Sequence record: NC_073317.1
From: Escherichia phage vB_EcoS_fPoEco01
Strand: one strand, 5' to 3'
Length of the DNA: 44,391 nucleotides
Shown here: piece after piece, positions 1 through 44,391 of the stretch
Layout of the letters: every line of letters begins with the position of its first letter
Numbering within the stretch: the stretch's first letter is position 1
Notes under the pieces: generated by a model
Told to the model about the DNA's origin: nothing
Databases searched by the model: none
The model's input: only the letters and a program-made list of their open reading frames with translations
Program-made: the position numbers and the translations under genes

Positions 1-1251
1 ATGAGTATTCAGCTATCCGCTCCTCAGGCGCTGTTCCTGAACTGCGATAACAAATACAAGGCCTATGTCGGTGGCTTCGGTAGCGGTAAGACGTTTGTTG
101 GCTGTCTGGACCTGCTTACATTCATGCTTAAGCACCCCGGTACGCGCCTTGGTTACTTCGGCCCGACCTACCCGGCTATCCGCGATATCTTCTACCCGAC
201 ATTCGAGGAAGCTGCTAACCTCCTGGGCCTTGATGTGCTGGTTAAATCCGGCGACAAAGAGGTCGTCGTTACGAGAGGTAAGACAGTAATCGGTACAGTA
301 ATCTGCCGTTCGATGGATAACCCAGGCTCTATCGTCGGTTTCAAAATAGCCGCGGCGGTCGTTGATGAACTGGACGTTCTGAGCCGCGAGAAAGCGGAAC
401 TGGCGTGGAACAAAATCGTAGCCCGTATGCGTCTGGTTATCCCTGGAGTGGTAAACCACATCTCCGTTACCACGACACCGGAGGGATTCAAGTTCGTCTA
501 CGCCAAGTTCAAAGAGAACCCGACACCGAGTTACTCAATGGTGCAGGCTTCCACCCACGAGAACGCGCGATTCCTGCCGCCTGACTACATTAGCTCGCTG
601 ACCGAGACTTACCCAGCGCAACTGATTAACGCGTACCTGAATGGGGAGTTCGTTAACCTGACATCCGGCAGCGTCTACTACGCCTACGACCGACGTAAGC
701 ATCGCAGCAAAGAGACAATCCAACCGGGCGACACGCTGTACATCGGGCAGGACTTCAACGTTACGAAGAACGCCAGCGCCGTGTATGTGCAACGTAAAGA
801 CGGCTGGCACGCGGTAGCAGAACTGAAGGGCCTGTTCGATACGCCAGATACCGTGCGTGTGATTACCGAGAAGTGGAAGTCGCAAGGCCACCGCATCGTC
901 GTTTACCCGGACGCCAGCGGCAAGAACCGCAAAACCAACTCGGCGTCAATCTCCGATATCGCCTTACTACAGCAGGCCGGTTTTGATGTTCGCGCTAAAT
1001 CCGCCAACCCACCGGTTAAAGACCGTGTTTTAGCCGTGAATACCGCGCTGGAAAAAGGTAAGCTGTGGGTTAACGACCACTTATGCCCTGAGATAGCGAA
1101 GACGCTGGAGCAGCAGGCATATGATGATAACGGAGAGCCTGCTAAAGACGGCGTCATTGACCATATGGCGGATGCTCTCGGCTATCCTGTAGTTTATGAG
1201 ATGCCGGTGGTTAAACCAGTAATCAACATCCCGGTGACTTTCGCACTTTAA
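1..1251 (+). CDS. terL: terminase large subunit
   Basis: 416 aa; Walker A GGFGSGKT near N-terminus, Walker B-like AAAVVDELD, C-terminal nuclease-like region; followed directly by portal and head genes. Upstream context not visible (window starts at ATG). Confidence 0.85.
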   Translation: MSIQLSAPQALFLNCDNKYKAYVGGFGSGKTFVGCLDLLTFMLKHPGTRLGYFGPTYPAIRDIFYPTFEEAANLLGLDVLVKSGDKEVVVTRGKTVIGTVICRSMDNPGSIVGFKIAAAVVDELDVLSREKAELAWNKIVARMRLVIPGVVNHISVTTTPEGFKFVYAKFKENPTPSYSMVQASTHENARFLPPDYISSLTETYPAQLINAYLNGEFVNLTSGSVYYAYDRRKHRSKETIQPGDTLYIGQDFNVTKNASAVYVQRKDGWHAVAELKGLFDTPDTVRVITEKWKSQGHRIVVYPDASGKNRKTNSASISDIALLQQAGFDVRAKSANPPVKDRVLAVNTALEKGKLWVNDHLCPEIAKTLEQQAYDDNGEPAKDGVIDHMADALGYPVVYEMPVVKPVINIPVTFAL

Positions 1252-1263
1252 GAGGATTATTCA

Positions 1264-2745
1264 ATGTTAACTATGAACGGTCAGAATCAGGGTGTTAAGA
1301 CAAAACACCGGGAATGGCTGCATCACTTCAATAAATGGCAGAAGGTGCGCCACGCGCTGGAAGGCGACCTCATCCGTTACCTGCGCAATGTCGGGAAGAA
1401 CGAGCCTGACCCGACCTATGCGGCACAGCGCCAGGAAGAATACGAGAACGGCGCTATCTGCTACAACTTCACTAAACGTACCCTGGCGGGGATGGTCGGC
1501 AGTGTTATGCGTAAAGACCCTGAGCAGATTATCCCGCCTGAACTTGAGTACCTGTTACGCAACGCTGACGGTTCGGGCGTCGGGCTATGGCAGCACGCGC
1601 AGGATACTTTGATGGAAATTGACTCGGTAGGTCGTGGCGGGTTGCTGGTGGACGCCCCGGAGACAGCTGCGGCAACGGCAGCAGAGCAGAACGCAGGATT
1701 ATTAAACCCGGTCATCGCATTCTACACCGCAGAGAACATCATCAACTGGCGATTGACTCGCGTCGGTTCAGTGAACCGCGTAACGATGGTCGTGCTGCGT
1801 GAGGTATGGGAATACTCTGAACCGGGAGCAGAGTTCGAAACAAAGTTCGGTGAGCAGTACCGTGTTCTCGATTTGATTGACGGGCGCTACCGCCAGCGCA
1901 TTTACCGCTTCGATGCCGAAGGTGGCGCTCAGGGCGACGTAATCGAAATCTTCCCGGAACTCGGCGAACAGTTACGCGGCAAAATCCCGTTCACGTTCAT
2001 CGGGGCAAGCAACAACGATGCGACCATCGACGACGCCCCTTTGCTGCCGTTAGCTGAGCTTAATATCGGGCATTTCCGCAACAGCGCGGACAACGAGGAA
2101 TCCAGCTTCGTTGTAGGCCAGCCTACTCTGTTCATCGCCCCTGGCGAGAACATGAGCATGGAACAGTGGAAAGAAGCCAACCCTCACGGCGTGCGCATGG
2201 GGTCGCGTTCGGGCCATAACATCGGTTACGGTGGCAATGCATTTCTTGTTCAGGCAGGAGAGAACAACCTCGCCAAACAGAATATGCTGGATAAAGAGAA
2301 TCAGGCCATTCAGATTGGTGCGCAGCTTATCACCCCGACGCAGCAAATCACCGCCGAATCCGCCCGCCTGCAACGTGGCGCGGATACGTCTGTTATGGCG
2401 ACAATCGCACGTAACGTAAGTATGGCGTATACCGATGCATTGCGCTGGGTAGCGGCGATGCTAGGGTTGCGTGAAGGCACAGAGATTGAGTTCAAACTTA
2501 ACATGGAGTTCTTCCTGCAACCGATGACCGCTCAGGACCGCGCTCAGTGGATGGCGGACATTAATGCCGGTCTGCTGCCAGCGACCGCTTACTACGCCGC
2601 GTTGCGTAAAGCAGGGGTGACTGACTGGACCGACGAGGATATTCAGAACGCTATTGAGGACGCACCTCTGCCGTTAGGTGCTGTTACTCAGGTGGCAGGA
2701 GAGATTCCGCAGTCGGCGCAGCAACAAGATGTCACTCAGCAGTAA
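1264..2745 (+). CDS. portal protein
   Basis: 493 aa ORF immediately after terL and before Mu-F-like head morphogenesis gene; strong SD AAGAGGA 7 nt upstream of ATG; size and synteny typical of portal. Confidence 0.7.
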   Translation: MLTMNGQNQGVKTKHREWLHHFNKWQKVRHALEGDLIRYLRNVGKNEPDPTYAAQRQEEYENGAICYNFTKRTLAGMVGSVMRKDPEQIIPPELEYLLRNADGSGVGLWQHAQDTLMEIDSVGRGGLLVDAPETAAATAAEQNAGLLNPVIAFYTAENIINWRLTRVGSVNRVTMVVLREVWEYSEPGAEFETKFGEQYRVLDLIDGRYRQRIYRFDAEGGAQGDVIEIFPELGEQLRGKIPFTFIGASNNDATIDDAPLLPLAELNIGHFRNSADNEESSFVVGQPTLFIAPGENMSMEQWKEANPHGVRMGSRSGHNIGYGGNAFLVQAGENNLAKQNMLDKENQAIQIGAQLITPTQQITAESARLQRGADTSVMATIARNVSMAYTDALRWVAAMLGLREGTEIEFKLNMEFFLQPMTAQDRAQWMADINAGLLPATAYYAALRKAGVTDWTDEDIQNAIEDAPLPLGAVTQVAGEIPQSAQQQDVTQQ

Positions 2746-2781
2746 GTTCACATATAGCCCCGAAAGGGGCTTTCTTATAGT

Positions 2782-3858
2782 ATGCTATTAACTTTAGCGC
2801 CACAGGGTTTATCTATGAGCTTACTTACATCTCTAATCAGCCACCAGATATGGCTGCAACGCACTGCATCCGGTGAGGTGAAAGACCTCGCGCCGTTCAT
2901 TAAGGAGATGCGGGACGAAATAAAACGGCAGGTGCTGTTATTCGGTGACGACGGGCGGAGCACTGCGCGACTGAATAAACTGTTACTCGACCTTGAAGAA
3001 GCACTGACGGGGCTTACAGGTGACTGGCAAACAAAGCTGACAGAAGACCTTAAGGAACTGGCCGCATATGAGGCTGAGTGGAACGTAAAAACACTGACCG
3101 CCAACGTTGACGCGGAATTTGTTACGCCTACCGCCGAACAGGTGTGGGCTGCTGCCGAGTTTCAGCCGCTGTCGTTAAGCGACAAGCCCGTCGATTTCAC
3201 TAAGCTGATGGCAGGCTGGGGTGAAACGGAGGCCGCGCGCCTCGTAACCGGCGTTAAGATGGGGTTTGTTCAGGGCCAAACCACACGGCAGATTGTTAAA
3301 AATGTCGTAGGCGCTGGTGGGCTGGCGGACATCTCTGAACGCAACGCGGCTACGGTAATCCGCACCGCGCTGTCTCACGTATCCAACGAAGCCCGCAACG
3401 AGACATACCGCCAGAACGACGACATCATCGAGAAATACGAATGGGTGTCAACGCTGGACAGCCGTACCAGTACGATTTGCAGGGCCAGAGACGGGATGAC
3501 GTGGGAAATCGGTAAAGGTCCGATGCCCCCCGCCCATTTTGGATGTCGAAGTACCACTGCACCGGTAATCAGTTCGGAGTTCGACTTCCTAGATAAAGGT
3601 GCAAAACGCGCGGCTAAGGGTGCGGACGGCGGTATGCAGGTAAGCGCAGACACCACCTATTACGAGTTCCTGAAACAGCAACCGGCATGGTTCGTGGATG
3701 AAGCACTCGGACCTACCCGCGGTGCTATATTCAGGAATAGTGGGATATCCCCAGAGGAATTCCGGGTAATATCCGTCGACGCTTTTGGTAGACCTTTAAC
3801 CTTGAAGGAGATGGCGGCGTTAGATAACAGGGTTGCTGAATATCTTAGGTCGGTATAA
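2782..3858 (+). CDS. head morphogenesis protein (Mu gpF / SPP1 gp7-like)
   Basis: 358 aa; conserved STLDSRTSTICRARDG ... PPAHFGCRST motif typical of Mu F-like minor head proteins; position after portal. Confidence 0.75.
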   Translation: MLLTLAPQGLSMSLLTSLISHQIWLQRTASGEVKDLAPFIKEMRDEIKRQVLLFGDDGRSTARLNKLLLDLEEALTGLTGDWQTKLTEDLKELAAYEAEWNVKTLTANVDAEFVTPTAEQVWAAAEFQPLSLSDKPVDFTKLMAGWGETEAARLVTGVKMGFVQGQTTRQIVKNVVGAGGLADISERNAATVIRTALSHVSNEARNETYRQNDDIIEKYEWVSTLDSRTSTICRARDGMTWEIGKGPMPPAHFGCRSTTAPVISSEFDFLDKGAKRAAKGADGGMQVSADTTYYEFLKQQPAWFVDEALGPTRGAIFRNSGISPEEFRVISVDAFGRPLTLKEMAALDNRVAEYLRSV

Positions 3859-3928
3859 AGTATATCTAGTAGCTAGCTTTGGTCGGTGAACTACTAAAAA
3901 TAGAGAAAGAATATAACCCCATGAAGGT

Positions 3929-4552
3929 ATGCCTATCTCTGGCATCGACCAATCTTCATGGGGTTTTCTTATAGGGTTTAATATGGGAATTGTTTTTGGT
4001 GTGGGTATTAACGATGTTTCACCAATAAGTTGCGGAGGGGTGCATATAGCGTCCTACGCCGTATGGAAGAACATGTTAAAGAGGTGCTACGACAAGAAAT
4101 GGCAGCAAAGAAACAGAACTTATATAGGTTGCCGCGTGTCGGACGATTGGTTGGTGTTCAGTAATTTCAAGGTCTGGTTTGATGATTTTTATGTACCTGG
4201 GTGGCAGATAGATAAGGATTTACTTAACCCGGGAAATAAGGTTTACGATGCTTCTAACTGTGTTTTCATCCCTAAATCCCTCAATACTTTCCTAACAGCC
4301 CACGACGCTCTTCGAGGCGAACACCCACTCGGCGTACATTTCCATAAACAAAAGAAAAGATTCATCGCTCAAGTATCCGTGGATGGCGTATCTGAACAAA
4401 TAGGCGCTTACGAAACCGCTCAAGAGGCACACGTAGCATGGTTTCATAGAAAAATTGAATTAGCATATGAATACAAAGGTCTTTGCGATAGCATAGACCC
4501 ACGCCTTTTCGAAGGCGTCTTACGTAAGATTAACTCAATGAAAGAGGTTTAG
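3929..4552 (+). CDS. HNH-like homing endonuclease with C-terminal AP2-type DNA-binding domain (paralog 1, possibly degenerate)
   Basis: 207 aa; shares GVG.ND ... DW..FSNF..W ... GW.[IV]DKDLL ... C.F[IV]P..LN.FL ... RG..P.G core with ORF 12559..13191 and with the intein-nested HNH ORF; C-terminal AP2-like segment (KKRFIAQVSVDG...LGAYETAQEAHVAW). GWQIDKD here versus GWHVDKD in the paralog. Confidence 0.55.
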   Translation: MPISGIDQSSWGFLIGFNMGIVFGVGINDVSPISCGGVHIASYAVWKNMLKRCYDKKWQQRNRTYIGCRVSDDWLVFSNFKVWFDDFYVPGWQIDKDLLNPGNKVYDASNCVFIPKSLNTFLTAHDALRGEHPLGVHFHKQKKRFIAQVSVDGVSEQIGAYETAQEAHVAWFHRKIELAYEYKGLCDSIDPRLFEGVLRKINSMKEV

Positions 4553-4555
4553 TTT

Positions 4556-5014
4556 ATGGGCTTTTTCAAAGTAACTGATGTACCGTCGCGACGCGTAGTC
4601 CAGTACGCCCGCGTGTCTGGCTCTGGTGAGAACGTGGTATTTATTGAGGACGAAAGTGTACTGGGTACGCCGGTAGATGATATGCCGTTTGCAGATAAAA
4701 CCGGTATTGCACTTCCAGCGGCAGGTATGCTTTATGAGATTCCGTATCTGGCAGATGCTGGCGATGTGTATTTCTCTGTGCAACCGAAAGACACCGAGCT
4801 GGTCGACGGTAGCGCCACCATCACTGTCGAAGTTAAGGCGGGTAAAGCGCCGTATGTACTGACCTGGTACAAAGACGGGAAGGAAGTGGTGAACGCCCCG
4901 GAAGAGGCTCTGTCTCTGACTGTTAATGCGGCTGGTGAATACTTCGTTAAAGTTACTGATGCCGATGGTGCGGAGGCCGTAAGCAAAGCGGCGAAGGTCT
5001 CTAAACCAGGATGA
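4556..5014 (+). CDS. hypothetical protein with C-terminal Ig-like domain
   Basis: 152 aa; C-terminal YVLTWYKDGKEV...VTDADG pattern typical of phage Ig-like (Hoc/I-set-like) domains; ends at bidirectional terminator. Confidence 0.4.
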   Translation: MGFFKVTDVPSRRVVQYARVSGSGENVVFIEDESVLGTPVDDMPFADKTGIALPAAGMLYEIPYLADAGDVYFSVQPKDTELVDGSATITVEVKAGKAPYVLTWYKDGKEVVNAPEEALSLTVNAAGEYFVKVTDADGAEAVSKAAKVSKPG

Positions 5015-5018
5015 TAAA

Positions 5019-5048
5019 AGGCCCCATAATGGGGCCTTAGTTTTATTT
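5019..5048. terminator. bidirectional rho-independent terminator
   Basis: Hairpin AGGCCCC-ataat-GGGGCCT flanked by T-rich tracts on both strands, between convergent genes 4556..5014 (+) and 5043..5564 (-). Confidence 0.55.
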
Positions 5049-5564
5049 AAATCGCGCAGGCATTAACACCATAAAGGCCGTGTTTGAAAATTGTATTTTG
5101 CATCCTCTGGTTTGGTCCTGGAAATCGAAACGAGCAATTTCATTTTTGTATGCCTTAGAAATCTTGTACGCGTCTGCCAAATAGCGCAGAGTGAACCCTA
5201 TACTGTCGACAACACCCGGTGTGATGTGCGCCACGCGTCTCCAGTCAGGAAAGTTTCCTTCTACAACATCTACCGGAAGTGTACATATAAGCGCACGATT
5301 ATCGTCATAGAAAGATACACTGCCGTTGTCGTGGTTTACCTCTGCGTAGTTAAATTTAGAAGGCTCTCTCCCTTTGATGTCTATGAGAGTCCCTTTCTCA
5401 ACGTTGGTCTTCACATTGTCGCAGAACAATCTATGACCGTCCGTAGACACTATCAATCCTTCAGGGTCTATGTAAAAAGCGTTCAAATAGTAGCGAACAT
5501 CATTTTTAGCCCTGCATATTTTCGCCCCTACATACGCAGGGAAAGTAATTACTGTAGTAACCAT
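5043..5564 (-). CDS. hypothetical protein (moron on opposite strand)
   Basis: 173 aa ORF antiparallel to the structural module; own SD AGGAGA, own class I promoter at 5592..5620 and terminator at 5019..5048. Confidence 0.5.
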   Translation of the reverse strand: MVTTVITFPAYVGAKICRAKNDVRYYLNAFYIDPEGLIVSTDGHRLFCDNVKTNVEKGTLIDIKGREPSKFNYAEVNHDNGSVSFYDDNRALICTLPVDVVEGNFPDWRRVAHITPGVVDSIGFTLRYLADAYKISKAYKNEIARFDFQDQTRGCKIQFSNTAFMVLMPARFK

Positions 5565-5591
5565 TTATCATCTCCTGTTTAAGTTAACCGA

Positions 5592-5620
5592 ATAGTACCC
5601 TATTATATTGGGGTGTGCAA
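5592..5620 (-). promoter_or_regulatory. class I sigma70-like promoter (TTGCAC-N17-TACTAT) with embedded AATAG-N4-CTATT palindrome
   Basis: Reverse complement reads TTGCACACCCCAATATAATAGGGTACTATTC; near-identical to elements at 15039..15067, 37339..37367 and 38792..38820. Confidence 0.55.
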
Positions 5621-5686
5621 ACTATTTGTTTACGTATTCCAGTTATTCCACTCAATTGTAAACGTTGGAATAAACTATTCGAATAG

Positions 5687-5715
5687 TTGACTTTTCACTG
5701 AAAATATGATAAGCT
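5687..5715 (+). promoter_or_regulatory. sigma70-like promoter (TTGACT-N17-TGnTAAGCT) driving structured RNA element A
   Basis: TTGACT at 5687..5692, extended -10 TGaTAAGCT at 5707..5715; same architecture at 37030..37058. A CTATTCGAATAG palindrome abuts the -35. Confidence 0.5.
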
Positions 5716-5829
5716 CCACCTGAGCTTGTGAAGTATGAACAAGCGACCGCGGCGCGGGCAGGTAACGGAGCGGGACGTAAGTCCTGAGTGTAGTTACGCT
5801 GACGCGTTCGGAAGGGCCATACTCTATTG
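5716..5829 (+). ncRNA. candidate structured RNA element A (promoter-proximal; paired with copy at 37059..37173)
   Basis: About 115 nt highly similar to 37059..37173 with compensatory changes preserving two stems (GUAAC/GUUAC vs GGAAC/GUUCC; GGAC-GUAA-GUCC vs GUGCC-AUUA-GGCAC) and a conserved hairpin GCUUGU...ACAAGC; no ORF. Confidence 0.45.
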
Positions 5830-5895
5830 CTTGTGTAAAAAGTAACTGGTTTACTGAGATTACGCCGTTTCTATGTTTAAATGATAAGGACTAGC

Positions 5896-5919
5896 GCCCC
5901 GCTTTAAGGCGGGGCTTTA
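5896..5919 (+). terminator. rho-independent terminator downstream of RNA element A
   Basis: GCCCCGC-tttaag-GCGGGGC followed by TTTA; lies between RNA element A and the Rz start. Confidence 0.5.
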
Positions 5920-5939
5920 CTTATCGAGAAAGGGGAAAC

Positions 5940-6326
5940 ATGAATCTTAAAGCAACTGTCGTAGCCGGAGCATGTTTCGTCGTCCTAGCCTACGCACACG
6001 GCATCTATCAATACCGCAGCGGCTGGGGTGAAGGCCGTGCTAATCTCGTTTCGCAGCAACAGCAGAAAGCACAGGCTGAGCTGACGAAGAAAACACAACG
6101 GCAGCAGCAGGATGAATCAAAGGCCGCCGCCGCTGACAACGAAGGCAAGACGAAATCAGAGGTGATTACCCGTGAAGTCGTTAAGTACATTAAAACGCCT
6201 GGCCGCAGCGTGTGCACTTTCGACGATGCTCGCGTCCTGCTCAAGTCCCACGCCGTTGCCAACGCCAATTCCATCCCCGGATACGACGATGATGCAGCCG
6301 CCGTGCAAACTGGCACCGCCAAGTAG
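5940..6326 (+). CDS. Rz: i-spanin (Rz-like)
   Basis: 128 aa; N-terminal TM segment (ATVVAGACFVVLAYAHGIY), Gln/Lys-rich coiled-coil-like periplasmic region, C-terminal Cys; contains an embedded +1-frame lipoprotein ORF. Confidence 0.65.
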   Translation: MNLKATVVAGACFVVLAYAHGIYQYRSGWGEGRANLVSQQQQKAQAELTKKTQRQQQDESKAAAADNEGKTKSEVITREVVKYIKTPGRSVCTFDDARVLLKSHAVANANSIPGYDDDAAAVQTGTAK

Positions 6327-6435
6327 CGACGCTGACGAGGATTTAGCTATCGACGTTCAGAACGCCGAATGTGTACGGCAACTGAGACTGAAAGTGTTCA
6401 TGTTGCAGGATTACGTGAGGAATATTCTGGAATAG
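6172..6435 (+). CDS. Rz1: o-spanin (Rz1-like lipoprotein) embedded in +1 frame of Rz and extending beyond it
   Basis: GTG start with SD GAGGTGA; signal peptide with lipobox LAS-C followed by proline-rich mature region (CSSPTPLPTPIPSP...); classic Rz/Rz1 nested architecture. Confidence 0.6.
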   Translation: MKSLSTLKRLAAACALSTMLASCSSPTPLPTPIPSPDTTMMQPPCKLAPPSSDADEDLAIDVQNAECVRQLRLKVFMLQDYVRNILE

Positions 6436-6517
6436 TTGCCTTGTATGTTGGAATAATTTATTCTTGACATGTAAATCCGGGAGGCCCGGATTCCAACGTC
6501 CAGGGGACATACTGACT

Positions 6518-7219
6518 ATGAATCGTTTTTTACACTATCCGTTCCAGGAAGAAGCTGGGGCAGAAGATAAATCTGGCGGTGGCGACGCTCCAAAAATGTT
6601 CACCGCTGAAGAAGTTCAGGCGCTGATTGAGAAAGAAGTTGCCGGGCTTAAGGCTAACCAGGAAGCATTGCTGGCTGAGAAGAAAGAAGCCGCTCGTAAA
6701 GCAAGAGAGGCCGAAGAGGAACGTCAGCGCGCGCACCAGGAGGCGCTAAAAGCCGCCGGTAAGATGGACGAGTTCGAAAAGACGATTCGTAGCCAGTATG
6801 ACCCGGTGTTAGCCGAGAAAGATGGTCGCATCACCAAAATGGCTGAGCGCATCCTCGGCAGCGAACGTAAAGCGGTGTTAGGCTCTTTCGCAGGTGACTT
6901 TATTACCCCGGAAGCAGTAGACATTCTTGCTCCGTTCGTTAAGACTGAGTTCGAAGGTGATGATGTGGTTACTAAGTTTGTTGGGCCAGACGGCGGTGTA
7001 ATCACGACTGACCCTGAACAGTTCCGCAAATACCTGCGCGAACACAAAGCGTTTTCGCATTTGATTAAAGCAAATGCAGCTTCCGGCGGCGGGGCTTCCG
7101 GTGGCAAAGGCGGCGGGGCCGCACCAGCGTTTAAAGACATGAGTGAAGCGGAGCGTTTAGCTCTGTATAAATCGAACCCTGCCGAATTTGAACGGCAACT
7201 TAAAGCCCTGAGGAAATAA
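6518..7219 (+). CDS. scaffolding protein (putative)
   Basis: Ala/Glu/Lys-rich coiled-coil-like protein immediately upstream of major capsid gene; ATG at 6518 preferred over track TTG start at 6464. Confidence 0.55.
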   Translation: MNRFLHYPFQEEAGAEDKSGGGDAPKMFTAEEVQALIEKEVAGLKANQEALLAEKKEAARKAREAEEERQRAHQEALKAAGKMDEFEKTIRSQYDPVLAEKDGRITKMAERILGSERKAVLGSFAGDFITPEAVDILAPFVKTEFEGDDVVTKFVGPDGGVITTDPEQFRKYLREHKAFSHLIKANAASGGGASGGKGGGAAPAFKDMSEAERLALYKSNPAEFERQLKALRK

Positions 7220-7221
7220 TA

Positions 7222-8271
7222 ATGGCAATTACCACTATCGGCGATATCGTAACTGGCAACATCCCGGTCCTGGCGTCTTATATGACCGAGGACCCGGTAG
7301 AAAAAACCGCGTTCTTCCAGTCCGGTATTCTTACCCCTACTCCGTACGCCGCCGAGATTGCCCGCGGCCCGTCCAACGTCGCTAACATTCCTTTCTGGAA
7401 AGCGATTGATACTTCTATCGAGCCTAACTACTCGAACGACGTATACCAGGACATCGCTACCCCGCGTAACGTGCAAACCGGCGAGATGATGGCGCGCGTT
7501 GCATACCTGAACGAAGGTTTTGGCCAGGCGGACCTGACTGTCGAACTGACCAGCCAGAACCCGCTGCAATCCGTAGCGTCCCGTCTGGATAACTTCTGGC
7601 AGCGCCAGGCGCAACGCCGTCTGATCGCTACCGCGCTCGGTCTGTACAATGACAACGTAGCCGCTACCGACGCATACCACGAGCAGAATGACATGGTTGT
7701 AGACGTGTCTGCTACTCCGGGCTTCGACGCAGGTGCGTTCATCGACGCCACCCAGACTATGGGTGATGCGCTGATGGGCAACGGCGGAGAAGTGCTGGGT
7801 GCTATCGCGATGCACAGCTTCGTTTATGCACAGGCCCGTAAGCAGCAGCTTATTGACTTCATCAAAGACGCCGACAACGACACACTGTTCGCCACCTACC
7901 AGGGTTACCGCGTGATTGTTGACGACAGCATGACCGTAGTCGGCACCGGCTCTAGCCGTAAGTTCATCTCCATTATCTTCGGTAACGGCGCTATCGGTTA
8001 CGGTGAAGGTTCTCCGTCCAACCCGTTGGAATACGAGCGCGAAGCGTCTCGCGGCAACGGTGGTGGTGTTGAAACCTTGTGGACCCGTAAGACCTGGTTG
8101 CTGCACCCGCTGGGCTACAGCTTCACCAGCGCGGTAATCACCGGCAACGGCACCGAGACCGTCGCTCGTTCCGCTTCCTGGCAGGACCTGGCGAACGCCT
8201 CCAACTGGAATCGTGTTGTTGACCGTAAGCATGTACCAATCGCCTTCCTGGTAACTGGTGTAGGGTCTTAA
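7222..8271 (+). CDS. major capsid protein
   Basis: 349 aa ORF directly after scaffold, SD GAGGAAA, followed by strong terminator; synteny and size. Confidence 0.75.
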   Translation: MAITTIGDIVTGNIPVLASYMTEDPVEKTAFFQSGILTPTPYAAEIARGPSNVANIPFWKAIDTSIEPNYSNDVYQDIATPRNVQTGEMMARVAYLNEGFGQADLTVELTSQNPLQSVASRLDNFWQRQAQRRLIATALGLYNDNVAATDAYHEQNDMVVDVSATPGFDAGAFIDATQTMGDALMGNGGEVLGAIAMHSFVYAQARKQQLIDFIKDADNDTLFATYQGYRVIVDDSMTVVGTGSSRKFISIIFGNGAIGYGEGSPSNPLEYEREASRGNGGGVETLWTRKTWLLHPLGYSFTSAVITGNGTETVARSASWQDLANASNWNRVVDRKHVPIAFLVTGVGS

Positions 8272-8287
8272 GGTTAAGATATAATCG

Positions 8288-8315
8288 AGAGGGACTTCGG
8301 TCCCTCTTTTCATTT
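8288..8315 (+). terminator. rho-independent terminator after major capsid gene
   Basis: AGAGGGAC-ttcg-GTCCCTCT followed by TTTCATTT. Confidence 0.55.
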
Positions 8316-8332
8316 ACTAAGAGGATTTCTCA

Positions 8333-8674
8333 ATGGCTGATGTAATCAAACGTCGTATTACCGGTGTGTCCGCGGATACCGTAGGCGCTAAAATCGATAT
8401 GGCGAATATCTCCCCCGCGTCTTTCTCCTCCGCGCTGGCGGCTACTACCTCCGTTACCGCGGGTAAAACCATGACACTGACCGTAACCGTAACGGGTGGT
8501 CTGGAGCCGTATTCCTACCAGTGGTATAAAAACAATAACGCTATCGCGGGCGCTACGGCGGCTACCTATGCTAAAGCGTCAACCACTACTGCCGATTCTG
8601 GTACGTATAAAGTGGTTGTCCACGATGCGTATGGTAATATTATCTCCAGCAGCACTGTAGCAACTGTGTCTTAA
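8333..8674 (+). CDS. Ig-like domain protein (possible capsid decoration protein)
   Basis: 113 aa; PYSYQWYKNNNAIAGAT...DSGTYKVVVHDAYGN pattern typical of phage Ig-like domains; located right after major capsid gene. Confidence 0.45.
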   Translation: MADVIKRRITGVSADTVGAKIDMANISPASFSSALAATTSVTAGKTMTLTVTVTGGLEPYSYQWYKNNNAIAGATAATYAKASTTTADSGTYKVVVHDAYGNIISSSTVATVS

Positions 8675-8710
8675 TACAACGGCCCTTCGGGGCCGTAATA
8701 AGGAAAGGTC

Positions 8711-8890
8711 ATGGCAGATAATTACGTAATCCGCGAAAAGTACACCCACGTTGATGTTGTTGATGGGCAGGTGATGCCGGTTCGCGGTGTTGTAGAAGCG
8801 GATGAACTGGTTGCAACCCAACCGGACAGCGAAGAAGCGCACAACAACGGCGGCGGTACTAAGCGTCGTCGCCGTAAGTCAGAGGAATAA
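8711..8890 (+). CDS. small hypothetical protein with basic C-terminal tail (59 aa)
   Basis: ATG with SD AAGGAAAGG; not in ORF track (below 60 aa); ends TKRRRRKSEE; fits gap between Ig-like gene and connector gene. Confidence 0.3.
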   Translation: MADNYVIREKYTHVDVVDGQVMPVRGVVEADELVATQPDSEEAHNNGGGTKRRRRKSEE

Positions 8891-8893
8891 TTT

Positions 8894-9406
8894 ATGCCGC
8901 TAATCGTGGAAGATGGGTCAATAGTACCTGGTGCCGACAGTTACGTTAGCCTGGCTGATGCCCGCGCGTTAGCGGCTAATTATGGTCTGGAGTTACCGGC
9001 AGACGATACTGCCGCAGAGGTGGCCTTACGTAACGGTGCTACTTATGTCGGGCTTGCAGAACCGCAGATGTGTGGTCGTCGGGTATCCGCTGAACAGTCT
9101 CTGGCGTACCCACGCACCGGTGTTACGTTGAATGGTTTCCCCGTAGCTAACAATGCCATTCCAAAACAGGTGATTCTTGCGCAGGTAATCGCGTCTGCTA
9201 CATATGGCGCAGGTACGGAAGTGCGGGCTAACTCAGACGGTCGCGCTGTGCAGACTGAGCGTGTCGAGGGCGCGGTAACAGTGACCTACTTCAACAACGG
9301 CAGCAGTGGTGCTACGACCGCGATTACCGCTGCGGACGACGCCTTACGCCCGTTACTGTGCGGTGGTCTTAACAATGGCTTCTCGTTTAATGTGTACCGG
9401 GGTTAA
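8894..9406 (+). CDS. head-tail connector / adaptor protein (gp6-like, putative)
   Basis: 170 aa; N-terminal SLADARA... motif resembling gp6-like head-tail connector proteins; position between head and tail modules. Confidence 0.45.
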   Translation: MPLIVEDGSIVPGADSYVSLADARALAANYGLELPADDTAAEVALRNGATYVGLAEPQMCGRRVSAEQSLAYPRTGVTLNGFPVANNAIPKQVILAQVIASATYGAGTEVRANSDGRAVQTERVEGAVTVTYFNNGSSGATTAITAADDALRPLLCGGLNNGFSFNVYRG

Positions 9407-9408
9407 AA

Positions 9409-10023
9409 ATGGCGAAGACTAAATCTGAGATATTTACCCTTATAGGGCAGGAGTTACCCGACAACACGACGGGGCTTATTACTCTGGCCAAGCTGCGCGG
9501 TGTTCTTACGCAGATGGCTGACTCACCTATTTACGCCACTCCTGGCGTTAAAGAGGTTGAAGTTCTCCGTGCCGCGTCTACCGTAACACAAGCGCCTACC
9601 GCGGTAGATACGGCATTGCAGTTAACTTTCGGTCCCGCGCAGGGTAGCGCATCTGACCCGGTAATGATTAATGTAGCGGGTCTGGTTACGTTCAACACTG
9701 CAGGCAACTACGCCGTTCGCATCAAGTTACAGGCCGGGCGCACTGGGGCAAGCGGCACGTCTATCCTGCTATCGCGCATTCTTCTGAACGGCGCTCAGTA
9801 TGGCTCGCCCGCAGCCACTAAACTGGTAAGCGCCGATACTACAATCCCGATTGAATCCCGTGTGGTTATTAATCCGACGGCAGGCCAGACGTTTTCCGTT
9901 CAGATTATGCGGGATAGTGCCGGAACTAACTACGGCGGCGTATACCCGCAAGTGGCTACGGTAACCGCATGGGGTACCGCCCCGTCGGCACTACTGGTTA
10001 TTTCGAGACTGGAGGCCGCCTGA
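9409..10023 (+). CDS. hypothetical structural protein
   Basis: 204 aa ORF in head-tail joining region; no recognisable motif. Confidence 0.35.
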   Translation: MAKTKSEIFTLIGQELPDNTTGLITLAKLRGVLTQMADSPIYATPGVKEVEVLRAASTVTQAPTAVDTALQLTFGPAQGSASDPVMINVAGLVTFNTAGNYAVRIKLQAGRTGASGTSILLSRILLNGAQYGSPAATKLVSADTTIPIESRVVINPTAGQTFSVQIMRDSAGTNYGGVYPQVATVTAWGTAPSALLVISRLEAA

Positions 10024-10117
10024 TGAATAAGTTCACATGTGGTGTAGTTTTTGGTTTTCTTACCGCGGTAGTCTTGCACAGTTACGGTGTTCTTTTGACG
10101 CTGCAAGAGGTGCTAAA

Positions 10118-10477
10118 ATGAGCACCGCTTTCAGTAAACGTATGCAAGGCGTCGGTACACGCCTGCTAACCAAATTCGGTAGCACGGTATCTCTTGTTCG
10201 CGCTGGCTCGAAAGTGTGGGATGAAGTTCTCGGTGAGTATGTCCGGTCCGCGGATGAAGTGTTGCCGTTGAAGGCTGTTCCGGTTCCGGTAAACGTTGGA
10301 CTGGTAAACGGTACGACGATTCAGGCGGGCGACATGATTGTTAAAGCCGATTGCAGTGTCGTTCCTAAGATGGAAGACAAGGTGCAATTCGGCGGCGAGC
10401 AATGGTCCGTCGTAGCTATCGAGAAGAAGATGGTTAACGATGATGTCGTGGCATACTTTATTCAGGTGAGAAAATGA
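10118..10477 (+). CDS. head-tail joining protein (putative)
   Basis: ATG at 10118 with SD GAGG preferred over upstream alternative start; 119 aa; synteny. Confidence 0.35.
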   Translation: MSTAFSKRMQGVGTRLLTKFGSTVSLVRAGSKVWDEVLGEYVRSADEVLPLKAVPVPVNVGLVNGTTIQAGDMIVKADCSVVPKMEDKVQFGGEQWSVVAIEKKMVNDDVVAYFIQVRK

Positions 10478-10869
10478 GTTTCGCGCTTGATGTCTCTAAG
10501 TTCGTGGAAAAGGCGAAGAAGAACCCCGAGAAGGTGATGCGTCAGGTGTCTATCAAGCTGTTTTCCGCTATTATAAAGGCGAGTCCGGTAGATACGGGCC
10601 GCTTTCGTATGAACTGGATGGTGTCTGGCGGTACTCCTGCTTCCGGGATTACGGACGCCACCGATAAATCAGGAAACACGGCAACCGGAAACGCCACTAG
10701 TTTTGTGCTGAAAGCCGCAGACTGGCACGAGTTCACGCTGACTAATAACCTGCCGTACGCCCAACCTCTTGAGTACGGTTGGTCGCAACAGGCCCCGCAA
10801 GGCATGGTCAGGACTAATGTGTCACGCTTCCAGCAACTAATTAATGAAGAAGCCAATAAGGTAAAATGA
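10474..10869 (+). CDS. HK97 gp10-like tail completion / head-tail adaptor protein
   Basis: 131 aa; contains SPVDTGRFRMNW resembling the P.DTG.L motif of the HK97 gp10 family. Confidence 0.45.
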   Translation: MSFALDVSKFVEKAKKNPEKVMRQVSIKLFSAIIKASPVDTGRFRMNWMVSGGTPASGITDATDKSGNTATGNATSFVLKAADWHEFTLTNNLPYAQPLEYGWSQQAPQGMVRTNVSRFQQLINEEANKVK

Positions 10870-11282
10870 TGGGCTACTTTGAAGACTTAACCAAAGCGTT
10901 CGACGTGCCGCTGGTAGCCTTCGGGGCCGCCAACGGCATCAGGGTAGCGCTTGAGAACATCGACGCTCCGACGTCAACCGATACGCCATACCTTGCGAGT
11001 TACATGCTACTGGCGGATACCGAGCAGGCCGACTTATTTTTCACCGAGCAACGTGCAGGTATTTATCAGGTAGACATTAACTACGCATCTGTGAAAGGTA
11101 GCGCGCCAATCAATAAAATGGCAGACTTACTTAACACGGCATTCAAAGCAGGTAAGTCTTTTTCACGTAACGACATCTGCGCCGAAGTGCAATCGGTTAG
11201 CCTGGGGCCGCTGATTGTAGAAAATGGATGGGCCAAAAGACCATTGTCGATTAACTTTATTGCATTCACCAAGAGGCTGTGA
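10866..11282 (+). CDS. tail terminator-like protein (putative)
   Basis: 138 aa ORF immediately upstream of major tail protein gene; synteny only. Confidence 0.3.
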   Translation: MMGYFEDLTKAFDVPLVAFGAANGIRVALENIDAPTSTDTPYLASYMLLADTEQADLFFTEQRAGIYQVDINYASVKGSAPINKMADLLNTAFKAGKSFSRNDICAEVQSVSLGPLIVENGWAKRPLSINFIAFTKRL

Positions 11283-11284
11283 AT

Positions 11285-12451
11285 ATGGCTACAACTCCTT
11301 TTAAGGGCGCGAATACCGCGCAATTCTATGTGGCGGAAACTACCCCGGGCGTGACACCGACTTCCCCGGTATGGTCGCCGTTGCGCAATACTGGCGGTGT
11401 TCCTGCGGTAACCCGCGACGCGCTGACCTCCAACGAACTCGACGGCAGCAGAGAAACCACATCCATCCGCACCGGTAACAAACAGGTTAGCGGGGAGTAC
11501 GCCATCGAACTTAGCTCACGTAGCCAGGATGATTTCCTTGCGGGTGCTATGACTTCTACGTGGCAGGATGGGGTAGAGATTACGGGTGCTGAAATTACGG
11601 TCGCTCCAGCAGGTAAAACATTCACCCGCGCTGCCGGTTGCTTCATTACTGACGGTGTAGAAGTTGGCGACCTGATTGCGTTCACCGACTTAACCGGCGA
11701 CAACGCAAAACCGTTTATCGTGACTGAGGTTTCTGCTCTTGTAGTTACGGGTGCGGGTATCCAGCACACGCTGACAGCAGAGACTGTAACCACCGACGCT
11801 AAAACAGGCGATAAACTGGAAACCGGTAACGCATGTAAGACGTTCTCCATCCTGACATGGTTCAAAGGACAGTGCGGGAACCCTGACGCGTACATGCTGA
11901 CCAAAGGCGTGGAAATCTCCGGTTTCACCATTGAACAGGCCGTAAACGCGATGGTGACAGGCAGCTTCCCGTTCATCGGTCTGAGTCAGGAAATTCTTTC
12001 TGCACCGCCAGCAGGTTCTGATTTCTCTCAGGTGACGTTTACCGATGAGCCGTTCTCATCCGTAGATGTGTCTGTGTTCGACGGTTCTACGCCGTTGCGT
12101 TGCGATACTCTGACCATCACCAACGACAACGGTGCGTCCGCACAGTTCGAACTAGGCAACAGTAGCGTCGCGTTCGTGGAACGTGGTCGCGCGGCTAACA
12201 CATTCTCCATCTCCGGCAAGCTGTACGACATGGCGATGATTCAGAAGTTTATCAACGAACAGCAGGTAGAGATTAACTCTATTCTGGCGGGGGTAAACGG
12301 GGCTATGTCTTTCAGCCTGAAACGTGCCGAGTTGACCGCAGTTACGCCAGAAATATCTGGCCCAGAATCAATCACCCAGAGCATAGAGGGACAGTCCACC
12401 GGCAATCAGTACCAGTCATCTATCGTAATTCAGCGTATTAGTTACACATAA
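11285..12451 (+). CDS. major tail protein
   Basis: About 389 aa, Thr/Gly/Ser-rich, SD AAGAGG upstream of ATG 11285; located upstream of tail chaperone and tape measure genes; followed by terminator. Confidence 0.6.
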   Translation: MATTPFKGANTAQFYVAETTPGVTPTSPVWSPLRNTGGVPAVTRDALTSNELDGSRETTSIRTGNKQVSGEYAIELSSRSQDDFLAGAMTSTWQDGVEITGAEITVAPAGKTFTRAAGCFITDGVEVGDLIAFTDLTGDNAKPFIVTEVSALVVTGAGIQHTLTAETVTTDAKTGDKLETGNACKTFSILTWFKGQCGNPDAYMLTKGVEISGFTIEQAVNAMVTGSFPFIGLSQEILSAPPAGSDFSQVTFTDEPFSSVDVSVFDGSTPLRCDTLTITNDNGASAQFELGNSSVAFVERGRAANTFSISGKLYDMAMIQKFINEQQVEINSILAGVNGAMSFSLKRAELTAVTPEISGPESITQSIEGQSTGNQYQSSIVIQRISYT

Positions 12452-12495
12452 CTTGTGGTATAAGAAGAGTAAAGGATAGCTTTAGCGGGCGAAAA

Positions 12496-12524
12496 AGAGA
12501 GGGGTCGTGCCCTCTCTTTCCTTT
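12496..12524 (+). terminator. rho-independent terminator after major tail gene
   Basis: AGAGAGGG-gtcgtg-CCCTCTCT followed by TTTCCTTTAT. Confidence 0.5.
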
Positions 12525-12558
12525 ATATGGTAAATACACGAGCCTGACGAGGTGAATA

Positions 12559-13191
12559 ATGTTCTTGTATGAAGAATTTGAAAAGATACCAGCATCAAAA
12601 CGGGCGGTATCATGCCGTAAAACAATCTGCGGAGTCGGTGTCAACGATGCAGATTTCACCACCAGTATTTTCAACGGCAAAAAGTCTGTTAACCACCCGG
12701 TGTACGATATTTGGTGTGCGATGATATTCAGGTGCTACCATGGGTCCGTTAAGCATCCAACATACTCAGGAGTGGTAGTGTGTGAAGACTGGCTGTATTT
12801 CTCCAACTACTTTAAATGGTACAAAGATAACTACGTAGAGGGTTGGCATGTTGACAAAGATTTGCTTACGGATTCTAAAGAATACTCACCGGATACCTGT
12901 ATATTTGTCCCAAGAGTTTTAAACAACTTTCTAACCGACAGCGCAGCGGCTAGAGGTGACCTACCGATAGGCCTTACTTATAGGAAAACAAACGGCAAGA
13001 TTCGATGCAGGGTTAATAATCCGCTAACCGGGGTGCGCGAAAACTTAGGCGATTTTACCGATTTGGATGAAGCCATCAAGGCCAGAACGCTGCGGAAGTT
13101 AGAGATAGCCGGAGAACTTAAGCCACTTATGGATTCCATAGACGGGAGAATCTATCCGAGGGCCGTTTCTGTAATTAAGGCACAACGATAA
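12559..13191 (+). CDS. HNH-like homing endonuclease with AP2-type domain (paralog 2)
   Basis: 210 aa; paralog of 3929..4552 with GWHVDKDLL...CIFVPRVLNNFL and AP2-like C-terminus; SD GAGGTGA; inserted between major tail gene and chaperone genes. Confidence 0.55.
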   Translation: MFLYEEFEKIPASKRAVSCRKTICGVGVNDADFTTSIFNGKKSVNHPVYDIWCAMIFRCYHGSVKHPTYSGVVVCEDWLYFSNYFKWYKDNYVEGWHVDKDLLTDSKEYSPDTCIFVPRVLNNFLTDSAAARGDLPIGLTYRKTNGKIRCRVNNPLTGVRENLGDFTDLDEAIKARTLRKLEIAGELKPLMDSIDGRIYPRAVSVIKAQR

Positions 13192-13195
13192 AACT

Positions 13196-13218
13196 AAGGC
13201 CCCTTTCGGGGCCTTTTT
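13196..13218. terminator. bidirectional rho-independent terminator
   Basis: AGGCCCC-tttc-GGGGCCT followed by TTTTT; between + strand HNH gene and the end of the minus-strand moron operon. Confidence 0.55.
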
Positions 13219-13219
13219 C

Positions 13220-13450
13220 TTACTCATCAATATTGCTTCGGTACTCCCGTAACTTCTCCAGGCTTTCGATTGCCTCAGCTAAGTCTGTCCAGGTGTCCTT
13301 GTGACCACGTAAACCCATACACAATAGCTTCTTCAATGCGTGCTGTAACGCCGGGTCGCGTATGTCGAAGGCGCGTAGCACGTCGTAAACGTCTACAGTC
13401 ATGGTGCTGCCGTGGGTGTTTGTCATTGTGCGGTTGTATTTATTTGTCAC
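13220..13450 (-). CDS. hypothetical protein (moron operon, 76 aa)
   Basis: Last gene of minus-strand operon 15067 to 13196; no recognisable motif. Confidence 0.4.
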   Translation of the reverse strand: MTNKYNRTMTNTHGSTMTVDVYDVLRAFDIRDPALQHALKKLLCMGLRGHKDTWTDLAEAIESLEKLREYRSNIDE

Positions 13451-13640
13451 GGTTAACTCTCTTAAATCGGGCTATGCCTGACTCGTTAATGCTGCCTATT
13501 TCAAAGAAGCTGCGATATTTAGGCGAATACATTCTTACGTCGCCGTTCTCTAGGGTGACCCCTTCATATACAGCGCCTACTTCGAATCCATTTTTCTCCG
13601 CGTACGGACTCACATCGGTGCATTCATACATATCTTTCAT
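13440..13640 (-). CDS. hypothetical protein (moron operon, 66 aa)
   Basis: Start overlaps stop of upstream gene (translational coupling). Confidence 0.4.
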   Translation of the reverse strand: MKDMYECTDVSPYAEKNGFEVGAVYEGVTLENGDVRMYSPKYRSFFEIGSINESGIARFKRVNRDK

Positions 13641-14767
13641 CCCAGCATCTCCGGTGAAATAGTTAAACGTGCGACCTCGCCATATTCGGCGCTATAAGTA
13701 ATTACATTTGCACTACGGCCCGACATCCATCCGCCGCGCGAGGCGTAGGCGTCTTTAGCCGCTAAGGTGCGGTGTTGCTCAACAATCATGTTACGGCTTT
13801 CTACAATCTTCTGGTGGTGGAGGTGGCCTACGTGGGCGTAGCTGTAAACGCTTTCGCCAAATGCTTTGCGGAACTTGGCAATCATAACCGGTTCGATATC
13901 GTCTAATCGCGCCTTATGCCCGTGGTGAAAGAACAGCGTAGTTTTGCCGTGTTGGACCATCTTGTAAACATCCGGCGACGTATCGACGAACACACGCGGC
14001 TCATTGTCGTACAGCGTACTAAACATCTCAGCTAACCAAATCATTCCGCTTTCGTCGTGGTTCCCTTGCACGATAAGCAAGCGAACAGATTTATGCTTAA
14101 CCAGCGCCATGTCAACAACACGGCGTACCATACGAATCATGTAGCGGACCAGTTTCTGATAACGAGTGTCCGCATCAAGAACATGACCACTCGCTGGCGT
14201 AACCGCATCCAGACTATCGAAGTGCGCGAAGTCACCCAGCAGGTTAATAACCCCAGTTCCTGCATCTGGTGCTTTCTGAAACGCCGCATCGAACCATCGG
14301 GAGAACAGGTCTTCCGCAATCTTCATATCCCAGTCGTCGCCGCTCTCGTCAGCCCAGGCCAGCATACCAAGATGGAAATCAGATACCGTGTACAGATTGA
14401 GTAGTTTATCGTCGCGTTTGGCTCGAGTCGCTTTAACCGGCGCAACTGGCGTAATCTCCGACTTCATTCCTTCGATCACGGCTTTCATTAACTCGACCTG
14501 ACGTTCGGCGTCGGTGTCTGTCTTAACCCATTGCAACTTAGTGTTGCCGAACTCGTCCACCAGTGACGACGTTCCTTTAATTTTGTAGCCGTCCGGGACA
14601 AGATGGCTAACGTCACGACCGTGACCTACGCCTTTCTTCGCCAGCTTCGCTTTACGGATACGAATAACTCGGTCTGAGATGCCGTATTTACGGGATATGT
14701 CGATAATCTTTGTTCCGGCGTTCAATTCTTCCTGTAACTGTTCGTCGGTTATTTTCTTCCGGGCCAT
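13637..14767 (-). CDS. HTH domain + calcineurin-like metallophosphoesterase fusion protein
   Basis: 376 aa; N-terminal HTH-like segment (ITDEQLQEELNAGTKIIDISRKYGISDRVIRIRKAKL); C-terminal metallophosphoesterase motifs in order: SDFHLG (D-x-H), LLGDFAHFD (GD-x-D), QGNHDE (GNHD/E), FFHHGH, HVGHLHH (GH-x-H); SD GAGGAAG. Confidence 0.6.
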   Translation of the reverse strand: MARKKITDEQLQEELNAGTKIIDISRKYGISDRVIRIRKAKLAKKGVGHGRDVSHLVPDGYKIKGTSSLVDEFGNTKLQWVKTDTDAERQVELMKAVIEGMKSEITPVAPVKATRAKRDDKLLNLYTVSDFHLGMLAWADESGDDWDMKIAEDLFSRWFDAAFQKAPDAGTGVINLLGDFAHFDSLDAVTPASGHVLDADTRYQKLVRYMIRMVRRVVDMALVKHKSVRLLIVQGNHDESGMIWLAEMFSTLYDNEPRVFVDTSPDVYKMVQHGKTTLFFHHGHKARLDDIEPVMIAKFRKAFGESVYSYAHVGHLHHQKIVESRNMIVEQHRTLAAKDAYASRGGWMSGRSANVITYSAEYGEVARLTISPEMLG

Positions 14768-14805
14768 GCTTACTTCCTCGTGTTTAGGATTTGTCCTATA
14801 CTAGC

Positions 14806-14997
14806 TCACTTCTCTTTGACATTCGAGTTGCAAGCCCAGATTAAAATAAATACCCACGGCAGCAGAACCCAGCCGAGAAACAGATTAGCCATGAATATCG
14901 CCAGTTTCGCTTTATGTCCGCGCATATGGGCCACTAAAAACGGGATAAAATAAACTAAAACGATAATGATTAAGAAGAACATAGTAATACCTGTCAT
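14806..14997 (-). CDS. Imm-like superinfection immunity membrane protein
   Basis: 63 aa from ATG 14997 (SD AGGAG 7 nt upstream); two TM segments; sequence MFFLIIIVLVYFIPFLVAHMRGHKAKLAIFMANLFLGWVLLPWVFILIWA matches the YF.P...A..R.H....AIF..NLFLGW...W...LIWA pattern of the superinfection-immunity family. Track ORF extends further upstream without a convincing start. Confidence 0.55.
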   Translation of the reverse strand: MTGITMFFLIIIVLVYFIPFLVAHMRGHKAKLAIFMANLFLGWVLLPWVFILIWACNSNVKEK

Positions 14998-15038
14998 GGT
15001 GTAGCTCCTGTTTGAGTTAACATTGTTGGTGTAAGTGA

Positions 15039-15067
15039 ATAGTATCCTATTATGTTGGGGTGCGCAA
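15039..15067 (-). promoter_or_regulatory. class I promoter (TTGCGC-N17-TACTAT) with AATAG-N4-CTATT palindrome, driving moron operon
   Basis: Reverse complement TTGCGCACCCCAACATAATAGGATACTATTCAC, nearly identical to 37339..37367. Confidence 0.55.
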
Positions 15068-15175
15068 GTAATGTGATAGAATAATTTTGCGCCTAGTGTC
15101 GCACACGAAAAGCGGGTGGTTCCCGTCTGGCGCATTTACCATTAACCTGTAACCTCTTAACCAAAGGATTAAAGA

Positions 15176-15592
15176 ATGAAACTTTCTGATTTTTATTACG
15201 AAGCTGAGGCAGAAAAAGGCGCCCGTATGCCGATACCACTGAAAGACGGCACCGATTCAGGGGAGTGGCTGAACGTTGTTTCACCGGAGGCAGACGTTGC
15301 TGTTAAAGCTATGAGGGCGTTTACACTTGCGTACCGCGCGGCATTAGGTAAATTGAAACCGCTTCGCGATAAATGCGAGGAACTGAAAGATTTCTCGGAA
15401 TACAACATCAAGATGGAAGACGCCGCAACGGACCTTAACCGCCAGTTAGCGCTTGAACTGGTTAACGGTTGGAGTCTCGACGATGAATTTAATAAAGAGA
15501 ACCTGAATACTCTTTTCTCACAATATAAACGACTCGCTGAACACGTTGTTGTTTTCCACAATGAACAGCTTCACCAATTGCAGGAAAAGTAG
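15176..15592 (+). CDS. tail assembly chaperone (gpG-like)
   Basis: 138 aa acidic protein directly upstream of tape measure gene; SD AAGGA. Confidence 0.5.
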   Translation: MKLSDFYYEAEAEKGARMPIPLKDGTDSGEWLNVVSPEADVAVKAMRAFTLAYRAALGKLKPLRDKCEELKDFSEYNIKMEDAATDLNRQLALELVNGWSLDDEFNKENLNTLFSQYKRLAEHVVVFHNEQLHQLQEK

Positions 15593-15597
15593 ACGCG

Positions 15598-15957
15598 TTG
15601 CTCCAGTTTGCCCGTTGGAACTTCATAACCCGCCACAAACGGCGGGAGTTTGACAGTATCGCCGACGGGCATAAAGCCGCGCTAATTGCTATGGGGGTTA
15701 TGCAAGACGCGCCGGAAGCAACGCAGGACACAGGGCCGGAATGCCCCCCTGAGCTATTAACCACCTTCGAGAAGTACAGGGAAATCAAATTCACCCGCCG
15801 AGTGGACGATGATGGCATCAAGATGTACCCGCGCGAACAGTTAAGATGGTCGGATTTAGTGGCATACAGCACCGTTTCAGGCCAGAATATAGGCATGTTC
15901 GAATCTGACATCATCATGAGCTTAGACGCTATTTTCGAGGGTAGAAACGATGGCTGA
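15598..15957 (+). CDS. tail assembly chaperone extension (gpT-like; probably expressed as G-T fusion by -1 frameshift)
   Basis: -1 frame relative to 15176..15592 is open from 15565, overlapping the last 9 codons of the G-like ORF; ends overlapping tape measure start; classic G/GT geometry. Slippery site not canonical. Confidence 0.35.
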   Translation: MLQFARWNFITRHKRREFDSIADGHKAALIAMGVMQDAPEATQDTGPECPPELLTTFEKYREIKFTRRVDDDGIKMYPREQLRWSDLVAYSTVSGQNIGMFESDIIMSLDAIFEGRNDG

Positions 15958-18289
15958 TGTAGCTAGTTTAGTTGTAAAAGTATCAGAGCAAGGCGCGAAA
16001 GCTACATCAGACCGTCTTGATAACCTTTCCAAGTCTGCAAAGGTAGCCGGAGCTGCGGTAGCGGGCCTCGCTTCCATCGTCGCCGCTACCGCGTACAAGG
16101 CCGCACAGGAACTGGTAGACTCCCAACGGCAACTGGACAAGATGTCCGCCAGCCTGAAAACACTAACCGGAAGCACGCAGGGGGCAAGACAGGCGTTAAG
16201 CATCCTGCAAGACTTCGCGCGCGACACTCCGTATGGCCTTGAACAGGCGGTAGAGGGATTCCGTAAACTGGTGGCTCTCGGCCTTACCCCCTCAGAAGAA
16301 GCGTTGCGCTCCTATGGCAACACTGCCGCTGCTATGGGTAAAGACCTTAATCAGATGATTGAGGCCGTTGCGGACGCTAGTACATTTGAATTTGAGCGCC
16401 TTAAAGAATTTGGTATCAAGGCCAAGCAGAACAAAAACGATGTTGAATTTACATTCCAGGGCACCACTACGGTAGTTAAGAAGAGCGCTGCCGACATCGA
16501 GCAATACCTGCTCAACATTGGTAACGTAAACTTCGCGGGGGCTATGGCGGACCAGGCCAACACACTTAACGGGGCCATCGCCAGTGCCAGCGACTCATGG
16601 TCGCAGTTAAAAATGACACTGGCTACCAGCCTTGATGTTGGTGCTCTTGCGGAACCTATCCGGTACATCGATGATTTAATCCAGGAACTTAACGCACAGG
16701 TAGCATCCGGCGAACTCACCGCTGAGATGCGTATGTGGGGTGACATCGCGTCAGAAGTGGGCGGCGCGATAGAGATGTCGTTCGACGCGGCATTTGGTTT
16801 TGTAGGTGACGCGATAAATGGACTGAATGAACTTTGGGATTTTAGCAGTAAAAGTATCACCGACAGCGGCGAACAAACGGCGACAACCATCGCGGAATCA
16901 GCAGCCGATGCGCTCGATTTCATCGCGGAAGAATTTACCGCGATGGAGCGCTTCTTTGAAGATATGGTTAAAGGGGCGCAGGACGCTGGCCGGTTGGTGA
17001 AAGCAGCCTTCACACCAGGGGAATCTGTAGACGTAGCAAAAAACATTAACTTCCAGCTAGGGATGGCACTGGATACTCAGCGCGATGTTGCGGACCTGAC
17101 CCGTAAAAGTTTCCGCGAACAGGTGGAGGCTCAGCAAAATATCGTCGCGCTTAAACGCGCGGCATATGACATCGACAAAGAAGCCGCTAAGGAAGAAGGG
17201 CTTAGTAAATTTAAGGTAACTGGTACTGGTGGCGGGTCCGAAGATGATAATGCTGGTGCAAAAGCCGCCAAGAAAGCTGCGGACGCGTTCGAGCGCCAGA
17301 AGAAAGCCGCGGAGGATTTCTACTACCAGTCGATTCATCTCAATGACGACGTATTCCAGAAAATAGAAGCTAATCAGGAGCAACAGTTAACCAAGCTACA
17401 AGAGTTTTACGGCAACCAGCTTCTTAGCGACCAGCAATACGAGAACGCCAAAACTCAAATTATGCTGGAGGCGGACACCGCACGTCAGGAAGAACTCGCC
17501 AAGCGGGAGAAAGAACGGCAGGAGAAGCAGCAGAAAGGCGACGACTTCATGGCTCAGATTATGGGCCAGAACGCCACTGAGCTTGAGCTTCTCGATATCC
17601 AGGAGCAGCAGAAGCTGGCTGTTGCCGATAAATACCGCGAACAGGGGCTGATTAACGAGGAACAGTATCAGGCGGCACTTAACGCTATCAATGAACAGTA
17701 TGCTACGAAGCGCGCCGACGCAACGGCAACCGCCTTTGGTAACATGGCTTCAAACATCGGTTCGGCGTTGGGCGAGGCTTCCGGTGCATACAAGGCGTTC
17801 GCTATCGTACAGGCCACTATCGCCACGTACACCGCGGCTATTGAGGCGTACAAGTCCACGGCGGCTATCCCTGTAGTTGGCCCGTTCCTGGCTCCTGTAG
17901 CCGCCGCCGCTGCCGTTGGTGCGGGTATGGCGCAGATTTCCGCTATCAGGTCCGCCCGTGAACAGGGCGGTCAGTTATCCGCGGGGCAGGCTTCCACCAT
18001 CGCCGAACGTGGTAAACCAGAAGTTATCATGCCAGCAGGCGCATCTCGCGTACGAACTGCGCAGCAGATGAAAGAAATTATGGGGCAAAACGGGTCTTCT
18101 TCTGGACCGTCTAATGTTACCATCGTAAACAACACGAGTTCTCAAATCGGCAACGTATCCACTGAGCAGGATGATGAAGGCCGTTTGCGCATCATCATAG
18201 AAGAGCAAGTGGCGGCCTCTTTGCAGAACAGCAACAGTAAGATTAGCAAGGCTCGCAAGGCCACAAGAAACGCGCCGGGGTTTAAATAA
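15950..18289 (+). CDS. tail tape measure protein
   Basis: 779 aa, Ala/Gln/Glu-rich with long coiled-coil-like stretches; follows G/GT chaperones. Confidence 0.8.
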   Translation: MADVASLVVKVSEQGAKATSDRLDNLSKSAKVAGAAVAGLASIVAATAYKAAQELVDSQRQLDKMSASLKTLTGSTQGARQALSILQDFARDTPYGLEQAVEGFRKLVALGLTPSEEALRSYGNTAAAMGKDLNQMIEAVADASTFEFERLKEFGIKAKQNKNDVEFTFQGTTTVVKKSAADIEQYLLNIGNVNFAGAMADQANTLNGAIASASDSWSQLKMTLATSLDVGALAEPIRYIDDLIQELNAQVASGELTAEMRMWGDIASEVGGAIEMSFDAAFGFVGDAINGLNELWDFSSKSITDSGEQTATTIAESAADALDFIAEEFTAMERFFEDMVKGAQDAGRLVKAAFTPGESVDVAKNINFQLGMALDTQRDVADLTRKSFREQVEAQQNIVALKRAAYDIDKEAAKEEGLSKFKVTGTGGGSEDDNAGAKAAKKAADAFERQKKAAEDFYYQSIHLNDDVFQKIEANQEQQLTKLQEFYGNQLLSDQQYENAKTQIMLEADTARQEELAKREKERQEKQQKGDDFMAQIMGQNATELELLDIQEQQKLAVADKYREQGLINEEQYQAALNAINEQYATKRADATATAFGNMASNIGSALGEASGAYKAFAIVQATIATYTAAIEAYKSTAAIPVVGPFLAPVAAAAAVGAGMAQISAIRSAREQGGQLSAGQASTIAERGKPEVIMPAGASRVRTAQQMKEIMGQNGSSSGPSNVTIVNNTSSQIGNVSTEQDDEGRLRIIIEEQVAASLQNSNSKISKARKATRNAPGFK

Positions 18290-18789
18290 TGAGCGACTTA
18301 TATTTCCCACGTAGCCTTAAGCCGGTGGTGTCGAAAGGCTACTCGATGACCCGACGTAACAACGTCTGGAGTGTAGATTTAGCTGGCGGTGGTGTGCGCC
18401 AGGGCCGCGACACATATTACGACGTGTTCCCGATAAGCGTAACCCTGATTACATCGGCACTAGGACGGCAGGCGTTTCTGTCGTTCCTTGAGAAAGTCGA
18501 TGGTGGTGCGTCAAGTTTCTGGATGGCGCACGACTTCGGCATGGGTATTGAGGACTATCAGGTAACCATTACGTCCACCATCGCCGAGTCAACCGAAGAC
18601 GGAATTAACTGGACGATTACCTTCACGGCAACCGCCGAGAAATCGCCGTTCCAGGACCAAGAGAACCAGTGCCTGATTAACAATCTGCCGGATTTGTATG
18701 GTTGCTATGGTGATGTGCTGGGCTGTTTACTTAAAGCCTACGGAACCGCGCAATCAACGTTTCCACGAATTTGGGACCCGATGCAATGA
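18289..18789 (+). CDS. minor tail protein (distal tail, gpM-like, putative)
   Basis: 166 aa ORF immediately after tape measure; synteny. Confidence 0.4.
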   Translation: MSDLYFPRSLKPVVSKGYSMTRRNNVWSVDLAGGGVRQGRDTYYDVFPISVTLITSALGRQAFLSFLEKVDGGASSFWMAHDFGMGIEDYQVTITSTIAESTEDGINWTITFTATAEKSPFQDQENQCLINNLPDLYGCYGDVLGCLLKAYGTAQSTFPRIWDPMQ

Positions 18790-19301
18790 GTCAGGAATCA
18801 GTAGAAGCAGCCTATCGCCGTAAGCTGGCCTCAAATCCCGACGGCGAGATGGACTACATCACGTTGCAAATCAGCCACCCGTTGCTGTCGAAGACGTACT
18901 ATCTTGTGCGCGGGCTACAGGAACTTACGGCAACACTGGAGACAGGCGAAACAATCACGTTCGAGCCAACACCGATGGAAGCGTCGGGAGCCGCTAACAA
19001 TAACGACATGGACCAGACGACGACGTTTACACTTCCTGACGTCGGAAATTTACTGGACGATGAACTGGATAATATTCCGATGGATAGTACTGAGTTGCCG
19101 AAGTTCATATTTCGCCGTTATGTCAGCACCGACCTGTCTTACCCGGCAGACGGCCCTGTGGCATACGAGGCGCAGACCATAGCTCAGGACAAGGGGCGAT
19201 TCTCCGCTAATTTAGGGACACCTATGCTTAACCAACGAAGCACTGGTATACTCATGACACCTAAAGAGATACCTTTATTACGCGGCCTGTTAATAACATG
19301 A
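18786..19301 (+). CDS. minor tail protein (gpL-like, putative)
   Basis: ATG at 18786 overlapping upstream stop (ATGA); synteny. Confidence 0.4.
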   Translation: MSQESVEAAYRRKLASNPDGEMDYITLQISHPLLSKTYYLVRGLQELTATLETGETITFEPTPMEASGAANNNDMDQTTTFTLPDVGNLLDDELDNIPMDSTELPKFIFRRYVSTDLSYPADGPVAYEAQTIAQDKGRFSANLGTPMLNQRSTGILMTPKEIPLLRGLLIT

Positions 19302-19663
19302 ACATTAACGACTACACGGGAATACCTTACGACTTTCGCAAACGCAATTGCTGGCATCACGTGCGTATTGTCCGTGCGGATGCCGGGTTAGCCACACCGG
19401 CGTTCGACGCTACAAGCCCAACGGCAATTAACGACGCGTTTGACGAAGGGCATCGCAACACGAAGGGGCTTACGAAAATTGATAAGCCTGAGAACTTGTG
19501 CGCGGTTCTTATGGGTAGGCGTCGCGGCGGCAGAATCGTGTGGCACGCCGGGGTCTACTTTGACGGAATGGTGAGTCATTGCGAGATGGCCTCCCGTCAG
19601 GTACGGCTAGACCGGCTTGTTGACCTGAGCGACCTGTACACGGAGATTGAATTTTGGCGATAA
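19298..19663 (+). CDS. tail assembly protein with NlpC/P60-like Cys-His motif (gpK-like, putative)
   Basis: 121 aa; NCWHH ... H.G motifs reminiscent of NlpC/P60-type peptidase domains found in lambda gpK-like proteins. Confidence 0.4.
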   Translation: MNINDYTGIPYDFRKRNCWHHVRIVRADAGLATPAFDATSPTAINDAFDEGHRNTKGLTKIDKPENLCAVLMGRRRGGRIVWHAGVYFDGMVSHCEMASRQVRLDRLVDLSDLYTEIEFWR

Positions 19664-22200
19664 TCCTGCACTACACGCGAAATGCTAACGGTGTTTTCGA
19701 CCGCACAAAACACGTCGGGATGCCGATGGAGTTTGTCGTTAACCGTATTCCTGACGGCGTGCCTGTGCGCGTCTACCTCGGCGAAATTGGTGATGATACA
19801 GACGTAACGGACGACTTCGAAGCGCTTAAAGACGAAGACGCGGTGTATCACATAGTAGAAGGAGCTGGTGGGGGTGCGCTTGTAGTAGGTGCGCTTGTTG
19901 CGTTGGTCGTCGTCGCGGCTACGGTTTTACTAACTAAGAAACCGAATCTGGCGGTAACAGCGACAAATAACCAAGCAAAATCCGCTAATAACAGCCTTAC
20001 TGACCGCTCCAACAAGCCGCGTCCTTACGAGCGCTCCTATGACATCTGCGGGACTGTGCAGACAATCCCTAATGACCTGATGCAGACGTATAAGGCGTTC
20101 GACAATATCGGGAATTTACTAGAATACTCGTACTATGACGCCGGGCGGGGGCATCTACATATTGAGGCTGATGGGGTCACAGAGGGCGATACCCTGATAA
20201 GTGACATCACAGGCTCTTCTGTTGCCGTGTATGCGCCATATACCTCCCCGAACAACACCACATCTCCGCAGCTACAAATCGGGGACGTCATTGACCAGAA
20301 ACTCTATGTGACATACTCCAACGACGACGTTGACGGTATTGTACTGAAAGCGCCAAACGACATCGGGGCTAACCCAAGCGCCGATGGCACCGCGAAACGT
20401 ATTTCAAACACCGGCTACATCTATGACCCGTCGGGTGACTCCGCTTTTTCTGAGTTTCTTAGCGTCGGTGATGTCGCGGTGCTGAGCAACTTTGACGTTG
20501 CAGGCGTCACTAACCTTAACGGCTCGTTTGAGGTTTTATATGTCGATGACTTCGAAGTAAGACTGGCGGTGAATGGTGCTTCTAACTGGGACGCGTTAAC
20601 CAGTGGGCAGACGTATACCTTAACAGAGCGTTCTGATACTTTCATTGGTCCGAGAGACACCTACGACGTATCCCTGACCGACTGGTATTACATGGTGCGC
20701 GGAGAAGTTGACCGGGTGTTTGCTAACGTTGCCGGGCAGAACGGCCTCTACAAATACGACGGCGGTTATAGCCGAGCCAATGTAACCGTAGAACTCCAGT
20801 ACCAGATGATCGATTCTCAGCGTAACCCGATTGGTGATATCTACACCGTACAAGGCACCGTTACCGGTAATAGCACGGATTACGTTGGCACGTCTATCTA
20901 CGGGCAATTGCCTACTGCATCGCGTTTCCGCGCCCGTATGCGTCGTATAACGAATTTTGATAAGGACTACGACGGTACCGTAAGCGATGAGATAACATTC
21001 ATCAACCTGTACGGGCAGTCTCTGGACACAACCCCGCACTACGGCAACCGGACAACAGTACATTGCGCCCGTAAACAGACACCGCGGGCCGCTAGTATTG
21101 ACAACCCTGAACTGCGCATGATTGCGACTGAGATGTGTTACAAATACCTCGGAAATGGGGTATTCGATACGGTAATGACACCTAATACGCAGGCGGTGCA
21201 ATCACTAATTCGACTGGCCCGCGACCCGGCGGTAGGTAACTTAGAACTGACAACCGCAAACATGGACAAGTTACTTGCCGTGCAGGAAGAGATTGAATCC
21301 TATTTTGGCAGCGAATTAGCGGGACAATTCTGCTACACGTTCGACGACTACGACACCACGATGCAGGACATCGTTCAGACTATAGCCGAAGCCGTGTTTT
21401 GTACTGCGTACCGTAAAGGTGCAGACATTATGCTGCGTTTCGACCGTCCGGTTGCAGGGCCTGAAATGGTGTTCACCCACCGCAGTAAAACTACCGGTAC
21501 AGAGAAATGGACGCGCACATTCAACGATTCTACTACCTACGATAGCCTGTCGTTCTCGTACATCGACCCGGATACAAACGTACAGGAAACTATTTATATC
21601 CCGGAAGAACTCGGTGCAAACACTGAGGAATACGAATCGAAAGGCGTGCGCAACTATCAGCAGGCGTACTGGCTGGCGTGGCGTCGCTATCAGCGCAATG
21701 CGTTAAGTAAAGTTGTCGTAGAGTTCGAAGCTACCGAAGAGGGGGCACTCGCTACACCGGGCGGCGTAATCAGTGTCGTTAAAGGCTCGCGTATCGCGCC
21801 GCAGGATGGCTATGTTGTTGCCGTTAATGGGCTTACGCTGACACTGTCACAGCCGGTTACGTTTACCCCCGGCGATGACCACTCCATCATCCTCAAGAAG
21901 CGCGATGGCTCCGTGCAGAGTATTTCTGTTATCAAAGGAAACCACGACCGCGAAGTGATTATGCTCTCCGCGCCGGAGGAAGCAATATACACGGGGAATA
22001 GCGCACTAAAAACTGAGTTTTCATTCGGCAACGAAGCAAGGCATAATGCTCAGAAGATAGTTGTTTCTTCAATCGACCCCGGCGACGACCGCACGGTCAA
22101 GATTACTGGCTACAACTATGACGACGGATTCTATAAATACGACGGCGTCGCGCCATACGGCAGCGGTTTCTCCGACGGATTCAGCAATGGTTTTAATTAA
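19654..22200 (+). CDS. tail tip / central tail fiber protein (gpJ-like, putative)
   Basis: 848 aa large ORF after tail assembly genes; apparent TTG start with SD GGAGA; synteny. Confidence 0.5.
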   Translation: MAIILHYTRNANGVFDRTKHVGMPMEFVVNRIPDGVPVRVYLGEIGDDTDVTDDFEALKDEDAVYHIVEGAGGGALVVGALVALVVVAATVLLTKKPNLAVTATNNQAKSANNSLTDRSNKPRPYERSYDICGTVQTIPNDLMQTYKAFDNIGNLLEYSYYDAGRGHLHIEADGVTEGDTLISDITGSSVAVYAPYTSPNNTTSPQLQIGDVIDQKLYVTYSNDDVDGIVLKAPNDIGANPSADGTAKRISNTGYIYDPSGDSAFSEFLSVGDVAVLSNFDVAGVTNLNGSFEVLYVDDFEVRLAVNGASNWDALTSGQTYTLTERSDTFIGPRDTYDVSLTDWYYMVRGEVDRVFANVAGQNGLYKYDGGYSRANVTVELQYQMIDSQRNPIGDIYTVQGTVTGNSTDYVGTSIYGQLPTASRFRARMRRITNFDKDYDGTVSDEITFINLYGQSLDTTPHYGNRTTVHCARKQTPRAASIDNPELRMIATEMCYKYLGNGVFDTVMTPNTQAVQSLIRLARDPAVGNLELTTANMDKLLAVQEEIESYFGSELAGQFCYTFDDYDTTMQDIVQTIAEAVFCTAYRKGADIMLRFDRPVAGPEMVFTHRSKTTGTEKWTRTFNDSTTYDSLSFSYIDPDTNVQETIYIPEELGANTEEYESKGVRNYQQAYWLAWRRYQRNALSKVVVEFEATEEGALATPGGVISVVKGSRIAPQDGYVVAVNGLTLTLSQPVTFTPGDDHSIILKKRDGSVQSISVIKGNHDREVIMLSAPEEAIYTGNSALKTEFSFGNEARHNAQKIVVSSIDPGDDRTVKITGYNYDDGFYKYDGVAPYGSGFSDGFSNGFN

Positions 22201-22212
22201 AGAGGACTCTAT

Positions 22213-24549
22213 ATGTCAAGCGGATGTGGTGATGTTATAAGTCTGGAGTCGATGCAAATCGCACGTAAACACCAGATTTTCGAAATAGAGGTTATCACCG
22301 GTAAACAGGGCGGCGTTGCGTACGGTGCTGATATTGATTACGCGACAAATGCCGTTACAGGGCAGACCCAAAAGACGTTACCAGCCGTGTTGCGTGACGC
22401 TGGTTTTTCTCCGGTGTCATGGGACTTTTCCACTGGTGGTACGTTAACCGCTAATGACCGCGACAAAGTGGTGTATGACCCTGTAAGCAAGACGTGGTAC
22501 TCGTATACCGGGACTCTGCCGGTTGTTGTCCCCGCATCGTTTAACCCGGTTGGTAACGCTAACTGGAGGCCGCAGACTGACCCGGATTTGCGCAATGATT
22601 TATCCAGCACAGACAATGCGACATTAGGTGATGCCATGGTCGGCGTCCGACAACCATTTACCGACGCTGTCGGCAGGACGCAACACGATAAAAATAGAGA
22701 AGTAGTTTCCGTTCTGGACTTCTATTTAGGTACTGACCCTGATTACACAAACGCCCTTAACCGAGCGCTTACAGCTAGTAACGGGGTGCTTGTACCGCAA
22801 GGGGAGTATAGTACGTCGCTACTCTCCCACCCGACATGCTCTCTATTCGGAACAGGGGGTGGGGTTTTAAAACAATCAAACGATTCTGGAAACCACTTAA
22901 TCTTTGATAAACCTGCAGGAGGGCTACTTAGCACCCTGAGTATTGTAGGAAATAAGGCAACGGACTCCACACAGGGTCAGCAGGTTTCCTTCGCCGGTGG
23001 GCAGGACGTTACTATTAAAGGTATTGATTTTAAAAATGCAAAGGGAACTGGATTTAGTTTAATAGCATACCCTAGTGATGGGGGTCCGTCTGGATACATT
23101 GTAAGCGGCATACGGGGCGACTACTCCGGGTATGCTACAAATAAAACAGCGGGGTGCGTGCTGTTTGAGTCCGCAAGTAATACTATAATCAACGATGTTA
23201 TCGCCCGAAACTACCCCCAATTCGGGGCGGTTGAGTTGAAAACAGATGCTAAATGTAATGTTGTTAGTGGCGTCATTGGGCAAAGCTGTCAGCACGTTGT
23301 TTATAATGGCACCAAGACGACCAATGCCCCTAGCAGTAATATTATCAGTAATGTTGTTGCTAATAACGCTAAGTATGCCGCTGTGGTCGCCGGCAAGGGT
23401 TCAGGTAATCTGGTGACAAATGTTGTAGCTGATTACTCCTCCTCCGAGGCCACGCAAGCCCACGGCGTTACATTACAAGGCAACTATAATGCCGCTGATA
23501 ATATTCTAATGGTTGGGTGCAGCGGAACTAATAGTTTAGGGCAAAAGCAAACCGCGACTTCTATTAGGTTTTTAAACGGAGCTAGTAATAACTACGCATC
23601 GGTTTTCCCTATGTATAGTGCTTCCGGGGTTGTTACACTAGAGACAGGGACTACCCGTAACTTTGTGGAAGTAAAGCACCCTGGACCCAAGAACAGTCTT
23701 CTTAGTTCACTATCTACTATAACCGGGGTCTCTAGCATTGATGGTACTACCACCAGTAACGTGGTACACGCCCCCGCTATAGGACAATACATAGGGTCCA
23801 TGTCCGGTAGGTTCGAGTGGTTCACTAAGTATATAGATACTTCTGCATTGCCTTTTGTGACAGCTGATAAATTCAGACTAATTTCCGATGGGGCTACATC
23901 TTTGGCTATTGGTGGAGGTACGACCTCTCAGATAAAATTACTCACATCTGATGGTACTTTTGGAACTATTTCTCTGGTTGATGGTAATTTACGCTTAGCC
24001 TCTGCCGCATCGGCGTTTATTCAAATAGCCCCGACGGCTATTACACCATCCAGTGCAAACACCGTCACTATCGGGTCGGCAAGTCTCGCTTTGTCCGGCG
24101 GATTCACTCAAACAGCGTTTACGGTTACGTCTGACGAGAGAGCCAAGACACTACCCCTGGAATTAACTGACGCTATGTTAGACGCTTGGGCTGAAGTTAA
24201 TTTAGTTCAATATAAGTACCTGGATAGGGTTGCAGAGAAGGGCGAGGATGCAGCTAGGTGGCACTTTGGAGTAGTAGCCCAACGAGCAATTGAGGCGTTT
24301 ACCCGGCACGGGTTGGACGCGACTAAGTACGGTTTCCTGTGCTACGATAAGTGGGAAGCGTCTCCGGAAATTATTGATGAGGAATCTGGGGAAGTATTAA
24401 CAAAAGCTACGGCGGCAGGGGAGCGGTATGGTATTCGTTATGATGAGGTATTGATATTAGAGGCTGCGTTACAGCGACGTAAAGCAGCTCAGTTAGAGAA
24501 AAGGATTATAGCGCTTGAGACATTAGTGGCTACCCTGACAAACAGTTAA
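22213..24549 (+). CDS. tailspike / tail fiber with beta-helix-like central region and C-terminal intramolecular chaperone (peptidase S74) domain
   Basis: 778 aa; central region with repetitive N/G/V-rich beta-helix-like repeats; C-terminal 139 aa begin with SDERAK (Ser-Asp-x-Arg-x-Lys motif of S74 auto-cleaving chaperone domains) at about 24130. Confidence 0.7.
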   Translation: MSSGCGDVISLESMQIARKHQIFEIEVITGKQGGVAYGADIDYATNAVTGQTQKTLPAVLRDAGFSPVSWDFSTGGTLTANDRDKVVYDPVSKTWYSYTGTLPVVVPASFNPVGNANWRPQTDPDLRNDLSSTDNATLGDAMVGVRQPFTDAVGRTQHDKNREVVSVLDFYLGTDPDYTNALNRALTASNGVLVPQGEYSTSLLSHPTCSLFGTGGGVLKQSNDSGNHLIFDKPAGGLLSTLSIVGNKATDSTQGQQVSFAGGQDVTIKGIDFKNAKGTGFSLIAYPSDGGPSGYIVSGIRGDYSGYATNKTAGCVLFESASNTIINDVIARNYPQFGAVELKTDAKCNVVSGVIGQSCQHVVYNGTKTTNAPSSNIISNVVANNAKYAAVVAGKGSGNLVTNVVADYSSSEATQAHGVTLQGNYNAADNILMVGCSGTNSLGQKQTATSIRFLNGASNNYASVFPMYSASGVVTLETGTTRNFVEVKHPGPKNSLLSSLSTITGVSSIDGTTTSNVVHAPAIGQYIGSMSGRFEWFTKYIDTSALPFVTADKFRLISDGATSLAIGGGTTSQIKLLTSDGTFGTISLVDGNLRLASAASAFIQIAPTAITPSSANTVTIGSASLALSGGFTQTAFTVTSDERAKTLPLELTDAMLDAWAEVNLVQYKYLDRVAEKGEDAARWHFGVVAQRAIEAFTRHGLDATKYGFLCYDKWEASPEIIDEESGEVLTKATAAGERYGIRYDEVLILEAALQRRKAAQLEKRIIALETLVATLTNS

Positions 24550-24555
24550 ATAAAC

Positions 24556-24578
24556 AAGGCCCCGAAAGGGGCCTTTTC
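24556..24578 (+). terminator. rho-independent terminator after tailspike gene
   Basis: AGGCCCC-gaaa-GGGGCCT followed by TTTT. Confidence 0.55.
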
Positions 24579-24579
24579 T

Positions 24580-24717
24580 CTACTCTTCTGCTAACTTCTC
24601 CAGTACAAACGCCAGTTGCGCATTAGCGGCGTCTCTTTGCTGCCGTAGTCGTAGAACCTCTTCTTCCAGTTCCTTGATACGTTTTTGCAATGCCGGAATC
24701 GGGGCTATGACGTTCAT
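24580..24717 (-). CDS. small coiled-coil protein (45 aa, hypothetical)
   Basis: ATG overlaps the stop of 24714..24899 (ATGA); SD AAGGTAAG; not in track (below 60 aa). Confidence 0.25.
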   Translation of the reverse strand: MNVIAPIPALQKRIKELEEEVLRLRQQRDAANAQLAFVLEKLAEE

Positions 24718-24899
24718 TTCTTACCTTCACTTTTCTTGAAACTGCGCTTTATATCTGGTCGCGTGTAGCACCGTGATTTTTCGTATTTACCGTCAGAGCT
24801 TACCAAAACAAAGCTGTTGCCGTCTTTTGATATGTACTCGATGGTGAAAATATTGAATGAGTGTACGCTGTATATTTCATCACCAACATTAAGTTTCAT
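24714..24899 (-). CDS. hypothetical protein
   Basis: 61 aa; start overlaps SNF2 helicase stop; SD GAGGTAAG. Confidence 0.4.
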   Translation of the reverse strand: MKLNVGDEIYSVHSFNIFTIEYISKDGNSFVLVSSDGKYEKSRCYTRPDIKRSFKKSEGKK

Positions 24900-26320
24900 T
24901 TCTTACCTCGTCTCTTCATGTAATTAAGCAACTCTTCCTGGACCGATTTCTTCTCGTCTGTACGCGCGGCAACAACCTCATCCAGCGTGTCTTTAGCGAC
25001 GATGTGGTACAGGAACACCGGGCGCTCGTGGCCCGCCTGTTTCTGGCGGACTGGGCCTATGCGCTCAACAACCTGCAAATAGTGCTCAAGGTTCCAGCCT
25101 TGCGAGATGAACGCCAGATGATGACCCCCGTCCTGTAAATTCAAACCATGCCCGGCTGACGCAGGATGCACGCATAAAATCTCGATTTCCCCACGGTTCC
25201 ACGCTTCCATCTGCTTGTTCCCCTTAGCGCCTTTGGCGAACGCCTGTGCCTGTGGGAATCGCTTAAGGATACGCTCCAGTTCGTGTTTAAACTGATAGGC
25301 TACCAGTAACGGTGCACCCTGTAGCTCCTCAACAATGGACTCAAGCGCATCAAGTTTCGTGTCGTGCACTTTCTCCCAGTCTTTGGTTGCTTCTCCGTCC
25401 GGTCCCGATACATACACGGCACCAGATGCAATCTGCAAACACTTCGACGTCTTCGCCGCGGCGTTAGCAGCTTCAACTTCTCCGCTCTCCAGTTCCGCGA
25501 ATAACTTCTCCTCCATATCGATGTACGCCTGACGTGCTTTCTTCGGCAGGTCAATTTCAACCGGAACAATAATCGGCGCTTCACACCCGAACCACTCAGC
25601 GGCGTCAATCGTGAGACTAATGTCCTTCATCTTCTGGTGAATCTCATTATCCGCCCCCGGGCGCGCATGATACTCTCGCGCCATCGCCGACTTACCTTTC
25701 TGGACAGAGTTAAACCATCGGTCGGTGAATGCCGTGTATGAAGAACCGAGGCGCTCACCCGCGTCGATAAACCAGTTCTGGCCCCACAAGTCTTTTAGGC
25801 CGTTTGGTGACGGTGTGCCTGTAAGGTTAATGAAACGCTTAACCTTTCCGAACGCCACTTTGCTAAGCGCCTTTGCCCGCTTGCTACCACCTGAACGGCT
25901 GCGGAATGATTTTAGTTTCGTGCTTTCATCGGCGACAATAACCGTAAAAGGCCAGTCGTCTTTGCCGTAGTAGTCAATCAGCCATTCAATAACTTCGTAG
26001 TTGGTGCACACCACGTTAGCGTCAGACTCCAGCGCCGCGATGCGGCGCTTTTCTGAACCGGTGGCATCGACGACACGCAGACACGGGAAACCCCACTTAG
26101 TTTGTTCTGAGGGCCATGTGCCGGACGCAACACGCAGCGGGGCGAGGATTAACACTCGGTCGTCGTCATTAAGTTGGCCGTTGCGGAACAGTCGGTTAAG
26201 CACCCACATCGTTGCGGAACTTTTGCCCGCGCCCATCGAAGCCCAAATATTACAGCGCGGATGTTGCAACATGAACGAAGTCATGAGCTTCTGGTACTCT
26301 CGACGGATAAATTTAGACAT
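24896..26320 (-). CDS. SNF2/DEAD-like family helicase
   Basis: 474 aa; Walker A ASMGAGKS, motif Ia LILAPLRV, DEST box (VIVADESTKLKS), motif III LTGTPSPN, C-terminal helicase domain. Confidence 0.7.
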   Translation of the reverse strand: MSKFIRREYQKLMTSFMLQHPRCNIWASMGAGKSSATMWVLNRLFRNGQLNDDDRVLILAPLRVASGTWPSEQTKWGFPCLRVVDATGSEKRRIAALESDANVVCTNYEVIEWLIDYYGKDDWPFTVIVADESTKLKSFRSRSGGSKRAKALSKVAFGKVKRFINLTGTPSPNGLKDLWGQNWFIDAGERLGSSYTAFTDRWFNSVQKGKSAMAREYHARPGADNEIHQKMKDISLTIDAAEWFGCEAPIIVPVEIDLPKKARQAYIDMEEKLFAELESGEVEAANAAAKTSKCLQIASGAVYVSGPDGEATKDWEKVHDTKLDALESIVEELQGAPLLVAYQFKHELERILKRFPQAQAFAKGAKGNKQMEAWNRGEIEILCVHPASAGHGLNLQDGGHHLAFISQGWNLEHYLQVVERIGPVRQKQAGHERPVFLYHIVAKDTLDEVVAARTDEKKSVQEELLNYMKRRGKK

Positions 26321-26322
26321 AA

Positions 26323-26517
26323 TTAACCCTTAACGTAGAGCACCAGCTCTTTACGCCCGAACGCCGTAACGTTACCAGTTACATCTTCGATAACCAGTTT
26401 ACCGTTCGACTCGACGAACACCGTATCAACGGCAACAGGGCGACGGGTCTTAACGCTGAAAATCATGTCGCCTGGTACGATGTCACGTGCTGGCTTGCGG
26501 TCATATTCGTGTTTCAT
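26323..26517 (-). CDS. hypothetical protein
   Basis: 64 aa ORF downstream of class II promoter 26551..26579. Confidence 0.4.
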   Translation of the reverse strand: MKHEYDRKPARDIVPGDMIFSVKTRRPVAVDTVFVESNGKLVIEDVTGNVTAFGRKELVLYVKG

Positions 26518-26547
26518 TTCTCAATTCCTTATATTGTTGGTGTGTGA

Positions 26548-26832
26548 TTAACTATAATAGCTCGCTATTAGGTCGTCAACCTGTTTAAACGAACCAACGA
26601 CAAAAACATTTGCACCACGTTTGCTCATCCGCTCGTGCTCTCGTAGCTGATGCGGGTCTGGCTTCGTGTTTTCGTCTTTCTTAACCTCGACAAACCAGAC
26701 TATGCCGCCTGGGAGAATTACCAGCAGGTCGGGAGCACCCACTCTATTTTCGTACGACAATTTGCGTACGAGGCCGCCAATGGCCTCGAATCGGTCTTTT
26801 GCGTATTTCTGTACGCGGCCCTCTTTAGTCAT
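26548..26832 (-). CDS. VRR-NUC domain nuclease
   Basis: About 94 aa from ATG 26832; PDLLVILPGGIVWFVEVKK...QL..H..M...G motif arrangement typical of VRR-NUC. Confidence 0.6.
   Translation of the reverse strand: MTKEGRVQKYAKDRFEAIGGLVRKLSYENRVGAPDLLVILPGGIVWFVEVKKDENTKPDPHQLREHERMSKRGANVFVVGSFKQVDDLIASYYS
26551..26579 (-). promoter_or_regulatory. class II promoter (TTGACG-N17-TATAGT) with AATAG-N4-CTATT palindrome
   Basis: Reverse complement TTGACGACCTAATAGCGAGCTATTATAGT; overlaps the last codons of the VRR-NUC gene; same architecture at 31182..31210 and 33800..33829. Confidence 0.5.
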
Positions 26833-26981
26833 GACCACAGAATCCAGGTAAGGAAAGCCCCTCCTAGAAGGGCAACACCGACAAACTTAAAGAACAGGCC
26901 GTAACAGAACATCGCAGCTATTCCCGCACCGAGTAACAGTGCGAGCATGGTTACTATCGTCCAAAATACAAACATCGTCAT
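26829..26981 (-). CDS. small membrane protein (50 aa, hypothetical)
   Basis: Two hydrophobic segments; stop overlaps VRR-NUC start (ATGA); SD GAGGGG; not in track. Confidence 0.3.
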   Translation of the reverse strand: MTMFVFWTIVTMLALLLGAGIAAMFCYGLFFKFVGVALLGGAFLTWILWS

Positions 26982-27184
26982 AATACACACCCCTCACGTT
27001 TCGTATGTTCAATACCACAGCGCGGGCAGATTCGACAGTCTTCTTCGTAGAACCAGTAAATTTTCATTCCAGCACCCACAGATAAATTGCGATGAACATG
27101 CCTAATACGGCGACAGTCATGCCGTATTGACCCTCGTGACAGTAGATACCGGCGGCAAATCCCGCCAGTACCGCGATAATCAGT

Positions 27185-30100
27185 TTACTTAGCATAGCGC
27201 TTCATCTCCGCACCTTCCGCGACAAGAGGGAAGCCTTCTGCCCACTCAGGCAACGCGCACATTAATTTTTCCAGCTCGGGCACCGTGTAATCCGGCGTAT
27301 CCGGAGTTTCACATACCAGTTCATCGTGTACCGAAAGCACGATTGGATACCCGCCACCCTCAACATTAATCATCGCATATGCGAGTAGATCACGGCACAG
27401 CGCCTGAACAATGTTTTCACAGGCTTTACCGCCGTGGGTGTACAGGGTAGTCCATTGGCGGGTTAACTGGTTTTCACCTTGGTACTTGATTCGCACATTC
27501 GTGTTTACCCGTCCGTCTTCGTCTGTTTCCTTTGTCACGCTAACTCCGATTCCCGGATACGAAAGGATACGGCCCGACGGCAACTCCACGCACAACCACC
27601 AACCAGGAACCTTCCTACCGGATGAATCAAATTCTACTGTTCTCCATATTCGGATAGCGCGCTCGCCATTCCTGCGCAAGTGTGCTCCCGCCCAAAATTC
27701 ACGACCAGGATTACGCACAGCGGCTAAAATTCCGTCTTTAAGGTCGCGCCAGAACGCTACTGTTTCAGGGTGTGACTCACGCCACATACGCTTGATTGCG
27801 TCGCATGTGCGCCACACTTTCTTGTCCAGAATATACGATGGTCGGTCGTCCTTTTCACCAGGATGCGGTGGTCGCTTTGCTTCCTGGATACGCGCCCATT
27901 CATATCCTCTCGCGGTGGCTGACCAGATGTGGTCCGGGAATGTACCGTCCATTGTTTTAGCCATCTCAATAAGGTCGAGGCCTAAGTTTTTGGCGAACGT
28001 AACGAATGCTCCGACGCCTCCCTCGTAGCCGAGGCCCAGTTCGCAGTTATGCGCCACAAGAAAGCCAGAGTCTGAGGCTATAAGAAAACGGTTGCCGTCT
28101 CCCACATCAATCAGGTCGTACACCGGCTCGCAATAGGTTAATTTCCCGTTCAAGTTCAGCAATGCGGGCAACGGCTGCATCATACTTTCGTTGAAGCTCG
28201 GGTATTTGCCGTCTGTTTCGGCAGTTTTCAGAACGGCTGACAAACCGAATGTTTCCAGGTTCGTAGTTACCGTCTGTGTCGATTCTATCCATTTCGAGGT
28301 TCGGGTCATCCCAGCCTTCCAGAGTTTGAACATATCTAAGAAAAGACCTTTTATCAGTCCTCCACTGGTCGAATACCGTGATGCCTCTTGCCCCATAGTT
28401 TTTATAACCCTTATTCCTGGGGCTTGTTGTTCGCGTGATCGCCGCGGACAGCCGGTTGAGTAATCGCGTTCTGTGCACATCATCCGGCATTGCGTCTTCG
28501 TAGCAGAAATACTGTTTACGATATTTTTTTGTTGCTTCAAGGGCGCAGCGGTTGCATTGAGTGGTTTTACCCGCTCTGACATTGTCATAATAGACCCGCC
28601 CCGGCATCTCTCCGCAATCACATTGGACGAGTAGTTGTCTTTGGCCTTGTCGTTTTGGTAACTCGCGCAGGATAACCAGGCGTCCATACCTCTCTCCAGG
28701 GCGAGGCCCATCATATATCTGTTTGAAGCGAGTTGCTTTGCCTGCTTCCAGGAATGCGCCAAGATTTTGTGGTCTTCTGTCATTAGCACCCCGTCCACAT
28801 TTATTACCGGTTTCCACCCCATAAGGTGCGCGCCTTTTGTATTCACCCATTTTTCACCGCTCCATACTTTATCTGTTGATATAACCGCCATAATATCCTT
28901 AAATCCGCCATCGGTCAAAACTTGGGTATGACGGTGAAGGCACGCTTTACCAATCTGGCGCAAGTCTTTACGTTCTTTCTTAATATCGTCTGGGTCCATG
29001 CCGAACATCTTACCCGCGGTTACGCAGTAAATATCAAGGCCAGCACGGAACGTATCGAGTGCGGTTTCCTCCCCGGCCAGCCACGCAAGCCCTCGTCCTT
29101 CAACGTTAGAGTAATCGGCAACAACAAACTTATGCCCCACTTCCGGTATGATGCAGCTACGTACCGTCGATGCCGTTAGCTTGGCTACATCAAAACGGCG
29201 GTGTGCCCGGCCTTTAAGTAACGCTGAAATGCCTTTATCCAGTTCATCATCGTGATAGTACCCGCGCGCCAGGTTCTGTGGTTGGAAGCCTTTACCCGCC
29301 CACCGCAAAGTGCGTTTTGCCCCACCGTACTGTAAACAACCCCGGCGGCGGTCGTCCGATGAGCGGCCCAACAGCAGTGGGTTATATTTCGTTGACGCGG
29401 TGGATGCGGCCCCGAGGCGCATTTCGATAATCGTGCGAGCATCGTCCGGTAAATCATCGTCCGCCAGCAGGTCGTTAAGCGTAGACTTCTGCGCGTTGTG
29501 GATGCGGTGCGCAGGGGCCAGTTCACGAAGAATCGGCAGAAAGTCCTTACCAGTAAGCGAGCCGCCGTATTTGCGTTGGGCTTCCTCCTGTAACTGCGCT
29601 TTGTGTTTCTCCACGGCTTCAATAGCGGCTTCCGCCAGTGCAACGTCAACCTTAAACCCGCGGTCGTTGATTAACTGGTCCAGTTCCAGTACACGGTCTT
29701 CTAACTCAGAGTTACCCCAACGCGGCAGCTTATGGAAGACTTCACGCATTGCAGTGATGTCGCTCACGGCGTACTTGATGAACAGCGCCCACTCGTCCGG
29801 GTGTGTTTCGGCGGTGTAACGGCGGATTTTGTAGTTCTTTGGCGTAGGTTTGGAGAAACGCTTAATCAGCGCCTTGCCGCGTTTATCTTTCGCGTTATCC
29901 GCAGATACGCCCAGCACTTCGCACAATGCATCGAGAGAACCCGGCAGCGCGTGACGAAACGCCCAAATCATCGTATCAATGGTGTTGCTTACAGGAATAT
30001 CAAAGCCCCAGCAGTGTTTCATGATGAGCCTGTCGAACATTGAGCCGTTGTGCCACACCATCTTAATACGACTGTTCGGCTTAACCAGGCGGCGCAGTGC

Positions 30101-30283
30101 GCGGTGCAAATCACCCGGCATGTCGCTGCCGTCGGTGCAATCCCATACCCGCACAGGCTCGTCGTCAAAAGCATATGTGCAGATAAGCACTTCGGTAGTC
30201 GGGTGTTCGGCGTAAGCGTAGGAGCCGACTTTCTTTAAATCTGCTTCGGAGAATGTTTCAAAGTCCAGGTATAAGTAGCTCAT
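27185..30283 (-). CDS. family A DNA polymerase with 3'-5' exonuclease domain, interrupted by an intein in motif B
   Basis: Exo I LDFETFS; motif A VVADYSNVEGRGLAWLAGE; motif B split as RQIGKA / CELGLGYEGGVGAF by the insert; motif C LSVHDELV. ATG 30283 with SD AAGGA preferred over track TTG at 30337. Confidence 0.8.
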   Translation of the reverse strand: MSYLYLDFETFSEADLKKVGSYAYAEHPTTEVLICTYAFDDEPVRVWDCTDGSDMPGDLHRALRRLVKPNSRIKMVWHNGSMFDRLIMKHCWGFDIPVSNTIDTMIWAFRHALPGSLDALCEVLGVSADNAKDKRGKALIKRFSKPTPKNYKIRRYTAETHPDEWALFIKYAVSDITAMREVFHKLPRWGNSELEDRVLELDQLINDRGFKVDVALAEAAIEAVEKHKAQLQEEAQRKYGGSLTGKDFLPILRELAPAHRIHNAQKSTLNDLLADDDLPDDARTIIEMRLGAASTASTKYNPLLLGRSSDDRRRGCLQYGGAKRTLRWAGKGFQPQNLARGYYHDDELDKGISALLKGRAHRRFDVAKLTASTVRSCIIPEVGHKFVVADYSNVEGRGLAWLAGEETALDTFRAGLDIYCVTAGKMFGMDPDDIKKERKDLRQIGKACLHRHTQVLTDGGFKDIMAVISTDKVWSGEKWVNTKGAHLMGWKPVINVDGVLMTEDHKILAHSWKQAKQLASNRYMMGLALERGMDAWLSCASYQNDKAKDNYSSNVIAERCRGGSIMTMSERVKPLNATAAPLKQQKNIVNSISATKTQCRMMCTERDYSTGCPRRSREQQAPGIRVIKTMGQEASRYSTSGGLIKGLFLDMFKLWKAGMTRTSKWIESTQTVTTNLETFGLSAVLKTAETDGKYPSFNESMMQPLPALLNLNGKLTYCEPVYDLIDVGDGNRFLIASDSGFLVAHNCELGLGYEGGVGAFVTFAKNLGLDLIEMAKTMDGTFPDHIWSATARGYEWARIQEAKRPPHPGEKDDRPSYILDKKVWRTCDAIKRMWRESHPETVAFWRDLKDGILAAVRNPGREFWAGAHLRRNGERAIRIWRTVEFDSSGRKVPGWWLCVELPSGRILSYPGIGVSVTKETDEDGRVNTNVRIKYQGENQLTRQWTTLYTHGGKACENIVQALCRDLLAYAMINVEGGGYPIVLSVHDELVCETPDTPDYTVPELEKLMCALPEWAEGFPLVAEGAEMKRYAK
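28046..28942 (-). mobile_element. intein (299 codons) inserted in DNA polymerase motif B
   Basis: Starts with Cys (CLHRHTQVLTDGG...; block B-like GVLMTEDHKIL), ends ...VYDLIDVGDGNRFLIASDSGFLVAHN followed by +1 Cys; removal restores contiguous motif B. Boundaries verified codon by codon against the DNA. Confidence 0.7.
28107..28850 (-). CDS. HNH-like homing endonuclease ORF nested inside the intein in a different reading frame
   Basis: 247 aa ORF offset by 2 nt from the polymerase frame; ATG preceded by GGAG at 9 nt spacing; C-terminal GW...DRIDTDGNYEPGNIRFVSRSENCRN resembles the HNH_3-type core and the two free-standing paralogs. Confidence 0.6.
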   Translation of the reverse strand: MGEYKRRAPYGVETGNKCGRGANDRRPQNLGAFLEAGKATRFKQIYDGPRPGERYGRLVILRELPKRQGQRQLLVQCDCGEMPGRVYYDNVRAGKTTQCNRCALEATKKYRKQYFCYEDAMPDDVHRTRLLNRLSAAITRTTSPRNKGYKNYGARGITVFDQWRTDKRSFLRYVQTLEGWDDPNLEMDRIDTDGNYEPGNIRFVSRSENCRNRRQIPELQRKYDAAVARIAELEREINLLRAGVRPD

Positions 30284-30435
30284 TTCTTTTTCCTTAAATC
30301 CAGTGCCTTCGTTTCGCTGAGTCTTATTTTCATACAATCACGGCAAATCCACACATGCCTGTACCCGGCGCGGTACTCATCCGCGTACCACGGAAGCGGT
30401 TTCATATATCGGTATACGTGCTTACAGAAAAACAT
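30280..30435 (-). CDS. small Cys-rich protein (51 aa, hypothetical)
   Basis: ATG with SD AAGGG; stop overlaps polymerase ATG (ATGA); contains C-x26-C-x2-C plus His; not in track. Confidence 0.3.
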   Translation of the reverse strand: MFFCKHVYRYMKPLPWYADEYRAGYRHVWICRDCMKIRLSETKALDLRKKK

Positions 30436-30450
30436 TATTTTCGACCCTTA

Positions 30451-30474
30451 GTAAAAAGGCCCAATGAAGGGCCT
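30451..30474 (-). terminator. rho-independent terminator (minus strand) after DUF2815-like gene
   Basis: Minus-strand hairpin AGGCCC-ttcatt-GGGCCT followed by TTTTT. Confidence 0.45.
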
Positions 30475-30494
30475 CAGTTAAATTGATTCAGATA

Positions 30495-31127
30495 TTAACG
30501 GCGACGACGTTCGCGGCGAGGTGCTTCATCTTTTTCATCGTCATCGTCTTCCAGGTCATTGACGCTTGCGGCGACTTTAGAACCACCAAACGCTTTACCT
30601 TCGCCAACATATTTAATTGCCAGCAGGTTAACGCCTAGAACTTTATATTTCTGGCTGAACCAGATTTCAACGCTTACATTAGCTACGCAGCCACTGTAAA
30701 CCTGTTCACCTTCAATCTGTTCGCCGTCTACGTTGAAGTCCTGCTCCACCTGAGTCTCACCTTTTTTAGAGGTTACAATCAGCGGCTGCTTCTGCGCCTT
30801 CGCTTTGAAGTAGAAGCCTTCTGGGAAGTCTTCAAACGGGTTATCACGCTCAGCAATGTCTTTAATCGCGCATTTATCCATGTGCTTACCTTCGCCGTAG
30901 TTGGACTTCATCCATTTCTCGGCAGCAGCTGCGCCTAACGCTTCTTCAACTACAGCGTAAACAGTGTCGTAGAGTGCATCGATTTGAGCGTGGTCAGGCG
31001 GCAGGATGATAGTCGCGCTATACTGGCCTTTAGTGATGGAGCCATCATCGTTTTCACGGTCTTTTTCGCGTTCGAATACGTTAACCCATGCAGTGTTTAC
31101 TTTACGCAGATTCAGTTTAATTCCCAT
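30495..31127 (-). CDS. DUF2815-like protein with acidic C-terminal tail (possible SSB-like replication protein)
   Basis: 210 aa; acidic/basic C-terminal tail; adjacent to DUF2800-like nuclease and polymerase as in many phage replication modules. Family call from memory of the pattern, not a search. Confidence 0.4.
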   Translation of the reverse strand: MGIKLNLRKVNTAWVNVFEREKDRENDDGSITKGQYSATIILPPDHAQIDALYDTVYAVVEEALGAAAAEKWMKSNYGEGKHMDKCAIKDIAERDNPFEDFPEGFYFKAKAQKQPLIVTSKKGETQVEQDFNVDGEQIEGEQVYSGCVANVSVEIWFSQKYKVLGVNLLAIKYVGEGKAFGGSKVAASVNDLEDDDDEKDEAPRRERRRR

Positions 31128-31181
31128 CTTAATTTCTCGCTTTTCAGTTTACTCCTGGAAGCTGCCAGGCCAGTGATTAGA

Positions 31182-31210
31182 ACTATAATAGCTAACTATT
31201 CAGGTGTCAA
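31182..31210 (-). promoter_or_regulatory. class II promoter (TTGACA-N17-TATAGT) with AATAG-N4-CTATT palindrome
   Basis: Reverse complement TTGACACCTGAATAGTTAGCTATTATAGT in the 87-bp gap between 31215..32456 and 30495..31127. Confidence 0.55.
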
Positions 31211-31214
31211 CACT

Positions 31215-32456
31215 TTATTCTAAATCTTCTTCACTAACCCGATTCCACTCAGGACGTTTGTCGTTTGCCGTTGCGACACATGGCGCTCCTGGCTTACGGG
31301 TAATGAAGTCTTTCAGTTCATCTTCCGGTATGACTTTAACAGCTTCGGTTGGCGTCATGAGCACTTGCTTCATTAGCGCTATGCCATACTTGCCAGCAAC
31401 TTTCTCCGCGTCTTTCCACGCACGATTACCTGGGCGTCCTTCTACCAGTTTGTACCCCGGCACTTTCTTACCGGAATGCAGCGCGGCAGCCATAGCTTTC
31501 TCAACCTTGTCGATGTGCTGGCGCAACAACGGCAACTTCTCATACTCAGCTACAAGTTGCTCCGGCGTCAGTTCCAGCGCAAAGTCGTCCTCCAGTTCTT
31601 CCGCCAGTACAGCGTTAACGGTTTTTGTACGCGCGGCGCATTGTTCAGAGAACCGACACCACTGACAACCATCGACCGACGGCTTAAAGTCAGACGCTTT
31701 CAGGTTCTTCTTGCCGCGGGAATAGGCATCGAGCGCTAACAGTGCTCGTTTTTGTGCAAACTTAGCGAACAGTTCAAGGCCTTCAACCGAGATGTCCCAC
31801 TCCGACGCACCGCCAGCGCACGGCTGGAAAATTACCAGACGAACCACGGTGATGTTATAACGCCTCTTGAGTCGGCGATAAACACCGAGAGCGTAAAGCA
31901 TAAGCTGCTTGTTTTCTTTCGCTTCGACACGATGCCGTCCTGTTTTCAGGTCGCCGATAATGAGAATATGTTCGTCTGTGTTAGCCAGTTCCTGTACGGC
32001 AACAAGGTCAGCAGTCCCGAACGTCTCAACGCCTTCATACCCCGGATGCAATACCTCAGTAAGATTGACGCGCATTTCCAGCTTAGCGTAAGTCGCTACG
32101 TCAATAATCGCTTTGCAGTAGTCGGTGTACTTGCGCACCTGCTCAATCATATCCGCCGTAATCAGTACCGCGCCTTTCATCGGGCTGATTAGCGCCTTAA
32201 TCTGGCCTTTACCTTCATCCAGCACGTAAGCACCGACTTCACGCTCTAACGGCAACGCAGTACCGCGGATATAGGCGTTGAGATGGGCTTCAGCTATGGT
32301 GTGCATAGCTGTGCCTAATACCGCAGCTTTACCGGACGTATTAGGAATATCTTTCTCGCAGGCCAGTGATGCGGCGCAGCTTAGCCACTTTTTAGCACCT
32401 GACGGCGACAGTAAGGCGTGCACATCGTTATTACCACCGCGCTCTTTTAGTTTCAT
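31215..32456 (-). CDS. PD-(D/E)xK nuclease with C-terminal Cys cluster (Cas4/RecB-like, DUF2800-type)
   Basis: 413 aa; HILIIGDLKTGR (D-x-K motif) and CQWCRFSEQC cysteine cluster. Confidence 0.55.
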   Translation of the reverse strand: MKLKERGGNNDVHALLSPSGAKKWLSCAASLACEKDIPNTSGKAAVLGTAMHTIAEAHLNAYIRGTALPLEREVGAYVLDEGKGQIKALISPMKGAVLITADMIEQVRKYTDYCKAIIDVATYAKLEMRVNLTEVLHPGYEGVETFGTADLVAVQELANTDEHILIIGDLKTGRHRVEAKENKQLMLYALGVYRRLKRRYNITVVRLVIFQPCAGGASEWDISVEGLELFAKFAQKRALLALDAYSRGKKNLKASDFKPSVDGCQWCRFSEQCAARTKTVNAVLAEELEDDFALELTPEQLVAEYEKLPLLRQHIDKVEKAMAAALHSGKKVPGYKLVEGRPGNRAWKDAEKVAGKYGIALMKQVLMTPTEAVKVIPEDELKDFITRKPGAPCVATANDKRPEWNRVSEEDLE

Positions 32457-32471
32457 CGTATGTATGCCTCG

Positions 32472-32660
32472 TTAATAGACCCGCTCTAGGGTGAACACCG
32501 CTCCAATGAAAGCCTCCCGCTTAATCATTGCGTTTATTACGGAATTGGCCTTGCGCTCAGTCAATTCAAGGTCATACCCTGCACATAGATAACTATATGT
32601 GCCGTCTTTGTGTCTTACTTTTATTTTGAATCTTGCTGTTTTCATACCCTGTTCTCCCAC
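32472..32660 (-). CDS. hypothetical protein
   Basis: 62 aa ORF in minus-strand replication operon. Confidence 0.35.
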   Translation of the reverse strand: MGEQGMKTARFKIKVRHKDGTYSYLCAGYDLELTERKANSVINAMIKREAFIGAVFTLERVY

Positions 32661-32914
32661 TGGTCAATTAAATGCCGCGTCTTATGGTCGCAGTGCATAG
32701 CCCACCCATACATCGACTCGAAGACATAAAAGTCTGGCTTGGCGAATGTTGTGCGCTTAATCTGTGACACGTGATGGCCTATATCTTTAGGCCGTGGTAC
32801 TTTGCCTAAGTACGCCATCTCTTCCATCTGGTGCGCACCCGACGGCGCGCGCAACAGCCATAGCGACTCTGTGTTGTCTCGCCTGTCTACGGCGCGGTAG
32901 AGTTGGTAAATCAT
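32642..32914 (-). CDS. hypothetical protein
   Basis: 90 aa ORF in minus-strand replication operon. Confidence 0.35.
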   Translation of the reverse strand: MIYQLYRAVDRRDNTESLWLLRAPSGAHQMEEMAYLGKVPRPKDIGHHVSQIKRTTFAKPDFYVFESMYGWAMHCDHKTRHLIDQWENRV

Positions 32915-33129
32915 TTATCCACCTCATGCATTCTCAAGAAGACAATCATAGCGGCGCGTAGAGGGTTTTCGTGCGTACTTTTGGTGAACGAGGCGGAGTG
33001 ATACGCTCTATATGTGAACGTATGCCGGTTAACCGTAACGCATTCAATTGATATGTGATTATCAATTATTATAGGCCATGCGTCCTCCACCCGATTACAA
33101 TAATCGACTCCTCCGGAAGCTAATTCCAT
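32911..33129 (-). CDS. hypothetical protein
   Basis: 72 aa ORF; start overlaps neighbour. Confidence 0.35.
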   Translation of the reverse strand: MELASGGVDYCNRVEDAWPIIIDNHISIECVTVNRHTFTYRAYHSASFTKSTHENPLRAAMIVFLRMHEVDK

Positions 33130-33224
33130 CTGATGCCCCGCGAAACATTTCCGTATAGCGCGCGGCTGACACGTGCATTGATTCCTATGTCTGTTAAATT
33201 TCCGTAGTTCATAATTCCGACCCT

Positions 33225-33248
33225 CAGTTAAAGCGGCCCGAAGGCCGC
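33225..33248 (-). terminator. putative rho-independent terminator (minus strand)
   Basis: Hairpin GCGGCC-cgaa-GGCCGC just after the stop of 33256..33768; T-rich tail is weak. Confidence 0.35.
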
Positions 33249-33255
33249 GGGATAG

Positions 33256-33768
33256 TTATTCTTCTTCGAAATACTTGTTCTTGATTGCCGTCAGGCGTTC
33301 CAGATACTCCGCCAGGTCTTCGTCTTTAATCGCGGCAATCTTCATCTTCTTACCGGTGAACTCTTCCAGCAGTTCATCAGAATCATCACACGCGGCATCG
33401 CTCGGACCTTCGTTAATGGCGTCGTCGATAGCCTGAATCTGGTCGCGCAGAGACTGGTAATCGACTTCTTCTTCCGGCTCTGGCGTCGGTTCCTCTGCTT
33501 TAGCTTTACGCTGCTTGCGTTTAGGCTTCTCTTCTTCTGCCGGTTTAGTGTCGACGATGTCTTCACCTTCGACTGGGAGTTCTTTCGCCTTCTCGACTTC
33601 TTCAAGTGCTTTAGCCAGTTCTTTTTTAACTGTCTCTACCCCCGTTACTGCGACGTCAACAGTCAATTCACCTACCGACTTACCAGTCGGTTGTCTCGCA
33701 CTGTTCGCAGCAATCAGTTCATGTGCAACTACGAAACGTTCCAGTAATACTAAGAATTTCTCTAACAT
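33256..33768 (-). CDS. highly charged acidic protein (hypothetical)
   Basis: 170 aa; KR-rich centre and acidic C-terminus; SD GAGGAGAG within conserved leader CGAGAGGAGAG. Confidence 0.45.
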   Translation of the reverse strand: MLEKFLVLLERFVVAHELIAANSARQPTGKSVGELTVDVAVTGVETVKKELAKALEEVEKAKELPVEGEDIVDTKPAEEEKPKRKQRKAKAEEPTPEPEEEVDYQSLRDQIQAIDDAINEGPSDAACDDSDELLEEFTGKKMKIAAIKDEDLAEYLERLTAIKNKYFEEE

Positions 33769-33799
33769 TTGTTTCTCTCCTCTCGTTTGGTATGGGCTA

Positions 33800-33829
33800 A
33801 CTATAATAGTGAACTATTCACGTTGTCAA
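33800..33829 (-). promoter_or_regulatory. class II promoter (TTGACA-N18-TATAGT) with AATAG-N4-CTATT palindrome, divergent from cro-like gene
   Basis: Reverse complement TTGACAACGTGAATAGTTCACTATTATAGT; AATAGTTCACTATT is a perfect 14-bp palindrome. Confidence 0.55.
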
Positions 33830-33893
33830 TGGGCTTTTCTAAAATAATTAATATGGTACTATTCACATATCAACTGACTAAGGAGTAATTGAC

Positions 33894-34109
33894 ATGCAAC
33901 CATCTGAACTAGGCATACGTGTAGAACAACGCCGTAAAGAACTCGGCATCTCTCAGCGCCGTCTGGCTGTCCTGGCTGGCGTTTCCCAGGGCGCGATTAA
34001 CCAGCTGGCACTCGGCGTAACTCAGGACGTCCGCCCGGCAACGCTGTTTAAACTGGCGGAAGTGCTGGAAGTAGACGCCAAGTGGCTGGCGTTCGGTGAA
34101 GGGGCTTAA
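33894..34109 (+). CDS. Cro/CI-type HTH (XRE family) DNA-binding protein
   Basis: 71 aa; LGISQRRLAVLAGVSQGAINQL helix-turn-helix; SD AAGGAG; only + strand gene inside the minus-strand replication module. Confidence 0.7.
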   Translation: MQPSELGIRVEQRRKELGISQRRLAVLAGVSQGAINQLALGVTQDVRPATLFKLAEVLEVDAKWLAFGEGA

Positions 34110-34124
34110 CGCCCCTTTCTTTTT
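34101..34124. terminator. rho-independent terminator between convergent genes
   Basis: GGGGC-ttaac-GCCCC followed by TTTCTTTTT. Confidence 0.5.
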
Positions 34125-34126
34125 AC

Positions 34127-36394
34127 CTATTCCAAATCTTCCTCTGTCACTACCAGCATTTCATTCGGTTCGTATATTGTCTTCGGAATCTTGTTATCCG
34201 TTATCCTGGTGTTAAGTCTGTAACGGCCAGGGATTATCTGGTTGTTTTCGTCAGTCCCTGGCACAAGATACCCGGCCTCAACCATTTTCTTAATCTTCCC
34301 ACGTTCTATGGCTTCTTTGGAGTTGAACGCCTTTGCGTTAGGGTCGGACTGTGCGAGCTTATTCGCCGCGGCTACCGTGATGCCCTCGTTGCCGTTGTAG
34401 GTTCCTTCCGCCAGTTCAAACGCCGCCAGTATCGTGGCCTCAGAACTGTTGACAGCATTCTCTACAGTTTTGCGTACGTTTTCTTTACCTTCCTTTGTCA
34501 GCCCTTCTTCCCGCTCTTTCTCCTCGTCAGTTTTGAATGGCTCGAAACCCCACGGCATCAGCACAAGCGCCTTGTGTGGCTCAGGAAGGTCGAGGTTTAC
34601 GATTGTGCCGTACTCCTCTGTGCTACCGATAAACTCAACCGCACGGTATTCTTTCGGCGGCGGGGCTTCACGGAACTGTACAGACTCCAGCACCATACCA
34701 ACCGTCTTCTGTTGAGGTCCGTGCTTAAATTTAGAGTGGTATACATTTATCTGACGGTCGGTTGCGCGTTCAATTGTCAGTTCCACATCGACGCCCGCAT
34801 ACAGCGCCCCACTACCACGGGCCTTCTTTCCACCCTTCGGGGTATGGTGGACGACGCCTACCGCGGCTTTAGTTGTGTCGCGTACTTCTTTCATGATTGC
34901 GATAACTTTACCCATACCGATTGCCGTTGATGAACTGTTCTCGTCGAACTTATCGATCGTCAGGGCCAGCGTCTGGTTGAGGGTGTCAAACGCAACCATG
35001 CCAATAGGTTCATCCCCCGCAGTTTCACGCATCAACTTAATCAGGTTTTTCAGTTTGCCGACTTCACCCATGTCGATGACATGTACATAATCTTTACCTT
35101 CTTCGCCGTATTTAGCCGCGAGTGCATCGATACGTGTACGTGTAGCCGCACCACCTTCACCATCAATATAGAAGTGATGGCAACGCTGGGTATCCGCCCC
35201 GGCAAACCGGTATCCGGAGGCACTCAGGTACATCATACCCAGTGTATAGAACGATTTATACGTGCCGGATTCCCCGACAATATCCCAGATGCAATCCGAC
35301 GGCATGTACCCTTCAACGACGAAATCAGCCTTTACCGGTTCCGGTAGCTCATCCTCTTCTGAGTCCTCGTCGTCTTCCAGGTCGTCCAGGCTGCATGAAA
35401 CTGATTCACGCGCACCCCAACCGATAGCCTCAGCCACTTTACTGAACGGCAGCCCGGTCGCGTCGCACGCATACTTCCACACCTCTTTTGGCGACATGCC
35501 TTCGGTTGCCGTAATGTCGGTGTCGTGAATCATGGTTACGTTCGGCGCTTCGTACCCTTCACGCGGGAAGCACAGCAGGAAGTCATCCGGACGCGGCGTC
35601 GGGTCGCTGTAGTTTTCTGCGTGTTCTGGCGTAGCTGGCATTTTCAGGCCGCGCGGTGTCATGATACCGCCGTACTCGAATGCCAGTGCTTCAAACGCAT
35701 CAGTAAACGCGGTGCGCAGTTCTTCCGGTATCTGGTAATCCGATGCGCTGCTCACCTCATAATCCGGGATGCCTTCCAGCAGACGGTCAGGGTCAATAAG
35801 GTCATTGCGGCGTGACCAGACGACCTCTGAGTTAACCGGCGGCAGGTACATAGGCTGGGACAGAGTGAACCCGCTGTGGTCGGCGCCCATGCCTTTGAAG
35901 AAGTGCTCCAGCAATCCATGACGGACGCGGATGATGTCACCACCTTCAACCGGACGAGCCAGCGGCATGACGACACGAAAGCGCGGCGACTCATCAATAT
36001 GTGACGCCGTGGTATAGAGGCACATGGCTTTACGGCTGCGCTTAACCCGGCGCACCGCTTCCTGGTACTCTTCCGGCGTTGCGCTGTCGAAGTCCAGATA
36101 CGCCAGCGACGATTTGCCTACAGACGCGTCACAGCGATAAAAGAAGCCTTTACGGGCCTGCTTAAAGTCACCTGTTTCCGGGTCTTTTACGGTGCTGTGT
36201 ATAGAATCGCACGCGGCAGTGATATAACCTGGCGCGGTCTTAGGGTTAATCCCGTCACGAACAGCATCAAGCGGCTGAATTAACTCTTTCAGGTCATCCA
36301 GTGTTGCCGTATGTGTGGTTCTGACGTTTATATCCTTTTTCTCCGCCCGCGCGTTGCGACGGGACCACGAGTAGGATAAAATTACATCGGACAT
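34127..36394 (-). CDS. primase-helicase-like replication protein (N-terminal primase-like region, C-terminal RecA-fold ATPase)
   Basis: 755 aa; Walker A GESGTYKS and Walker B-like IGMVAFD in C-terminal half; SD AAGGAAA. Confidence 0.5.
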   Translation of the reverse strand: MSDVILSYSWSRRNARAEKKDINVRTTHTATLDDLKELIQPLDAVRDGINPKTAPGYITAACDSIHSTVKDPETGDFKQARKGFFYRCDASVGKSSLAYLDFDSATPEEYQEAVRRVKRSRKAMCLYTTASHIDESPRFRVVMPLARPVEGGDIIRVRHGLLEHFFKGMGADHSGFTLSQPMYLPPVNSEVVWSRRNDLIDPDRLLEGIPDYEVSSASDYQIPEELRTAFTDAFEALAFEYGGIMTPRGLKMPATPEHAENYSDPTPRPDDFLLCFPREGYEAPNVTMIHDTDITATEGMSPKEVWKYACDATGLPFSKVAEAIGWGARESVSCSLDDLEDDEDSEEDELPEPVKADFVVEGYMPSDCIWDIVGESGTYKSFYTLGMMYLSASGYRFAGADTQRCHHFYIDGEGGAATRTRIDALAAKYGEEGKDYVHVIDMGEVGKLKNLIKLMRETAGDEPIGMVAFDTLNQTLALTIDKFDENSSSTAIGMGKVIAIMKEVRDTTKAAVGVVHHTPKGGKKARGSGALYAGVDVELTIERATDRQINVYHSKFKHGPQQKTVGMVLESVQFREAPPPKEYRAVEFIGSTEEYGTIVNLDLPEPHKALVLMPWGFEPFKTDEEKEREEGLTKEGKENVRKTVENAVNSSEATILAAFELAEGTYNGNEGITVAAANKLAQSDPNAKAFNSKEAIERGKIKKMVEAGYLVPGTDENNQIIPGRYRLNTRITDNKIPKTIYEPNEMLVVTEEDLE

Positions 36395-36452
36395 GTTGTA
36401 TTTCCTTCAGCAAGTAATTTAGCCTCGGCGTTCACCGCGTCGGGGCTTTCTT

Positions 36453-36743
36453 TTATCTTTTAGCCAGACATTCCATCAAATGCTCGTACTTACGGTAATA
36501 ATCTACGACAATCTCATCACCGAAATACTGATACACGTACGCTAAGTGGTCAGAGACATCGATGGAAGCCGACATTGTGCTGAGGCTTCTTAGACTAATC
36601 AACTGCAATTCTTCTGTAACGCAAAACGGCGAATATGAGTCCAGTTTACAGGAAACGTTAAAACACAACGCGTATTCACCTTGCACTAAATAAACCATAT
36701 AAGCATTGTCGTTCTCTTTATCGTGGAAAATTACACCTTTCAT
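36453..36743 (-). CDS. hypothetical protein
   Basis: 96 aa; SD GGAGAA; start overlaps upstream stop. Confidence 0.4.
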   Translation of the reverse strand: MKGVIFHDKENDNAYMVYLVQGEYALCFNVSCKLDSYSPFCVTEELQLISLRSLSTMSASIDVSDHLAYVYQYFGDEIVVDYYRKYEHLMECLAKR

Positions 36744-36922
36744 TTCACGTTCTCCTTAATCCACGCTTCAACTTTATTGCGGTCGAATGTCCCTGGTAAA
36801 CGGCGGCCCATAACCTTAATACAGCAATCCGGGAATTTGCCACTGCGCAACCAGTTATTAATTGTCTGACGTGTCACCCCGATACGTTCAGCTACTTCAT
36901 TCTGGGTCATGTAATGCTGCAT
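36740..36922 (-). CDS. small HTH DNA-binding protein (AlpA/excisionase-like)
   Basis: 60 aa from ATG 36922 (SD GGAGAT); MTQNEVAERIGVTRQTINNWLRSGKFP helix-turn-helix. Confidence 0.55.
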   Translation of the reverse strand: MQHYMTQNEVAERIGVTRQTINNWLRSGKFPDCCIKVMGRRLPGTFDRNKVEAWIKENVK

Positions 36923-37029
36923 TTTTATATCTCCTGTTTGTTTAGTGGAACCGAGTATAGGATAGCGGGAATGTAAAAGCAACCAAAACTGAACACAAAG
37001 TTACTAAGATGCAAAAGATGCTACTGGTA

Positions 37030-37058
37030 TTGACTTTTACTTAAAAATATGCTAAGCT
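37030..37058 (+). promoter_or_regulatory. sigma70-like promoter (TTGACT-N17-TGnTAAGCT) driving structured RNA element B
   Basis: TTGACT 37030..37035, TGcTAAGCT 37050..37058; same architecture as 5687..5715. Confidence 0.5.
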
Positions 37059-37173
37059 TCACTGAGCTTGTGAGATATCGCAAGCGACCGCGGAGCGGCA
37101 GGGAACGCAACGCGTGCCATTAGGCACTTGAGTGTAGTTCCGCTGGCGCTTTCGGAAGGGCCAAAGTCTATTG
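37059..37173 (+). ncRNA. candidate structured RNA element B (second copy of element at 5716..5829)
   Basis: See element A; shared core GAGCUUGUGA...CAAGCGACCGCGG...GAGUGUAGUU.CGCUG.CGC.UUCGGAAGGGCCA with compensatory substitutions in two stems. Confidence 0.45.
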
Positions 37174-37338
37174 TTAATCCCGCCTAAATACCCAAGCCAC
37201 TGATAATTAAAAGTTTCTATAGTTGCCGTAAGCAAGGTAGAGAGTACTTCACTCCGCTGGGGTGGGCTAACGCCCACCCACTGCGTTGCGTACTCTTTTA
37301 AGAAACGAAAGAATCACAACGGCAACGTAACTATTTTC

Positions 37339-37367
37339 TTGCACACCCCAACATAATAGGATACTAT
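37339..37367 (+). promoter_or_regulatory. class I promoter (TTGCAC-N17-TACTAT) with AATAG-N4-CTATT palindrome; start of rightward early operon
   Basis: TTGCACACCCCAACATAATAGGATACTATTCAC, 25 nt upstream of the first early ORF. Confidence 0.55.
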
Positions 37368-37392
37368 TCACTTATCGAAACGAGACAGATGA

Positions 37393-37590
37393 GTGAGGGT
37401 TATGTTTAGGAAGGGTCAGTTGGTTAAAGCCGTAGATTATTATTATAGTATTGTTGAAACAGAGTCTGTCGTTTTTCCCGGAACTTATAGGGTGCGTTTT
37501 CTCGTGAAAAGATTAGGTGCGGTAGATTGGTTCCGTGAAGACGAGCTAACACTCATCGGCAACAATTTTAAATTCAAAGGGGCGAAGTGA
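37393..37590 (+). CDS. hypothetical early protein
   Basis: 65 aa (GTG start; ATG at 37402 possible). Confidence 0.4.
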   Translation: MRVMFRKGQLVKAVDYYYSIVETESVVFPGTYRVRFLVKRLGAVDWFREDELTLIGNNFKFKGAK

Positions 37591-37829
37591 TGCAAATCAT
37601 AATTACAGATAACACCGTTACCTATGAAACGGCTAACGATACTCTGGAGAGCATAGGCGTAAATATCGGTGATGTTTTCGATGTACTGGATTCCTGTAAC
37701 GGTGGCTGGTGGATTAAGACGGGAAGATACACAATCCCGGTAACTAAGGCCGAAGCGCAAATATACACAACGGCATCGAATCATGATGCTCGCGCCGACG
37801 ACTCTGAGGGGGTTGCCGTGAATGAATAA
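37590..37829 (+). CDS. hypothetical early protein
   Basis: ATG 37590 overlapping upstream stop (TGATG); SD AAGGGG. Confidence 0.4.
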   Translation: MQIIITDNTVTYETANDTLESIGVNIGDVFDVLDSCNGGWWIKTGRYTIPVTKAEAQIYTTASNHDARADDSEGVAVNE

Positions 37830-38094
37830 CACTGAGCTGAAAACAGTAGCGGAATATAACCATAAAATACGGGTCATGCGTCGGGGTGCCGGGCTGGAGC
37901 AGTTTTATAACATGTGGCGCACTGCGACGCGCGACCCCGAGTTTCTTAGTACCGGGTATTATTTCAATAAAGGCATTATCCCGATTCGTGCCCGCAAGGA
38001 TTACGGTTGGGTGCGCGAGACACCTAATCTTATGTGGTGCTGGTATTGTGGTGAGTTCTGGGTGCACGTTAAAGAGAAGATGGGGGTGGTATGA
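37822..38094 (+). CDS. hypothetical early protein
   Basis: 90 aa; start overlaps upstream gene. Confidence 0.4.
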   Translation: MNNTELKTVAEYNHKIRVMRRGAGLEQFYNMWRTATRDPEFLSTGYYFNKGIIPIRARKDYGWVRETPNLMWCWYCGEFWVHVKEKMGVV

Positions 38095-38282
38095 AAAATT
38101 ATGATGCGACTAAGTTTGACCAGGCGTTATTAATTAACAAGTTCTATGAAAGATACCCTTTGTCTGAGTTTAAAACAGATTCCGAAAGGGCCGAAGCACT
38201 TGGTTATTTTATGGCTGGCGCTGAGTTGCAAAGGCTTGGAGATTTCATAGTGTACCCTGACTTAGAAGATGATGAGGACTAA
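38091..38282 (+). CDS. hypothetical early protein (acidic C-terminus)
   Basis: 63 aa; SD GGGGGTGG; ATGA overlap with upstream stop. Confidence 0.4.
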   Translation: MKNYDATKFDQALLINKFYERYPLSEFKTDSERAEALGYFMAGAELQRLGDFIVYPDLEDDED

Positions 38283-38285
38283 GTT

Positions 38286-38447
38286 ATGAGAGAAGCATTT
38301 GAACGGTGGGCGGTAGTCGAGGGTCTGCCGGTTAACAAGGGTTCAAAGAAAGAGTACCTGAACGTTAAGACGCGTCTCGCGTGGCGGGCGTGGAAAGCTG
38401 GTGCGAATGTAATGGCTGGTGCATTTGAGAAGAGAGGCGATTTATGA
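38286..38447 (+). CDS. hypothetical early protein (53 aa)
   Basis: ATG to TGA ORF filling the gap between track ORFs; stop overlaps the next start; not in track. Confidence 0.3.
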   Translation: MREAFERWAVVEGLPVNKGSKKEYLNVKTRLAWRAWKAGANVMAGAFEKRGDL

Positions 38448-38635
38448 GCAAGTGGGTTAAGTGTAGTGAGCGGATGCCGGAAAAGCTTGATGATGTGCTG
38501 GTTACTGATGGCGAGCATGTCGAGGTTAAATGGTGGAACGGTCGTATTTGGGATTGTTGGGCACCGCGTAACTCAGATATTAGTTACAAAGATGTAACTC
38601 ACTGGATGCCGTTACCCGAGCCGCCGGAAGTGTGA
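38444..38635 (+). CDS. DUF551-like small phage protein
   Basis: 63 aa; WMPLPEPP C-terminal motif recalled from DUF551-type phage proteins. Confidence 0.4.
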   Translation: MSKWVKCSERMPEKLDDVLVTDGEHVEVKWWNGRIWDCWAPRNSDISYKDVTHWMPLPEPPEV

Positions 38636-38791
38636 TGTTATATTGTAACAATAGTTTGGGATTTTACTGAGTGACTTACGCTGCTACACAGCAGCGTATC
38701 ATTTTTCTCATTTTTGTTCTATTTCACCAAACGCAACAATCGAAGCGACTATTGCAGGAGATGCAACAATACAAACACCAATAAAATTTAC

Positions 38792-38820
38792 TTGCACACT
38801 GGGATAGAATAGGCTACTAT
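38792..38820 (+). promoter_or_regulatory. class I promoter (TTGCAC-N17-TACTAT) with AATAG-N4-CTATT palindrome
   Basis: TTGCACACTGGGATAGAATAGGCTACTAT upstream of repeat-containing ORF 38852..39034. Confidence 0.55.
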
Positions 38821-38851
38821 TCATTTACACAAACGAGAGGAGAGGCAGAAT

Positions 38852-39034
38852 ATGGTTACTTTGATGATTATGGAGTTCGAAAACAGCGCTGCAACTTACC
38901 GCGAGATGACTATGGCGCAGGCGTATCACACGGCATCACACGGCATCACACGGCATCACACGGCATCACACGGCATCACACGGCATCACACGGCAACTTC
39001 TACAAGGCGCAAATCATCAACTAGTTCGGGGTAA
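38852..39034 (+). CDS. small ORF containing the 7 x 10-bp tandem repeat (coding status uncertain)
   Basis: 60 aa ORF with conserved leader CGAGAGGAGAGGCAGA; codons 25-48 are entirely tandem repeat, giving HTASHGITRH periodicity. Confidence 0.3.
   Translation: MVTLMIMEFENSAATYREMTMAQAYHTASHGITRHHTASHGITRHHTATSTRRKSSTSSG
38925..38994. repeat. perfect tandem repeat, 7 copies of 10-bp unit ATCACACGGC
   Basis: Seven head-to-tail identical copies read directly from the sequence. Confidence 0.9.
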
Positions 39035-39040
39035 TTGACT

Positions 39041-39313
39041 ATGAATTTTAACAGTTACACCGTTACCGTTGATTTTGAGGGGCTGGAGCTGCCCCTCCCC
39101 AACAACTACCGGTATATAACTCGCGACCGTTTCGGTTTTATCCAGGGATGGAGGAACAAACCGACAGACACTGAGTTCGGGGTGTCTGGCGGCGAAGAGT
39201 TGCCAATCACTTTCGGGCATCAAAGTAGCAACGAAGAACTTAAAACGGTGATTCGTAAGTATCGCCGCCGCGGTAACACTGGGCTTATAGCAATAACAGG
39301 TGCTGTTGAATAA
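39041..39313 (+). CDS. hypothetical early protein
   Basis: About 90 aa from ATG 39041; weak SD. Confidence 0.35.
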   Translation: MNFNSYTVTVDFEGLELPLPNNYRYITRDRFGFIQGWRNKPTDTEFGVSGGEELPITFGHQSSNEELKTVIRKYRRRGNTGLIAITGAVE

Positions 39314-39332
39314 GCGAGAGGAGAGACAGAAG

Positions 39333-39470
39333 ATGGGCTGGTACGGTAGCTGGACTTTAGGCGAACTGGTAGACGCTTACGAAATAATGGGTAGCACTTC
39401 GGTGTGCGACGGCGACACTAAATCGCTGCTAGTCGGTGTGGATGAGAAAAGGGGCAAAGCTGATGAGTAA
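39333..39470 (+). CDS. small hypothetical protein (45 aa)
   Basis: ATG preceded by conserved leader CGAGAGGAGAGACAGA; stop overlaps the next start; not in track. Confidence 0.3.
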   Translation: MGWYGSWTLGELVDAYEIMGSTSVCDGDTKSLLVGVDEKRGKADE

Positions 39471-39987
39471 CAAAAACGAAGTATTCGAGTACCTGATTGG
39501 CCAGTTACGGCAGCAGGTAAATGGCAACCAGTGCGAAGACCTGGCGCACGAGGTGTTGTCACTCAAGAATCAGTTACGTGATGCGTCGGCGCTGGTGGCT
39601 GAGTTACAGAAAGAACTTGATATCGCCAATAGCACCGTCGTTCGTTTGCGTAAAGAGATAGCTAAGTCTACCGGTGACATTGGAGAATACATCGATGCCA
39701 TGGAGCAATCCGGTTGCTGCAAAGAAGATACTCAGTACAACGCCTGGAGGCCTCATTACGGTGCACGACAACCTGTGCCGGATGGGACTATGGTATTTAT
39801 CCGGTATCGCAACGGGGAGGAGCCGAAACACAGTGTAGCAGCAGAAAAGCGGTCGTGGATTTGGGATGGAACATACGCAGACATAGTGGAATACAAGATT
39901 GACACACAGGAATGCGAGCACAATTGGTTATATAGTAAACACAAAAGTGGCTTCGTTTGCTTTAATTGCGGAGCGCGTAAGCCATGA
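39463..39987 (+). CDS. hypothetical protein with coiled-coil N-terminus and C-terminal Cys pairs
   Basis: 174 aa from ATG 39463; CEHNW...CFNCG zinc-ribbon-like ending. Confidence 0.4.
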   Translation: MSNKNEVFEYLIGQLRQQVNGNQCEDLAHEVLSLKNQLRDASALVAELQKELDIANSTVVRLRKEIAKSTGDIGEYIDAMEQSGCCKEDTQYNAWRPHYGARQPVPDGTMVFIRYRNGEEPKHSVAAEKRSWIWDGTYADIVEYKIDTQECEHNWLYSKHKSGFVCFNCGARKP

Positions 39988-40187
39988 CCAGCATCTTATT
40001 TATCTGGGTATTGTCCGCAGGCCAGATGCAACTAGCGGCATCAGAAACGTTTTATTCGATGGAGGCGTGCCAGTCAGCGGCACGCGCCGCAGAGAACGCG
40101 CACTTCCTGTTCCAGGGCGACAAGCCCAACGATTCAGAGGTACGCGCTATCTGCTCACCTAAGCGACTTGGTAAACAGGAGAAGTGA
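39984..40187 (+). CDS. small protein with N-terminal signal-peptide-like segment
   Basis: 67 aa; hydrophobic N-terminus MTSILFIWVLSAGQMQLAA. Confidence 0.35.
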   Translation: MTSILFIWVLSAGQMQLAASETFYSMEACQSAARAAENAHFLFQGDKPNDSEVRAICSPKRLGKQEK

Positions 40188-40189
40188 TT

Positions 40190-40372
40190 ATGGTACAGAG
40201 ATATAGCTACAACCCGATGTTCGGGTTTACTCCTGATGTTGAAGGCGGGTTAGTGCTTTACGAAGATTACGCAAAACTCGAAGCCGAGTTACAGAAATAC
40301 AAAGACCAGTTCCCGGATTACGTCGAGTGCGCGAACTGTGGGTCAGTTACACATGTGGAAGGGGTGGAGTGA
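40190..40372 (+). CDS. hypothetical protein (MVQRY paralog 1)
   Basis: ATG 40190 with SD AGGAGA; N-terminus MVQRY and LYEDYAKLEAEL shared with the next gene. Confidence 0.4.
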   Translation: MVQRYSYNPMFGFTPDVEGGLVLYEDYAKLEAELQKYKDQFPDYVECANCGSVTHVEGVE

Positions 40373-40566
40373 TGGTACAGAGGTATGAGGTGGAAAAATG
40401 GGGCCTGCCAGAGCCTGAGATGGCTGAGTACGCATACGGCGATTATGTAGAATACGACGCTTATCTTAAACTGGAAGCAAAGTTACGTGAATTCGCTGAA
40501 CAGGTAATGTACGAACCTTGTTCGAAAGTTACAGAAGAAATGGCCCGCGAGATTCTCGGAATATGA
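40372..40566 (+). CDS. hypothetical protein (MVQRY paralog 2)
   Basis: ATG 40372 overlapping upstream stop (TGATG); MVQRY...YDAYLKLEAKL. Confidence 0.4.
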   Translation: MVQRYEVEKWGLPEPEMAEYAYGDYVEYDAYLKLEAKLREFAEQVMYEPCSKVTEEMAREILGI

Positions 40567-40856
40567 GCCTCGCAACTGACATCCTGAAACGAAGCGGCCT
40601 TGCGCCGCTGTCGCCGAGAGCTAAAACACAGATATACAAGCGCCGCCGTAACGCGCTGTACCCTGAGATTCAAGCCAGACGCAAAGCAGTCCGCGCCTGC
40701 GGATTCCAGAACGGGAAGGCCGTTAACCTGGGTGAGTTTAAAACACAGGAACGCGCAGCAATCGCTAATCGGTTATTTAATTACTGGAAATCGCTGGGGT
40801 ACGATGATATTCCGACGAAACCGCAGAGACGACAATACATCTGGAGACACAAATAA
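40563..40856 (+). CDS. hypothetical basic protein
   Basis: 97 aa from ATG 40563 (ATGA overlap with upstream stop). Confidence 0.35.
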   Translation: MSLATDILKRSGLAPLSPRAKTQIYKRRRNALYPEIQARRKAVRACGFQNGKAVNLGEFKTQERAAIANRLFNYWKSLGYDDIPTKPQRRQYIWRHK

Positions 40857-40931
40857 ACCGTTATTAGGATAATTCCTACTCGTGGTATCCTCCAGTTACT
40901 GCATACTTAATACGCACCTGGAGGATTCATC

Positions 40932-41240
40932 TTGGATAAATTTACTGAAACAGTGACTGGCTGGCTTCTGGCCGCCGCACTCGCCGGAGGAGTCATCGGA
41001 CTACGACAACATAAGTCCGTTATTTCTGGCCCTATCGACGGCTTCTGCTTTATTGCAACTGGCTTCACTTGCGCCGTATTTGGTGCACCTCTCGCCGCCC
41101 AATGGTTCGGTATCACCGGCGAGCGCGAGATAGCTGGCCTCGGATTCATTATCGCTATTCTCTGGATGCCCTTCTATTCCCGCCTCTCCGGTATCGTCGC
41201 CGGAGAATACATCGCACGTCGAGGAGGCCCGGGTGAATGA
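40932..41240 (+). CDS. holin (putative, about 3 TM segments)
   Basis: 102 aa hydrophobic protein immediately upstream of endolysin; TTG start with strong SD GGAGGA. Confidence 0.5.
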   Translation: MDKFTETVTGWLLAAALAGGVIGLRQHKSVISGPIDGFCFIATGFTCAVFGAPLAAQWFGITGEREIAGLGFIIAILWMPFYSRLSGIVAGEYIARRGGPGE

Positions 41241-41505
41241 GTTATTCTGGTTCGGTGGTATGCTGGCAATCGGGGGTACATCGCTGTTTAATGTGTATCA
41301 TCCCAGCGTGGACGACGGGCTGTTCGGCCGGGTGCTCTATATCCTGACCACCATCGTTTGCGCCGCCGGATGTATCCACCTGTTACAGGGCAGCATGTCA
41401 CCTACACTGCCTGAGACATTAATCACATTAGTTGCGCTGCGCCAGATTCGTCAGGCGTGGCTGTCATATGGGGGGTATAAGCGTGTCTCGAAACATCTCA
41501 GATAA
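41233..41505 (+). CDS. membrane protein (second holin / antiholin candidate)
   Basis: 90 aa, two hydrophobic segments; GTG start with SD GAGGAGG; between holin and endolysin. Confidence 0.4.
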   Translation: MNELFWFGGMLAIGGTSLFNVYHPSVDDGLFGRVLYILTTIVCAAGCIHLLQGSMSPTLPETLITLVALRQIRQAWLSYGGYKRVSKHLR

Positions 41506-41971
41506 TGGCTTGCATTTCACCGCCGCGTTCGAGGGATTCCGCGGAACTGCGTATCGTGCTACGCCGAACGAGAAGTACCTGACGATAGGCTACGGCCATT
41601 ACGGGCCGGATGTAACCCCAGGTAAGACCATCACACCGGGGCAAGGCCTCCTGCTACTTAATCGTGATATGGCTAAGGCCGTAGCTGCGGCGTCAACCGC
41701 AGCGCACCATTCGCTTACACAGGCACAGTTCGACGCAGTATGCGACCTGGTGTACAACGCAGGTGCTGGCGTTATTGCGGCTACTACAGGAACCGGTAAG
41801 GCTCTGCGTTCTGGTGATATTGCGACGCTACGGGCTAAACTGGCGCTGTTTATCAACCAGAACGGCAAACCGCTACTCGGCTTGCGTCGCCGTACTGCGG
41901 GCCGTCTGGCCCTGTTCGACGGCAAACCGTGGCAGGAGGCAGAGGCTATCGGGCGCGCGGTGAAAGGTTGA
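41468..41971 (+). CDS. endolysin, GH24 phage lysozyme-like
   Basis: FEGFRGTAYRATPNEKYLTIGYGHYG matches the catalytic E...D...T region of T4/lambda-type lysozymes; start codon uncertain (ATG 41468 used). Confidence 0.65.
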   Translation: MGGISVSRNISDNGLHFTAAFEGFRGTAYRATPNEKYLTIGYGHYGPDVTPGKTITPGQGLLLLNRDMAKAVAAASTAAHHSLTQAQFDAVCDLVYNAGAGVIAATTGTGKALRSGDIATLRAKLALFINQNGKPLLGLRRRTAGRLALFDGKPWQEAEAIGRAVKG

Positions 41972-42035
41972 CACCTGAGACTAATCCGACGATACTTAAA
42001 TCACCTCCTGTTCCATCCCTCTGCTCTCCAGTTTT

Positions 42036-42069
42036 ATCCCGGCCCTGACCCAGCCGGGATTTTTTTTTT
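42036..42069 (+). terminator. rho-independent terminator after lysis cassette
   Basis: ATCCCGGC-cctgaccca-GCCGGGAT followed by a run of nine T. Confidence 0.65.
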
Positions 42070-42091
42070 ATCTATTTTCTGCAATGACTAG

Positions 42092-42120
42092 TTGACTATT
42101 AACATCGACCCTATTATATT
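42092..42120 (+). promoter_or_regulatory. sigma70-like promoter (TTGACT-N17-TATATT)
   Basis: Immediately after terminator and upstream of conserved leader CGAGAGGAGAGGCAGA and ATG 42153. Confidence 0.45.
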
Positions 42121-42152
42121 TACTCCATCGACAACGAGAGGAGAGGCAGAGA

Positions 42153-42341
42153 ATGGTGACCAAGATTAAGCATACCGATAATTGGGGCGATTTCCTGGAG
42201 ATATATAAGTGCAGGGACGGGTCATTACTTATAACTTGTACCGACGGTGCTATCGACGAATCAGCTAATGTTAATATGAGCCTGGATGATTTTATTATCA
42301 TTGTTGGGCAAGTGGCGGCTTTTTACGGAGATGATAAATGA
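42153..42341 (+). CDS. hypothetical protein
   Basis: 62 aa; conserved leader/SD. Confidence 0.4.
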   Translation: MVTKIKHTDNWGDFLEIYKCRDGSLLITCTDGAIDESANVNMSLDDFIIIVGQVAAFYGDDK

Positions 42342-42487
42342 AAATCACAGATATCGAAGCATTCGAAGACGCGCAACTGATGGCACGTATCGCTGTCAGT
42401 AACCTGAGCACTACTGTACCAGCGGACGCGTTCTGGTTCGCCGCGATGCAGACACTGAAAGCAGCTTATGCAGGAGAGAAGAAATGA
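42338..42487 (+). CDS. small hypothetical protein (49 aa)
   Basis: ATGA overlap with upstream stop; not in track. Confidence 0.3.
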   Translation: MKITDIEAFEDAQLMARIAVSNLSTTVPADAFWFAAMQTLKAAYAGEKK

Positions 42488-42645
42488 GCGAACAAGGTCA
42501 AGTAAGCCAACCATTACGAGTAGGCCGTAAAGTCAGTCACACACCGTTCCCGACACGCGAGGAACTGATGAAACGTAACAGTTTCCCCGGGCCGGACAAG
42601 AACAAGTATCTCAATCGCATGTGGGGAGAGCGTAAAAATGACTGA
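42484..42645 (+). CDS. small hypothetical protein (53 aa)
   Basis: ATGA overlap with upstream stop; not in track. Confidence 0.3.
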   Translation: MSEQGQVSQPLRVGRKVSHTPFPTREELMKRNSFPGPDKNKYLNRMWGERKND

Positions 42646-42826
42646 CCGTGAATATGAGAAAGCGTGTGTAGAAGCGGCGCTCCGCCCCACCGACAACGGC
42701 GAATCGGAGATTGCTTGCCTGGACACTATGATTCAGTACTACGCAAATAAGGTTGACCGCCTGATGGAGCAACGCCGTGAACTGATTAACCGCTTCAACC
42801 TGAACAAAGGTGACACCAATGCCTAA
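42638..42826 (+). CDS. hypothetical protein
   Basis: 62 aa; start overlaps upstream stop. Confidence 0.4.
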   Translation: MTDREYEKACVEAALRPTDNGESEIACLDTMIQYYANKVDRLMEQRRELINRFNLNKGDTNA

Positions 42827-43058
42827 AATCACAATTGCATCGCTCGAGCGTCGTATCCTGGTGCTCGAGTCGGAGAAACAGACGTTAGGCGGGCAACTGT
42901 CTATCAATGGTGAGTTTCAACTGGAGGCGTTTAAGTTGCTTCTTGATAAGTTGAGGGCGGACGAAAAGCCTTGTGCGCATGACTACTACTTACATGTGGT
43001 TGGCGGGTTACATCGAGCCACGTGCATTAAATGTGGTGAAGCGTATGGAGTCGCCTAA
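42819..43058 (+). CDS. hypothetical protein with C-terminal Cys/His pairs
   Basis: ATG 42819 with SD AAAGGTGA; ends CAHDYYLH...CIKCGEAYG. Confidence 0.4.
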   Translation: MPKITIASLERRILVLESEKQTLGGQLSINGEFQLEAFKLLLDKLRADEKPCAHDYYLHVVGGLHRATCIKCGEAYGVA

Positions 43059-43227
43059 GCCAGTAGTAATTGATGGTGTCCTGTGGAAACCCTACTCGGT
43101 TAACCACATCGACGCCGACGGGAAGAAGTTTAGCTTCTACATTTTTGCAATTAGCCGTGAGCACGCCGCTTGTGTGGTCGATGATATACGAGAAACGGCG
43201 TGGCTTGGCGATGAGGTAGTGGGGTGA
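43045..43227 (+). CDS. hypothetical protein
   Basis: ATG 43045 preferred over track upstream start. Confidence 0.35.
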   Translation: MESPKPVVIDGVLWKPYSVNHIDADGKKFSFYIFAISREHAACVVDDIRETAWLGDEVVG

Positions 43228-43229
43228 TT

Positions 43230-43400
43230 ATGTTCAGTGACATCAACGCAGCAATCGAAGAAGCAATATGGCGGCGCTATAACGGCGAGCAACAGCGGCA
43301 CTTTTGCCTCGTGCAACGCGGTAACATGATTGCCGTAGTGCAGGACCGGGATAACAAATATCCGAATGCGATGTGGTCAACGAGGAATTTCTTAGGATGA
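43230..43400 (+). CDS. small hypothetical protein (56 aa)
   Basis: ATG to TGA ORF; stop overlaps the next start; not in track. Confidence 0.3.
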   Translation: MFSDINAAIEEAIWRRYNGEQQRHFCLVQRGNMIAVVQDRDNKYPNAMWSTRNFLG

Positions 43401-43639
43401 TTACCAGCATTCCTAACCTGATTAAAGAATTCGGCACGATGGCGGAGACATGCCGACAAACTGGCCTCAACGAAATGACGATTGCTAAGTACAGCAAAGA
43501 CGTGAAATGTGAGCGCCACGTAATCTATAACAACCGTCTAATGACGCACGTTAAGACAAGCCCGGTATTATTCACGCGCCGCGGTATCACTAAAACCGAG
43601 CAACGTATTGCTAAAGAGGAGAACGAATGCGGCTACTAA
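43397..43639 (+). CDS. hypothetical protein (possible HTH)
   Basis: About 80 aa from ATG 43397. Confidence 0.35.
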   Translation: MITSIPNLIKEFGTMAETCRQTGLNEMTIAKYSKDVKCERHVIYNNRLMTHVKTSPVLFTRRGITKTEQRIAKEENECGY

Positions 43640-43732
43640 TCATCCCTAACGTCTGGGCTATCGCTGTAGCTAACAACCATTACGGCGGCGATGGTAAAAG
43701 AGCACCACGACACGGCCTGTATAACTGATACA

Positions 43733-43754
43733 AGCCCTCTACGGAGGGCTTTTC
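43733..43754 (+). terminator. rho-independent terminator
   Basis: AGCCCTC-tacg-GAGGGCT followed by TTTT. Confidence 0.5.
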
Positions 43755-43849
43755 TGTACATCCCGCCCAATCCCCTTATATAATCCCTTTAGACGCGTAG
43801 GGCGCGTCTGGTGCGCTCTGATGGTCAGACGCATATGCAAGGGGATTAT

Positions 43850-44391
43850 ATGAAGCTGAAACTCAAGCAGCCATCGCCAGAGGTGGTGCAAGCTGCACAT
43901 GAAGAAGCTGTTAGCGCAAACCGTCGCCGTAAACGACCGCGCGGTAAACAGAGCCTTTATCAATCGTCCCGTAATTCTGCGGCATTGTGGGACCCGGACT
44001 ATTGCGACGAGTTAATCCGGTTCTTTGACCGCAACTCATGGGAACTCGTACCTACGTCCAAGGGTGACGAACGCCCGCTGATTCAGGATAAACCCCCGTC
44101 ACTGGCCCGCTTCGCCTTACACATCGGCGTAACTATCCCTATTATTAAGCTGTGGTTGCGTGAGATTCCGGCGTTTGCAGAAGCCTATGAAACCGCTCAG
44201 GCGCTGGAAGAGGCGTATTTCACTGAGACAGGCGCTGCCGGTATCTCCGCTACGTTTGCTGCGGCTAAGCTGGGCTTAAGCAAAGAGAAACCTGTTGAAT
44301 CCTCCGAAGAAACTGCGCCGACTGAGATTGTGTTCACCGTAGCGGAGCCGGTAGGTAAAATCGTTACCACGAACATGGGTGAGGTAGGGGA
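43850..44391 (+). CDS. terS: terminase small subunit (3'-truncated by window edge)
   Basis: Open from ATG 43850 (SD AAGGGGA) to the last base of the window with no stop; LWDPDYCDELIRFF...PPSLARFALHIGVTIPIIKLWLREIPAFAEAYETAQ resembles the HTH region of P27/Terminase_2-type small subunits; absent from track because it has no stop in the window. Confidence 0.6.
   Translation, partial: MKLKLKQPSPEVVQAAHEEAVSANRRRKRPRGKQSLYQSSRNSAALWDPDYCDELIRFFDRNSWELVPTSKGDERPLIQDKPPSLARFALHIGVTIPIIKLWLREIPAFAEAYETAQALEEAYFTETGAAGISATFAAAKLGLSKEKPVESSEETAPTEIVFTVAEPVGKIVTTNMGEVG

Follow-up and report, generated by a model that had tools for sequence, protein, structure and literature searches.

Evidence for a Structured Leader RNA Family at the Head of the Structural Operon in Guernseyvirinae Phages

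The structural operon of Escherichia phage vB_EcoS_fPoEco01 is preceded by a non-coding, folded leader RNA element of 108 nt, which lies directly after a predicted promoter, keeps its fold through compensatory base changes, and is conserved above the neighbouring coding DNA. Comparison with related phages gives good support to its being a new, undescribed family of structured RNA spanning the Guernseyvirinae of E. coli and Salmonella. A role in antitermination is plausible by analogy: our leading reading, held tentatively and at less than even confidence, is that of a cis-acting RNA resembling the put sites of phage HK022, which would make the transcribing polymerase resistant to terminators. 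Both polymerase binding and any effect on termination are what we infer from that analogy.

The window, by which we mean the whole stretch of 44,391 nucleotides analysed (record NC_073317.1), is the genome of a Kagunavirus (Guernseyvirinae; K1G-like virulent siphoviruses of E. coli), with near-identical Kagunavirus matches returned by megablast of positions 5400-6400. Around the element it is collinear with phage fFiEco02, whose annotation is the source of the gene map: structural genes (spanin, scaffold, capsid, connectors, tail) on the plus strand at ~5.9-25.9 kb, replication genes on the minus strand at ~26-37.4 kb, and small early genes, lysis genes, terminase and portal on the plus strand from ~37.4 kb wrapping to ~5.0 kb. 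A module composed of a promoter (TTGACT-17-TGnTAAGCT) and ~110 transcribed bases is present twice, copy A heading the first plus-strand block (the structural operon, ~20 kb) and copy B heading the second (the early operon). The two copies align from the -35 hexamer through ...TCTATTG (5687-5829 vs 37030-37173), and the similarity ends on both sides. This agrees with an earlier, sequence-only reading of the same DNA, which had described a repeated block heading two rightward units; copy B was also recovered (E = 5.7e-19) by a covariance model from which it had been left out. The minus-strand gene at 5043-5564, between the terminator of the upstream operon and copy A, is variable cargo: close relatives encode a "beta-clamp domain" or "RusA-like" protein at this position, SETP13 encodes an endonuclease VII, and K1G has nothing.

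The promoter of copy A (5687-5715, plus strand) consists of a -35 hexamer TTGACT at 5687-5692, a 17-base spacer and an extended -10 element TG-a-TAAGCT at 5707-5715; that of copy B (37030-37058, plus strand) has TTGACT at 37030-37035, a 17-base spacer and TG-c-TAAGCT at 37050-37058, so that the sequence is as first described in both copies. The copy A promoter is conserved at 0.93, its core is identical in copy B, and the record of phage fBC-Eco01 has a promoter annotated at its place. A simple consensus promoter scan listed neither promoter, because TAAGCT matches TATAAT at only three of six positions; the evidence for a promoter is thus the -35 hexamer and its spacing, together with the extended -10 TG and the conservation, and transcription is predicted to start near G5722 in copy A and near 37064 in copy B. 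In the Jerseyvirus promoter, a second copy of the -10 hexamer TACGCT follows at a distance of exactly 9 bases (e.g., ER21 585-615); this second TACGCT is the 5' strand of the first hairpin of the leader (stem I, below) and overlaps the predicted start. Such a -10-like repeat at the start is the arrangement behind sigma-dependent promoter-proximal pausing at lambda PR'; in fPoEco01 the key A is missing from the second hexamer (TGAGCT).

Upstream of copy A, and absent upstream of copy B, lies an array of TTATTCC repeats (5634-5673): GTATTCC at 5634-5640, TTATTCC at 5643-5649 and an inverted GGAATAA at 5667-5673. The array is conserved at 0.91 across 32 loci, and Jerseyvirus and phiEap-2 have the same array (ATTATTCCAGTTATTCC...GGAATA...ATTCC) ahead of their homologous promoter. 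A perfect 14-bp palindrome, ACTATTC/GAATAGT (5674-5687), abuts the copy A -35 hexamer in the manner of an operator and is absent at copy B. The repeats are probably transcription-factor sites, and 5634-5687 a candidate binding region for a late-gene regulator; because of the repeats, their conservation in Jerseyvirus and phiEap-2, and the palindrome, the late promoter is probably also controlled by a DNA-binding protein. A tRNA-Ser that RefSeq places on the minus strand of phage ER21 (444-522) seems doubtful; it covers the upstream gene's 3' end and the upstream terminator hairpin and reaches into the first part of the TTATTCC region.

The AATAG/CTATT half-sites of the palindrome recur in a second promoter class, TTGCACACCCCAAyATAATAGGrTACTATTC, in which an inverted repeat AATAG-N4-CTATT covers the -10 element. 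Its sites lie at 5620-5590 and 15067-15037 on the minus strand and at 37339-37369 and 38792-38822 on the plus strand, and related cores are found at 31185-31200, 33803-33818 and 33848-33863 (minus strand). The same sequence has been given as the "phage RNA polymerase promoter" consensus for fBC-Eco01 (PMC9825357). Because the annotation of the near-identical phage fFiEco02 holds no RNA-polymerase gene, these are more likely sigma-70 promoters carrying an operator than promoters of a phage polymerase.

From the predicted start, both copies (copy A, 5722-5829; copy B, 37064-37173, 110 nt; both plus strand) share the same minimum-energy architecture: a hairpin from +3, two unpaired bases, an irregular hairpin of 65 nt and an unpaired tail, with fold z scores against shuffles of -2.6 (copy A) and -3.7 (copy B). 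Stem I (5724-5744; 37066-37085 in copy B) is a 5'-terminal hairpin GCUUGU/ACAAGC with the loop GAAGUAUGA, in which a tandem G·A/A·G of copy A becomes G-C/A-U in copy B. Stem II (5747-5811; 37088-37155) has a lower helix CCG-C-GGCGCG/CGCGUU-CGG with two invariant G·U pairs and a GG/A internal loop above it, a middle part CAG-GUAAC/GUUAC-G-CUG followed by an asymmetric conserved loop 5'-GGAG/3'-AGUGUA, and a variable apical hairpin CGGGAC-GUAA-GUCCUG (5771-5786). The conserved 3' tail AAGGGCCAUACUCUAUUG (5812-5829; 37156-37173) is purine-rich (AAGGGCC...UCUAUUG). The paired substitutions first noted between the copies are real (GUAAC/GUUAC vs GGAAC/GUUCC; GGGAC-GUAA-GUCC vs GUGCC-AUUA-GGCAC; and the shared hairpin GCUUGU/ACAAGC). 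Of the two segments described as invariant and single-stranded, GAGUGUAG and UUCGGAAGGGCCA, both are indeed invariant, but UUCGG is paired: its UU forms the two conserved G·U pairs and its CGG closes the long stem. Just past the tail, the 5' strand and first loop bases of stem I recur (GCUUGUG; 5829-5838 repeating 5724-5732); Jerseyvirus has the same after-tail repeat of its stem I (GCUUUCAG twice), though the sequences of the two clades differ, and copy B is without it. A different helix, in which the full-leader fold paired the 5' end with the tail, was rejected, being absent in copy B and with the variation at tail position 101 uncompensated, as was a tRNA-like 3' CCA, which is unconserved (Jerseyvirus has GGGCCG or GGGUCG).

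A pattern scan of IMG/VR gave 21 distinct versions of the element, which fall into types A and B and an additional type C, and the covariance model (R1) was built from the type A and C sequences only. It matches copy A with 137.9 bits (E = 1e-32) and copy B with 84.3 bits (E = 6e-19). When 24 distinct sequences of the three types are aligned to the model, 98.7% of cells pair, compared with ~32% when the 3' partners are shifted by 1-3 columns, and five pairs change on both sides, two of them with three Watson-Crick states (C-G/A-U/U-A and U-A/G-C/A-U); these figures come from few lineages and from an alignment fitted to the model.

The Jerseyviruses of Salmonella widen this comparison. In blastn searches, the matches to most Jerseyviruses begin only at the element's 3' end, and their loci hold a very divergent element in the same place. 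The idea that most of them carry a deleted element is refuted: the full-length divergent form was found in 265 of 268 Jerseyvirus-type records, with partial coverage in the other 3. Model R1 matches the Jerseyvirus element end to end (E = 1e-8 to 3e-6), even though stem I is wholly replaced (UACGCU-UUC-AGCGUA vs GCUUGU/ACAAGC), with three of its six pairs changed on both sides. In the combined alignment including Jerseyvirus, 96.5% of cells pair, against 30-37% in shifted registers, and 14 of 29 pairs are changed on both sides; covariation in related phages, on which the sequence-only reading had made its proposal of a structured RNA depend, is thereby found. In the phiEap-2-like and Cornellvirus phages, related hairpins occur together with the same 3' motif, arranged in tandem rather than nested, and their elements are probably homologous. 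Ahead of the spanin gene and after the element, these two groups also have a further, distinct stretch of conserved leader (CUUACGGCAACAAUGAUUAUUAGUGUGYUGCCG ... GGGGUUCGCUUUAGGCUACCCCC; 1310-1400 in phiEap-2, 1340-1420 in Cornellvirus), which is possibly another structured RNA.

What stays constant across the types is not the helices as such. The lower helix keeps the form CCG-C-GGYGCG/CGCRUU-CGG with its C bulge and two invariant G·U pairs, and the GG/A loop, the asymmetric loop (5'-GRAG/3'-AGYGUA) and the tail (AAGGGYC...CUAUUG) are likewise fixed, both tail motifs being kept in types A, B and C and in the Jerseyvirus type. The size of the apical hairpin is also constant, but its sequence and its loop are free to change (GUAA, AUUA, GUCA, GUUAA, CACA, CGCA). 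This pattern of fixed bulges, loops and tail against freely changing helices points to recognition by a macromolecule rather than to the role of a plain hairpin. Over 32 A-type loci, conservation forms a plateau of 0.91-0.995 across 5642-5960, where neighbouring coding DNA reaches 0.73-0.93, and within the region conservation peaks in the element (0.97-0.995). In Kagunavirus and Salmonella phages alike, the element is better conserved than the coding DNA beside it, as would be explained by a host partner that is itself conserved. The block might instead be conserved at the level of DNA, with operators of a phage regulator flanking or overlapping the promoter and the RNA fold incidental. The second promoter class does share AATAG/CTATT half-sites with the flank of the -35 hexamer and with the block's 3' end (…AGUCUAUUG), and the TTATTCC repeats lie upstream, yet the 14 pairs with compensatory change on both sides and the retention of helices while their sequence is replaced between genera are not what such sites predict, and the invariant G·U pairs would become C·A in RNA from the opposite strand, which makes the fold specific to the plus-strand RNA. 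Covariation thus largely refutes an explanation by DNA alone, which we consider very improbable, although DNA sites may coexist with the RNA.

That the element is non-coding needs some comment, since copy A does hold a 36-codon ATG open reading frame (5735-5845, plus strand), contrary to the initial statement that no ORF is present, and this frame is a "hypothetical protein" in several GenBank records of Kagunavirus and Jerseyvirus (e.g., the Bas70-76 phages and BPS11Q3_5), so that CDS features lie under the match. A small protein-coding gene is nevertheless the least credible of the explanations weighed here and can practically be dismissed: the frame is broken by 1-base indels in four near-identical variants, copy B has no start codon, and the substitutions preserve pairing, not codons. 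Because of the frameshifts and the absence from copy B, we regard the element as non-coding, as first stated, and the annotation as an artefact. A leader mini-ORF (UUG-CUU-GUG-UAA after an SD-like GGAAGGG) was also rejected, its UUG being UCG or CUG in K1G, NCTh5 and one other relative.

Nor did the element match a known family. The covariance-model search that had been proposed was run against Rfam 15 and found none: there were 0 matches at the gathering threshold in the whole window and, at E <= 1-10 with both leaders and four relatives, only chance matches far below threshold. A blastn search of HK022 with both copies gave only chance 10-13-mers, and R1 had no match to the HK022 put sites, which lie at 28311-28238 (minus strand) and from ~29462 of the HK022 sequence and were numbered after PMC9378689. 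With the boxA consensus GYTCTTTAANA (PMC5725501), no site with up to two mismatches was found on the plus strand in 5722-5940 or 37064-37400, and matches in the window as a whole were at chance level. This, together with apical loops that vary freely and are not boxB-like, upholds the initial view that the sequences match neither boxA nor boxB. Among 5,426 E. coli genomes there was no homolog of the element, in host or prophage, and no target-like match. The ten early ORFs, compared with PHROGs, included no Q, N or other regulator and matched only families of unknown function. The literature on transcription in these phages comprises gene-level RNA-seq (PMC12645636) and in silico promoter lists (PMC9825357), and the Kagunavirus and Guernseyvirinae transcription literature searched makes no mention of the element; with no Rfam match either, "undescribed" seems a fair description.

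Downstream of copy A, a terminator-like hairpin (GCCCCGC-UUUAA-GGCGGGGC, 5896-5915, plus strand) is followed by the U-tract tail UUUACUUAUC, which extends to 5925. Its 8-bp stem has seven G-C pairs, it qualifies as a predicted intrinsic terminator, and as the top-ranked terminator-like site of our scan it confirms the terminator first placed here. The hairpin lies 67 nt past the element and 15 nt before the start of the spanin gene (ATG 5941), precedes every gene of the operon, and is conserved at 0.95. Its Jerseyvirus counterpart is kept by compensatory change (GCCCGGC/GCCGGGC vs GCCCGAC/GUCGGGC) but has no U tract and is not terminator-like (ER21 was scanned; in the other Jerseyvirus-type leaders read, the tail is identical or nearly so). 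The 1-20 kb region has an excess of terminator-like sites (36 vs 21.5 ± 4.1), with strong ones on the plus strand within the operon at 8287 (after the capsid gene), 12494 and 13196. An attenuator, in which the element would pair with the 5' half of the terminator, was rejected, only 4-5 G+C pairs being possible and these being unconserved in Jerseyvirus.

The second copy proved to be less general than the first. It occurs in only ~40 of the 179 phage records holding a copy-A-type element (about a quarter), and in K1G and SETP13 its position is occupied by a strong promoter unrelated to it, so that the comparison originally drawn with a nutL/nutR-style pair does not hold generally. Because of this distribution, copy B looks like a promoter-plus-leader module transplanted as a unit; and since the -35 hexamer and the end of the tail are the exact limits of the copied unit, the sequences suggest that the module is self-contained. 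In the early leader, copy B is followed by a G+C-rich hairpin (GGGUGGGC-UAAC-GCCCACCC, 37258-37280, plus strand) with no U tract directly after it, and by a promoter of the second class (TTGCAC-17-TACTAT, 37339-37369, plus strand), before the first early ORF, which starts on the plus strand at GTG 37393 or an internal ATG 37402. A non-coding stretch of 235 bp that contains this hairpin and promoter (window 37194-37428 vs K1G 36898-37132) is 95% identical between phages with and without copy B; since it is common to K1G, which has no copy B, the early leader itself is conserved and structured.

With respect to function, a put-like modifier of polymerase ranks first because of the analogy and the layout. 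Under this proposal, the leader RNA would emerge from host RNA polymerase that had started at the element's own promoter and fold into two adjacent hairpins and a purine-rich tail, and the folded leader would then bind the elongation complex and make it resistant to pausing and termination, so that only polymerases from this promoter would read through the terminator at 5896-5915 and the internal terminators of the ~20-kb structural operon. The HK022 put RNAs work by this logic, and the Kagunavirus layout of promoter, element, terminator and genes is that of the put, N and Q systems, in which terminators are ignored only by polymerases that have transcribed the element. The put RNAs bring about terminator read-through in cis without protein factors, which is blocked by mutations in the rpoC zinc-binding domain. 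The likeness to put extends to a cis-acting RNA made directly downstream of a sigma-70 promoter, with terminators and a long operon after it; to two adjacent hairpins, as in putL, from ~+3 (relative to the predicted start at 5722; a generic feature), the second with conserved irregularities; and to the lack of a recognised dedicated protein and the presence of two related copies in some phages. The irregular middle of put stem II is reported to contact polymerase (Hwang et al., PMC9378689). The element differs from put in having no sequence or covariance-model similarity to it, a length of ~108 nt against ~73 nt and a conserved single-stranded tail, and in heading a late (structural) operon of virulent siphoviruses rather than the early PL and PR operons; it falls outside the put family as defined by ~70 nt and the core GAACGGC...CGGG.GC.CGGCG.G.UCA.GGAUGA.

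In favour of a put-like element we count a real, strand-specific structure beginning at ~+3, in which irregularities rather than helices are conserved; the order promoter, element, terminator, first gene and the excess of terminator-like sites in 1-20 kb; and the modular copying, the high conservation and the lack of a Q or N homolog among the ten early ORFs. The proposal is weakened by the absence of similarity to putL and putR, by the generic nature of two adjacent hairpins, and by the tolerated loss of stem II, which in rare natural variants is wholly deleted between two 11-nt direct repeats (AGCGUA-CCGCG): carriers are Jerseyvirus UPWr_S1 (MT588083, 1180-1230) and SLMP1 (NC_073208), and because of them stem II is taken to be dispensable for growth in the laboratory. 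These phages are ready-made mutants of the element. Since the Jerseyvirus leader hairpin lacks a U tract, its read-through cannot be a role common to the family. It also counts against a put-like element that many phage late operons show partial read-through of their internal terminators in the absence of any antiterminator, and that a protein partner would be compatible with the data, most early proteins being of unknown function.

The strongest competitor, in our view unlikely though by no means negligible, is a 5' UTR role in stability or processing, whereby the 5'-terminal hairpin would protect the long late mRNA from 5'-end-dependent decay, as in ompA, and/or stem II would be an RNase III signal, as in T7. 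Stem I lies 0-3 nt from the predicted start in every clade, recalling the hairpins within a few bases of the 5' end in ompA-type leaders, and RNase III signals are cleaved at a defined site in an irregular hairpin of ~20 bp or more; stem II, with ~23 base pairs and an asymmetric 4/6 internal loop, has the general form of the T7 sites (e.g., R0.3 in the early leader), irregular hairpins in which an asymmetric internal loop separates an upper from a lower helix and which likewise lie in the leader of host-polymerase transcripts of a virulent coliphage, and its predicted form is compatible with such a signal. In Jerseyviruses the module improves nothing that is terminator-specific, and the loss of stem II is tolerated. 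However, a stabiliser needs only a hairpin, and the ompA-type hairpins are simple, whereas the element continues in a 90-nt domain with bulges, loops and a tail conserved across genera, which would be left unexplained; there is no sequence relation to the T7 signals, to which the conserved tail and the 5' hairpin are foreign. A stand-alone small RNA of ~200 nt (5722 to ~5920), acting in trans on host or phage targets like the lambda 6S/oop-type short transcripts, is a considerably weaker candidate and seems quite improbable: the Kagunavirus promoter is strong and followed by a terminator ~195 nt downstream, and the whole leader to the spanin start is highly conserved, but no terminator follows the element in Jerseyviruses or directly follows copy B, inspection revealed no complementarity to the downstream leader, and the E. 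coli genomes held no homolog or target-like match.

A protein-dependent site like lambda nut, at which a phage or host RNA-binding protein would recognise the loop and tail and load onto polymerase or mRNA, we judge rather improbable. It would account for the conserved irregular features and tail, many early ORFs have no known function, and in phages with two copies these stand at the early and late operons, much as nutL and nutR (boxA plus boxB, N-dependent) are paired leader sites heading two operons with a hairpin in each. The boxB element is a hairpin with a conserved purine pentaloop that is recognised by the N protein, whereas the apical loop here is unconserved (GUAA, AUUA, GUCA, CACA); moreover, neither leader has a boxA, no N or Q homolog is found among the ten early ORFs, and the second copy is optional, most phages having a single one. 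The lambda PR'–qut–6S RNA–tR' region is similar in having a strong late promoter, a leader of ~200 nt and a terminator, followed by lysis and structural genes. Lambda Q, though, acts through DNA and a sigma-dependent pause and not through a conserved RNA fold, the ten early ORFs include no Q homolog, and a -10-like repeat at the start site occurs only in the Jerseyvirus version (TACGCT twice).

To our knowledge, very few systems of protein-independent antiterminator RNA exist, chiefly the put RNAs of HK022. If the put-like reading is true, a second, unrelated RNA of this kind would be present in common, easily grown, therapeutic-type coliphages, where it would offer a new handle on the control of polymerase by nascent RNA, explain how a 20-kb operon is expressed with host polymerase alone, and provide a compact expression cassette for synthetic biology. 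In its boldest form, which is possible but which we regard with some doubt, the element would be a third independent class of RNA, after put and EAR, that binds and reprograms bacterial RNA polymerase alone, driving the entire structural operon in virulent siphoviruses of E. coli and Salmonella as a portable cassette that in some of them also stands before the early operon. Even if its role should be one of stability or processing, the element is a new and well-supported family of RNA that more than 440 deposited phage genomes carry, where annotation pipelines currently show a "hypothetical protein" or a blank.

Follow-up and report, generated by a model that had tools for sequence, protein, structure and literature searches.

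Does the block of four genes that runs against the tail genes of a small virulent phage form one accessory cassette, or is it a conserved gene with changing neighbours? The question is raised by a stretch of 44,391 nucleotides from Escherichia phage vB_EcoS_fPoEco01 (sequence record NC_073317.1), referred to below in its full length as the window. The phage is a Kagunavirus of the Guernseyvirinae, and over the region concerned it is 99.9% identical to Escherichia phage vB_EcoS_fFiEco03. Four minus-strand ORFs of 63, 376, 66 and 76 aa follow one another here in the order imm, HTH-metallophosphoesterase (MPE), 66-aa ORF and 76-aa ORF. All four were located exactly where a first-pass annotation had placed an Imm-like protein, an HTH-MPE and two coupled small ORFs (Table 1). 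The unit is non-structural, has its own promoter and terminator, and occupies the opposite strand in the interval between the tail tube and tail chaperone genes. The first-pass annotation had thus named the right junction, but an HNH endonuclease gene intervenes, so that the unit makes no direct contact with the tail tube gene. Against a GC content of 50.7% for the window, which serves as the genome baseline, the values of the individual genes are 40% (imm), 50.9% (MPE), 44% (66-aa ORF) and 49% (76-aa ORF).

Table 1. Positions in the window of the minus-strand unit, its signals and the adjoining gene.
Feature	Position	Strand	Description
Promoter of the unit, sigma-70-type	15039..15067	minus	-35 TTGCGC 15067..15062; 17-nt spacer; -10 TACTAT 15044..15039
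Further copies of the promoter 29-mer	5620..5592; 37339..37367	minus; plus	at most 3 mismatches
Palindrome AATAGTATCCTATT (AATAG-N4-CTATT)	15038..15051	n/a	overlaps the -10 hexamer of the unit
imm	14806..14997	minus	63 aa; T4 Imm homologue; Shine-Dalgarno AGGAG
HTH-MPE	13637..14767	minus	376 aa; T1 gp16 family / phrog_704; Shine-Dalgarno GAGGAAG
66-aa ORF	13440..13640	minus	Shine-Dalgarno GGAG; start overlaps MPE stop as ATGA
76-aa ORF	13220..13450	minus	GTG start; phrog_2452; 11-nt overlap with 66-aa ORF
Bidirectional intrinsic terminator hairpin AAGGCCCC-N4-GGGGCCTT	13196-13215	both	from terminator detection
HNH endonuclease gene	12559..13191	plus	between tail tube gene and terminator

The unit is read from a sigma-70-type promoter of a phage-wide class that carries a palindrome, possibly the operator of a dimeric phage regulator, and it ends at a bidirectional terminator. 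The promoter agrees with the sigma-70 consensus at 7 of 12 positions; together with three others in the window it makes up 'class A'. Its 29-mer occurs three times in the window with up to three mismatches (none expected by chance), and the core palindrome seven times, as compared with 0.07 expected sites. Because both recur, the label 'class I' that the promoter had received in the first-pass annotation denotes a real promoter class. An alignment of the seven promoters showed that all palindromes sit in promoter-like contexts. The class is common to the unit, the replication operon and other non-structural operons; since the promoter of the unit is one of seven with a common palindrome, the unit is part of the phage's own transcription programme. 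The palindrome was also seen at the equivalent place in phages Jersey, Ent1 and fBC-Eco01, in the last of which the same motif is a 'phage promoter' predicted by PHIRE (PMC9825357). Of 39 Guernseyvirinae loci, 37 have kept promoter and putative operator ahead of the unit. RNA-seq of the Kagunavirus K1B4 classed the imm homologue as 'late', with a sampling from 5 to 120 min that is too coarse to assign a temporal class (PMC12645636). The terminator hairpin was found on both strands, as had been proposed. Its minus-strand RNA folds with -20.6 kcal/mol (z = -5.1), and it closes the minus-strand unit as well as the plus-strand HNH/tail-tube transcript. The window has one more convergent junction, where a hairpin almost identical to this one is found (24556-24575).

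To see which genes are constant at this junction, we used two samples: 39 loci selected by the presence of the MPE, from ~490 Guernseyvirinae records, and, independently of the MPE, nine genomes taken at even steps down a ranking by tail-tube similarity, eight of which could be evaluated. The MPE gene stood between the chaperone and tube genes in 39/39 loci of the former and in 7/8 genomes of the latter sample; it is the fixed core of the unit. Its neighbours vary. The upstream slot held Imm in 25 of the 39 loci, a 109-aa signal-peptide (secreted) protein in 11, and other small proteins elsewhere, i.e. the MPE was retained in 14 loci that lack Imm, mostly with unrelated small proteins in its place. 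Downstream, 24 loci had the 76-aa gene, in some cases accompanied by the 66-aa ORF, an HNH endonuclease or an antirepressor. In 13 loci this slot was taken by a HAD phosphatase of the PNKP type (PF25109, E = 2e-20) paired with a dNMP kinase; no locus combined this pair with the 76-aa gene. The tube/chaperone junction is, in short, a hot spot of small-gene exchange.

These counts bear on the view that the block is a recently acquired, sporadic moron cassette. Several traits speak in its favour, namely the own promoter and terminator, the sporadic 66-aa ORF and the replaceable imm slot. The MPE gene does not fit this picture: it is near-constant in both samples, has a genome-like GC content and is read from a promoter of the phage's own regulon, all of which speaks against recent acquisition. 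Virion structure and assembly do not require the block, since a tblastn search of the entire genome of Salmonella phage PSDA-2 detected no homologue of the MPE. PSDA-2 was the only Guernseyvirinae genome found without the MPE, and it also carries no copy of the palindrome. Its existence indicates that the gene is dispensable for this virion and genome type, which counts against a nuclease reading of the MPE.

The HTH-MPE belongs to the T1 gp16 family (45% identity to T1 gp16 over the full length) and matched phrog_704, 'DNA repair exonuclease', with E = 3e-165. A three-helix HTH (residues 8-44) is followed by a beta-hairpin and helix (61-102) and a calcineurin-like MPE core (119-376), in which superfamily motifs I-V (DxH, GD, GNH[DE], H and GHxH) are all present. 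Across 66 representatives of 31-50% identity, the metal ligands D130, H132, D179, N236, H237, H282 and H317 are invariant, and H315 is kept in at least 90%. The Pfam models of the Metallophos group all stayed under their cut-offs, Metallophos itself just barely (20.0 against 21.5 bits), and neither Pfam nor NCBIfam has a dedicated model for the family. The HTH gave Pfam matches across family members and weak LuxR/Lrp-type matches among solved structures. When solved structures were searched by sequence, with the single protein or a 9-sequence profile, only these weak HTH matches and no MPE match were returned, so that a fold search was required. Homologue searches with a single sequence or profile yielded only 85-99% identical relatives; alignment diversity for AF2 was obtained from a search of 50%-identity representatives (4,700 clusters). 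The resulting model (pLDDT 92) displays the core as a beta-sandwich MPE fold that in structure comparison appears nearest to the nucleases PolD-DP1, Mre11 and SbcD, at a sequence identity of only 12-16%. Motif II of the protein, GDFAH, resembles the GDLFH motif of Mre11. PPP-type protein phosphatases carry the signature GDxHG / GDxVDRG / GNHE; these motifs are absent here, and we rejected a PPP-type (lambda NinI-like) assignment. The protein is probably cytoplasmic, because it starts with the polar HTH segment and has no hydrophobic N-terminal leader.

The family extends far beyond the Guernseyvirinae. Homologues occur in 2,038 phage records and, in the search of 50%-identity representatives, in 4,700 clusters. 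Among the carriers are T1, isolates of Kagunavirus, Dhillonvirus and Drexlerviridae in the BASEL collection, Klebsiella Weberviruses and Jerseyviruses; a literature search found no functional data on the family in T1-like phages or Guernseyvirinae. In Drexlerviridae, Dhillonvirus, Autographiviridae and phages of Vibrio and Campylobacter, the MPE occurs without Imm, and outside the Guernseyvirinae its neighbours are replication, nuclease, ligase, lysis or terminase genes. Thus, phiEa1H-like loci contain a 5'-3' exonuclease, endonuclease VII, the MPE, a PNKP phosphatase, a kinase and a ligase, and Webervirus and K1H the MPE, a HAD protein and a dNMP kinase. In Campylobacter phage CPX a ligase adjoins the MPE, and in T1 and U136B the MPE follows helicase and methylase genes.

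Among the variable genes, imm was best defined. Its product matched PF14373 (Imm_superinfect; E = 8.7e-14, 51.6 bits, cut-off 27.9) and phrog_1039, 'immunity to superinfection' (E = 1.4e-23), and BLASTP aligned it to T4 Imm (E = 2e-12) along 54 aa that take in the MRG.K loop, at 30% identity. By these sequence matches it is a genuine T4 Imm homologue, which bears out the earlier assignment of an Imm-like immunity protein. Kyte-Doolittle windows above 2 at residues 1-24 and 32-57 predict two transmembrane helices with a basic loop, HMRGHKAK, between them. The public annotation gives the protein as 109 aa; because that form spans the promoter, the 63-aa form is the likely one. The product is probably an inner-membrane protein that blocks DNA entry of superinfecting relatives. 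Like T4 Imm, it is small, has a pair of hydrophobic helices and a conserved basic loop (MRG-K), would reside in the inner membrane and comes from a virulent phage. However, T4 Imm has 83 aa, is encoded beside the DNA polymerase gene rather than in a tail-module islet, and T4 additionally uses Sp.

The 66-aa ORF had no match in Pfam, PHROG, NCBIfam or PADLOC. Its ATGA overlap marks it as translationally coupled to the MPE gene. By tblastn it occurs in only 24 phage records, all Kagunavirus. Five of the 39 loci have it, cleanly inserted between the MPE and 76-aa genes. The 76-aa protein, in contrast to this narrow range, belongs to a widespread family of small phage proteins (phrog_2452), with a predicted beta-hairpin followed by three helices and the conserved motif DVYDVL..F....PA.QHALKKLLC.GLRGHKD. 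We rejected a DUF3310 (PF11753) assignment for it: 25 family members gave no Pfam match at E up to 1, and hhalign against a bona fide DUF3310 domain returned a probability of 0.25%. PADLOC models found no match at E up to 0.1 among the four unit proteins and the HNH endonuclease, and NCBIfam returned nothing relevant for the unit proteins.

Taken together, we favour, with a probability of about 0.55, that the block is a conserved Guernseyvirinae unit in which a DNA-metabolism nuclease of the MPE type forms the core and the accessory genes are independent and exchangeable. The MPE would be a Mn/Fe-dependent enzyme that its N-terminal HTH brings to DNA, where it would cut or trim in the manner of Mre11/SbcD/PolD-DP1-type nucleases but without a Rad50/SbcC partner. 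It may serve phage DNA metabolism, the likeliest roles being breakdown of host DNA for nucleotides, or processing of DNA ends for recombination or replication. The genes on its flanks would be exchangeable cargo, each acting independently, and the locus would therefore amount to a conserved DNA-enzyme gene at a hot spot of recombination rather than a single machine of four proteins.

Known systems offer partial models for such a unit. Apart from their low sequence identity to the MPE, the Mre11/SbcD/PolD-DP1 nucleases differ from it in their partners and domain order. There is no polymerase-D partner here, and no Rad50/SbcC-like partner is annotated in the near-identical fFiEco03 genome or was adjacent in the loci examined (annotation and neighbour clustering). 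Mre11 and SbcD carry a capping domain C-terminal to the nuclease, whereas the phage protein ends with its core at residue 376 and has its extra modules N-terminally. A parallel in function may be phage T5, in which A1, a predicted metallophosphatase, is essential and sufficient for degradation of the host chromosome and works with the DNA-binding protein A2 (bioRxiv 10.64898/2026.04.02.716235). In both cases an MPE-type enzyme of a virulent siphovirus is combined with a DNA-binding function, and the HTH-MPE could be a functional analogue of the A1 (metallophosphatase) and A2 (DNA-binding protein) pair. T5 also has a gene for a small membrane protein with two transmembrane segments directly upstream of A1, as imm is here, and a dNMP phosphatase (Dmp). 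However, A1 has 556 aa and is separate from A2, where the Kagunavirus protein fuses both functions in 376 aa, and the two-step DNA transfer of T5 is absent here. We rejected homology of the MPE to A1 (hhalign with the 66-sequence profile gave a probability of 16%, for a 21-column match near motif III), and A1 falls into a different PHROG (phrog_1745). Likewise, T5.005 was considered as an Imm homologue and showed no similarity. In T1 itself, as opposed to the tail-module, opposite-strand location in Guernseyvirinae, gp16 is encoded on the main strand without imm; the genes for helicase and dam methylase precede it and the lysis genes follow. The lambdoid morons (lambda bor/lom, HK97 gp15) resemble the unit as additional transcription units that stand between conserved late genes and have a promoter and terminator of their own, and the small membrane protein here likely acts in exclusion. 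Unlike them, our unit resides in a virulent phage, uses a promoter of the phage regulon and has a main gene that is near-universal in the subfamily and of genome-typical GC content.

Other explanations have to be weighed against the conserved-nuclease reading. The proposal of the first-pass annotation, i.e. that all four genes are one moron cassette in which membrane protein and phosphoesterase cooperate in superinfection exclusion or defence interference, now appears improbable. It would agree with the separate promoter and terminator, with the opposite-strand position between conserved tail genes, with the below-average GC content of imm and the 66-aa ORF and with the true homology to T4 Imm, as well as with the exchange of genes in this slot and the MPE-less PSDA-2. 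However, we found nothing that links Imm and the phosphoesterase as one system. The MPE persists in the 14 of 39 loci in which Imm is replaced or absent, and in the other phage groups listed above it stands without Imm in DNA-metabolism or lysis neighbourhoods. Its gene and the genome have the same GC content, the promoter is part of the phage's regulon, PADLOC recognized no defence-related component, and the MPE is probably cytoplasmic, whereas T4 Imm acts at the membrane. An end-healing role would be easier to accommodate, although we consider it unlikely too. Here, the MPE would be a 2',3'-cyclic phosphodiesterase or 3'-phosphatase that acts with PNKP-type phosphatase, kinase and ligase to counter host nucleases. 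A PNKP-type HAD phosphatase and P-loop kinase directly follow the MPE in 13/39 Guernseyvirinae loci, and the same arrangement recurs in Webervirus, phiEa1H-like loci and two more groups, with a DNA ligase next in several, and with the ligase next to the MPE in CPX. By analogy, T4 Pnkp/Rnl acts against PrrC, and bacterial Pnkp contains an MPE module. The recurrent linkage to PNKP-type phosphatase and ligase suits end-healing repair and a nuclease equally well, and to this extent counts against the latter.

It is as improbable as the single cassette that the MPE hydrolyses small nucleotides, be it dNTP/dNDP pools or the cyclic-oligonucleotide signals of immunity, in which case it would counter CBASS, Pycsar or type III CRISPR. 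Such an enzyme would have no obvious use for a conserved DNA-binding HTH, the best structural matches of the MPE are nucleases, and its gene is set among exonuclease, endonuclease VII and ligase genes; PADLOC and sequence searches of solved structures revealed no similarity to known anti-signalling enzymes. Finally, we see very little chance that the HTH-MPE is chiefly a regulator, whose HTH binds AATAG-N4-CTATT at the seven promoters to control its own and other non-structural operons. The palindrome does overlap the -10 hexamer of the unit, and PSDA-2 lacks both palindrome and MPE, but this correlation comes from one, generally divergent genome. Moreover, operators are more usually bound by small dedicated HTH proteins, and the window encodes such proteins (DicA-like and MerR/XRE-like). 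Kagunavirus and Jerseyvirus MPEs are not alike in the recognition region of the HTH, yet the half-sites in the two groups are the same; the fully conserved catalytic centre favours an enzymatic role.

The conserved-nuclease reading also has a more specific form, which we put forward tentatively. In this form, the HTH-MPE would be the nuclease by which small virulent siphoviruses, and podoviruses in part, degrade the host chromosome or process DNA ends, a single-chain counterpart of A1 plus A2 that works without a Rad50-type ATPase. Its products would feed the recurrently linked module of PNKP phosphatase and dNMP kinase (and ligase), and the Guernseyvirinae would transcribe its gene together with that of an exclusion protein.

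Near-identical genomes are already public, with the two main genes annotated as 'superinfection immunity protein' and 'metallophosphoesterase / DNA repair exonuclease', and the main remaining interest is the MPE enzyme family itself, which is present in ~2,000 sequenced phages. The palindrome that seven promoters have in common, a putative operator, offers a second lead, on transcription timing in these small virulent phages. If the MPE degrades host DNA or processes DNA ends, this would bear on nucleotide supply, on how defences that respond to genome degradation (Metis / PUA-Cal-HAD) are set off, and on the transduction risk of therapeutic phages. Should the more specific form hold, a cell infected by one of the Guernseyvirinae would be shut to competitors by the exclusion protein while its DNA is being recycled.

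The four consecutive minus-strand ORFs of the first-pass annotation are present, occupying 14997..13220, and form a promoter-to-terminator operon under a promoter/operator class found phage-wide. By megablast, the region 12400-15300 matches Escherichia phage vB_EcoS_fFiEco03 (Kagunavirus, Guernseyvirinae; 99.9% identity, 100% of the query), and 330 further records match it, chiefly E. coli Kagunaviruses and Salmonella Jerseyviruses. The fFiEco03 public annotation already calls the unit's two principal genes 'superinfection immunity protein' and 'metallophosphoesterase'; the unit is an unremarkable, previously annotated case of known families from a thoroughly sampled group of phages. The same deposit has imm as a 109-aa ORF, whose N-terminal extension crosses the unit's promoter without a Shine-Dalgarno sequence. 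The 63-aa form has AGGAG and takes in the entire stretch alignable with T4 Imm, so the start in the deposit is probably misplaced.

Coordinates of the features discussed (window positions unless another record or a comparison locus is named)
Feature	Position	Strand	Remarks
imm	14997 (start)	-	63 aa; ATG; AGGAG Shine-Dalgarno
imm as in fFiEco03	14806-15135	-	109 aa; deposit 14430-14759
HTH-metallophosphoesterase (MPE)	14767..13637	-	376 aa
66-aa ORF		-	ATG overlaps stop codon of preceding ORF (ATGA)
76-aa ORF		-	GTG start; 11-nt overlap with 66-aa ORF
Unit promoter	15067..15039	-	TTGCGC-17-TACTAT
Further copies of promoter 29-mer	5620..5592; 37339..37367	-; +	
Palindromes, TTGCAC-17-TACTAT type (class A)	5591-5604; 15038-15051; 37355-37368; 38808-38821		
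Palindromes, TTGACA-17-TATAGT type	26556-26569; 31187-31200; 33805-33818		all upstream of replication operons
Promoter-like site, weak	15017-15045	+	TTAACA-17-TAGTAT
Unit terminator	13196-13215		AAGGCCCC-TTTC-GGGGCCTT
Near-duplicate terminator	24556-24575		AAGGCCCC-GAAA-GGGGCCTT
HNH homing-endonuclease gene	12559-13191	+	phrog_953, E 1e-68
Hairpin upstream of HNH gene	12494-12519		terminator-like
Second opposite-strand islet, head module	5043-5564	-	173 aa; class-A promoter 5620..5592
Tandem array	38915-39005		ATCACACGGC, 10-bp unit, ~8 perfect copies
45-nt direct repeat	5785-5829; 37129-37173		89% identical
HAD phosphatase + kinase pair, comparison loci	L016:5128-5616; L053:5613-6182; L094 (K1H):5702-6741; L008:4160-5232; L007:4169-5244		
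T5.005	L091 (T5):3473-3670		65 aa, two TM
T5 A1	L091 (T5):1706-3376		

The hairpin proposed as a bidirectional terminator scored as a terminator on both strands, and its minus-strand RNA folds with -20.6 kcal/mol (z = -5.1). Its near-duplicate lies at the other convergent junction, 3' of the tailspike gene. The tail chaperone and tape-measure genes require transcription to restart past the bidirectional terminator; the weak plus-strand promoter-like site has a -10 overlapping that of the minus-strand promoter within the palindrome, and no similar plus-strand site was seen at the other class-A promoters. The HNH gene is an insertion that separates the tail tube gene from the shared terminator and has a terminator-like hairpin of its own; it is absent from most relatives, some of which have a different HNH gene within the minus-strand unit instead.

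On consensus alone the unit's promoter is weak, and the case for it comes from recurrence: its 29-mer is present at two further positions (0 expected by chance), and the palindromic core, AATAG-N4-CTATT, has seven copies in the window vs 0.07 expected. Oriented by their downstream genes, the seven sites are two sigma-70-like promoter types, heading opposite-strand islets, replication operons and the plus-strand small-ORF region from ~37.3 kb. For phage fBC-Eco01, the published PHIRE 'phage promoter' is the same motif, again in seven copies (PMC9825357; also genome annotation). Since no phage RNA polymerase figures in the annotation of a near-identical genome, the sites are best read as host-type promoters with a common operator, the palindrome probably being the target of a phage regulator.

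Other elements lie near class-A promoters. The second islet encodes a phrog_3007 protein (RusA-like resolvase) with weaker matches to polymerase processivity-factor families, annotated as a sliding clamp in fFiEco03. About 100 nt downstream of promoter 38808, the tandem array has a period that is not a multiple of three; it might be of an iteron-like or regulatory kind, or a stretch prone to slippage. Each copy of the 45-nt repeat sits upstream of a class-A promoter, 140-170 nt away by nearest edges, and the orientation of the repeat to its promoter is reversed from one case to the other.

To compare relatives, the window's proteins were mapped onto 80 IMG/VR loci collected besides the GenBank loci, and the ORFs between the chaperone and tail tube genes were clustered for 39 Guernseyvirinae loci, all found via MPE. 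In this MPE-selected sample, MPE always lies in this slot and is oriented against the tail genes (39/39), and a palindromic promoter precedes the first gene of the unit in 37/39 (Jerseyvirus form, TTGCAT-17-TATTAT). Downstream of MPE, 24 of the 39 loci carry the 76-aa gene, in 5 of them accompanied by the 66-aa ORF, in 6 by an HNH endonuclease and in 7 by a Rha/KilAC antirepressor-like gene, and otherwise alone; another 13 carry a PNKP-type HAD phosphatase (PF25109, E 2e-20; phrog_415) and a dNMP kinase (phrog_139), and the two arrangements never co-occur in these loci. The 76-aa protein (phrog_2452; 774 phage records) has a strongly conserved motif, no Pfam family and no informative match in a fold search; the 66-aa ORF matched no family and is confined to 24 records, each from a Kagunavirus. 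As an MPE-independent sample, nine Guernseyvirinae genomes were taken at even steps down the tail-tube tblastn ranking. MPE was in the slot in seven of the eight evaluable genomes; in Salmonella phage PSDA-2 the slot holds only a 120-aa gene, and the 40-kb genome has neither an MPE match nor a palindrome copy. MPE is therefore near-universal in Guernseyvirinae without being indispensable, and the slot a genuine hot spot of gene exchange.

Imm matches PF14373 above cut-off as well as phrog_1039, can be aligned to T4 Imm itself (E 2e-12) and has two hydrophobic helices flanking a basic loop; its most likely function, judged by homology, is to bar the DNA of superinfecting phages from entering. 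Upstream of MPE it occupies 25/39 Guernseyvirinae loci, a 108-109-aa signal-peptide protein (phrog_14165) 11/39 and other small proteins the rest, and no non-Guernseyvirinae locus compared has an imm match. That unrelated small proteins, most often the one with a signal peptide, take its place fits an independently evolving exclusion slot.

MPE matches phrog_704 'DNA repair exonuclease' over its full length (E 3e-165), scores just under the Pfam Metallophos cut-offs and has no match among NCBIfam or PADLOC models. The family counts 2,038 phage records (tblastn) and 4,700 clusters at 50% identity, 1,166 with E below 1e-30. Among 66 representatives (31-50% identity), D130, H132, G178, D179, N236, H237, H282, G314 and H317 are invariant, including the complete metal ligand set, and H182 of motif II (GDFAH) is kept in at least 90%. 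An AF2 model built on this alignment (pLDDT 92.3, pTM 0.79) has a three-helix HTH (8-44), a beta-hairpin plus helix (61-102) and an MPE core (119-376); the binuclear-metal centre is intact, and the best structural matches fall in the nuclease branch of the superfamily. N-terminal regions of the family match numerous HTH models in Pfam, among them those of LysR, Fis, sigma-70 region 4 and LuxR type, and the homologue of Campylobacter phage CPX is without the HTH.

MPE is conserved whichever genes flank it, and it accompanies DNA-metabolism genes. The T1 homologue, gp16 (45% identity over full length), comes after the genes for helicase and dam methylase and before those for lysis, as in Tlsvirus U136B, and in Dhillonvirus Envy MPE is flanked by lysis and terminase genes. 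In Webervirus it is followed by a HAD hydrolase and a dNMP kinase. In phiEa1H (Autographiviridae) and similar IMG/VR loci the order is 5'-3' exonuclease, endonuclease VII, MPE, PNKP-type phosphatase, kinase and DNA ligase. In both groups, too, the phosphatase-kinase pair is directly 3' of HTH-MPE. MPE adjoins DNA ligase in CPX and follows an OB-fold protein in one Vibrio phage.

We favour, at a probability of about 0.55, a composite picture of MPE as a DNA-directed nuclease beside an Imm that blocks DNA entry from an independently evolving slot. The first-pass annotation had proposed an unnamed exclusion or anti-defence system, with Imm and MPE as one cassette; this is unsupported and improbable, as imm and MPE are distributed independently, MPE is without a hydrophobic N-terminal leader, and PADLOC gave no match. 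The recurrent linkage to HAD phosphatase and ligase makes end healing, in a PNKP/kinase/ligase repair pathway, the strongest rival; it is still unlikely, given that the window encodes neither the HAD phosphatase nor the dNMP kinase, the ligase partner is likewise missing, and the fold neighbours of MPE are nucleases. Hydrolysis of small nucleotides, whether signalling molecules or nucleotide pools, is something that an MPE could do, but it would leave the HTH unexplained, and we give it little credence. That MPE regulates at the palindromic operators is suggested solely by the joint absence of both from PSDA-2, and is very improbable.

Within the composite picture, action of MPE on DNA is fairly probable, and a role specifically in host-DNA degradation a tentative proposal, less likely than not. 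MPE would be a putative exo- or endonuclease acting without a Rad50/SbcC partner, and may serve to break down host DNA and supply nucleotides, or to process ends during recombination-dependent replication. Its closest functional precedent is T5 A1, a predicted metallophosphatase essential and sufficient for host chromosome degradation, which acts with the DNA-binding protein A2 (bioRxiv 10.64898/2026.04.02.716235). Because homology between the two is undetectable beyond the superfamily, MPE might be said to work like A1, not to be an A1 member. Directly upstream of A1, T5 carries the membrane protein gene T5.005, paralleling the imm-MPE order; as an Imm relative T5.005 was rejected, having no sequence similarity (BLASTP E 0.085).

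Two results are worth keeping. One is HTH-MPE of the T1-gp16 type, an uncharacterised enzyme that is very common in phages, for which the nuclease hypothesis can be tested and whose linkage to a PNKP-phosphatase/dNMP-kinase module is conserved. The other is the seven-site palindromic promoter/operator set, which is directly testable.

Follow-up and report, generated by a model that had tools for sequence, protein, structure and literature searches.

Organization of the cassette

The window, which is the whole 44,391-nucleotide stretch of Escherichia phage vB_EcoS_fPoEco01 (NC_073317.1), represents a Kagunavirus genome. Inside its tail module lies a small unit on the minus strand, made up of a promoter, the superinfection immunity gene imm, a metallophosphoesterase (MPE) gene, two small ORFs and a terminator. 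The MPE gene was confirmed as a minus-strand ORF at exactly 13637..14767. It encodes 376 amino acids plus a stop codon and starts with an ATG, immediately preceded by a Shine-Dalgarno-like sequence (GAGGAAG). With a 2.3-kb query from around the gene, phage vB_EcoS_fFiEco03 shows 99.9% DNA identity; its corresponding gene, FE3_022, is annotated in GenBank as "metallophosphoesterase".

The cassette promoter, read from the sequence as sigma-70-type (TTGCGC, a 17-nt spacer and TACTAT), is located at 15039..15067 on the minus strand. The window contains three copies of its 30-bp element, counting those with up to two mismatches, at 5591-5620 (-), 15038-15067 (-) and 37339-37368 (+), while the chance expectation is 0; a block of small plus-strand ORFs is headed by a near-identical copy. 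The palindrome AATAG-N4-CTATT, to which the original prediction had drawn attention, is real: 11 sites are present versus 1.23 expected, and one of them (15038-15051) overlaps the -10 element of the cassette promoter.

The first gene, imm (14806..14997, minus strand), is recognized by Pfam Imm_superinfect (E 3.1e-13) and PHROG 1039 (E 5.8e-27). Its true form is probably a protein of 63 amino acids: the cassette promoter falls within the annotated 109-aa imm ORF (start 15135), and the ATG at 14997 is preceded, at a distance of 8 nt, by an AGGAG. Downstream of the MPE gene, and on the same strand, a 66-aa ORF without family match (13440..13640) starts in overlap with the MPE stop codon (ATGA). 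It shares 11 nt with the last gene, a 76-aa ORF (13220..13450) that aligns with the C-terminal portion of PHROG 2452 (E 8.7e-38) and of related PHROGs; a DUF3310-like identity of this ORF was considered and found no support in Pfam. An intrinsic, bidirectional terminator with an 8-bp stem containing six GC pairs (13196..13215) serves both the cassette on the minus strand and the HNH gene on the plus strand.

This organization fits only in part with the proposal that the cassette is a moron. It has its own promoter and terminator and is carried on the strand opposite to the flanking tail genes. Its GC content, however, is about 0.50, like that of the flanking genome, the sole exceptions being imm (0.42) and the HNH gene (0.44), and elsewhere the MPE gene is a core gene, persistent in 508 of 522 Drexlerviridae genomes (PMC13164509). 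In that family, it closes a DNA-metabolism block of helicase, VRR-NUC and Dam. Clustering of the neighbors across 68 loci revealed no conserved partner gene; the top recurring ones were endolysin, large terminase and DUF3310, in eight loci each. PADLOC, run on the MPE and its three cassette neighbors, gave no defense-system match.

Architecture of the MPE family

The original prediction regarded the combination of a helix-turn-helix (HTH) with an MPE domain as an unusual fusion. It is, on the contrary, how the proteins of a very large phage family are normally built. The protein matches PHROG 704 ("DNA repair exonuclease") over its full length (E 3e-165, with residues 4-375 aligned to positions 2-389 of the 390-position profile). 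Homologues are present in 2,038 phage records, 1,954 of which are full-length (at least 80% coverage), and the family comprises 1,644 clusters (50% identity, E<=1e-30), with members in Kagunavirus, Jerseyvirus, Dhillonvirus, Drexlerviridae and other groups. Of 150 cluster representatives (50% identity or less), on which all conservation counts below are based, 146 possess the N-terminal extension. Besides the names already given, GenBank lists relatives as "phosphoesterase", "DNA polymerase II small subunit" and, in some cases, "phosphatase". The PHROG name is drawn from remote similarity to SbcD, Mre11 and DP1. Gene, domain content and family are already in the public annotation and are ordinary as a sequence feature. 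No experiments on the family were found in the literature on Kagunavirus and Drexlerviridae phosphoesterases, on PHROG 704 or on defense escape mutants. Phage PTXU04, for which CRISPRi-ART data exist, was considered as a Kagunavirus and dropped (92 CDS, a 2,198-aa polyvalent protein and little relation to known proteins); the CRISPRi-ART text on this phage contains no mention of a phosphoesterase.

The catalytic domain, of the calcineurin-like type, occupies residues 119-376 (13640..14413; this and all following protein features are on the minus strand). It has the beta-sandwich fold of MPEs, with the motifs at the strand ends. As predicted, the motif set (DxH, GDxx(D/H), GNH(D/E), H, GxH) is complete and in order. 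Motif I is S129-D130-F-H132-L-G (SDFHLG, 14366..14383) and motif II G178-D179-F-A-H182-F-D184 (GDFAHFD, 14216..14236), in which D179 is the bridging ligand and H182 and D184 are nearly invariant. These are followed by motif III, G235-N236-H237-D238 (GNHD, 14054..14065), motif IV, H281-H282-G-H284 (HHGH, 13916..13927), with H282 invariant, and motif V, G314-H315-L-H317 (GHLH, 13817..13828). The ligands are kept in nearly all 150 representatives: D130 in 149, H132 in 148, D179, N236 and H237 in 150, H282 in 149, H315 in 140 and H317 in 145. Since they are retained in 140 to 150 of such divergent sequences, the motif set is not due to chance, and the essential invariance of these eight canonical metal and catalytic residues indicates that catalysis is under selection. 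The domain would bind metal and carry out hydrolysis. The family is divergent: the window protein misses the Pfam gathering scores (22.3 bits vs. 27 for Metallophos and 20.0 vs. 21.5 for Metallophos_2), Metallophos is hit at E<0.01 by 30 of 124 relatives, and an NCBIfam search returned only noise.

Two loops are specific to the family. The conserved loop TPASGHVLDADTR (14162..14200), modeled with low pLDDT, contains the nearly invariant T190, L197, D198 and R202, with H195 and D200 somewhat less conserved; this stretch (T190-R202) is a candidate substrate-binding loop. The second invariant loop runs from D339 to G346. In the AF2 model, the protein ends with the final strands of the MPE core (353-370), followed by a four-residue helix.

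The region preceding the core measures about 118 residues, in agreement with the 130 or so originally estimated, but the HTH accounts for only about 45 of them. The predicted HTH itself is borne out by a tri-helical AF2 fold at residues 7-45 (14633..14749; helices 8-16, 21-28 and 32-44) and by HTH-family matches in relatives. For the N-terminus of the window protein, the matches are weak (HTH_Tnp_1, E about 0.1; FixJ, E 0.047), and PDB sequence searches with the protein and the family profile gave a weak GerE-type HTH match (E 0.32). In relatives, the HTH families are clear: HTH_1 is matched by 71 of 125, and the best E-values are 1.5e-9 for Sigma70_r4_2, 2.4e-8 for GerE and 1.7e-8 for HTH_8. 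Residues 1-60 have a pI of 10.1, versus 6.0 for the core. Between the HTH and the core, AF2 places a family-specific beta-hairpin (61-85) and helix (87-102), encoded at 14462..14587. S67, G74, W80 and K82 of this element are strongly conserved (W80 in 141 of 150), G65 and Q79 less so, and the element is retained even where the HTH is replaced.

The N-terminal module is swapped between lineages. Mostly, it is an HTH of the sigma-70 region 4, LuxR, Fis or LysR type; nine relatives match an I-HmuI NUMOD-like module, and a minority carry a four-cysteine zinc ribbon instead (a weak Zn_ribbon_InsA match). A nucleic-acid-binding module always precedes the core, yet it is exchanged, a pattern expected of an enzyme that has to be anchored on DNA but requires no particular operator.

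Comparison with cellular and phage MPEs

The original assignment to an Mre11/CpdA-type pattern agrees with the structural comparison, in which the fold sits among Mre11/SbcD, PolD DP1, LpxH and CpdA/Rv0805-type enzymes. SbcD/Mre11, DP1, LpxH and Rv0805 score alike, and the class III cyclic nucleotide phosphodiesterases (CpdA/Rv0805) score no better than the nucleases; the modeled structure, therefore, does not separate a nuclease from a small-molecule phosphodiesterase. Rv0805, CpdA, GpdQ and LpxH are the top Foldseek matches in the PDB (E 2e-8 to 1e-6) and share the motifs of the binuclear site. The query-normalized TM-scores are only 0.31-0.37, however, the sequence identity is 12-15%, and these enzymes lack a DNA-binding domain. 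With Mre11/SbcD (PDB 7dog, 3qg5 and 6s6v), the identity is 13-16%. The capping domain of Mre11 is absent from the phage protein, which has the N-terminal HTH and beta-hairpin instead. A Rad50/SbcC-like partner is not annotated in the near-identical genome, and no conserved ATPase neighbor was seen in the 68 loci or in four annotated phages. PDB sequence searches with the protein and the family profile retrieved no relative of the catalytic domain.

Among phages, the putative metallophosphatase A1 of T5 is necessary and sufficient in vivo for host DNA degradation; it is expressed at the very start of infection, with reported effects on DNA and transcription, and is found predominantly in Demerecviridae (bioRxiv 10.64898/2026.04.02.716235). 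A1 resembles the PHROG 704 protein in that its MPE domain is preceded by a long extension, and its motif III context, ESNHDLALSRWL, is similar to the family consensus, EGNHDPASSIWL. It differs by its length of 556 amino acids and by matching only PHROG 1745. The MPEs of the cluster A mycobacteriophages also have all five motifs. Gp48 of A10ZJ24 is expressed early and breaks down DNA in vitro (PMC12287305); for Bxb1 gp47, a requirement in the replication of phage DNA is reported (Savinov 2012, as cited in PMC12287305). These proteins, unlike the PHROG 704 protein, lack an HTH, are 255 amino acids long and have motif I at residue 10. Bxb1 gp47 matches other PHROGs (221 and 20266), and a local BLASTP alignment with this group covers motifs IV-V only (E 0.005).

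Profile comparison with hhalign gave probabilities of 1.8% for E. coli SbcD (16 columns), 3.5% for Bxb1 gp47 and 7.5% for T5 A1 (22 columns), with alignments restricted to the GNHD region. As these values are at noise level and show no profile-level homology, the phage analogies are functional only. The protein belongs to an MPE family outside those of Mre11/SbcD, DP1, lambda phosphatase, T5 A1 and the mycobacteriophages.

Possible functions

The reading we prefer, held tentatively and at somewhat less than an even chance, is that of a DNA-tethered, metal-dependent nuclease expressed early in infection. The host RNA polymerase would transcribe the gene from its copy of the recurring 30-bp sigma-70-type promoter. 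The product would be a catalytically competent binuclear metallophosphodiesterase, held on DNA by its N-terminal HTH and working as a stand-alone, divalent-metal-dependent DNA nuclease, with a chemistry of the Mre11/SbcD type and no Rad50/SbcC partner. It may act early on DNA, most plausibly in the breakdown of the host chromosome or in processing DNA ends for replication and recombination. The invariance of the ligands, the swapped DNA-binding module, the basic N-terminus, the DNA-metabolism context in Drexlerviridae and the promoter copy support a nuclease; the early timing is suggested by promoter similarity only. HTH-enzyme fusions can be bifunctional repressors, which counts against this reading, as do the missing capping domain and Rad50/SbcC-like partner. 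In its favor, two unrelated phage MPE lineages, those of T5 A1 and Gp48, are experimentally tied to the destruction of host DNA, and the T1-like phage Bas12 is restricted by a defense system that senses the degradation products of host DNA (bioRxiv 10.64898/2026.01.15.699771).

The invariant loops (T190 to R202 and D339 to G346) suggest a defined substrate pocket, into which a small molecule would also fit. A phosphodiesterase of the Rv0805/CpdA/GpdQ or MJ0936 kind could act on cyclic or linear nucleotide signals (cAMP or immune second messengers) or on other diesters, with the HTH only localizing or regulating it. This is unlikely: an enzyme for a diffusible ligand has no obvious need of a DNA-binding module that is kept in nearly all representatives and exchanged for other nucleic-acid-binding modules. 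Moreover, its match scores are not better than those for nucleases, and neither a PADLOC match nor linkage to known anti-defense genes was found.

Slightly less probable still is a bifunctional protein that is regulator and enzyme at once, as BirA and NadR are. Its HTH would bind AATAG-N4-CTATT at phage promoters, its own included, and shut off or switch transcription, and its MPE domain would add an enzymatic or sensing function coupled to this. The palindrome is far more frequent than expected. That it lies over promoter elements in two registers speaks for an operator and against a mere promoter consensus. A Jerseyvirus-like relative has retained the copy that lies in the promoter of the cassette itself, and for T5 A1, which is also a phage MPE, a dampening effect on pre-early transcription is reported (bioRxiv 10.64898/2026.04.02.716235). 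The genome contains other HTH candidates, however, including a DicA-like repressor gene adjoining two of the palindrome sites, and no palindrome was seen at the loci from more remote relatives. Furthermore, the HTH type varies widely and gives way to zinc ribbons, while the catalytic residues are invariant. A further version is a dual-function early switch. Here, the HTH would recognize the palindrome where it overlaps, in two registers, sigma-70-type promoters of the phage, that of the cassette included; at those sites, the task of the MPE domain would be to cut or process nucleic acid, or to hydrolyze a nucleotide signal, so that the shut-off of early transcription is coupled to catalysis. 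We give this version a low probability.

About as improbable is an end-healing phosphoesterase, a 3'-phosphatase or 2',3'-cyclic phosphodiesterase comparable to the MPE domain of bacterial Pnkp, which, during infection, would mend DNA that is nicked or tRNA that is cleaved. The MPE fold can carry out reactions of this kind. In Drexlerviridae without the SH3 gene, the commonest immediate downstream neighbor is a gene for a polynucleotide kinase or dNMP kinase (PMC13164509). Against this, neither a polynucleotide kinase nor a ligase is annotated in the Kagunavirus window, none is a conserved neighbor across the 68 loci, and an HTH is not expected for tRNA repair.

The GenBank name "DNA polymerase II small subunit" reflects a DP1-like reading, in which the protein would be a proofreading or accessory exonuclease associated with the replisome, analogous to the small subunit of archaeal PolD. 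There is little to recommend it: in contrast to DP1 and the eukaryotic polymerase B-subunits, the phage protein has the HTH and hairpin/helix in place of an OB fold and no DP2-like partner, the polymerase of the window belongs to family A and has its own DnaQ-like exonuclease, and no linkage between the MPE gene and polymerase genes was seen at the loci inspected. The last candidate, a protein phosphatase for Ser/Thr/Tyr of the lambda NinI/PPase kind, falls in the same superfamily, and some records use the name "phosphatase"; it is very improbable. The protein lacks the lambda-type combination of GDxVDRG and GNHE, with motif II reading GDFAHFD; the absence of GDxVDRG had already been stated in the original prediction.

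The PHROG 704 protein is among the most widespread phage enzymes of putative function, which gives it some value as a target. It is core in the T1-like Drexlerviridae and in the Guernseyvirinae, both common in phage-therapy collections. T5 A1 and mycobacteriophage Gp48, which are unrelated phage MPEs, have recently been tied to the destruction of the host chromosome and to defense evasion. Were the switch-like version true, the family would be the third independent phage MPE lineage, after those two, to combine DNA destruction with transcription control. If the PHROG 704 family likewise destroys host DNA, the missing host-DNA nuclease of the T1-like phages would be named, and this would predict which phages trigger the defense systems that sense DNA-breakdown products, such as Metis and PUA-Cal-HAD.

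Protein architecture and family breadth

The window represents the complete genome of a Kagunavirus (Guernseyvirinae). The gene under study (13637..14767, minus strand) starts with ATG behind a GAGGAAG ribosome-binding site and encodes a 376-residue protein, the HTH-metallophosphoesterase (MPE). As originally predicted, the calcineurin-like motif set is complete and correctly ordered: SDFHLG (residues 129-134), GDFAHFD (178-184), GNHD (235-238), HHGH (281-284) and GHLH (314-317). Matches to Pfam Metallophos_2 and Metallophos are slightly under the gathering scores, and the entire length matches PHROG 704 ('DNA repair exonuclease', E 3e-165); the protein belongs to the calcineurin-like superfamily and to this PHROG. 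Among 150 aligned representatives of a 50%-identity clustered library, 140-150 sequences keep each of the eight canonical ligand/catalytic residues, and all 150 have D179, N236 and H237.

An AlphaFold2 model built from 125 diverse sequences (mean pLDDT 80.8) places three helices at the N-terminus (residues 8-16, 21-28 and 32-44), followed by a beta-hairpin (61-85), a helix (87-102) and an alpha/beta core (119-376), in which every motif lies at, or directly past, the C-terminal end of a strand. The first three helices form a helix-turn-helix (HTH), a further point on which the original prediction holds: 125 relatives gave matches to HTH_1 (71), HTH_50 (39) and HTH_8 (14), and among 124 more divergent ones, Sigma70_r4_2 was matched by 15 (best E 1.5e-9) and GerE by 9. 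HTH-type matches of the window protein's own N-terminus are weak. Its residues 1-60 are basic (pI 10.1).

The description of this fusion as unusual, on the contrary, has to be abandoned, as the combination is widespread and conserved in phages and has been annotated before. By tblastn, 2,038 of 50,697 phage records were matched, 1,954 with at least 80% coverage of the protein; they include Kagunavirus, Jerseyvirus, HK578-like phages, Drexlerviridae and Klebsiella siphoviruses, as well as Vibrio, Campylobacter, Flavobacterium and Rhodobacter phages and Rhizobium phage 16-3. When 1.84 billion cluster representatives were searched with a profile, 1,644 reached E<=1e-30 and 4,340 reached E<=1e-10. 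The top 150 are nearly all 370-420 aa long and aligned from the first profile positions. Of the 150 aligned representatives, 146 carry the N-terminal extension, whereas it is missing from the other four, which are short (223-311 aa). The gene and its domain content are already known from public annotation: the surrounding 2.3 kb are 99.9% identical to Escherichia phage vB_EcoS_fFiEco03 (MT711524), where the counterpart FE3_022 is annotated 'metallophosphoesterase' and an HHpred similarity to the PolD small subunit is noted, and some copies are named 'winged helix-turn-helix domain-containing protein' by NCBI.

The N-terminal module of the family is exchangeable. Most relatives have an HTH, of varying type. 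In six IMG/VR relatives it is swapped for a four-cysteine CxxC...CxxC zinc ribbon (L041:3049-4140, L047:1312-2448, L052:989-2128, L053, L054:5881-6969 and L085:496-1695), one of them weakly matching Zn_ribbon_InsA. Further relatives (L057, L067, L069, L080-L082) have a third type of N-terminus without Pfam match, and nine match an I-HmuI NUMOD-like DNA-binding module. Through all these types, the hairpin-helix element is constant, and so is the catalytic core.

The imm-MPE cassette

The MPE gene is the second of four genes in a minus-strand unit that breaks into the plus-strand tail genes. The unit begins with a promoter, TTGCGC-N17-TACTAT (15067-15039, minus strand), located inside the annotated 109-aa superinfection immunity ORF imm (14806-15135, minus strand). 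The true imm start is probably the ATG at 14997, which shortens the product to 63 aa: AGGAG lies 8 nt upstream, and the Pfam Imm domain begins at residue 61 of the long form. Behind the MPE gene, a 66-aa minus-strand ORF overlaps the MPE stop with its start and is followed, with an 11-nt overlap, by a 76-aa ORF (13220-13450, minus strand), which matches longer PHROGs (2452, 17613 'ATPase') in their C-terminal portion only. Pfam gave no link between this last ORF and the DUF3310 genes that adjoin the MPE start in eight IMG/VR loci (e.g., L061:1943-2332).

A predicted bidirectional terminator (13196-13215), with a perfect 8-bp-stem hairpin, AAGGCCCC-TTTC-GGGGCCTT, and T-runs on either side, separates the cassette from a converging HNH homing-endonuclease gene (12559-13191, plus strand; PHROG 953, E 1e-68) next to the tail-tube gene. 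In many close relatives the alignment starts only at about position 13185; the HNH gene is therefore variably present, and it looks mobile. The cassette had been called a moron, and its structure is indeed moron-like. With about 0.50, the MPE gene has the same GC content as the whole genome, hence the gene itself is no sporadic import; lower values were obtained for imm (0.42) and the HNH gene (0.44).

The genome has three copies of a 30-bp promoter element, TTGCACACCCCAACATAATAGGATACTATT, at <=2 mismatches, where chance predicts none: at 15038-15067 (minus strand), driving the cassette, at 37339-37368 (plus strand), heading a block of small plus-strand ORFs, and at 5591-5620 (minus strand), directed leftward. 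This recurrence argues for transcription of the cassette by the host RNA polymerase, probably early.

In Drexlerviridae, the MPE gene comes after helicase, VRR-NUC and Dam genes, ahead of the lysis cassette; an exonuclease-holin-endolysin-spanin module persists across 508 of 522 genomes (PMC13164509). No conserved partner gene was found across 68 loci, and an SMC/Rad50-like ATPase in particular is absent.

Putative function

No experiments on this family were found in the literature. The invariant metal ligands, together with a basic, interchangeable DNA-binding module, support an active binuclear phosphodiesterase that would be tethered to nucleic acid. No solved structure has detectable sequence similarity to the catalytic domain, and a viral structure library returned only uncharacterised relatives. 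Assignment to known groups failed for Mre11/SbcD (hhalign probability 1.8%, capping domain and Rad50/SbcC partner absent), for PolD DP1 (OB fold and DP2 partner absent), for the lambda-type phosphatases (GDxVDRG absent, as originally noted), for the mycobacteriophage MPE family (hhalign 3.5%, different PHROG) and for the T5 A1 family (different PHROG). The motif III context of T5 A1 (L088:1706-3376), VESNHDLALSRWLDD, resembles the family consensus AEGNHDPASSIWLRE, a likeness that is not significant (hhalign probability 7.5%).

By analogy, the MPE may be a stand-alone DNA nuclease, a tentative reading to which we give slightly less than an even chance. Held on DNA by its N-terminal module, it would be made early and cut on its own, in host DNA breakdown or in the processing of DNA ends. 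As analogies only, two unrelated phage MPE lineages destroy host DNA early in infection. In vivo, T5 A1 is both required and sufficient for the breakdown of host DNA, and damping of pre-early transcription is also reported (bioRxiv 10.64898/2026.04.02.716235). The early-expressed Gp48 of mycobacteriophage A10ZJ24 breaks down linear, circular and genomic DNA in vitro, an activity abolished by D10G (PMC12287305). T1-like phages probably degrade host DNA as well, since one of them, Bas12, is restricted by a system sensing the m6-dAMP that is set free when the phage causes the chromosome to be degraded (bioRxiv 10.64898/2026.01.15.699771).

An unlikely alternative is a phosphodiesterase for small molecules or cyclic nucleotides. 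In its favour, Rv0805 ranks first in Foldseek, and the site is surrounded by invariant loops that may make up a pocket.

Somewhat less probable again is a bifunctional regulator binding the promoter palindrome AATAG-N4-CTATT. At <=1 mismatch, this 14-bp site occurs 11 times in the window versus 1.23 expected (2776, 5591, 5682, 15038, 26556, 31187, 33805, 33850, 37355, 38808 and 42087). It overlaps sigma-70-like promoters in two registers: over the -10 element of TTGCAC-N17-TACTAT promoters, or within the spacer of TTGAC(A/G) promoters read on the minus strand. That there are two registers points to an operator for a phage regulator rather than to a plain promoter consensus. A gene for a DicA-like repressor is found near two sites; the HTH of the MPE is a second candidate binder.

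An end-healing phosphoesterase, for which the frequent polynucleotide kinase downstream in Drexlerviridae speaks (PMC13164509), is improbable, and a DP1-like replisome exonuclease is slightly more doubtful still.

Follow-up and report, generated by a model that had tools for sequence, protein, structure and literature searches.

A putative endonuclease gene nested out of frame in a predicted DNA polymerase intein of Escherichia phage vB_EcoS_fPoEco01

Introduction

The family A DNA polymerase gene of Escherichia phage vB_EcoS_fPoEco01 carries, in the region coding for motif B, an insert in which two overlapping reading frames are open. This raises the question of what kind of element occupies the site and how both frames are maintained. 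In textbook inteins the homing endonuclease is an in-frame domain, and the union of intein and endonuclease is debated between 'splicing first' and co-origin views. An earlier note, made from the letters alone, had placed the insert inside motif B, called it an intein and described an out-of-frame HNH-type ORF within it that has its own GGAG 9 nt before the ATG. All coordinates of these features could be reproduced (Table 1). The window analyzed is the whole stretch of 44,391 nucleotides of record NC_073317.1, and all positions refer to it.

Table 1. Features of the polymerase locus in the window.
Feature	Position	Strand	Remarks
Family A DNA polymerase precursor ORF	27185..30337	minus	1050 codons counted from TTG
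Class-1 intein (predicted)	28046..28942	minus	299 codons, Cys1 to ...VAHN; separates RQIGKA from CELGLGY in motif B
Intein N-terminal splicing region, residues 1–62	28757..28942	minus	Block A CLHRHTQVLTDGG, WSGEKWV motif, block B TEDH
Intein-frame linker, residues 63–254	28181..28756	minus	Stop-free, without amino-acid constraint, predicted disordered
Intein C-terminal splicing region, residues 255–299	28046..28180	minus	Block F VYDLIDV, block G VAHN
+1 Cys codon of the C-extein	28043..28045	minus	Predicted splice-junction nucleophile; present in intein-less alleles too
Nested endonuclease gene (putative)	28107..28850	minus	ATG, 247 codons, then TGA; −1 (+2) frame
ATG of the nested gene	28848..28850	minus	A from the end of a Lys codon, TG from the conserved Trp codon of the intein (aaA TGg)
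Shine-Dalgarno-like GGAG	28860..28863	minus	9 nt ahead of the ATG; formed by the Trp and Ser codons of the WSG motif in the intein
Sigma-70-like promoter candidate	28890..28918	minus	In intein block A codons; 10/12 match
N-terminal beta/zinc-ribbon domain of the nested protein, residues 50–103 (predicted)	28542..28703	minus	C77, C79, C99, C102 invariant
Putative beta-beta-alpha-metal nuclease core, residues 185–212	28215..28298	minus	EMDRIDTDGNYEPGNIRFVSRSENCRN

Results and Discussion

The precursor ORF matches Pfam DNA_pol_A with 2.7e-15 and additionally a 3'-5' exonuclease family. Its true start is probably the ATG at 30283 (MSYLYLDFETF), resulting in 1032 aa, the length annotated in relatives; the polymerase CDS of Ent1 comprises 3099 nt. 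The first codon of the insert is TGC (Cys), and its end, ...FLVAHN, is followed by the Cys of CELGLGYEGG. Comparison with intein-less homologues confirmed the insertion site. EcoPhCCP1 reads ...RQIGKA/CELGLGYEGG... with precisely 299 codons absent, and the polymerase of fFiEco03 likewise shows RQIGKA/CELGLGYEGG without the 299 codons, the empty site being precise.

The assignment of the insert to the inteins is strengthened by invariant splice residues, profile matches to solved inteins and structure prediction, which support a class-1 intein whose two terminal segments are predicted to build a Hint fold. C1, T55, D57, H58, H298-N299 and C+1 are invariant across seven lineages that are 27–71% identical, with block B in the form TxxH. 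A profile built from both terminal parts matches the solved inteins NEQ068 (9e-5) and PI-MtuI (0.006), as well as the Spl DnaX mini-intein over its full length (0.014). In the AlphaFold (AF2) model of the intein-frame peptide, confident beta structure is predicted at residues 1–60 and about 255–299. Residues 1–62 are beta-rich with a pLDDT of 80–94, the N region reaching about residue 90 by alignment, and residues 260–299 attain a pLDDT of about 80–86. The linker between them, about 190 residues without structure, exhibits a pLDDT below 50. A Foldseek search with this model returned almost exclusively inteins among the top 28 matches, with a probability of 0.99 for gp41-1, at E-values of only about 0.07 since the N-terminal part alone aligns. 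The 299-aa peptide as a protein query gave only five matches and the mini-intein profile 26, mostly fragments, so that the alignment behind the model is shallow. A match of the intein frame to phrog_93 (3e-195) merely represents annotated fragments of the same phages, and Pfam and NCBIfam scans of this frame gave no useful match.

Protein splicing of the polymerase precursor is indirectly implied, as the polymerase is essential and the insert is carried by 161 sequenced phage records. With 299 residues and a linker of about 190, the predicted intein is larger than mini-inteins, which consist of the splicing domain only (about 130–200 residues) with a short linker; true mini-intein relatives without the insert exist (P0142, P0126, P0127). 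It also differs from canonical endonuclease-containing inteins with their in-frame endonuclease domain, as the endonuclease is read here in the −1 frame.

The nested ORF begins 92 nt into the intein, which places it in the +2 (= −1) frame relative to the latter. Its first ~50 codons overlap with the codons of the intein N-terminal splicing region and its last ~25 with block F. That both frames are open throughout, as had been noted before, is hardly expected by chance. When synonymous codons of the 247-aa protein were resampled with the codon usage of the phage, a mean of 4.3 stops was obtained in the intein frame and zero stops occurred in 0.4% of the trials (0.025% with uniform codons). The third frame over the nested gene contains 26 stops, and the two open frames are kept in relatives.

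The nested protein matches phrog_374 'HNH endonuclease' with E = 2.5e-47 and belongs to a family of 303+ proteins; 28 of its residues are invariant. Its model has a pLDDT of 83.7 and is ordered from about residue 50; some relatives match the Pfam CapR homology domain. The HNH assignment of the earlier note is backed by the family match, though the catalytic general-base His, which an HNH/His-Me finger has at the end of strand 1, is absent: an invariant Arg occupies its place (D188-R189) in 68 family members. D188, R189, Y196, N200, N209 and N212 are the invariant residues of the putative nuclease core. Of these, the three Asn are candidates for metal binding, and Tyr196 lies in the core loop as in PacI, a His-Me finger that lacks the His, employs a Tyr of the loop and cuts DNA (PMC5714182). 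Pfam and NCBIfam scans of the nested ORF returned nothing useful, sequence searches against the PDB with the single protein or a 68-member profile gave zinc-ribbon look-alikes only, and a Foldseek search of the model against the PDB gave no significant match. A weak phrog_1035 match (2.3e-5) is the sole link found to actinophage EndoVII-like genes. We describe the protein as a member of the phage "HNH" families, most like PacI with a weak structural match, with a putative C-terminal coiled coil after a zinc-ribbon (CapR-like) and a PacI-like core.

Several observations point towards mobility. The intein is more conserved than its flanks, with identities of 0.92–0.99 compared to 0.85–0.92, and of 0.83 compared to 0.66–0.69 in SO-1. 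The polymerase of fFiEco03, which lacks the intein, matches the exteins of fPoEco01 at ~100% identity save for about 200 nt directly upstream of the insertion site (0.81–0.86). Such divergence of near-identical polymerases only beside the insertion site indicates recent homing, i.e. a fresh acquisition of the intein relative to fFiEco03. In FSL SP-101 the intein is present together with an 'empty-type' flank. From the sequence comparisons we consider it likely that the locus is a two-gene mobile element in one DNA stretch, composed of an intein and a separately read nested endonuclease gene.

Alternatively, the nested protein could be made without being the homing enzyme of the intein, for instance as a nuclease of phage competition or replication or as a mere DNA-binding protein. 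The His-less active site casts doubt on cleavage, and several free-standing HNH genes occur in these phages. However, the endonuclease clade above 41% identity was found only inside motif-B polymerase inteins, the nested gene moves with the intein across diverged polymerases, and the example of PacI demonstrates that a His-less His-Me finger can cut DNA. We consider this explanation unlikely.

The pattern of variation is in accordance with two genes under separate constraint. In the exteins and intein ends, variable sites are most frequent at position 3 of the polymerase frame. Across nt 242–692 the peak lies at intein codon position 2, the wobble position of the nested gene, and in the overlap of nt 92–242 the distribution over codon positions is flat. 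NG86 dN/dS values in the core are 0.11–0.12 for the nested frame compared to an apparent 0.6–1.4 for the intein frame, whereas the ends of the insert show intein-frame values of 0.0–0.26 (nt 0–90) and 0.0–0.31 (nt 837–897). The frame under selection thus shifts within the element, from intein codons at its ends to the nested gene in its core. The low dN/dS, the phrog_374 match and the conserved start codon (see below) uphold the view that the nested ORF is a real gene. Likewise, the suggestion in the earlier note that the middle of the intein frame is open only for read-through finds support in the dN/dS of this frame, the position-2 variation and the predicted disorder. The core of the intein frame is accordingly unconstrained in its amino acids and merely kept stop-free.

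A further reading regards the nested ORF as a decaying relic in an intein that is now inherited vertically, no endonuclease being made. The missing catalytic His would fit, as would locus L018, in which the nested ORF is shortened to 170 codons and the intein frame still open. Against a relic stand the purifying selection on the nested frame with its invariant residues, the full length of the ORF in 20/20 close sequences and in nearly all divergent lineages examined, the maintenance of the start codon against codon bias, and the conservation of the intein above its flanks together with the signature of fresh acquisition relative to fFiEco03. A relic is thus very unlikely.

Among 59 distinct sequences, 58 have a start codon exactly where the nested gene begins, as ATG (45), GTG (12) or TTG (1). 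The A of the start codon occurs at 14 of 15 four-fold codons compared to a background of 11–16%, and is hence kept against codon bias. In other lineages the codons TGG GAY GG provide GGGAYGG as a Shine-Dalgarno-like sequence. A hairpin over the ribosome-binding site has been reported for some free-standing endonuclease genes; no RNA hairpin hiding the site was found at the start region of the nested gene (z = −0.08). From these features we infer that the nested gene is translated independently from its own ATG.

The promoter candidate upstream comprises a −35 TTGACC (28918..28913, Val-Leu-Thr codons), a 17-nt spacer and a −10 TATTAT (28895..28890). A promoter-like sequence is present at the same position in 37 of 60 divergent sequences, with promoter-favouring codons well above background (Leu TTG 68% vs 13%, Ala GCT 93% vs 15%, Ile ATA 52% vs 12%). 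It is absent from the clade VLC[DE]SGW, and the conserved amino acids alone already yield 6.7 of the 12 matches. A synonymous-resampling statistic for the promoter (z = 13) was dropped, as z > 6 was obtained at many unrelated positions of the scan; such z-scores are inflated by shared ancestry and composition. The case is based on the absolute score, specific codon counts and Thr10 as internal control. These data are suggestive of an embedded sigma-70-like promoter in the intein codons, more weakly than the evidence on the other features.

The start region also bears on the idea of a programmed −1 frameshift, by which a fusion of N-extein, intein N part and endonuclease would be produced and no start of its own would be required. 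Relative to the polymerase, the nested gene lies in the −1 frame in 67/67 divergent loci, and a run of seven A is located at about 28530. A TGA, however, closes the −1 frame two codons upstream of the ATG, start codon and Shine-Dalgarno-like sequence keep a fixed place, the RNA at the start is without structure, and in one locus (L019) the homologue sits in the +1 frame instead. Production by frameshifting is considered very unlikely, and the independent start is the preferred reading.

The layout is widespread. A megablast search with the region returned 236 phage records, and for 161 of these the coverage amounts to at least 80%. In all 20 distinct close sequences that were extracted, both frames are open and the ends identical; the sole exception is SS3e, with two single-base insertions that change the frames. 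The IMG/VR collection gave 302 matches, of which at least 67 are distinct uncultured viral contigs. In 67/67 of these divergent contigs both frames are open, the nested protein is 41–71% identical and the endonuclease homologue is nested in a polymerase ORF of 600–1280 codons, in the same relative frame throughout; loci L017, L028, L029 and L030–L032 share the nested layout. In free-standing relatives, which are ~30% identical, both alternative frames are closed. For P0047, no contig position was found. By annotation pipelines the nested gene is missed or mislabelled, appearing as 'hypothetical' or 'type I intron', or the polymerase is split into three CDS.

In principle, the offset could stem from two compensating sequencing or assembly indels in a conventional intein with an in-frame HNH domain, and the frame-changing insertions of SS3e illustrate that such records exist. 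With frames and boundaries that recur unchanged in the close sequences and in 161 records, produced by many laboratories and on many platforms, the same layout in the metagenomic contigs, a conserved start and stop of the nested gene and selection that tracks both annotated frames, this explanation is refuted by comparative data and has next to no probability. Paired frameshift errors are excluded on the basis of the comparative sequences, and the nested layout is confirmed not to be an artefact.

Equally negligible is a group I intron with an HNH gene and a polymerase frame open by accident, as suggested by the GenBank note 'type I self-splicing intron' for Sodalis phage SO-1 and by the known occurrence of such introns in phage family A polymerase genes (PMC3428280): an Rfam scan of 27000..30500 gave no match at E ≤ 1, in all relatives the insert leaves the polymerase frame uninterrupted (chance P = 0.4% per sequence), the insert ends evolve as polymerase-frame codons (dN/dS 0.0–0.3), and with invariant Cys1, TxxH and HN/Cys they resemble solved inteins.

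For the two-gene element the following mechanism can be proposed. Ribosomes on the polymerase mRNA would translate all 299 intein codons. The N-terminal (~60–90 aa) and C-terminal (~45 aa) segments would together build the Hint splicing domain, connected by a disordered tether of ~190 residues, and the putative splicing activity would join RQIGKA to CELGLGY to give active polymerase. The DNA of the tether would serve as coding sequence of the separate 247-aa endonuclease in the −1 frame. Its translation would be initiated internally from the ATG within the intein Trp codon, the Trp-Ser or Asp-Gly codons providing the Shine-Dalgarno-like sequence, and its gene may be transcribed from the candidate promoter in the block A codons. 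The putative nuclease may then cleave the polymerase gene of co-infecting phages that lack the intein, presumably close to motif B, and repair from the intein-bearing allele would copy the whole element (homing). In such an arrangement, stops in the polymerase frame have to be avoided across the nested gene, whose own sequence is under purifying selection.

An out-of-frame endonuclease in an intein is already known from the preprint of Gosselin et al. (2025) on actinophage inteins, so far the sole description. The fPoEco01 element belongs to the same class, having a complete same-strand endonuclease ORF in another frame of a contiguous intein with an open intein frame. In both cases the endonuclease lies in 'frame 3' (+2), the middle of the intein frame has no recognizable structure, and a free-standing endonuclease gene invading an intein is the proposed origin. 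In contrast to the actinophages of that study, the hosts of the element are enterobacterial and many uncultured phages, and the extein is a family A polymerase interrupted in motif B. The nested protein is of a different kind as well: it comprises 247 aa, contains a zinc ribbon and has its PacI-like core (D-R...Y...N) at residues 185–212, compared to an EndoVII-like core at residues 1–67 in the actinophages. In fPoEco01 the first ~50 codons of the nested gene, its start and its Shine-Dalgarno-like sequence (and the promoter, if real) overlap with splicing-domain codons. In a literature search that was thin on subscription journals, no paper on an out-of-frame gene in the intein of a Jersey-type polymerase was found.

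As in the fractured genes described by Dassa et al. (2009, PMC2677866), an intein in a phage replication gene harbours an overlapping, free-standing endonuclease gene that brings its own expression signals. Those host genes are split, whereas the fPoEco01 polymerase is one continuous ORF whose frame reads through, so that splicing would proceed in cis; their endonucleases are GIY-YIG and Vsr-like, that of fPoEco01 is HNH-type. Exactly the fractured layout is found in L018, where a split intein with an endonuclease gene between its halves is located at another site of the same polymerase. The ShiLan domain (Arsenault et al. 2025, PMC11855218) is likewise an out-of-frame HNH-type gene in a phage gene, a DNA methylase, with the host frame open and evidence for active homing. 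It is without splicing domains, the insert is thought to be retained as a protein loop, and no ribosome-binding site was found; in fPoEco01 a complete intein flanks the insert and a Shine-Dalgarno-like sequence is present.

With canonical HNH and LAGLIDADG inteins the element shares the predicted Hint domain, Cys1, TxxH, HN/Cys, insertion into an active-site motif and a homing-type distribution. It differs in that the endonuclease is outside the intein polypeptide and the intein-frame translation at its place is unconstrained and predicted to be disordered. PacI (PDB 3m7k/3ldy), of His-Me finger group 20, serves in restriction and is not the product of a mobile element; its likeness to the nested protein, a weak structural match, comes with no detectable sequence similarity. 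The I-PfoP3I group I intron of Pf-WMP3 (PMC3428280) carries an HNH-type endonuclease in an intervening sequence of the same gene family; there the removal takes place at the RNA level, while the fPoEco01 insert would be translated and no intron RNA was detected.

Conclusion

The fPoEco01 element would represent the proposed intermediate of intein evolution, in which a free-standing endonuclease gene lies inside a splicing-competent intein and is not part of its protein. This layout is no rare accident: at least 67 uncultured contigs, with protein identities as low as 41%, and 161 phage records share it. It constitutes a clean natural case of dual coding, in which selection acts on the encoded protein in one frame and demands of the other only that it contains no stops. 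E. coli and Salmonella phages that are readily cultivated and amenable to genetics carry the element, and fFiEco03 is available as a nearly isogenic intein-less partner. Among the motif-B inteins, bare mini-inteins, the −1 nested gene (hundreds of loci), a +1 nested gene, a truncated one and a split intein are found side by side. Tentatively, and somewhat short of an even chance in our estimate, these may form one old family that preserves nearly every step of endonuclease gain and loss, in which the expression cassette of the invader (promoter, ribosome-binding site and start) was overprinted on splicing-domain codons. If this is true, the endonuclease could be expressed separately from the polymerase, and the association of the two selfish genes would be a stable, long-lived symbiosis, not a transient one.

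Results and Discussion

The coordinates and description that the earlier note gave for the polymerase ORF, its 299-codon insert, the nested ORF and the GGAG motif proved exact on ORF and sequence inspection (see table). The insert begins with Cys and ends with VAHN followed by Cys. The nested ORF starts 92 nt into the insert and so lies in the +2 (or −1) frame. A GGAG precedes its ATG by 9 nt. The 1032-aa polymerase annotated in relatives fits an ATG at 30283 (MSYLYLDFETF).

Coordinates of the polymerase, the intein, the nested ORF and neighbouring features
Feature	Record	Coordinates	Strand	Remarks
Family A DNA polymerase ORF	window	27185..30337	minus	Pfam DNA_pol_A and 3'-5' exonuclease; begins at TTG 30337 as listed
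Alternative start interval	window	30283..30337
Insert (intein)	window	28046..28942	minus	299 extra codons between RQIGKA and CELGLGYEGG
Nested ORF	window	28107..28850	minus	247 codons, entirely within insert
Promoter-like sequence	window	28918..28890		TTGACC-17-TATTAT
Seven-A run	window	28525..28535		CAACAAAAAAATAT
Region compared with empty alleles	window	28943..29150
Family A polymerase	L019	826..3756		motif-B intein ELA/C...VHN/CGYGG
Nested homologue	L019	2267..3154		34% identical
Polymerase with two inteins	L018	82..3779		IMGVR_UViG_3300045921_000040
ORF ending in N-intein half	L018	82..1404		CLVDDTQVTVYD...
Free HNH-type ORF	L018	1256..2026		overlaps both neighbours
ORF opening with C-intein half	L018	1962..		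MLVPVYDIRNCGPRRRFVANGKLVHN/S
Free-standing I-HmuI-like HNH gene	fFiEco03 (L121)	3517..3746		gp36
Free-standing I-HmuI-like HNH gene	SO-1 (L002)	3442..4044		gp37
(A slash marks an insertion point or intein border.)

Comparison with homologues revealed a precise empty site: the intein-less polymerases of EcoPhCCP1 and fFiEco03 read RQIGKA/CELGLGYEGG without a gap, therefore motif B is not naturally long. No substitution is seen over seven lineages (27–71% identical) at C1, at T55, D57 and H58 (block B TxxH), at the closing His-Asn or at the +1 Cys. A profile built from the two terminal segments matches solved inteins: NEQ068, the Nanoarchaeum polymerase split intein (9e-5), the Mtu RecA mini-inteins (0.006–0.04) and the full length of the Spirulina DnaX mini-intein (0.014). 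The AlphaFold model of the 299-residue peptide exhibits confident beta structure at residues 1–60 (pLDDT 80–94) and ~255–299 (~80–86), with pLDDT <50 at residues 63–254. Its Foldseek matches are almost all inteins (gp41-1, MchDnaB, DnaX, RecA), with weak E-values (0.07) because the N-terminal part alone aligns. Conserved splicing residues, profile matches and predicted fold bear out the assignment as an intein, for which protein splicing is predicted. An Rfam search of the region found no group I intron and no other RNA family, thus the 'type I self-splicing intron' note of the SO-1 record is unsupported.

The earlier note named a pair of compensating frameshift errors as one possible objection. 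By megablast the region was matched in 236 of 50,697 phage records, and at least 80% of it is present in 161 records with 90–97% identity. Carriers are mostly Salmonella Jerseyvirus and Escherichia Kagunavirus, in addition to Dhillonvirus (SO-1, Pubbukkers) at ~82%. Among 20 distinct sequences extracted from the matching records, all have an intein frame with zero stops and identical Cys...VAHN/Cys ends, and all share the ATG and the 247 codons of the nested ORF, which dispels the suspicion of an artefact. The sole deviant is an old record, Salmonella phage SS3e, where the polymerase is annotated as three separate CDS because of two single-base insertions (intein nt 33 and 305), which also fuse the endonuclease in frame to the N-part of the intein; the insertions are most simply explained as sequencing errors. 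When synonymous codons of the nested protein were resampled with the codon usage of this phage, a mean of 4.3 stops was expected in the intein frame, and just 0.4% of trials left that frame free of stops. The third frame holds 26 stops. Polymerases or ribosomes could slip at the seven-A run in the dual-coding core.

Variable sites were counted in 19 aligned sequences at polymerase-frame positions 1/2/3. They peak at position 3 in the exteins (31/18/92 and 65/58/87) and at both intein ends, over the initial 92 nt (6/2/15) and the final 61 nt (1/1/11). Over intein nt 242–692 the peak moves to the second position (6/26/10, 6/29/11, 8/24/14), which is the wobble base of the nested codons. Where the first 50 nested codons overlap the N-terminal splicing domain (nt 92–242), variation is low and flat (8/12/9). 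Nei-Gojobori estimates agree with this pattern: in the core (nt 243–693) dN/dS is 0.11–0.12 in the nested frame compared to an apparent 0.6–1.4 in the intein frame, for which the intein-only ends give 0.0–0.3. Judged from these substitutions, selection changes frame along the element, and the nested ORF is genuinely a gene. The middle of the intein polypeptide is thus free to vary if no stop arises, in accordance with the earlier suggestion that it is kept open solely for read-through.

The nested protein matches the PHROG families phrog_374 (2.5e-47), phrog_3377 and phrog_2081 (~1e-21), all annotated as HNH endonuclease, and weakly an 'endonuclease VII' family (2.3e-5); no HNH model was matched in a Pfam scan. 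A database search gave 303 relatives, mostly of 236–250 residues and 43–57% identical. In a 68-member alignment C77, C79, C99 and C102 of a zinc ribbon, H126, R127, Y152, G153, R155 and G156, and D188, R189, Y196, N200, N209 and N212 are invariant. The zinc-ribbon region (residues 50–103) passes the threshold of the Pfam CapR homology domain in some relatives. The AlphaFold model is good (pLDDT 83.7), disordered at residues 1–24 and ordered from about residue 50, with a strand-loop-strand-helix unit (185–211) followed by a long C-terminal helix. At the canonical general-base His position Arg is found (D-R), and the loop carries an invariant Tyr. PacI is a known His-Me finger that likewise lacks this His and uses a loop Tyr (PMC5714182), hence we tentatively place the nested protein in the His-Me finger (HNH) superfamily as a PacI-like variant with predicted nuclease activity.

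The nested ATG is formed by the TG of a conserved intein Trp codon, in the motif W-D/S/N-G-x-x-W-V, together with the final base of the preceding codon. In 59 distinct sequences this position is ATG (45), GTG (12) or TTG (1); in 58 no stop intervenes between it and the core. At four-fold degenerate preceding codons (Ser, Ala, Thr), A fills the third position in 14/15 cases, compared to a background of 11–16% in the same polymerases. In most lineages A is also the last base of the codon that precedes the motif's first Trp, creating a second in-frame ATG. The Trp-Asp-Gly codons (TGG GAY GG) provide a Shine-Dalgarno-like GGGAYGG at −13 to −7, of which GGAG is the window version, and a TGA two codons upstream shuts the nested frame in the window. 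Due to these three features, conserved start, Shine-Dalgarno-like sequence and TGA, we infer independent internal initiation as the simplest reading and consider a frameshift out of the polymerase frame unlikely. Around the start codon no notable RNA structure was found.

A promoter scan found the promoter-like sequence ~40 nt 5′ of the ATG, with at least 9/12 consensus matches at the same position in 37/60 distinct sequences. It is built from the block A Val-Leu-Thr codons and an Ala-Ile-Val (or Asp-Ile-Met) triplet. Codon choice at these sites is far from background: Leu TTG 68% (13%), Ala GCT 93% (15%) and Ile ATA 52% (12%). The Thr third base (N of TTGACN), an internal control, is at background level. 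The resampling z-score is untrustworthy because many unrelated positions score high as well; an embedded promoter is suggested by the consensus matches and the codon choices.

The arrangement is widespread. Relatives of the nested protein (45–73% identical) on unrelated contigs (L017, L028, L029, L030–L032) likewise lie within polymerase inteins. An IMG/VR scan with the family alignment gave 302 matches; in 67/67 retrieved non-Jersey loci (41–71% identity) an ORF of 600–1280 codons encloses the homologue, with the host frame always +1 relative to the latter. The host ORFs that were examined (L017, L018, L019, L028, L029) encode family A polymerases, and junctions at 65 further loci are compatible with motif B. 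These inteins start with Cys and end in HN/Cys wherever the boundary parse is clean. Three adjoining insertion points follow the motif-B Lys: K-x/C (window), K-x-x/C and the commonest, GKVxELA/CG(F/Y). In free-standing, ~30% identical relatives both alternative frames are full of stops. The nested homologue of locus L019 is read in the second of the two alternative frames, at +1 from the intein frame, which suggests an independent invasion or an indel-driven frame change. Mini-inteins of the same family without a nested gene were also found, in P0142 at the GK.../CGYGG site of a polymerase, in P0145 at a different polymerase site, and in the 200-aa proteins P0126 and P0127, which are not obviously polymerases.

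In locus L018 the nested ORF is truncated to 170 codons, with the intein frame still open. The same polymerase holds a second, split intein upstream, whose C-intein half recurs in P0134. By its layout this site is a 'fractured gene', and the endonuclease gene it contains is of the HNH type. Dassa et al. 2009 (PMC2677866) reported split inteins whose halves are separated by a free-standing endonuclease gene; HNH genes in this layout were predicted there, not observed.

Between phages, intein identity (0.92–0.99) exceeds that of the surrounding polymerase (0.85–0.92), and for SO-1 the values are 0.83 and 0.66–0.69. The intein-less polymerase of Kagunavirus fFiEco03 is ~100% identical to the window exteins in most 100-nt blocks and immediately downstream of the insertion site, compared to 0.81–0.86 over ~200 nt immediately upstream. 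This is the pattern expected of recent homing with upstream-flank co-conversion, and from it we infer mobility of the element. The flank is mostly KKERKDLRQIGKA in intein-bearing alleles and KKNFKEIRQIGKA in empty alleles; FSL SP-101 has the intein with an empty-type flank. Against fFiEco03 and EcoPhCCP1, numerous differences fall in the ~35 nt immediately 5′ of the insertion site (KKERKDL in bearing vs KKNFKEI in empty alleles, plus synonymous changes in RQIGKA), which could reflect the recognition/cleavage region of the endonuclease or resistance to it. Metagenomic contigs with the nested gene are often just 0.9–1.1 kb, about the element length (L030, L031, L032, many P00xx). They look like assembly-graph bubbles, as would be expected of presence/absence polymorphism in natural phage populations. 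Related phages carry more free-standing homing-endonuclease genes of the HNH type immediately 3′ of the polymerase, a neighbourhood rich in them.

Conclusion

The finding is real and the interpretation of the earlier note is supported. The intein is annotated in several records (Ent1, Ent2, BPS11Q3 and others; in Ent1 just as 'encoding splicing domains') and the nested CDS as HNH endonuclease in two, SS3e and SO-1; none of the records inspected states their frame relationship. The general architecture was already reported for actinophages, thus the present case is not new in kind. In a 2025 preprint, Gosselin, Arsenault and Gogarten described, within inteins, antisense LAGLIDADG or Vsr-like genes and an endonuclease VII-like gene read in 'frame 3'; the out-of-frame case was termed previously unreported. 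The same group found that a methylase insertion without splicing domains contains an HNH gene in another frame (Arsenault et al. 2025, PMC11855218). A literature search on this polymerase family, with many subscription papers outside its coverage, found nothing. Host phages, extein, endonuclease family, extent of splicing-domain overlap, and depth and breadth of conservation differ from the actinophage inteins; here the splicing-domain codons contain the start codon, the Shine-Dalgarno-like sequence and, if it is real, the promoter. Though its insertions are probably errors, the SS3e record illustrates how a single indel could yield an in-frame intein/endonuclease fusion.

Follow-up and report, generated by a model that had tools for sequence, protein, structure and literature searches.

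Cro of phage 434 is a 71-residue protein with an all-helical, five-helix HTH fold that binds 14-bp palindromic operators as a dimer. These operators, whose outer arms are conserved and whose centre varies, are placed over early promoters, and the cro gene points rightward, away from a recombination operon that runs leftward. The controller (C) proteins of restriction-modification (R-M) systems are likewise small XRE-type HTH dimers with a palindromic site on their own promoter. They act as delay timers and use paired adjacent operator sites, through which activation is followed by repression. The small immunity repressor of the mycobacteriophage L5 type has many “stoperators” dispersed across the genome of this temperate phage, which are asymmetric, orientation-dependent 13-bp sites within transcribed regions. 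Cro-like genes have also been described in virulent phages devoid of a lysogeny module (PMC4632378, PMC11551762, PMC13575424); for example, virulent Streptococcus thermophilus phages and Staphylococcus phage SA97 are reported to carry a small Cro-type HTH gene in an early divergent region without integrase or CI. These are Gram-positive siphophages, and they are unrelated in sequence to the phage studied here. We know of no description of a genome-wide set of promoter-overlapping operators for phages of this type.

The window analyzed here is the complete 44,391-bp genome of Escherichia phage vB_EcoS_fPoEco01 (NC_073317.1), a Kagunavirus, and it contains a divergent locus that takes on several of these properties. 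As in 434, a five-helix HTH protein of 71 aa is encoded by a rightward gene that points away from a leftward recombination operon, and 14-bp palindromes, conserved in their outer arms and variable in the centre, lie over early promoters. The likeness to lambdoid phages extends to nin-region relatives in this genome (NinX and NinH) and to the replication genes that follow the Cro-like gene in sister lineages. Unlike in 434, no cI gene is located between the promoters, each promoter carries a single palindrome with no tandem tripartite array (OR1-3/OL1-3) for cooperative, differential occupancy, the sites are found on about 10 promoters genome-wide instead of two, and the phage is obligately lytic and devoid of an integrase. 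The arm sequence is AATAG, compared to ACAA in 434. The model proposed below shares with C proteins the small dimer, the palindrome on its own promoter, and the timing function. In contrast to C proteins, no R-M genes are adjacent, the neighbors being a helicase-primase gene and the gene of a 170-aa protein, and the palindromes are single and in repressing positions. The parallel to L5 is that of one small phage repressor with many dispersed genome sites, with the difference being that the sites here are palindromes on promoters of a virulent phage.

The divergent promoter region and its Cro-like gene

The features of the locus are as follows.

33256..33768, minus strand: first gene of the leftward operon, 170-aa acidic protein with a conserved N-terminal helix
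33800..33829, minus strand: sigma-70 promoter P_left, -35 TTGACA (33829-33824), 18-nt spacer, -10 TATAGT (33805-33800)
33805..33818, no strand: candidate operator OA, AATAGTGAACTATT, in the P_left spacer with a 1-nt overlap with the -10
33809..33821, no strand: palindrome GTGAACTATTCAC, overlapping OA, judged coincidental
33850..33863, no strand: candidate operator OB, AATATGGTACTATT, with one mismatch, over the -10 of P_right
33854..33862, plus strand: promoter P_right as read from the sequence, extended -10 TGgTACTAT without a good -35
33880..33885, plus strand: Shine-Dalgarno sequence AAGGAG, 8 nt upstream of the Cro-like ATG
33894..34109, plus strand: Cro-like gene, 71-aa single-domain HTH_3 protein
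34098..34126, plus strand: intrinsic terminator after the Cro-like gene, hairpin GAAGGGGCTTAACGCCCCTTT and T-run

The leftward ORF, which starts with an ATG at 33768, and the rightward ORF are separated by a gap of 125 bp (33769-33893). A first-pass annotation had proposed a divergent promoter region between a leftward operon and a Cro-like gene, and two back-to-back promoter-like sequences are indeed present; all of its elements, the AAGGAG sequence included, were recovered at coordinates that were exact or off by at most 1 nt. The Cro-like gene is, as had also been stated, the sole plus-strand gene amid minus-strand genes, over roughly 24.9-37.0 kb. The AAGGAG sequence is kept in Kaguna- and Jerseyviruses, with single-base variants in two sequences. 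The terminator renders the Cro-like gene monocistronic, and a terminator is annotated at the equivalent place in phage phi135. Neither the whole window nor the segment 36990-37400 gave any match to Rfam.

P_left matches the sigma-70 consensus at 11 of 12 positions, which makes it the top-scoring promoter within 32.8-38.8 kb and joint first in a genome-wide consensus scan. Both of its hexamers are conserved in 32 Kagunavirus relatives, and transcription is predicted to start near 33793. In P_right (predicted start near 33869), TG and TACTAT are conserved among relatives, with g, a, or c as the base between them; TACTAT is also the -10 of four class I promoters described below. A promoter was sought for the leftward helicase-primase/HTH_17 operon, and none was found.

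Each of the two promoters is overlapped by one copy of a 14-bp palindrome, AATAG-N4-CTATT. OA fits this pattern perfectly; its arms are invariant among relatives and its centre is variable. OB is essentially invariant in 32 Kagunavirus sequences, the two single-base changes both being located in the centre, and its one mismatch, a T at position 5, gives rise to the TG in the extended -10. Both copies are part of an 18-nt direct repeat. They are 45 bp apart here, but many relatives have 44 bp between them and Jerseyvirus has about 55 bp; thus, the spacing is not conserved.

The operator had been framed differently in the first-pass annotation. The perfect palindrome that it assigned to the class II promoter of the interval, GTGAACTATTCAC, exists and has perfect 5-nt arms, but it is neither enriched nor conserved. 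GTGAA-N3-TTCAC has three matches in the genome with 1.2 expected, and three matches were reached in 14 of 100 shuffles. Among 32 close relatives it is not kept, its arms varying to GCGAA, GCTAA, or GCAAA on one side and to TTCAG or TTCAT on the other. The additional half-site, ACTATTCAC, is present at 33858-33866 instead of 33857-33865, but belongs to the second full palindrome, OB. As an independent 9-mer it is not enriched genome-wide (13 copies, 8.4 expected), and it becomes meaningful only when read as right arm plus flank of the 14-mer.

The 71-aa protein, which the first-pass annotation had called Cro-like, is 434-Cro-like by sequence and fold. It matches Pfam HTH_3 (E 2.3e-12), and its best PDB sequence match is 434 Cro (E 5.4e-7, residues 6-68). 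The AF2 model has five helices with a mean pLDDT of 84, and the top Foldseek match is 2cro (TM 0.73-0.79, 40% identity); the C-proteins C.AhdI, C.BclI, and C.Esp1396I are among the further structural neighbors. The protein ends with a stop at 34107-34109 and has no C-terminal S24 or oligomerization domain, whereas more distant, longer relatives are full CI-type HTH_3 + Peptidase_S24 repressors. Palindromes of about 14 bp over early promoters including the gene's own, as expected of the operators of a 434-Cro/XRE type, are present. An operator on its own promoter is expected of an autoregulated Cro/CI-type or other XRE-family repressor. A trait of XRE-type antitoxins (HipB/HigA-like) is absent, since the monocistronic Cro-like gene has no co-transcribed toxin gene.

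The gene on the other side of the region does not take the place of a CI gene (HTH + S24), which is absent. The 170-aa protein has no Pfam match and no match to a DNA-binding domain, to HTH, or to S24. It is assigned to PHROG 3127 (labelled “unknown function”) and has homologs in all four genera compared; public records carry it as “13.88 kDa late protein” or as hypothetical. A homology search directed at a role as second regulator gave close relatives only, which carry no annotation. The term “switch-like” used for this region is therefore not supported, as it implies two antagonistic regulators and the locus has only one. With one regulator, the architecture looks like negative feedback or early shut-off and not like a bistable switch.

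A palindrome shared by promoters throughout the genome

At up to one mismatch, AATAG-N4-CTATT occurs 11 times in the genome (1.23 expected), a number that was not reached in any of 100 shuffles. In an unbiased enumeration of palindromes, it ranks first with seven perfect copies, the next best having three; several of the runners-up are G+C-rich and coincide with terminator hairpins. The copies outside the divergent region are listed here.

2776..2789: one mismatch, no clear promoter, between portal and head-morphogenesis genes, membership uncertain
5591..5604: perfect, class I promoter TTGCAC-17-TACTAT leftward, before a sliding-clamp-like gene (5043-5564)
5682..5695: one mismatch, over the -35 (TTGACT) of TTGACT-17-TAAGCT, promoter rightward
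15038..15051: perfect, class I promoter leftward, before phosphoesterase genes clustered within the tail-gene region
26556..26569: perfect, in the spacer of a leftward class II promoter, TTGACG-17-TATAGT, ahead of the helicase operon
31187..31200: perfect, in the spacer of a leftward class II promoter, TTGACA-17-TATAGT, ahead of the genes for ssDNA-binding protein and DNA polymerase
37355..37368: perfect, class I promoter rightward, before small rightward genes
38808..38821: perfect, class I promoter rightward
42087..42100: one mismatch, over the -35 of TTGACT-17-TATATT rightward

A recognizable sigma-70-type promoter is overlapped by 10 of the 11 copies, which, besides P_left and P_right, lie on the -10, spacer, or -35 of eight further promoters. 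Half of the ten best sigma-70 consensus matches of the genome carry the palindrome, including both 11-of-12 matches. In class I promoters the right arm falls on the -10, whereas class II promoters have the palindrome about 5 nt further upstream, within the spacer. Each arm position carries about 2 bits, whereas centre and remaining spacer are variable; in 32 relatives the arms are invariant and the centre varies. The two registers relative to -35 and -10, together with arms that are fixed while the centre varies, indicate that the palindrome is independent of sigma-70 recognition. The seven perfect sites belong to early, accessory, and replication promoters, and the one-mismatch sites to the cro promoter and to rightward promoters towards late genes. 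The promoter at 42087 is downstream of the lysis genes and is directed towards terminase and structural genes; its orthologous site in Jerseyvirus is also imperfect, with the mismatch in the opposite arm.

The palindrome is found at orthologous positions across genera with differing centres. Jerseyvirus Ent3 has eight sites (1.16 expected) and phiEap-2 has ten (0.96 expected). In another lineage, L050, which was compared over its stored 12.7 kb, a variant with both arms changed, AATAC-N4-GTATT, occurs four times (0.24 expected), including both sites that flank its cro-like gene; this variant is not enriched in the window. Such a symmetric change of both arms points to a dimeric, phage-specified binding protein. 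The Cornellvirus VSiP has a 43%-identical Cro-like homolog and the same promoter layout, but no palindrome. A Cornellvirus-specific palindrome was sought and none was enriched; only the half-site AACTATT was enriched in Cornellvirus intergenic DNA. In phiEap-2, VSiP, and L050, the Cro-like gene is the first gene of a rightward operon with the replicative helicase-primase, which mirrors the lambdoid PR-cro-replication layout.

The Cro-like gene is the only DNA-binding gene that was found in every palindrome-bearing lineage. A presence/absence screen of all window ORFs for DNA-binding genes shared with Ent3 and phiEap-2 and missing in VSiP gave no clean candidate. Covariation between recognition helix and operator, for which 127 extra loci from viral and metagenome collections were used, is suggestive but not clean: a symmetric G/C swap is seen in L050 (helix TQGGIGHIV) and L087 and partly in L092, but variants of the operator cannot be assigned cleanly to residues of the recognition helix, and Kaguna- and Jerseyviruses have identical arms despite helices that differ at about four positions.

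Proposed circuit and alternative readings

With moderate confidence, the locus is read as an immunity region without cI, in which an autoregulated Cro-only repressor turns down the early and replication promoters in lytic growth. P_left would drive the leftward recombination and replication operon, and P_right the monocistronic, terminator-bounded Cro-like gene. At infection, host RNA polymerase would fire all palindrome-bearing promoters. Subsequently, the Cro-like protein would build up, bind the palindromes as a dimer, and occlude RNA polymerase, by which early and replication transcription would be turned down, eventually including that of its own gene. The Cro proteins of lambda and 434 act in the same way at PL and PR in lytic growth. 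A CI partner, an integrase, or bistability would not be involved. We infer all three elements of this circuit, namely binding of the Cro-like protein to the palindromes, repression as the outcome, and the timing. The co-occurrence of gene and palindrome across lineages and the symmetric arm variant indirectly support binding as a dimer. A timing role is plausible from operator position and known family behavior, and the pattern of perfect and one-mismatch sites fits a graded occupancy that orders shut-off in time.

Evidence against this circuit comes from the VSiP homolog without palindromes and from the covariation that is not clean. In addition, if nearly every promoter has a site, global repression would also hit late genes; graded affinity is the only answer offered to this problem and is put forward as an idea. 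Coarse RNA-seq data of a Kagunavirus show that a “specific DNA binding” gene beside an AAA-domain gene peaks in the middle and not the early phase (PMC12645636). This gene may be the Cro-like gene, the gene numbers of the phage, K1B4 (reads PRJNA939978 / PRJCA028359), being mapped without certainty. A wider form of the model is speculative and probably goes too far: a single Cro-only repressor with about ten graded operators would set the whole temporal program of the host-RNA-polymerase-dependent Guernseyvirinae, and might reversibly silence the genome under some conditions.

The alternative that survives best, though it is rather unlikely, is that the palindromes are operators of another protein, with the Cro-like protein regulating its own locus only, or something else. 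A second phage protein, a host factor, or the product of the following gene would then be the binding protein.

36740..36982, minus strand: small HTH gene, HTH_17 (excisionase/MerR-like), true start probably the ATG at about 36922

The protein of only about 60-80 aa matches Pfam HTH_17 (E 4e-8) and weakly MerR_1 (E 0.0045). Its gene is found in Kaguna- and Jerseyvirus only, exactly the two genera with the sharpest palindromes, and is absent from VSiP. MerR-type regulators bind the spacer between -35 and -10, where the class II palindrome is located. Cornellvirus, with a Cro-like gene and no palindromes, also fits this alternative, and so does the HTH-domain gene that is among only four early genes in the K1B4 RNA-seq data (PMC12645636). 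Set against this, no HTH_17 homolog was detected in phiEap-2 with its ten palindromes or in the stored 12.7 kb of L050 with its variant palindrome. MerR-type activation acts on spacers of 19-20 bp, and the type has coiled-coil dimerization and an effector domain. The promoter spacers here measure 17-18 bp, which is near optimal, and the HTH_17 protein is of the small size given above. A host factor could not explain the lineage-specific symmetric change of the arms, and two copies flanking the cro-like gene are a typical signature of autoregulation.

It is distinctly unlikely that the motif is part of a duplicated promoter family (“phage promoters”, PHIRE) without a dedicated regulator, being kept by shared ancestry or by the tuning of host RNA polymerase recognition. 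The genome literature lists the motif among promoters, with the consensus tgAATAGTa-ccTATTat-T (PMC9825357). Over a stretch of about 33 bp, class I promoters are nearly the same, non-palindromic spacer bases included, which suggests duplication, and their right arm overlaps the -10. However, both arms are kept in two registers relative to -35 and -10, and in class II promoters both fall within the spacer, a part with which sigma-70 has no base-specific contacts. The centre and adjacent spacer bases vary freely around fixed arms, and in L050 both arms are changed symmetrically. The “phage promoter” motif was previously attributed to a phage RNA polymerase, and none is annotated in the relatives' genomes examined.

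An activator or dual activator-repressor similar to C proteins, which would be needed to turn on some promoters, is improbable to a still greater degree. The C-proteins among the structural neighbors and the two sites that overlap a -35 region (5682 and 42087) are in its favor. Most of the palindromes lie over the -10 or spacer of promoters whose sigma-70 matches are already 9-11 of 12, a position that occludes RNA polymerase, and paired adjacent operator sites of the C-protein kind are absent.

A true dormancy switch (lysogeny or pseudolysogeny), in which the repressor silences the whole genome in a carrier or episomal state, is hardly credible: most recognizable promoters carry an operator-like palindrome and the distant relatives of the Cro-like protein are CI repressors, but the complete genome lacks an integrase, genes for partition or plasmid maintenance, an S24 domain, an antirepressor, and a tRNA/att site, and repression of the repressor's own promoter would leave no positive autoregulation to hold a silent state.

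Lytic lifestyle and meaning for the Guernseyvirinae

The first-pass annotation had recognized no integrase, CI-like peptidase repressor, or attachment site and had pointed to the true flanks of the genome as a possible location of a lysogeny module. As the window is the complete genome, no such flanks are left, and neither an integrase or attachment site nor another prophage-maintenance function was found in it or in the annotation of relatives. The close relative fFiEco02, which is 97.6% identical over window positions 33000-35000, has no annotated integrase, S24-peptidase repressor, or RNA polymerase, and none of the window-specific segments is large enough for a lysogeny gene. A tRNA search of the genome found none. 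No lysogeny genes are reported in the Kagunavirus genome papers on fBC-Eco01 and VB_EcoS-Golestan. With a complete genome that is devoid of integrase, CI, and att-type tRNA, a lysogeny switch is effectively excluded.

Guernseyvirinae, with about 480 public genomes, include the Kaguna- and Jerseyviruses and are among the phages that are most often isolated for therapy and biocontrol, and a literature search found no experimental work on their regulation. If the motif is the operator of a 434-Cro-like repressor, these phages would offer a cheap-to-test model of how early transcription is ordered or limited. This reading would also explain the “repressor” labels in GenBank records of phages without reported lysogeny genes, which bears on their safety assessment. 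The biology is expected and not surprising: the best reading is an ordinary Cro-type shut-off circuit, which would add a further case to the already known Cro-type regulation and give an example of an immunity region with cro and without cI.

The divergent interval and its Cro-like gene

The two divergent ORFs are separated by 125 bp, as the first-pass annotation had stated, and the rightward ORF is preceded by the AAGGAG Shine-Dalgarno sequence described there (33880-33885, with the ATG 8 nt further on). The Cro-like gene is indeed alone on the plus strand between about 24.9 and 37.0 kb.

Features of the divergent interval
33256-33768, minus strand: leftward ORF (ORF call)
33829-33824 and 33805-33800, minus strand: leftward promoter P_left, -35 TTGACA and -10 TATAGT with an 18-nt spacer
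33854-33862, plus strand: extended -10 TGgTACTAT of the Cro-like gene promoter
33894-34109, plus strand: rightward Cro-like ORF (ORF call)
34098-34126, plus strand: hairpin and T-run at the end of the Cro-like gene

P_left matches 11 of the 12 sigma-70 consensus positions and is the top match in 32.8-38.8 kb as well as, in a separate scan of our own, the joint best match genome-wide. Upstream of the extended -10 of the Cro-like gene no good -35 is seen on the plus strand; among 32 Kagunavirus relatives its TG and TACTAT are fixed and the base between them is variable. Since the Cro-like gene ends in a hairpin and T-run, it forms a self-contained monocistronic cassette. The Cro-like and helicase-primase genes converge on this hairpin, whose T-run is on the plus strand only, so transcripts coming leftward may cross the Cro-like gene in antisense and reach P_left. 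No promoter for the leftward helicase-primase operon was found upstream of 36982. A leader that includes the RBS, AACGAGAGGAGAG, is common to the first genes of several transcription units (33776-33788, minus strand; about 38836-38848 and 42133-42145, both plus strand).

The 71-aa product of the rightward gene belongs to the HTH_3 family, and among solved structures 434 Cro, likewise of 71 aa, is its best sequence match (E 5.4e-7). Its single-sequence AF2 model has five helices (mean pLDDT 84) and finds 2cro as the top Foldseek match, which bears out the Cro-like identity first proposed. A conserved C-terminal motif links it to more distant relatives that are complete repressors of the CI type, in which HTH_3 is joined to Peptidase_S24. 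As for the divergent 170-aa protein, it is acidic and gave no match to a DNA-binding domain. The locus thus offers no sign of a second regulator, and the term "switch" used in the first-pass annotation was too strong.

A 14-bp palindrome on promoters across the genome

The half-site ACTATTCAC noted earlier occurs in two copies, at 33813-33821 and at 33858-33866, the latter 1 nt off the coordinates first reported. Both copies lie within a direct repeat of 18 nt (TAATAGTGAACTATTCAC and TAATATGGTACTATTCAC, spacing 45 bp), the core of which is the 14-bp palindrome AATAG-N4-CTATT. If one mismatch is allowed, this palindrome has 11 copies in the genome versus 1.23 expected, a count reached in none of 100 shuffles. 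When gapped palindromes in the window were enumerated without bias, it also came first (seven perfect copies); the next-best palindromes have three copies each, and several of these have a high G+C content and fall on terminator hairpins. The arms are invariant among close relatives. Profiles built from distinct site sequences (163 from Kagunavirus, 53 from Jerseyvirus) give each arm position about 2 bits, with little information in the centre or the adjoining spacer. The palindrome favored at first, GTGAA-N3-TTCAC (GTGAACTATTCAC, 33809-33821), does exist with perfect 5-nt arms, but it is not enriched and both arms vary among close relatives; it was therefore rejected as the relevant element.

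Palindrome copies and their promoters
5591 (-), 15038 (-), 37355 (+), 38808 (+): class I promoters, TTGCAC-17-TACTAT
26556 (-), 31187 (-), 33805 (-, the copy OA at P_left): class II promoters, TTGACA/G-17/18-TATAGT
5682, 42087: overlapping a -35 TTGACT
2776: without a clear promoter

In class I the right arm of the palindrome falls on the -10, a register shared by OB, the copy at the Cro-like promoter. In class II the palindrome sits about 5 nt further upstream, nearly all within the spacer. Because both arms are kept in different registers relative to the -35 and -10, the palindrome is not simply a part of sigma-70 recognition. Early, accessory, and replication promoters carry the seven perfect sites; sites with one mismatch are found at the cro promoter and at those rightward promoters that lead to late genes. 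At the cro promoter the mismatch supplies the TG of the extended -10, and all 32 relatives share it. The late-promoter site is imperfect in Kagunavirus and in Jerseyvirus alike, with the mismatch in opposite arms.

Two paralogous non-coding elements (5687-5915 and 37034-37300, plus strand; 72% column identity) are each preceded by a promoter TTGACT-17-TAAGCT. The second folds better than 200 of 200 shuffles (z -3.1). Rfam gave no match to either, even with the cutoff relaxed to E<=1, and the pair are candidate small RNAs of the phage. A long non-coding stretch of similar kind lies downstream of a perfect TTGACA-17-TATAAT promoter in Cornellvirus VSiP (L005:6269-6755).

Palindromes and candidate regulators in related lineages

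Jerseyvirus Ent3 carries eight palindromes (1.16 expected) at orthologous promoter positions, with arms often lengthened to TAATAG/CTATTA, and phiEap-2 carries 10 (0.96 expected). In the uncultured lineage L050/L087 the arms are symmetrically altered to AATAC-N4-GTATT, which has four sites versus 0.24 expected (0 of 200 shuffles reach four) and is not enriched in the window; two of the four are those at the divergent promoters of its cro-like gene. A symmetric change at multiple sites is the outcome expected if a phage-encoded protein that binds as a dimer had shifted its specificity. The correspondence between operator variants and recognition-helix residues is not clean. The whole VSiP genome holds no AATAG-N4-CTATT (0.99 expected) and no other enriched palindrome was found there; its intergenic DNA is enriched for the half-site AACTATT alone. 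Two direct copies of GTGAATAGTTAT lie among such half-sites at about 37160-37200, and VSiP retains the cro-like gene and the back-to-back promoters despite lacking palindromes.

Each of the four genera compared has a Cro-like homolog. Just one other small HTH gene lies nearby, the HTH_17 gene (36740-36982); it is confined to Kaguna- and Jerseyvirus and is absent from phiEap-2, although phiEap-2 has palindromes. Genome papers using PHIRE report the motif as a set of seven "phage promoters" (consensus tgAATAGTa-ccTATTat-T), which they assign to an RNA polymerase of the phage (PMC9825357); no such enzyme is annotated in the relatives' genomes examined.

Genome setting and proposed mechanism

The window matches Kagunavirus genomes (subfamily Guernseyvirinae), with 97.6% identity of 33000-35000 to Escherichia phage vB_EcoS_fFiEco02, and is itself the complete phage genome, with no flanks missing. 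The large terminase subunit is the first annotated gene in fFiEco02, at the same starting point, and the small-terminase gene runs across the record ends in that annotation. Segments not aligning to fFiEco02 are short (intein, tape-measure variation, small early genes). The annotations of fFiEco02 and Ent3 contain no integrase, S24 repressor, or RNA polymerase, no tRNA was found in the window, and two Kagunavirus genome papers (fBC-Eco01, VB_EcoS-Golestan) report no lysogeny genes. A lysogeny switch, already doubted in the first-pass annotation, is therefore very unlikely. The DNA polymerase ORF (27185-30337, minus strand) encodes 1050 aa versus 733 aa in fFiEco02; its extra ~0.9 kb (28046-28940) aligns at 93% to the polymerase of Ent3, which has an annotated intein.

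In phiEap-2, VSiP, and L050 the cro-like gene precedes the replicative helicase-primase gene in the same orientation; in Kaguna- and Jerseyvirus the module is inverted, which is why the Cro-like gene stands alone on the plus strand.

Helicase-primase module
34127-36982: window
L004:37244-39897: phiEap-2
L005:34477-37128: VSiP
L050:2507-4632: uncultured lineage

Together with homologs of NinX and NinH, the layout of phiEap-2, VSiP, and L050 (a leftward nuclease/ssDNA-binding protein/polymerase operon, back-to-back promoters, cro, and a replication gene, in a PR-cro-replication order) resembles a lambdoid immunity region without a cI gene. The homologs of these lambdoid nin-region genes, NinX (32911-33129, minus strand, Pfam E 5e-7) and NinH (about 43.4-43.6 kb, plus strand, annotated in fFiEco02), fit a lambdoid ancestry of the early region.

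No experimental work on the Cro-like regulator was found in the literature searched. For Kagunavirus K1B4, a coarse time course by RNA-seq counts an HTH-domain gene as one of four early genes and assigns a "specific DNA binding" gene beside the AAA-domain gene to the middle class, with uncertain correspondence of both to the window (PMC12645636).

From operator position and the known behavior of the family, we infer a mechanism in which host RNA polymerase would initiate at all palindrome-bearing promoters until the Cro-like dimer builds up and occludes them, its own promoter included. The distribution of perfect and one-mismatch sites is consistent with a graded shut-off. On this reading the phage would have an autoregulated repressor of the Cro type, whose operators overlap promoters and are dispersed over a virulent phage genome that has no CI.

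Follow-up and report, generated by a model that had tools for sequence, protein, structure and literature searches.

The DNA analyzed here (the window, 44,391 bp) is the complete genome of a Kagunavirus (subfamily Guernseyvirinae), in which a 14-bp palindrome, AATAG-N4-CTATT, recurs in front of blocks of genes. The initial annotation had placed this palindrome in seven promoters of two sequence classes and proposed that it overlaps the -10 region and serves as the operator of a single dimeric regulator encoded by the phage. This raises the question of what the palindrome does at these promoters and which protein, if any, would bind it.

Genome and gene content

Over 450 records of related phages of E. 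coli and Salmonella were found, and the Escherichia phage vB_EcoS_fFiEco02 (fFiEco02) is a close relative with 96-98% identity (about 97%) to the window. Its annotation comprises 77 genes, with structural and lysis genes on the + strand and replication genes on the - strand, and includes a 71-aa ‘transcriptional repressor’ as well as an HTH protein of 60 aa; none of the 77 genes encodes an integrase, a second repressor of the cI type or an RNA polymerase. Based on this annotated relative, all large ORFs were assigned to functions other than RNA polymerase. As judged from its gene content, the phage is virulent and has no lysogeny module.

The DNA polymerase ORF (27185-30337, - strand) encodes 1050 aa, compared to about 1030 aa in the Salmonella phage SETP3 and 733 aa in fFiEco02. 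Compared to the otherwise 97%-identical fFiEco02, the gene of the window thus seems to carry an insertion, either an intein or a fused mobile element.

Seven perfect palindromes coincide with promoter-like sites

Exactly seven perfect matches to AATAG-N4-CTATT were found in the window, whereas shuffled sequences yielded 0.07 on average and 1 at most, and all of them (7/7) fall in promoter-like sites upstream of co-oriented gene blocks (Table 1). These are the seven promoters listed previously, so the palindrome is indeed present in each. Extraction of the sequences in promoter orientation reproduced both the hexamer coordinates and the two classes, except that the -35 at 15062-15067, given as TTGCAC, reads TTGCGC. 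The + strand at 33805 reads AATAGTGAACTATT; the AATAGTTCACTATT reported earlier is the sequence of the - strand, the appropriate one for that promoter. Allowing up to one mismatch, the number of matches rises to 11, with 1.2 expected. One such near-palindrome, AATATGGTACTATT, lies in front of the gene for a Cro-like protein and was missing from the earlier list.

A further one-mismatch palindrome, TATAGTATGCTATT (2776-2789, + strand), is located directly after a terminator (2756-2771) and before a head-morphogenesis gene, and it is unclear whether it is a weak operator/promoter or a chance match.

Table 1. Features of the window discussed in the text; promoters and the genes that they drive are predicted.
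Feature	Position	Strand	Sequence elements	Palindrome	Genes or context
Class I promoter	5591..5620	-	TTGCAC (5615-5620), N17, TACTAT (5592-5597)	5591-5604	Isolated reverse-strand sliding-clamp-like gene 5043-5564
Class I promoter	15038..15067	-	TTGCGC (15062-15067), N17, TACTAT (15039-15044)	15038-15051	Reverse-strand unit 13220-14988 (small Sie-like ORF, metallophosphoesterase, two small ORFs)
Class II promoter	26551..26579	-	TTGACG-N17-TATAGT	26556-26569, in spacer	64-aa ORF and helicase
Class II promoter	31182..31210	-	TTGACA-N17-TATAGT	31187-31200, in spacer	DUF2815 (gp2.5-like SSB) gene and DNA polymerase
Class II promoter	33800..33829	-	TTGACA-N18-TATAGT	33805-33818, perfect (O1)	170-aa ORF through nuclease operon; divergent from Cro-like gene
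Class I promoter	37339..37368	+	TTGCAC-N17-TACTAT	37355-37368	First block of small early genes
Class I promoter	38792..38821	+	TTGCAC-N17-TACTAT	38808-38821	Second block of small genes
O2	33850..33863	+	-10 TACTAT (33857-33862), preceded by TGG; no good -35	One mismatch	Cro-like gene's own promoter
Cro-like HTH_3 protein, 71 aa	33894..34109	+			Favoured candidate binder
HTH_17 (AlpA/excisionase-like) protein, 60 aa	36740..36922	-			First gene of primase operon
Palindrome-free promoter	5687	+	TTGACT-N17-TAAGCT		Structured RNA unit
Palindrome-free promoter	37030	+	TTGACT-N17-TAAGCT		Structured RNA unit
Palindrome-free promoter	36954-36982	-	TTGCTT-N17-TATACT		Primase operon
Promoter-like site without palindrome	42092-42120	+	TTGACT-N17-TATATT		Upstream of nin-like small genes
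Structured RNA unit	5687-5915	+	RNA core 5722-5841; terminator-like hairpin 5896-5915		Just upstream of spanin/scaffold/capsid genes
Structured RNA unit	37030-37300	+	RNA core 37064-37185; terminator-like hairpin about 37240-37300		Upstream of early genes

The two classes place the palindrome differently. Class I has the form TTGC(A/G)C-N17-TACTAT, the palindrome beginning 10 nt after the -35 and its positions 8-13 forming the -10. Class II has the form TTGAC(A/G)-N17/18-TATAGT; here, the palindrome occupies the spacer from 4-5 nt after the -35 onwards and contributes just its last T to TATAGT. The overlap with the -10 proposed earlier therefore holds for class I and not for class II. Counted from the hexamers, class I palindromes would extend from about -19 to -6 and those of class II from about -25 to -12, and a third register, 7 nt after the -35, occurs at one SETP3 promoter. 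While the class I copies are alike beyond the hexamers, the two classes have only the palindrome in common.

A consensus scan returned the class II sites as the top three matches of their genome half (11, 11 and 10 of 12 positions). The class I sites score 7/12 (TTGCAC 3/6, TACTAT 4/6), which is below the threshold of the scan, and their promoter status therefore rests on position: each precedes the first gene of a co-oriented block by 30-45 nt, and two are predicted to drive reverse-strand units inserted in the structural module. The seven sites are best explained as host sigma70-type promoters, near-consensus in class II and weaker in class I. As proposed earlier, the palindrome marks replication units, early units and the reverse-strand ‘moron’ units. 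Inspection of the opposite strand revealed no usable -35, so that a divergent promoter at the palindrome was rejected, and an RNA-level role was discarded because the palindrome lies upstream of the predicted transcription start.

Conservation points to a discrete element in the promoters

The motif search over the genome and related phages yielded near-invariant arms in the relatives as well. Here, we used 44 related viral contigs fetched around the DUF2815 gene, most of which contain 3-6 perfect palindromes in the 20 kb covered. Orthologues of five promoters were aligned and duplicates removed; perfect arms are kept in 145/156 distinct sequences. Mean column entropy ranges between 0.00 and 0.21 bits in the arms, while the central 4 bp reach 0.32-0.99 bits at the five perfect-site promoters and 0.16 bits at the promoter of the Cro-like gene (Pcro). 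Each promoter shows 4-10 different palindrome centres, and the spacer bases between the -35 and the palindrome are variable, too. The left arm of class II, located in the spacer, is as conserved as the hexamers, and sigma70 polymerase makes no base-specific contact in the spacer. The 26551..26579 promoter is embedded in coding sequence, within the final ten codons of the VRR-NUC gene (which ends in ...L I A S Y Y S, with the stop codon at 26548-26550), and at this gene end the residues encoded by the palindrome centre change in relatives while the arms are fixed.

Beyond the genus, the palindrome recurs at the corresponding promoters of the Salmonella phage SETP3 (Jerseyvirus), with five perfect copies and about three near-sites, and the Enterobacter phage phiEap-2 has 10 sites with up to one mismatch compared to 1 expected. 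The Cornellviruses St162 and VSiA contain 0-1 palindromes.

Because the arms are near-invariant, the centre is variable and three registers are used, the palindrome appears to be a discrete element under its own selection, separate from the RNA polymerase contacts. Its location inside the polymerase footprint, together with the variable register, therefore fits the operator of a steric repressor and fits an activator site poorly. At the level of sequence comparison, the operator part of the earlier proposal is thus well supported.

Between the 31187 promoter and the DUF2815 start (31127), the leader contains a conserved hairpin, CCTGG-cagctt-CCAGG (31154-31169, - strand), which in relatives reads CCGGG...CCCGG, a compensatory change on both sides. 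This hairpin is also found in St162, phiEap-2 and SETP3 and could serve the gp2.5-like ssDNA-binding protein as a translational operator.

Promoter-like sites without the palindrome and structured RNA units

Several other promoter-like sites of the same genome (5687, 36954-36982, 37030 and 42092) do not carry the palindrome. The site at 42092-42120 has a terminator ahead of it (~42040-42075) and carries CCCTATTATATT, which is common to the class I promoters, but only one palindrome arm; the same arrangement is seen in SETP3 near 40840.

The promoters at 5687 and 37030 belong to two paralogous units, each composed of a palindrome-free promoter, a conserved, structured RNA of ~120 nt and a terminator-like hairpin. 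The RNA cores are 79% identical, and 22 base pairs of the structure are supported by eleven variants (4 with compensatory changes). A covariance model also matches SETP3 at 5765-5881 (E = 2e-7), whereas Rfam gave nothing relevant for the whole window at gathering thresholds or for 36990-37340 at E values up to 5. The units may represent sRNAs or put-like antitermination leaders and may be more novel than the palindrome itself.

A Cro-like protein as the favoured candidate regulator

Three candidate regulators had been named: the Cro-like HTH protein, the AlpA-like HTH protein and an HTH-phosphoesterase. We favour the first, a homologue of 434 Cro with a near-site of its own and with a recognition helix that shows no variation wherever the site shows none. 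The phosphoesterase was dismissed, as its N-terminus gave only a sub-threshold match to HTH_Tnp_1 (E = 0.13) and no significant HTH match, and as Cornellviruses, which lack the palindromes, have the protein at 78-83% identity.

The Cro-like protein matches Pfam HTH_3 (E = 2.3e-12), and its best solved relative is 434 Cro, which also has 71 aa (E = 5.4e-7, residues 6-68). It is 41% identical to the Cro of HK446 (imm434), which is 434 Cro itself and is encoded beside 14-bp operators of the ACAAG-N4 type with the same geometry as the palindrome in the window. The gene is divergent from the 33805 promoter, and a conserved site (9/10) covers the -10 of its own promoter. This site, O2, corresponds to the class I core without TTGCAC. 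The T that constitutes its mismatch is conserved in 28/29 distinct relatives; it creates TGG-TACTAT, a putative extended -10 motif, which would explain its conservation.

The recognition helix reads SQGAINQ throughout Kagunavirus, with one G-to-S variant, and SQSLITH, without variation, in Jerseyvirus. In Jerseyvirus, the base flanking the half-site is always T (84/84 half-sites), while Kagunavirus has G and T with similar frequency; this correlation between flank and helix represents one split between two clades only. As a point against the Cro-like protein, its versions in the two genera are only ~51% identical and differ at four helix positions, yet the operator arms are identical. The phage phiEap-2 has kept the Cro-like gene and has no HTH_17 gene.

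St162 and VSiA also encode a Cro-like protein (41-43% identity), whose recognition helix resembles that of Jerseyvirus. Given the 0-1 palindromes in these genomes, the protein can therefore exist without a multi-copy site, and this is the strongest argument against it as the binder. A search for an alternative Cornellvirus operator revealed only GAGTATACTC, a perfect 10-bp palindrome covering the -10 of the Cro-like promoter (9741-9750 in St162, 34316-34325 in VSiA) and found nowhere else in the two genomes; it may be a purely local operator in a lineage without the multi-copy site. Searching a large protein database with the Cro-like protein returned only close relatives (78-99% identity, on Kagunavirus-sized contigs), and these matches included no independent lineage for the co-occurrence of protein and site.

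Overall, the assignment of the regulator to the Cro-like protein is plausible from the homology and the comparative pattern, and we regard the chances that a dimer of this 71-aa protein binds the palindrome as roughly balanced.

Alternative explanations

A host (Enterobacteriaceae) transcription factor or another phage protein could bind the palindrome, with the Cro-like protein acting only locally. The Cornellviruses would suit this reading, as they keep the Cro-like protein without the multi-copy site and have GAGTATACTC on the Cro promoter as the only local candidate, and a factor shared by the two hosts would be consistent with the identity of the arms between phages of E. coli and of Salmonella. 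However, Cornellviruses infect Salmonella, as Jerseyviruses do, yet do not have the site, and the comparison of 34 small proteins revealed no other HTH protein with a matching distribution. To our knowledge, there is also no host factor with the specificity of this palindrome; the nearest host operator that we are aware of, that of TrpR (ACTAG-N4-CTAGT), differs at the critical CTAG core. We therefore consider such a binder unlikely, though worth keeping in mind.

The 60-aa HTH_17 protein (the AlpA-like candidate) could likewise bind the palindrome and repress or modulate the seven promoters. Its gene is restricted to Kagunavirus and Jerseyvirus (445 phage records), the two genera with perfect palindromes, and is absent from the palindrome-less Cornellviruses; the Kagunavirus and Jerseyvirus proteins share ~80% identity, in parallel with the identity of the arms, and the promoter of its own operon (36954-36982) has no palindrome. 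A published time-course lists an HTH gene as ‘early’, and judging from gene order this may be the HTH_17 gene. On the other hand, the recognition helix occurs in three versions within Kagunavirus (TRQTINNW, TRRTLNNW and S[T/P]MTLNRW), while the palindromes in the same contigs are unchanged, and phiEap-2 has ten near-sites but no detectable HTH_17 homologue. Furthermore, the usual targets of this protein family are direct repeats, bound by monomers, and not 14-bp palindromes. This makes the HTH_17 protein an improbable regulator of the seven promoters.

Next to the identity of the binder, the direction of control has to be considered. Since the class I sites reach only 7/12 against the sigma70 consensus and, with hexamers at 3/6 and 4/6, fall below the scan threshold, it is conceivable that the palindrome is an activator site, at least for these weak promoters. 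Nevertheless, its predicted position is inside the polymerase footprint (class I, -19 to -6; class II, -25 to -12), and it occurs in three registers, which fits steric repression rather than activation from one face of the helix. Class II is near-consensus with spacers of 17-18 bp, whereas a MerR-type operator is a dyad in an over-long spacer of 19-20 bp. Activation thus appears quite improbable.

Finally, it is very hard to believe that the palindrome has no separate function and merely belongs to copied promoter cassettes or to phage RNA polymerase promoters: PHIRE-based papers do report the same repeat as ‘phage RNAP promoters’ and the class I copies share more sequence than their hexamers, but fFiEco02 has no RNA polymerase among its 77 annotated genes, the palindrome alone is common to the two classes, its arms are fixed while centre and flanks drift within each orthologous promoter, and other promoter-like sites in the same genome lack it.

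Comparison with known systems and published annotations

The system most similar to the one proposed here is that of phage 434, whose 71-aa Cro is detectably homologous to the Cro-like protein of the window (E = 5e-7). The 434 OR/OL operators, ACAA(G/A)-N4-(C/T)TTGT, have twofold symmetry over 14 bp, with conservation in the outer 4-5 bp and variation in the centre, as is the case here; in both phages, the operators overlap the core promoter and the regulator gene adjoins a divergent operator-bearing promoter. The arm sequence, AATAG, differs from that of 434. In the alignment, Gln32 here corresponds to Gln28 of 434, which we take to contact A1, a base kept in the palindrome of the window, while Gly33 replaces Gln29, whose presumed contacts, base pairs 2-3, are different here. 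Gln37 corresponds to Gln33 of the 434 repressor, which we assume to contact base pair 4, and this base pair is retained. These contact assignments follow the published 434 structures and, mapped onto the palindrome, may serve as a lead.

In contrast to 434, the phage analyzed here is virulent and has no cI partner, integrase or immunity region, and it carries single operators at seven dispersed promoters instead of tandem triplets at two promoters. As there is no cI and no integrase and the operators are single and dispersed, this is not a lambdoid immunity switch. P1 C1 and the ‘stoperators’ of mycobacteriophage L5 gp71 are examples of one regulator with many short sites scattered at or near the promoters of unrelated operons; these sites are asymmetric and serve prophage maintenance in temperate phages. 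The similarity to the present case is one of layout only: the window has a palindromic site and lacks a lysogeny module. Most likely, we are dealing with an ordinary kind of switch, a putative Cro-type repressor with a dispersed regulon.

The repeat itself has already been published. The paper on the Kagunavirus fBC-Eco01 lists seven PHIRE ‘phage RNA polymerase promoters’ with the consensus tgAATAGTa-ccTATTat-T, including the copy at the Cro promoter, and the paper on the Kagunavirus Golestan also reports seven PHIRE promoters; dyad symmetry, sigma70 hexamers and a link to an HTH gene are not mentioned in either. The fBC-Eco01 list contains one site at a class II position (PP4, 27124) and none at the positions of 31187 and 33805. 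The label of a phage polymerase promoter fails because no RNA polymerase is encoded. The operator reading is the new part: we found no paper treating the motif as an operator in the literature on these phages, no 5'-end or transcription-start data for this phage group, and no operator or transcription-start study in the literature on MB78, SETP3, K1ind, Jerseyvirinae and Jerseyvirus transcriptomes. The one RNA-seq time-course published for a Kagunavirus covers 5 to 120 min in three broad classes, which is too coarse to test the model described below.

Proposed regulation and its significance

The number, placement and conservation of the motif, the homology of the protein and the comparative correlations are results of the analysis; binding, repression as its direction, and timing are inferred in the following sequence of events. 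Each promoter would carry one 14-bp twofold-symmetric operator, (T/G)AATAG-N4-CTATT(A/C), between -25 and -6, where a bound protein would occlude RNA polymerase. Upon phage entry, the host polymerase would fire the seven promoters and the Cro promoter. As the Cro-like dimer accumulates, it would occupy the seven high-affinity operators and reduce transcription of the replication, early and insert units; once its concentration has risen further, it would also turn down its own promoter via the weaker site. The palindrome-free promoters (5687, 36954-36982, 37030 and 42092) would escape this control and keep firing. Taken as a whole, this explanation, sigma70-type promoters with single operators and a Cro-like repressor, could in our opinion turn out right or wrong with similar probability.

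A more far-reaching picture, which we put forward as speculation and rather doubt in its entirety, would have this virulent phage run its whole temporal programme on the host polymerase, with the Cro-like protein as a global shut-off timer at eight promoters in three registers, the palindrome-free promoters accounting for the rest, and the two structured RNAs acting on the late genes as put-like antitermination elements or as regulatory sRNAs.

The general principles of phage regulation are not changed by these findings, and their novelty is modest, correcting a published label. Kagunaviruses and Jerseyviruses are, however, widely isolated for phage therapy and food safety, and the ‘transcriptional repressor’ gene of these phages is frequently marked as potentially indicating lysogeny. 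If it is indeed the regulator of a lytic-cycle shut-off acting through a 14-bp operator at seven or eight promoters, the role of this gene would be clarified and the ‘phage RNA polymerase promoter’ label, which is spreading in genome papers, would be corrected. It would also provide those engineering this group of phages with a compact repressor/operator pair and a promoter map.
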